Of a stretch of DNA of 4,017 nt, positions 1 to 4,017 are shown one piece after another. Within the stretch, counting starts at the first letter, position 1. Each line of letters opens with the position of its first letter. Location: the IMG/VR virus record IMGVR_UViG_2657245521_000003; one strand, 5' to 3'. The notes below the pieces were generated by a model, which searched no databases, had not been told where the DNA came from, and worked only from the letters and a program-made list of their open reading frames with translations. A program made the translations under genes and the position numbers. The stretch comes from a virus. Taxonomy: Duplodnaviria > Heunggongvirae > Uroviricota > Caudoviricetes.

Positions 1-204
1 CAGCCATGGTGGGATCTCCGATAAGGTTTTATTGACGGAAATGACCGGAATGATGAGCTGAATACCGGAAGGCAGTACCGGATAAATGGCGACATGTGGA
101 TTGGCTGCGATAATGCGTTCATAAGCCAGTGCATCGCCGTAGTAATGCCAGGCCAGGTTATCCCAGCGTTCGCCATCGGTGGTGATATGTTCAAGGTATC
201 GCAT
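1..204 (-). CDS. gpX-like LysM-type phage tail protein (baseplate 'glue'), 3'-partial: C-terminus lies beyond the window start
   Basis: Minus-strand ATG at 204-202 overlaps the upstream TAA stop (TAATG). The frame is open for 68 codons to position 1: MRYLEHITTDGERWDNLAWHYYGDALAYERIIAANPHVAIYPVLPSGIQLIIPVISVNKTLSEIPPWL. Pattern (W..LAW.YYGD ... AANP ... LPSG ... IP) matches my recollection of the ~67-aa P2 gpX / Phage_tail_X family. A strong Shine-Dalgarno AGGAG sits 6 nt upstream of the ATG (complement of 211-215). Not in the ORF track because it is short and has no stop inside the window. Confidence 0.8.
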   Translation of the reverse strand, partial: MRYLEHITTDGERWDNLAWHYYGDALAYERIIAANPHVAIYPVLPSGIQLIIPVISVNKTLSEIPPWL

Positions 205-1157
205 TACCAGCTCCTCGTAATGGTCGCGGCAGCAAGCTGGCTCACTGCGGGAGTGGTTTGTTGTACCGTTGTTCGTGCCTGATCAACCAACGTTGCGGCT
301 TTATCAAACGTCGCTTCGGCGATGTTGCTGGCAATGTCGTCGAAAAGTGTCTGAGCATGGTCAACCAGCGTACTGGCGTCATTGGCGCAGTCCCGTATAC
401 CTGGCATGTTACCCAGTAAAGCTTTAATCTGAGCCGACAACGCTTTTGGGAGTCCTGCCAGCATTTGCAGATCCATTGGCTGTTTAAACAGGGTTTCGAT
501 GGCGTCGATAGTCTTTTTCAACGACGTAATTATCTTTTCACACTTTTCTTTTAACGCTTTGGCCTCTTTAATCAGTGCTTTCACTTTTGCCACTGTTTTT
601 TTAATATCTTCAATGGTTTGCGCCAGTTCATCGAGCATCTCTTTGGCTTTGCGCATACCTTCTTCAATGGCGTTCAATATCTGATACAACCAGGACTCCA
701 CCTTATTCGGAAAATCGCTCGCCTTTTCCTCGATATTAGGCTCCTGGGTGGTAATTGCCGGGGGCAGCAGTGGGTTTTTCGGATCGCCGGTATACTCCTG
801 GAGCGACATTGTTCCGCTTTGGGCAATGACATTGCCCCAGGGATCGGTGTGCTGGTGAGTGGCGGTTAACTCTGTAATTACAAACCAGCCGCGATAATCT
901 CCGTTGCCAAACACCAGCGCCATTGCTTTGTGAGCAAGCATGGCTTCACGCAGTCGATTCAGCTCTGTTGTGGGTTGGCAAAACTGGCTGTGCAGGGAAA
1001 ATTCCAGCGCCAGCATATCCAGCTTATCGCCAATAAACTGCACGCCGGGTTTGCCTTCTATACGGGCATGTGTGGCGTAATCCACGCCCATTGTGCTTTT
1101 AAAGCCGTCCCAGAATGTGACAACTTTAAATTCAATCTCTCCTAAAACGGCATACAT
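204..1157 (-). CDS. gpU-like tail protein (tube initiator / 'ripcord' position) with Pro-rich linker and long coiled-coil C-terminal extension, 317 aa
   Basis: ORF-track ORF. ATG at 1157-1155 overlaps the tape measure TGA (TGATG). SD-like GGGGGT lies 7 nt upstream (complement of 1165-1170). Residues 1-122 (MYAVLGEIEF...GKPGVQFIG...LNRLREAMLAHKAMALVFGNGDYRGWFVITEL...) match the remembered P2 gpU family pattern (L.L.R....G.AWPL..G.G..G.YVI). Residues ~123-144 are a Pro-rich linker; 145-317 are Lys/Glu-rich heptad-like helix. Position immediately after the tape measure gene agrees with gpU synteny. Confidence 0.8.
   Translation of the reverse strand: MYAVLGEIEFKVVTFWDGFKSTMGVDYATHARIEGKPGVQFIGDKLDMLALEFSLHSQFCQPTTELNRLREAMLAHKAMALVFGNGDYRGWFVITELTATHQHTDPWGNVIAQSGTMSLQEYTGDPKNPLLPPAITTQEPNIEEKASDFPNKVESWLYQILNAIEEGMRKAKEMLDELAQTIEDIKKTVAKVKALIKEAKALKEKCEKIITSLKKTIDAIETLFKQPMDLQMLAGLPKALSAQIKALLGNMPGIRDCANDASTLVDHAQTLFDDIASNIAEATFDKAATLVDQARTTVQQTTPAVSQLAAATITRSW
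211..215 (-). promoter_or_regulatory. Shine-Dalgarno element (AGGAG) for the gpX-like gene, embedded in the gpU-like 3' end
   Basis: Minus-strand AGGAG 6 nt upstream of ATG 204-202; the start codon overlaps the gpU-like TAA stop. Confidence 0.6.
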
Positions 1158-3508
1158 CAGGCATACCCCCGGCGCTGCTGCTGCGCCATTACATCGTTAA
1201 TCATTCTTTCCAGTTCGCGTTTACTCATCGTCAACACGTTCTGAATCTCTTTAGTGGTGTTTTGTCCGTTACCCTGCACGGTAATTTGTGGCGAAAAATT
1301 CACCTGGACTTTTCCCGGGGAACGGGAGGGTAGCGTCGCCGGTTTGGTTACGGATTTACCAGGTAAAGAGGCCGACGCGGGTTTTGCCGATGACGGCGTA
1401 GCCGTTTTGCCGGATGGCGCGAGTTGTTTGCCCACCGGCAGCGTTAAAATCGCACCGGCAACGCCTGGAACAACGGTCGCGGGGGAGACTGATGCGGTAT
1501 TAGCCGTGCCTGTAACAGCCGCAGCCGATGCTTCTGTGCTGATACCCATTGTGGCTTTTAGCCAGTCTGGCATGGCGTTTTTGACCTGATCAATAATGCC
1601 TTTCAGTGCGGGGAAAGCATTCATTATGCCGTCGGCCAGGCTACCCAGTATATTGCTGCCGAACTCGCTAAAACTCGCAGGCATCTCAACACCAAACCAA
1701 TTCATCACATCGGAAAAGGCGCTATAGAACAACTCCAGCGGTGACCAGTCGAGAATCAACCGACAAATTCCTGCAATGCCGCCGTCAAAGGCCGTGGTGA
1801 TACGTTGCCAGATGGTCGAAAAGAACCTGGAGATAGGTTCCCAGTTGCGATAAATCAGATAAGCCGCGCCCGCAATCGCAGTGATGACCAGACCAATGGG
1901 ATTCATCAATAACACCCGGCCTAGCGAGAGAACGGTTCGACCAAACAGTTTCAATGCTCCGATCAGGCCACGACCAAGCAGTTGCGTTAGCCATTTTGCG
2001 CCGCCACCCAATGACTTAACCGCCGATAGCACTTTACTTGCCGCGCCGCCGAGGGCCAGACTTGCCCTGACTTTCAGGAAGATATCGACCAGACGAATAA
2101 ACGGCGAGGCGATGAGGTTCGCGCCCAGCTTTAAAACATTAAGCGCACCGTTAAACAGCCAAATCGCCCCGACGATTTTCGCAATGTTTTGCACCAGCGC
2201 CGGATGTTCGCGTAGCCAGGCACTGAACTGGCGAATAACCGGCGCAAGGCTTTGTGCCAGCTCGCCAATCGCCGGCATAAGCTGCAAGCCAATGCTGAGC
2301 CATAAATCATTTAACGCCAGTTGTAACGCTTTAGTCTGTTCAATGGGCGAGGCCATTTGCGCAGAAAAGTCAGCGTTAATCAGATTCTTGCTGGTAGTTT
2401 GCATGGCAGAGGCTTTTAACTGGCGATATTCCTCCATATTCGCCAGCATAGGTGCCAGGAATTCCACCGTTTGCGCATCGCCGAACATTTCGCCCAGATT
2501 AAATTGCGCCACCATCGATTGCAGCGCAGTGCTGCGAGCAGATAAATCTTCAATCTGCATAGTGCGTTTGAAGGTGTCGAGGATCGCCGGATTCATCTTC
2601 TCAAGCTGCATTTGCACGATATGAGTCATGGCTTCGCTAACACTCATACCGTTTTGCTGATGTTCAAGCAGAGAGCCTTGCAAATCGACGCCCTGGCTGG
2701 CGAACCAGCTATCGGTTTTTTTCGAAAAGGTGGTTTGCAGAAAGTGGTCAAAATTCTCAGCCGCCGCACTGGCGCTGGCCCCGTTTTTCATGGCGATCTG
2801 CATGGCGGCAGTCAGTTCAGTCATACCTTCCAGACCCTGAGCGCCGGTTTTACCTGCAAATTTGTCTATCCACTGCGTTTGCTCGGCAACGGCAGGCCCA
2901 CCGCTTTTGCTAATGCCGTACATCATGTTTTGCGCGGCGTGGAAATTTTCTGGCGCAATATTCAGTCGATCATGGGTTGCGAGCGCGGCATTCGCCCATG
3001 TTTCAGCACTTTCGCGCGTGGCGGTGGCAGCTTTGGCGATCTCCGGCATATAACGGTTGAGATCCTGTATCGACGACAAATTGCCTTCGATCAGCGTTTG
3101 GGCTGCGTTCTGTAAGGTGGTCTGATGCTGGTTAAAATCCATGCTCCAGTCGCGCAGATTAAGGCTGAGCGTCTCGCGGGTTGTATCATTCATCCCACCT
3201 TTGGTCGCCATATTGACCATGTTGTCCTGGAACTCATACGGCAACTTCCAATCGGGGGCTTCAACATTGAATACTTTGCTAAATTGCCCGGCAAATGTGT
3301 GGGTTTTCTCCATCAGATTAGCGCGGCTGCGGCTATTTTCCTCCAGGCGGAGAGCAGAATCGGCAAGTTGCTGCGTTAGTTTGATTACTGTCGCTTGCTG
3401 AGAAGAGAGAGCTAACAAAGTTCTGGCGTTGAGTGAGCCGTAACGGGCTATTGCCTGCGTCAACGTCTCATTACGCGCCTGAAGCTGGGTAATAATATCG
3501 TTGGCCAA
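1157..3508 (-). CDS. phage tail tape measure protein (gpT-like), 783 aa, TTG start
   Basis: Longest ORF in the window (ORF track). Mostly helical Ala/Gln/Leu-rich sequence, with a long Gly/Ala/Leu/Ile-rich hydrophobic block (about aa 400-600) and a Pro/Ser/Thr/Lys-rich low-complexity segment (about aa 655-735), both typical of tape measure proteins. Sits between a chaperone-like ORF and a gpU-like ORF. The only start candidate after the in-frame stop at 3545-3547 is TTG at 3508-3506, with a weak purine-rich SD (AAGAGA) 7 nt upstream. Gene identity is high confidence; the exact start is moderate. Confidence 0.9.
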   Translation of the reverse strand: MANDIITQLQARNETLTQAIARYGSLNARTLLALSSQQATVIKLTQQLADSALRLEENSRSRANLMEKTHTFAGQFSKVFNVEAPDWKLPYEFQDNMVNMATKGGMNDTTRETLSLNLRDWSMDFNQHQTTLQNAAQTLIEGNLSSIQDLNRYMPEIAKAATATRESAETWANAALATHDRLNIAPENFHAAQNMMYGISKSGGPAVAEQTQWIDKFAGKTGAQGLEGMTELTAAMQIAMKNGASASAAAENFDHFLQTTFSKKTDSWFASQGVDLQGSLLEHQQNGMSVSEAMTHIVQMQLEKMNPAILDTFKRTMQIEDLSARSTALQSMVAQFNLGEMFGDAQTVEFLAPMLANMEEYRQLKASAMQTTSKNLINADFSAQMASPIEQTKALQLALNDLWLSIGLQLMPAIGELAQSLAPVIRQFSAWLREHPALVQNIAKIVGAIWLFNGALNVLKLGANLIASPFIRLVDIFLKVRASLALGGAASKVLSAVKSLGGGAKWLTQLLGRGLIGALKLFGRTVLSLGRVLLMNPIGLVITAIAGAAYLIYRNWEPISRFFSTIWQRITTAFDGGIAGICRLILDWSPLELFYSAFSDVMNWFGVEMPASFSEFGSNILGSLADGIMNAFPALKGIIDQVKNAMPDWLKATMGISTEASAAAVTGTANTASVSPATVVPGVAGAILTLPVGKQLAPSGKTATPSSAKPASASLPGKSVTKPATLPSRSPGKVQVNFSPQITVQGNGQNTTKEIQNVLTMSKRELERMINDVMAQQQRRGYA
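1165..1170 (-). promoter_or_regulatory. Shine-Dalgarno-like element (GGGGGT) for the gpU-like gene, embedded in the tape measure 3' end
   Basis: Minus-strand GGGGGT 7 nt upstream of ATG 1157-1155; the start codon overlaps the tape measure stop. Confidence 0.5.
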
Positions 3509-3596
3509 AATTGTTTCTCTTATAGATTGGTGATGGCCCGCTGGTTAGTTTTCTGAAAAATGGGCTGGGAAGAAATAAACCTGGCGGGCTTTAAAG

Positions 3597-3623
3597 GACT
3601 CGCAGACATCAGGTCTGCGAGTC
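3597..3623. repeat. perfect 11-bp inverted repeat with 5-nt loop (predicted stem-loop) at the E'-tape measure junction
   Basis: Plus strand 3597-3607 GACTCGCAGAC, loop 3608-3612 ATCAG, 3613-3623 GTCTGCGAGTC; the arms are exact reverse complements. On the minus-strand mRNA the E' TGA stop (3611-3609) lies in the loop. No U-tract follows on either strand. Confidence 0.7.
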
Positions 3624-3737
3624 ATATTCGATCTTTATTTGAGCGCTGGCTTCATCCAGCCAGTTGCTAAAGTCATCGACGGTAAGGGCGTCTATCTCAC
3701 TGGGCGGAAAGCGAAACCATCTCGCCAGTAACGCCAT
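3609..3737 (-). CDS. E' / GpE-family small tail protein ORF (42 codons from first ATG); probably expressed as a recoded extension of the upstream chaperone rather than independently
   Basis: Minus-strand ORF below the track threshold: ATG 3737-3735 to TGA 3611-3609, MALLARWFRFPPSEIDALTVDDFSNWLDEASAQIKIEYDSQT. The frame is open from 3830 and overlaps the 3' end of the chaperone-like ORF by about 130 nt. The W-F-x-F-PPSE-(I/L) ... W-L-x-E-A stretch resembles my memory of the short 'GpE family phage tail protein' CDSs annotated between the chaperone and tape measure in P2-like prophages. No convincing SD precedes the ATG. Family assignment is from memory, not a search. Confidence 0.5.
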   Translation of the reverse strand: MALLARWFRFPPSEIDALTVDDFSNWLDEASAQIKIEYDSQT

Positions 3738-4017
3738 TGCCTGCCATAGCAGGGGAGGATTCTGTAACCACGGTAAGCATGGATTGAAATCGTTTCTGCA
3801 ATGCCTGGTAATCCAGCAAATCCATTTCAGCTAAATCTTCTGGCACCAGTCCGGTCATTGCCGCCATTAGCGGTTCATCCCACTCTTCTGGCTTTTCGCT
3901 GATCCGGCGCGCGTTGCGCATATCTTTTACTTTCAGGCGACGTAATTGCAGGTAAAGGTGCCGTTTCGCAGCAATAATCCCATCACGCGCGACGAATTGC
4001 TGTCGCGCTTTTTCCCG
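3697..4017 (-). CDS. tail assembly chaperone-like protein (gpE position), 5'-partial: start lies beyond the window end
   Basis: The minus-strand frame is open from the window edge (4017) to TGA at 3699-3697, 106 codons: REKARQQFVARDGIIAAKRHLYLQLRRLKVKDMRNARRISEKPEEWDEPLMAAMTGLVPEDLAEMDLLDYQALQKRFQSMLTVVTESSPAMAGNGVTGEMVSLSAQ. The track's ATG at 3921 is an internal Met: no SD precedes it and the frame continues upstream. Acidic C-terminal half, position directly upstream of E'/tape measure, and an overlapping alternate-frame ORF all fit the G/GT-type chaperone arrangement. Assignment is by synteny and composition only. Confidence 0.55.
   Translation of the reverse strand, partial: REKARQQFVARDGIIAAKRHLYLQLRRLKVKDMRNARRISEKPEEWDEPLMAAMTGLVPEDLAEMDLLDYQALQKRFQSMLTVVTESSPAMAGNGVTGEMVSLSAQ

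Follow-up and report, generated by a model that had tools for sequence, protein, structure and literature searches.

Tail assembly chaperones coupled by frameshifting are a textbook example of recoding, with the E and E+E' products of phage P2 as the reference for contractile tails. Across the tail chaperone class, shifts of −1, −2 or +1 are used in different phages (PMC5009743), and in one data set forward shifts in tail chaperone genes make up 350 cases among 2,718 positive sites (PMC10274946). We analyzed a 4,017-nucleotide stretch of DNA from a tailed-phage record (here called the window) in which a chaperone ORF resembling P2 E overlaps an E'-like ORF whose frame is displaced by +1 (or −2) rather than by the −1 of P2. 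The question raised by this locus is whether the unusual offset reflects a distinct recoding event or the loss of one, since the initial annotation of the window offered both noncanonical recoding and an indel that had inactivated the E+E' fusion. We favor a reading to which we give a probability of roughly 75%: comparative sequence data suggest that the chaperone and the E' ORF are one recoded gene, in which programmed +1 frameshifting at a UUU_C would yield a 134-amino-acid E+E' fusion. The finding is incremental and introduces no new principle, as +1 shifting in tail chaperone genes and +1 slippage on UUU_Y are both already documented.

The chaperone gene of the window is truncated by unrelated DNA

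In the ORF listing, every gene of the window lies on the minus strand. A gpU-like tail protein of 317 amino acids with an extended C terminus (204..1157, minus strand; PF06995 at residues 6-123, E=5.9e-34) is preceded by the tape measure protein gene (1157..3508, minus strand), which encodes 783 amino acids from a TTG start, matches PF10145 and is annotated at the same position in Escherichia coli A10. Directly upstream of the tape measure gene, its downstream partner, lies the tail assembly chaperone gene in what we call frame 0 (3697..3951, minus strand), placed as in P2-type E/E+E' pairs. The gene belongs to the P2 E/Mu gp41 family (PF10109, Phage_TAC_7, E=2.9e-15), and from codon 22 onward its product is 100% identical to WP_000658215.1, a "phage tail assembly protein" of E. 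coli A10.

The first 21 codons of the chaperone, and everything upstream of them, are absent from the window because thiK/lpoB DNA starts at the junction. This unrelated core-genome DNA (3952..4017, plus strand) comprises the 3' end of lpoB and the 5' end of thiK and meets the tail cluster at 3951/3952, where the two overlap by 3 nt. Positions 1-3951 of the window are 100% identical to an intact cluster of E. coli A10 located between lysC and yjbD. The A10 cluster opens with genes for a Mor activator, a holin, a transglycosylase and Gp37, continues with sheath, tube, chaperone, tape measure, U, X, D, V, W, J and I, and also has a tail fibre and a fibre-assembly gene. Genes for a head, an integrase or a transposase are missing from it, which gives it the appearance of a tailocin-type cluster. 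The lpoB/thiK boundary at window positions 3952-4017 was found in 5,426 of 5,426 complete E. coli genomes, and the window's thiK/tail junction had 0 matches among these 5,426 genomes, JGI metagenome contigs and IMG/VR. The window is chimeric at 3951/3952, by what may be either a real rearrangement or an assembly chimera, and the thiK/lpoB DNA truncates its chaperone copy; because of this truncation, there may be no expression from the window's own copy at all. The suspicion voiced in the initial annotation that the locus is a remnant is therefore correct for this copy, but not for the reason given, as the true cause is the cut at 3951 by thiK/lpoB DNA.

A diverged E' extension lies in the +1 frame

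Translation in three frames and the sequence itself reproduced all coordinates given previously, along with the central claim that the E' frame is offset by +1/−2 and not by −1. Codon first bases of the chaperone fall at positions equal to 0 mod 3, and its stop is TGA 3699-3697. The E'-like frame, at 2 mod 3, opens at 3830 after TAG 3833-3831 and ends at TGA 3611-3609. On the minus strand, moving from the frame that starts at 4017 to the frame that starts at 4016 is a step of one base downstream, and the E'-like frame is therefore +1 (or −2) relative to the chaperone frame. The −1 frame reads ...RPVR, closes at TAG 3694-3692 and shows no homology. Within the +1 frame, the ORF listing contains a 42-codon ORF (3737..3609, minus strand) whose ATG (3735..3737, minus strand) is probably an internal Met of the fusion.

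Downstream of the proposed shift site, the +1 frame provides an extension of 58 codons, NPCLPWLQNPPLLWQAMALLARWFRFPPSEIDALTVDDFSNWLDEASAQIKIEYDSQT, followed by the stop TGA 3611-3609 (3609..3785, minus strand). The top match of this peptide is PF06528 (GpE'), at 17.6-18.4 bits, or 15.8-22 bits at its widest, against a cutoff of 23 and hence below threshold. Compared directly with P2 E', it gave E=8e-5 in BLASTP and 96.4% probability with E=1.1e-9 in a profile-profile comparison (hhalign). Judged by these matches, the +1-frame peptide is a diverged homologue of P2 GpE'; together with the PF10109 score of the chaperone, they bear out the earlier naming of the two ORFs as E-like and E'-like. The E' stop lies 100 nt ahead of the tape measure start, with no overlap. 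On A10, PGAP annotates the 105-amino-acid chaperone only and nothing more up to the tape measure gene. The extension goes unannotated because it falls below the Pfam cutoff, because NCBIfam has no model for either the E+E' fusion or E', and because an E' annotation is absent from the 15 best-matching E. coli genomes as well.

The +1 arrangement is conserved among distantly related loci

We compared 144 homologous loci drawn from five enterobacterial genomes, IMG/VR contigs, the phages PhiKM, BcepMu and Bise, and a Pasteurella phage. IMG/VR was scanned with sub-group queries, a single broad alignment being too diverse for searching, and the frame of E' at each locus was assigned by searching its three forward frames with an HMM built from E' peptides. 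The E' homologue lies in the +1 frame at 142 of the 144 loci. One of the two others, Pasteurella phage AFS-2018a, has E' in the −1 frame with a CAA-AAG site, and the second (L124) has E' in frame 0 and carries a 1-nt indel within E'. The +1 loci span tail clusters of E. coli and other enterobacteria, PhiKM-like and BcepMu-like phages, and Pseudomonas phage Bise, and the chaperones of these four groups are only 35-57% identical to that of the window. As in the lambda G/GT class, two overlapping ORFs lie between the tube and tape measure genes, and the downstream one is conserved out of frame. The alignment with relatives that the initial annotation had called for thus finds the offset conserved: it is real, and it is not the product of damage, an indel or a pseudogene. 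Since E' sits in the +1 frame at nearly all loci, we take this arrangement to be ancestral to a large group.

Our database search also turned up 134-amino-acid "fusions" encoded by a single ORF. Two of these (P0001 and P0002) have 1-C deletions in runs of C4 or C7, and the sheath, tube and tape measure genes are fragmented in the same assemblies; they are therefore most likely sequencing errors, and we discarded them as natural in-frame fusions. Others (P0003-5 and P0026) are singleton internal deletions and were likewise rejected as evidence of natural fusion.

The reading frame under selection switches near codon 76

Group A, the 33 unique loci closely related to the window, has a pN/pS of 0.13 in frame 0 but 1.39 in the +1 frame upstream of a TTT codon at codon 76. 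From this TTT_C to ATG 3737 the values are reversed, with 1.14 in frame 0 and 0.26 in the +1 frame, and farther downstream they are about 1.8 and 0.15-0.20, respectively; over the E' extension as a whole, pN/pS is 0.15-0.26 in the +1 frame versus 1.1-1.8 in frame 0. The PhiKM-like loci behave in the same way, with 0.15 in frame 0 and 1.38 in the +1 frame upstream, and 2.31 and 0.08 after the switch. In the BcepMu group the switch is blurred, because the linker there is long, variable and unconstrained. Per-codon entropy in group A conveys the same transition: variation is concentrated at the third positions of frame 0 up to codon 77 and, from codon 82, at its first positions, equivalent to third positions in the +1 frame. 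In addition, an invariant Trp (codon 82, six codons past codon 76) and invariant Pro codons occur in the +1 frame upstream of ATG 3737. Because pN/pS in this stretch is low in the +1 frame and high in frame 0, these substitution patterns indicate that ribosomes are already reading the +1 frame well before ATG 3737.

The remainder of frame 0 beyond the switch, which forms the tail of the short product (QSMLTVVTESSPAMAGNGVTGEMVSLSAQ; 3700..3785, minus strand), appears unconstrained by the same measure, and its stop moves among relatives between codons 85, 101, 106 and 108. The stop is at codon 85 in three loci (L035, L036 and L042) and at codon 101 in five more. The stops also delimit where a shift could occur: the last +1-frame stop comes as near as 9 codons before the TTT and the frame-0 stop as near as 9 codons after it, so the shift is confined to at most 9 codons on either side of codon 76.

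A single UUU_C is fixed within the permitted interval

We infer the position of the shift from comparative sequence, at a resolution of about 9 codons on either side. The proposed site in the window is CGA_UUU_C (3786..3792, minus strand), consisting of CGA 3792-3790, UUU 3789-3787 (Phe76 of the intact protein) and C 3786. Exactly one 0-frame TTT_C occurs within the permitted interval in 111 of 111 unique +1-type loci, and we found no other feature of the interval that is conserved over the four groups. Its context is CGA-TTT-CAR in the window's group and the PhiKM group, [TG]CC-TTT-CGC in the BcepMu group, and GCR-TTT-CAR in the Bise group. The site Phe codon is TTT in all 111 loci, although TTT makes up just 23-55% of Phe codons overall in the same loci. 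Moreover, among 22 conserved columns of two-fold-degenerate codons, 21 use both codons, and the site Phe is the only one that never toggles. The Phe residue is also conserved at the protein level, and conservation of TTT_C must for that reason be partly protein-driven.

The site would suit a forward slip, in that tRNA-Phe in the P site gains a G-C pair at the wobble position when it moves from UUU to UUC. Sequences of the form UUU_Ynn are especially prone to +1 shifting in bacteria without a stop codon, as in argI and YopN-TyeA (PMC5009743), and a +1 shift on UCC_UUU_CGU produces influenza PA-X (PMC5009743 and PMC3498833); the influenza sequence is nearly that of the BcepMu group. We found no stimulator. 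The window's gene contains no −1 heptamer (X_XXY_YYZ), and no SD-like sequence was found upstream of the shift site. The 0-frame A-site codon (CAA, CAG or CGC) is neither rare nor a stop and so offers no A-site stimulator. Downstream of the site we found no conserved RNA structure that could act as a stimulator: the RNAalifold consensus of 29 sequences, at −7.25 kcal/mol, contained no compensatory pairs, and the single-sequence z score was −1.04.

Alternative explanations for the +1-frame extension

The ORF that begins at ATG 3737 raises the possibility, also named in the initial annotation, that E' is a separate 42-amino-acid protein made without recoding. ATG 3737 is kept in 33 of 33 unique group A loci, and ORF finders do call this ORF. 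However, no SD-like motif precedes the ATG in the window, and almost none is present among close relatives; the 16 codons before it, with their invariant Trp and Pro, already show constraint in the +1 frame and its absence in frame 0; and the ATG is missing from 15 unique PhiKM-like loci and from the Bise-like loci. In most close relatives the +1 frame offers neither ATG nor GTG nor TTG ahead of the invariant Trp, and we found no start codon for E' that is conserved over the groups. The homologous E' of P2 is described as having no ribosome binding site and as being made by frameshift extension of E (PMC3931495, citing Christie et al. 2002). Independent translation of E' is in our view very unlikely. 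The specific slip sites proposed in the initial annotation, namely a −2 slip of tRNA-Pro on the C-rich run TCC-TCC-CCT (3759-3751) and a +1 slip at CUU_U (3711-3708), strike us as highly improbable. Both sequences are present in the window, and some E. coli lineages carry a C-run of 4-7 bases, but most relatives have TCC-GCA-GCA or something similar in its place. Both sites also lie downstream of the invariant Trp82 and of the onset of +1 selection, CUU_U by about 25 codons that are already under +1 selection. Finally, the frame-0 stop at codon 85 in three loci precedes both sites, and that at codon 101 in five more precedes CUU_U, which is therefore past the frame-0 stop in 8 loci.

We find it scarcely credible that a 1-nt indel broke an ancestral −1 E+E' fusion and left the E' ORF as a decaying relic. 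Such a history might seem to fit a window copy that is a truncated, rearranged fragment and an intact cluster that lacks head genes, but the same offset is kept over genera, including in the complete isolated phages PhiKM, BcepMu and Bise; the +1 frame is under strong purifying selection; and the −1 frame closes at once with no homology. Conservation and +1-frame selection thus favor noncanonical recoding over inactivation, the two options between which the initial annotation had left the matter. Less easily dismissed, though still quite unlikely, is that the +1 frame is reached close to codon 76 by some other route, such as a −2 shift, out-of-frame A-site binding or transcriptional slippage. 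The comparative data place the event only to within 9 codons on either side, and the chaperone of phage Mu, also assigned to PF10109, uses a verified −2 shift; the Mu GenBank note and a review agree with the earlier statement that −2 recoding occurs in Mu-type chaperones. Against a −2 shift, no codon of the interval has a cognate triplet at −2 (the tRNA on UUU would land on GAU), and there is no G-run like the CGG-GGG-CGA of Mu. Polymerase slippage would likewise lack support, as the window's gene has no homopolymer of five or more bases.

Predicted products of +1 frameshifting at UUU_C

On the reading we prefer, programmed +1 frameshifting at UUU_C, most ribosomes would remain in frame 0 up to TGA 3699-3697 and produce the short chaperone, which has 105 amino acids in the intact element. 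A minority would slip forward by one base with tRNA-Phe in the P site on UUU 3789-3787. The predicted 134-amino-acid fusion would consist of 76 N-terminal residues in common with the short chaperone and 58 further residues that include the GpE' domain, with a junction peptide of ...LQKR/FNPCLPWLQNPPLLWQAMALLAR. By analogy with lambda G/GT and P2 E/E+E', we expect the common N-terminal part to bind the tape measure protein and the extension to bring in the tail tube, with the slip setting a fixed ratio between the two predicted products. Because no stimulator was found, the efficiency of the shift may be low, perhaps only at the basal level of UUU_Y. A low efficiency would fit chaperone pairs of this kind, which need a small share of fusion product; in lambda, the G:GT ratio is 30:1 (PMC5009743).

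Comparison with known systems

The locus resembles P2 in several respects. In the intact A10 cluster the gene order is the same, with tube, chaperone, extension, tape measure, U and D; the extensions are homologous according to the hhalign comparison above; and the PF10109 description names "E," so that both chaperones fall in one family, the window copy by its score against Pfam and P2 E by the family description. The shift would also fall where the conserved chaperone domain ends, no more than 3 alignment columns from the slippery Phe codon of P2, and both shift sites contain a Phe UUU codon. Unlike the window, whose extension is in the +1 frame, P2 shifts by −1 at T6G in GGT-TTT-TTG, whereas the window has the tetranucleotide UUU_C only and no heptamer. 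Past the site, the frame-0 tail is about 30 codons long in the window compared to 7 in P2. P2 E' overlaps the start of the tape measure gene, which the window's E' does not reach, and the window's E' falls under the Pfam GpE threshold.

Phage Mu shares the relative frame of the extension (+1 being equivalent to −2), and its gp41 is placed in PF10109 by the family description, which lists "41"; the Mu-type genes Mor and Gp37 also accompany the tail genes in the intact A10 cluster. Nevertheless, the extension of Mu (EWLRCRNDIEKAATAIGVIL...) has no visible similarity to E', and the verified −2 shift of Mu takes place at a G-run that allows re-pairing and has no counterpart in the window. Closer to the window are true homologues in the E. 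coli phage PhiKM and the Burkholderia phage BcepMu (Bcepmuvirus), each with a single TTT_C at the equivalent place (CGA-TTT-CAG and TCC-TTT-CGC, respectively). In BcepMu, the E' homologue gp42 lies in the +1 frame of the chaperone gp41. BcepMu differs from the window in its longer linker and 78-amino-acid extension, and its GenBank record pairs gp42 with gp43 as the frameshift pair, whereas the geometry pairs gp41 with gp42. In the PhiKM record, no extension is annotated. Outside phage tails, argI, YopN-TyeA and PA-X share the same tetranucleotide, the same proposed P-site movement of tRNA-Phe from UUU to UUC and the independence from an adjacent stop (PMC5009743 and PMC3498833), although the genes are unrelated and their stimulators may differ.

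With somewhat less assurance than for the window's own gene, we lean toward a broader proposal, that a whole P2-tailed lineage makes an essential E+E' fusion by +1 shifting on a bare, unassisted UUU_C. This lineage would include the Bcepmuvirus phages PhiKM and BcepMu, phage Bise, and the headless tail clusters of E. coli and other enterobacteria, and it would have flipped the direction of the shift relative to P2 and the Pasteurella phage, which use −1, at the same domain boundary. Homologous E/E' pairs would then use opposite shift directions, with a testable four-base signal for the +1 branch. If this is true, current annotations miss a product (PGAP, PhiKM) or mispair ORFs (gp42/gp43 of BcepMu), and gene models would need correction both in Bcepmuvirus phages and in tailocin-like clusters, the latter attracting interest as narrow-spectrum antibacterials. 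The lineage would also offer a natural bacterial model of stimulator-free +1 frameshifting on a sequence near that of influenza PA-X.

Lastly, we observed a conserved 11-bp stem-loop between E' and the tape measure gene (3597..3623, minus strand), which holds the E' stop codon in its 5-nt loop. It is not terminator-like, because it has no T-run. The RNAalifold consensus of this element has 10 pairs, one of which covaries from G-C to A-U in 8 of 23 sequences.

Frame 0 past the putative shift site and exceptions to the +1 arrangement

The frame-0 tail that the chaperone gene carries beyond its putative +1 shift site (window 3700-3785, together with the homologous loci) has a pN/pS above 1. The position of its stop codon also drifts: among loci of the window's own group it lies 9 to 32 codons past the TTT, between codons 85 and 108, and in BcepMu-like loci the distance reaches 36 codons. 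This suggests that the terminal residues of the short chaperone, annotated as a "phage tail assembly protein," are read-out under no constraint.

The direction of the shift has itself changed within the chaperone/E' family, as follows from a member of that family in Pasteurella phage AFS-2018a (L049), whose E' exceeds the Pfam GpE threshold (52 bits). There, E' lies in the -1 frame and a CAA-AAG site is found 4-5 codons away from where the +1 site falls in the alignment, whereas the window's E' is in the +1 frame with TTT_C as its candidate site. In a single locus, L124 (IMGVR_UViG_2734481909_000003), E' is interrupted at FQPGEID by a 1-nt indel, which shifts its distal half into the chaperone's own frame; the indel is a mutation or else an error of sequencing.

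Two 134-aa database proteins, P0001 and P0002, appear to be chaperone-E' fusions. Both correspond to 1-C deletions within a C-tract at codons 86-88 of the chaperone gene (window 3751-3759; loci L014, L017, and L150-L153), a tract that varies from C4 to C7 among E. coli lineages. Because the adjoining tail genes are fragmented in the source assemblies too, the fusions are probably homopolymer sequencing errors.

The GenBank record of BcepMu presents gp42 and gp43 as a lambda G/T-like slippage pair. At this locus (AY539836.1 24602-25363; L047), the E' homologue is gp42, in the +1 frame relative to the chaperone gp41, and the gp41/gp42 frame boundary carries TCC-TTT-CGC. Situated in GC-rich DNA and in the same frame as gp41, gp43 is possibly a spurious gene model.

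Genomic setting of the tail cluster

The final 66 bases of the window are core-genome DNA (lpoB-3'/thiK-5'), joined to the tail cluster at breakpoint 3951/3952 with a 3-nt overlap (junction region, window 3949-4017), and the first 21 codons of the chaperone gene are lost at this point. The thiK/tail junction was not found in 5,426 complete E. coli genomes or in metagenome and viral contigs, and therefore reflects a rare rearrangement or else a chimeric assembly.

In E. coli A10, the tail cluster that is fused here to lpoB/thiK DNA sits beside lysC, intact, between lysC and yjbD (L149; NZ_CP028764.1 4617562-4633202). It encodes a Mor activator, a lysis cassette, and a complete contractile tail with fibre genes, and contains no head, replication, integrase, or transposase genes. 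Many IMG/VR relatives are contigs of just 15-17 kb. The layout is that of an R-type tailocin.

Other features of the tail genes

The TGA that ends E' sits in the 5-nt loop of an 11-bp stem-loop on the minus strand (window 3597-3623; arms GACTCGCAGAC / GTCTGCGAGTC). This stem-loop is kept in 23 related loci, with one covarying pair (G-C to A-U). It is not a standard terminator, since no T-run is present; a role in mRNA stability or in the control of tape measure translation is possible.

The gpU-like tail protein (window 204-1157, minus strand) is 317 aa long, compared with 159 aa for phage P2 gpU. Its P2_GpU domain spans residues 6-123, and the approximately 190 residues C-terminal to this domain have only weak, coiled-coil-type Pfam matches.

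What the first reader, a model, noticed from the sequence alone, without database searches (positions are those of the whole stretch)
3597..3623. Perfect 11-bp stem-loop positioned exactly on the E' stop codon, upstream of the tape measure start
GACTCGCAGAC-ATCAG-GTCTGCGAGTC is a perfect inverted repeat. A rough estimate for a perfect 11-bp palindrome with a short loop arising by chance in 4 kb is about 1%. The E' TGA sits in the loop, so the last E' codons (…EYDSQT) are encoded by the stem itself. It is about 90 nt upstream of the weak-SD TTG start of the tape measure gene and is not followed by a U-tract. Possible roles: an RNase III-type processing or stability element uncoupling chaperone and tape measure expression, a structure slowing ribosomes at E' termination, or a dyad-symmetric protein-binding site on the DNA.
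Basis: seen in the sequence. Interest (0 to 1): 0.45.

Follow-up and report, generated by a model that had tools for sequence, protein, structure and literature searches.

The report
Conserved mRNA hairpin ending tail-chaperone gene
A perfect 11-bp stem-loop sits on the stop codon of a phage-tail chaperone gene in an E. coli tail-only (tailocin-like) cluster; selection keeps it as an RNA structure, and it most likely marks where abundant sheath/tube/chaperone message is separated from the scarcer tape-measure and baseplate message, which is an ordinary kind of operon punctuation.

Summary
GACTCGCAGAC-CTGAT-GTCTGCGAGTC (minus strand, 3623-3597) is a perfect 11-bp hairpin. The E' stop TGA (3611-3609) lies in its loop. 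It ends 88 nt before the TTG start of the tape measure gene and has no U tract. Chance gives such a stem in 0.6% of shuffles.

It is conserved at the same place in 26 distinct relatives. Pairing is 97.6%. One pair shows A-U/G-C compensation with a G-U intermediate. All other stem changes are wobble changes. The two stem-core codons show no synonymous variation. G-U pairs make the sense strand more stable in 20 of 22 variants. This points to an mRNA structure, not a DNA operator or an antisense element.

Unrelated hairpins occupy the equivalent spot in Pectobacterium carotovoricin, Lelliottia, PhiKM-type phages and a Pasteurella phage. Some of these carry U tracts.

The spacer downstream is C-rich and G-poor. 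This matches the published signature of protective stem-loops at Rho-dependent 3' ends.

Best reading, with no transcript data: an intra-operon attenuator and 3'-end barrier that uncouples sheath/tube/chaperone expression from T and baseplate expression.

RNase III processing, a frameshift stimulator, a REP element and a DNA dyad site are disfavoured.

It is a new member of a known kind, of modest interest.

The parts
3597..3623 (-). Stem-loop 1. The 5' arm is 3623-3613 (GACUCGCAGAC, which codes Asp-Ser-Gln-Thr). The loop is 3612-3608 (CUGAU). The 3' arm is 3607-3597 (GUCUGCGAGUC, non-coding).
   Evidence: for the structure. for conservation and pairing. for the sense-strand bias. for synonymous-site constraint.
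3609..3611 (-). E' stop codon TGA, inside the loop. Relatives have TAA or TAG here, also in the loop.
3609..3831 (-). E' reading frame (GpE-like C-terminal extension of the tail assembly chaperone). The ATG-bounded ORF is 3609..3737. The frame is open from about 3831. It lies in the +1 (= -2) frame relative to E.
3697..3948 (-). Gene E (tail assembly chaperone, Pfam Phage_TAC_7). Its 5' end is missing from the window, because the window sequence changes origin at about 3949.
3509..3596 (-). Untranslated spacer between the hairpin and the T start. It is C-rich and G-poor (25 C, 12 G) and has a conserved pyrimidine run. It is a candidate Rho loading or cleavage region.
   Evidence: C/G = 2.0, which only 1.6% of same-length windows in the locus reach; alignment.
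3536..3589 (-). Stem 2. GCCCGC(CA)GGUU (3589-3578) pairs with AACC(A)GCGGGC (3546-3536) and encloses the pyrimidine-rich loop. Relatives keep GCCCGGU/ACCGGGC in a shifted register.
   Evidence: present in the MFE folds of E. coli and relatives; helix 2 is 85% paired, and the E. coli register differs.
3506..3522 (-). T ribosome-binding region: weak GAGA Shine-Dalgarno at 3519-3516 and TTG start codon at 3508-3506.
   Evidence: The block ATTTTGGCCAACGA is invariant.
1157..3508 (-). Tape measure gene T (783 aa).

Best explanation
The palindrome is a conserved stem-loop in the tail-operon mRNA (minus strand of the window). It closes the block of highly expressed genes: sheath, tube and chaperone E/E'.

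Proposed mechanism:
- Most ribosomes stop at the E stop codon (3699-3697). About 190 nt of RNA up to the weak TTG start of T is then ribosome-free.
- A fraction of transcripts end or are cut in the C-rich, G-poor spacer after the hairpin. The most likely route is Rho-dependent termination. Weak intrinsic termination or endonuclease cleavage are alternatives.
- 3'->5' exonucleases trim these transcripts back to the stem-loop, which stops them.
- The result is a stable, abundant upstream mRNA and less message for T, U, X, D and the baseplate genes.

Shown: the structure exists, is conserved by pair-preserving change on the sense strand, and is followed by C>G sequence.

Inferred: that transcripts end there and that this sets the expression ratio.
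For: 1. Perfect 11-bp stem, seen in 0.6% of shuffles. It is present in both the MFE and centroid folds.

2. Conservation in 26 distinct homologous junctions from E. coli, Salmonella, Superficieibacter, Dryocola, Phytobacter and IMG/VR contigs. 97.6% of cells are paired. Four pairs are invariant and five vary only by wobble. One pair switches A-U (9 sequences) to G-C (16) with a G-U intermediate (1). Sliding the partner columns drops pairing to 30-48%. RNAalifold recovers the helix.

3. The non-coding sequence just 3' of the stem is scrambled by substitutions and indels, while the 3' arm has no indels.

4. Codons TCG and CAG in the stem core are invariant in 23 distinct coding tails. Nearly every other degenerate codon of the E'-only region shows synonymous variants.

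5. The sense strand is more stable than the antisense strand in 20 of 22 variants (mean -18.3 vs -14.6 kcal/mol), because the variants are G-U on the sense strand.

6. Hairpins of unrelated sequence sit at or just after the E' stop in other lineages:
- Pectobacterium carotovoricin: CGGCCAGCG..CGCUGGCCG followed by UUUUCC.
- Lelliottia: stem overlapping the stop, followed by U6.
- PhiKM, KP12 and Erwinia tracheiphila: ACAGCCGC..GCGGCUGU.
- Pasteurella phage AFS-2018a: 12-bp stem with TAA in the loop and a U-rich tail.
Perfect stems of at least 9 bp occur at only 0.18 per kb in 119.6 kb of these loci, yet 4 of 19 representative loci have one within 100 nt of the E' stop. By my own binomial calculation this has P of about 4e-4.

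7. It is the only strong hairpin inside the tail operon of strain A10.

8. The spacer after the hairpin has C/G of 1.4-2.6, in the top 0.3-8% of windows, across lineages.

9. Dar & Sorek 2018 (PMC6061677) showed in E. coli that Rho-dependent transcripts end at stable stem-loops without U tracts. C>G sequence lies downstream, and the stem-loops protect against PNPase and RNase II.

10. Biological rationale. [quoted passage not shown] By analogy, which is my inference, sheath, tube and chaperone here are needed in far greater numbers than the tape measure protein.
Against: - There are no transcript data of any kind. 3' ends, a coverage step and Rho dependence are all untested.
- Only one truly compensatory pair was found, and it corresponds to essentially one evolutionary event (E. 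coli against the rest).
- By a looser energy measure the hairpin is in the top 5% of 140-nt windows of its locus, not unique.
- Distant relatives (Burkholderiales, Bryobacterales, Conchiformibius and several IMG/VR contigs) have no notable hairpin there.
- P2 manages with E' overlapping T, so the element is not a general requirement.
- Part of the downstream C-richness comes from stem 2, which could hinder Rho loading.
- No promoter for T was found, but one was not excluded.
Confidence: 0.5

Rival explanations
1. Leaky intrinsic (Rho-independent) terminator. The hairpin itself makes RNA polymerase release a fraction of transcripts directly after the stem, with no need for Rho or trimming.
For: - The stem is GC-rich, about -18 to -20 kcal/mol, with a 5-nt loop.
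- The positional counterparts carry real U tracts: Pectobacterium UUUUCCUCCC, Lelliottia UUUUUUCUUU, Pasteurella phage ACUUUAUUUGUU.
- Most type A relatives have UUUCCU once the terminal G-U and A-U pairs fray.
Against: - In this window the tail is CCUUUAAAG, with only 3 U in the first 8 nt, and these do not directly follow the stem.
- The consensus scan does not call it.
- PhiKM-type hairpins also lack U tracts.
- The downstream genes are essential for the same particle, so termination could only be partial.
Confidence: 0.17
2. Structured leader for T translation. Hairpin 1, stem 2 and the pyrimidine-rich loop form a folded 5' region. This region presents a standby or S1-binding platform for the weak TTG start, or insulates it. 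The hairpin serves mainly as a fold boundary.
For: - Stem 2 and the CU-rich loop are conserved next to an invariant TTG start block.
- T has a weak GAGA Shine-Dalgarno sequence and a TTG start.
- RNAalifold hints at a 3-bp contact between the 3' arm of stem 2 and the start-codon region.
Against: - The hairpin ends 88 nt from the start codon and does not touch the ribosome-binding site.
- In other lineages the equivalent hairpin lies at very different distances from T, from 45 to more than 250 nt.
- The stem 2 register is not conserved between E. coli and its relatives.
Confidence: 0.12
3. Relic with no present function. It would be a leftover bidirectional terminator from ancestral BcepMu-like phages that carry a small reverse-oriented membrane-protein gene between E' and T. 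Alternatively it is incidental symmetry that has not yet decayed.
For: - Pasteurella phage AFS-2018a has a 77-aa reverse-strand ORF ending 4 nt from the hairpin (the ORF's stop codon is at L031 1911-1913 and the hairpin at 1878-1907).
- BcepMu has a similar reverse ORF.
- The E. coli cluster lacks that gene but keeps a hairpin.
Against: - All observed stem substitutions in 26 variants preserve pairing, while the flanking spacer is scrambled.
- Synonymous sites in the stem core are frozen.
- Stability stays within -13 to -21 kcal/mol on the sense strand only.
- A neutral relic should accumulate A-C mismatches and indels.
Confidence: 0.12
4. Dyad-symmetric DNA site for a regulator, for example the cluster's Mor-family activator. 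The other option is an RNase III processing site.
For: - In this particular E. coli allele the palindrome is perfect.
- The cluster encodes a Mor-family activator and has a LexA box elsewhere.
Against: - Natural variants break DNA symmetry: 19 of 26 have G-T at pair 1 and 17 of 26 have T-G at pair 4.
- The arm sequence has no other copy in the 16.5-kb cluster beyond chance.
- It lies inside an operon, not at a promoter.
- No usable -10/-35 elements were seen downstream (my reading).
- For RNase III, the stem is 11 bp, whereas canonical substrates have about two helical turns (my own knowledge).
Confidence: 0.04

Closest known systems
[quoted passage not shown]
   Same: A stable stem-loop with the dimensions of a terminator, no U tract, and C>G enrichment immediately downstream. 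It lies in RNA that is largely untranslated (paper read).
   Different: Those elements were mapped at the ends of transcription units. This one is inside an operon whose downstream genes must still be expressed, and its 5' arm is coding. Rho dependence was not tested here.
Intercistronic hairpins that stabilise the upstream segment of polycistronic mRNAs, such as REP in malE-malF and the puf operon hairpins
   Same: A hairpin between a high-abundance gene and low-abundance genes of one operon. The proposed role is a 3'->5' exonuclease barrier that gives differential expression.
   Different: This is not a REP element. It is single-copy in the genome, does not match the REP consensus as I recall it, and overlaps a stop codon.
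Internal operon attenuators such as the rplL-rpoB attenuator (from my own knowledge)
   Same: Partial termination between a highly expressed upstream gene and less expressed downstream genes.
   Different: That attenuator is a canonical intrinsic terminator. This hairpin lacks a U tract.
Phage P2 FI-FII-E-E'-T-U-D operon
   Same: The same gene order of sheath, tube, E, E'-by-frameshift and T. E matches Phage_TAC_7 and E' matches GpE weakly.
   Different: - In P2, E+E' overlaps the T start by 8 nt, with no spacer.
- P2 uses a -1 frameshift, whereas here E' is in the +1/-2 frame.
- This cluster is closer to BcepMu and carotovoricin.
Hairpin between E' and T in Pectobacterium carotovoricin clusters and in Bcepmuvirus-type phages (PhiKM, KP12)
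   Same: The same genes and the same intergenic position. The stems are GC-rich, 9-11 bp, with C-rich sequence after them.
   Different: - The sequences are unrelated.
- These hairpins lie 5-41 nt after the stop rather than on it.
- The Pectobacterium version carries a UUUU tract.
- I found no published description of any of them.

Membership tests
Intrinsic (Rho-independent) terminator | GC-rich stem-loop of about 5-14 bp with a short loop | tested here: met
   The stem is 11 bp with 7 G-C pairs, the loop is 5 nt, and the energy is about -19.6 kcal/mol.
Intrinsic (Rho-independent) terminator | U tract (at least 5 U in 8 nt) directly after the stem | tested here: not met
   The tail is CCUUUAAAG. 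The consensus scan does not call it on either strand.
Intrinsic (Rho-independent) terminator | Factor-independent termination in vitro or in vivo | not testable with these tools
   This needs transcription assays or Term-seq.
Protective stem-loop of a Rho-dependent 3' end (Dar & Sorek 2018) | Stable stem-loop not followed by U-rich sequence | tested here: met
Protective stem-loop of a Rho-dependent 3' end (Dar & Sorek 2018) | C-over-G enrichment downstream (rut-like) | tested here: met
   The 88-nt spacer has 25 C and 12 G. Only 1.6% of same-length windows in the locus reach this C/G ratio. The same trend is seen in 13 of 16 lineage representatives.
Protective stem-loop of a Rho-dependent 3' end (Dar & Sorek 2018) | Steady-state 3' end at the base of the stem; read-through increased by bicyclomycin or in pnp/rnb mutants | not testable with these tools
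   No transcriptome data for a carrier strain were found.
REP/BIME-type dispersed extragenic palindrome | Many copies per genome with a shared consensus | tested here: not met
   The element is found in 195 of 5426 genomes, at one place each (two places in two genomes), always in this cluster.
RNase III processing site | Double-stranded stem of about 20 bp or more | tested here: not met
   The stem is 11 bp and cannot be extended. The length criterion comes from my own knowledge.
Programmed-frameshift stimulatory structure | Structure a few nt downstream of the slippery site | tested here: not met
   The hairpin is at the end of E', 74 nt past the E stop. The shift must occur upstream of the conserved LLARWF motif near 3730.
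Dyad-symmetric operator (DNA) | Both half-sites conserved as a DNA palindrome; further copies at regulated promoters | tested here: not met
   Variants keep only G-U pairing on one strand. There are no extra copies in the cluster.
Rfam-described RNA family | Covariance-model match | tested here: not met
   No hit at E<=1 on the hairpin region in the window, Salmonella or Pectobacterium loci.
Tail assembly chaperone pair E / E+E' (context genes) | E matches Phage_TAC_7. The overlapping frame matches GpE. The genes lie between tube and tape measure. | tested here: met
   - E scores 66 bits against PF10109.
- E' scores 18.1 bits against PF06528, below the 23-bit cut-off. PGAP names it GpE family.
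- The gene order is sheath, tube, E, T.
- The frame is +1/-2, not the -1 of P2.

The most novel reading that the evidence does not exclude
Frameshift-coupled attenuation. The 5' arm of the hairpin is read only by ribosomes that have shifted from E into E'. A ribosome terminating on the loop codon covers both arms.

In that case the rare frameshifting event would transiently abolish the hairpin, and with it termination or 3'-end protection. Synthesis or stability of tape-measure message would then be tied to the production of E+E'. This would be an attenuator read out by a recoding event rather than by amino-acid supply.

The arrangement with the stop codon in the loop recurs, with unrelated sequence, in Pasteurella phage AFS-2018a. 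In Lelliottia the stem starts at the stop codon.
Probability: 0.06. Interest if true: 0.7.

Novelty: new member of a known kind. Interest (0 to 1): 0.3.

Why it matters
Contractile tails and tailocins need hundreds of sheath and tube subunits and many chaperone copies, but only a few tape measure and baseplate proteins, all from one operon. How that ratio is set in P2/Mu-like modules is mostly attributed to translation signals.

A conserved mRNA hairpin exactly at the high/low boundary, with analogues in carotovoricin and Bcepmuvirus phages, would be a simple transcript-level solution. It is also a practical design point for engineered tailocins, because deleting or moving it could change yield.

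This is not surprising in kind. Intercistronic hairpins and Rho-associated protective stem-loops are well known.

Tried and rejected
- Rfam scan of the window, a Salmonella locus and a Pectobacterium locus at E<=1. Nothing hit the hairpin.
- Search for other copies of the arm in the 16.5-kb cluster, to test an operator idea. Only chance-level matches were found.
- Search for a promoter between the hairpin and T, by eye and by comparison with the regions upstream of the holin and gp37-like genes. A TTCTTC[AC]C...ACTAA[AC] resemblance in E. coli is not conserved in Salmonella, so I dropped it.
- Frameshift stimulator. Rejected on distance.
- Slippery site. A CCCC run (TCC TCC CCT) would allow a -2 slip in strain A10, but it is not conserved in Z226-1 or Salmonella, so it was rejected. 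The real shift site remains unidentified.
- Comparison with Mu. Mu's GGGGGCGA site has no counterpart here, and Mu has no comparable hairpin before its tape measure gene.
- Energy-based enrichment test (best 40-nt MFE in 140-nt windows). This was only moderately discriminating and showed no signal in distant, GC-rich relatives.
- Literature searches on carotovoricin, the STM4211-4219 genes, E. coli tailocins, and terminators between tail chaperone and tape measure genes. No description of this element and no transcript maps were found. The ST131 tailocin paper (PMC9205054) describes an ST131-specific prophage tail related to R2-pyocin; I did not establish that it is this cluster.
- Stem 2 could not be scored across all sequences, because E. 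coli uses a shifted register.

Full report
**What is in the window**

All relevant genes are on the minus strand:
- Gene E, a tail assembly chaperone (stop at 3699-3697).
- An overlapping E' frame that ends at 3611-3609.
- The tape measure gene T (TTG at 3508, ending at 1157).
- A 317-aa GpU-domain protein (1157-204).

Pfam supports these assignments:
- E: Phage_TAC_7, 66 bits.
- E' frame: Phage_P2_GpE, 18.1 bits, below the 23-bit cut-off.
- T: PhageMin_Tail.
- The 317-aa protein: Phage_P2_GpU.

**Genomic context**

Positions 1-3951 are 100% identical to a chromosomal cluster in E. coli strain A10 and five other complete genomes. Overall, 191 of 5426 complete genomes hold at least 80% of the window, and 195 hold the hairpin segment.

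That cluster lies between lysC and yjbD. It encodes, in order: a divergently transcribed Mor-family activator, holin, lytic transglycosylase, a membrane protein, a Gp37-family protein, sheath, tube, E, T, GpU-like, X, D, V, W, J, I and fibres. There are no head or replication genes. I therefore read it as a tail-only, tailocin-like element. That reading is inferred from gene content and was not tested.

Homologues occupy the same lysC-flanking site in Salmonella (STM42xx genes). E is 50% identical to the chaperone of a Pectobacterium tail cluster that I take, from organism and gene content, to be carotovoricin. E is about 41% identical to BcepMu gp41.

- The arms 3597-3607 and 3613-3623 are perfectly complementary over 11 nt, with a 5-nt loop.
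- The E' TGA is in the loop, and the last four sense codons form most of the 5' arm.
- The stem ends 88 nt before the TTG of T.
- The stem is part of both the MFE and the centroid fold of the 241-nt transcript.
- No U tract follows it, and the consensus scan does not flag it as a terminator.
- Six of 1000 dinucleotide-preserving shuffles of the window contain a perfect stem this long. The analytic expectation is 0.0067.

**Conservation**

I collected 22 loci from GTDB genomes, 74 from IMG/VR and several annotated phages. In each I located the E' stop through a conserved E' peptide motif.

Twenty-six distinct junctions carry the same ('type A') hairpin at -12..+14 relative to the stop codon. 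They come from E. coli, Salmonella, Superficieibacter, Dryocola, Phytobacter and IMG/VR contigs without host names. The stop codon (TGA, TAA or TAG) is in the loop in all of them, except that one variant with a 2-bp longer stem draws the first stop nucleotide into the stem.

On the alignment:
- The helix is 97.6% paired.
- Four pairs never vary, and five vary on one side only (G-C/G-U or U-A/U-G).
- One pair is A-U in nine sequences, G-C in sixteen and G-U in one.
- Sliding the 3' partners by 1-3 columns drops pairing to 30-48%.

RNAalifold recovers the helix independently.

The covariation amounts to essentially one evolutionary event, so on its own it is weak. Three further observations add weight:
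- The non-coding 3' arm has no indels, and every change in it keeps pairing. The 12 columns directly after it are scrambled.
- Among 23 distinct E'-only coding tails, nearly every degenerate codon shows synonymous variants. The exceptions include TCG and CAG in the stem core, both invariant.
- Because the variants are G-U on the tail-gene strand, they would be A-C on the other strand. The sense strand is more stable in 20 of 22 variants (mean -18.3 vs -14.6 kcal/mol). Sense-strand stability stays within -13 to -21 kcal/mol.

This pattern points to selection on an RNA structure in the tail-operon transcript. It argues against a DNA dyad site or an antisense terminator.

**Analogous hairpins in other lineages**

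Hairpins of unrelated sequence occupy the equivalent position in sister lineages:

| Lineage | Stem | Position relative to E' stop | Tail |
|---|---|---|---|
| Pectobacterium | CGGCCAGCG..CGCTGGCCG | about 41 nt after | TTTTCC |
| Lelliottia | imperfect, long | begins at the stop | T6 |
| Erwinia tracheiphila, PhiKM, KP12 | (AGT)ACAGCCGC..GCGGCTGT(ACT) | 5-14 nt after | no U tract |
| Pasteurella phage AFS-2018a | 12 bp | TAA in the loop | T-rich |

Perfect Watson-Crick stems of at least 9 bp occur at 0.18 per kb in 119.6 kb of these loci. Even so, 4 of 19 representative loci have one within 100 nt of the E' stop. By my own binomial calculation this has P of about 4e-4.

The signal is confined to Enterobacterales and Pasteurellaceae relatives. 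GC-rich distant relatives show nothing special. In P2, E+E' overlaps the T start by 8 nt. Mu has no comparable hairpin.

In strain A10 only three such stems exist in 16.5 kb:
- One between the convergent lysC and Mor genes.
- A LexA box.
- This hairpin, which is the only one inside the tail operon.

**Mechanism**

- The hairpin is single-copy, so it is not a REP-type repeat.
- It matches no Rfam family.
- Its arm is not repeated elsewhere in the cluster.
- It is too far from any possible shift site to stimulate frameshifting.
- It is too short for canonical RNase III cleavage (my own knowledge).

I found no conserved promoter between the hairpin and T. T is therefore probably co-transcribed, and any termination must be partial.

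The 88-nt spacer after the hairpin is C-rich and G-poor (25 C, 12 G). Only 1.6% of same-length windows in the locus reach this ratio, and the same bias recurs in the other lineages. Ribosomes that stop at E, which are the majority, leave about 190 nt untranslated before a weak TTG start.

This is the configuration that Dar & Sorek mapped in E. coli for Rho-dependent transcripts (PMC6061677). They found steady-state 3' ends at stable stem-loops without U tracts, C>G enrichment downstream, and protection of the upstream RNA from PNPase and RNase II.

The boundary makes biological sense. In lambda the chaperone acts in many copies per tape measure, and about 192 tube subunits are built per tail (PMC5009743). 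By analogy, sheath, tube and chaperone here are needed in far greater numbers than T.

I therefore favour an attenuator and 3'-end barrier that partitions the operon's message (confidence 0.5). Rho-dependent termination plus trimming is the leading sub-mechanism in this E. coli allele. Direct, leaky intrinsic termination is the alternative (0.17) and fits better in the lineages with U tracts.

Less likely readings are:
- A structured leader for T translation (0.12). A second conserved stem, 3589-3536, encloses a pyrimidine-rich loop.
- A functionless relic of a bidirectional terminator (0.12). AFS-2018a and BcepMu carry a small reverse-strand membrane-protein ORF between E' and T.
- A DNA or RNase III site (0.04).

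None of the functional steps has been shown. No transcript data for this cluster were found.

**Novelty**

I found no description of this element. In kind, however, it is an ordinary intercistronic hairpin, so I rate it a new member of a known kind.

The most novel reading not excluded is that only frameshifted ribosomes melt the hairpin, coupling tape-measure message to E+E' synthesis. The Pectobacterium and PhiKM hairpins lie outside the footprint of a terminating ribosome, which speaks against this as a general mechanism.

Noticed in passing
window 3949-4017: The last 69 bases of the window do not belong to the tail cluster. They match the thiK/lpoB region of essentially every E. coli genome at 99-100% identity. 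In all carrier genomes the cluster continues with the 5' end of gene E instead. No complete genome contains this junction. The window end is therefore chimeric (an assembly or construction artefact) or reflects a private rearrangement.
   Followed up: partly
window 3609-3831 versus 3697-3948: E' lies in the +1 (equivalently -2) frame relative to E, not the -1 frame of P2. This holds in all enterobacterial relatives. The Pasteurella phage and distant relatives use -1. A -2 shift is known for Mu (PMC5009743). I could not identify a conserved slippery site: a CCCC run in strain A10 is not conserved.
   Followed up: partly
window 3694-3717 (minus strand): A second conserved hairpin, GUUUCGCU-UUCCGCCC-AGUGAGAU (8 bp including G-U pairs; 10-11 bp in Salmonella and Pectobacterium), carries the E stop codon in its 3' arm. 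It lies in the E/E' dual-coding overlap, so the conservation may be due to coding alone.
   Followed up: no
window 3646-3663 (minus strand): A short hairpin CUGGCU-GGAUGA-AGCCAG lies inside E' (codons W-L-D-E-A-S). The Leu codon CTG is invariant in 23 distinct sequences, even though Leu has six codons. The stem recurs as 8 bp from Salmonella to Pectobacterium.
   Followed up: no
L001 3646-3667 (E. coli A10); L003 about 4563-4583 (Salmonella): A near-consensus LexA box (TACTGTATGCACATACAGTA in E. coli, TACTGTATATATATACAGT in Salmonella) lies in the divergent region between the Mor-family activator gene and the holin gene. This suggests that the tail cluster is SOS-induced.
   Followed up: no
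L002 9155-9190; L003 about 6140-6172; absent from L001 5186-5200: A strong terminator-like hairpin follows the lysis cassette and precedes the Gp37-family gene in strain Z226-1 and in Salmonella, but not in strain A10. In Z226-1 it is a 16-bp stem, AAAAATCCCCACCCTT..AAGGGTGGGGATTTTT, flanked by A and T runs. It shows presence/absence variation. A conserved block downstream may be a second promoter.
   Followed up: no
L031 1911-2144 (minus); L029 about 1972-2215 (minus): Pasteurella phage AFS-2018a and BcepMu carry a small reverse-strand ORF for a hydrophobic protein (77 aa in AFS-2018a, roughly 80 aa in BcepMu) between E' and the tape measure gene. It is not annotated in AFS-2018a, and in BcepMu the region is annotated as forward ORFs. 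The hairpin at the E' stop lies between the convergent genes.
   Followed up: partly
L020 (Erwinia tracheiphila) 3001-3393: E and E' are fused in a single 130-codon frame, so no frameshift is needed. This is either a fixed frameshift mutation or a sequencing error in a genome that I recall, without having checked it here, as being rich in pseudogenes.
   Followed up: no
L003 about 2200-2450: The Rfam scan at E<=1 did not report the lysine riboswitch upstream of lysC in the Salmonella locus. The E. coli records annotate one at the equivalent place. I did not investigate this.
   Followed up: no
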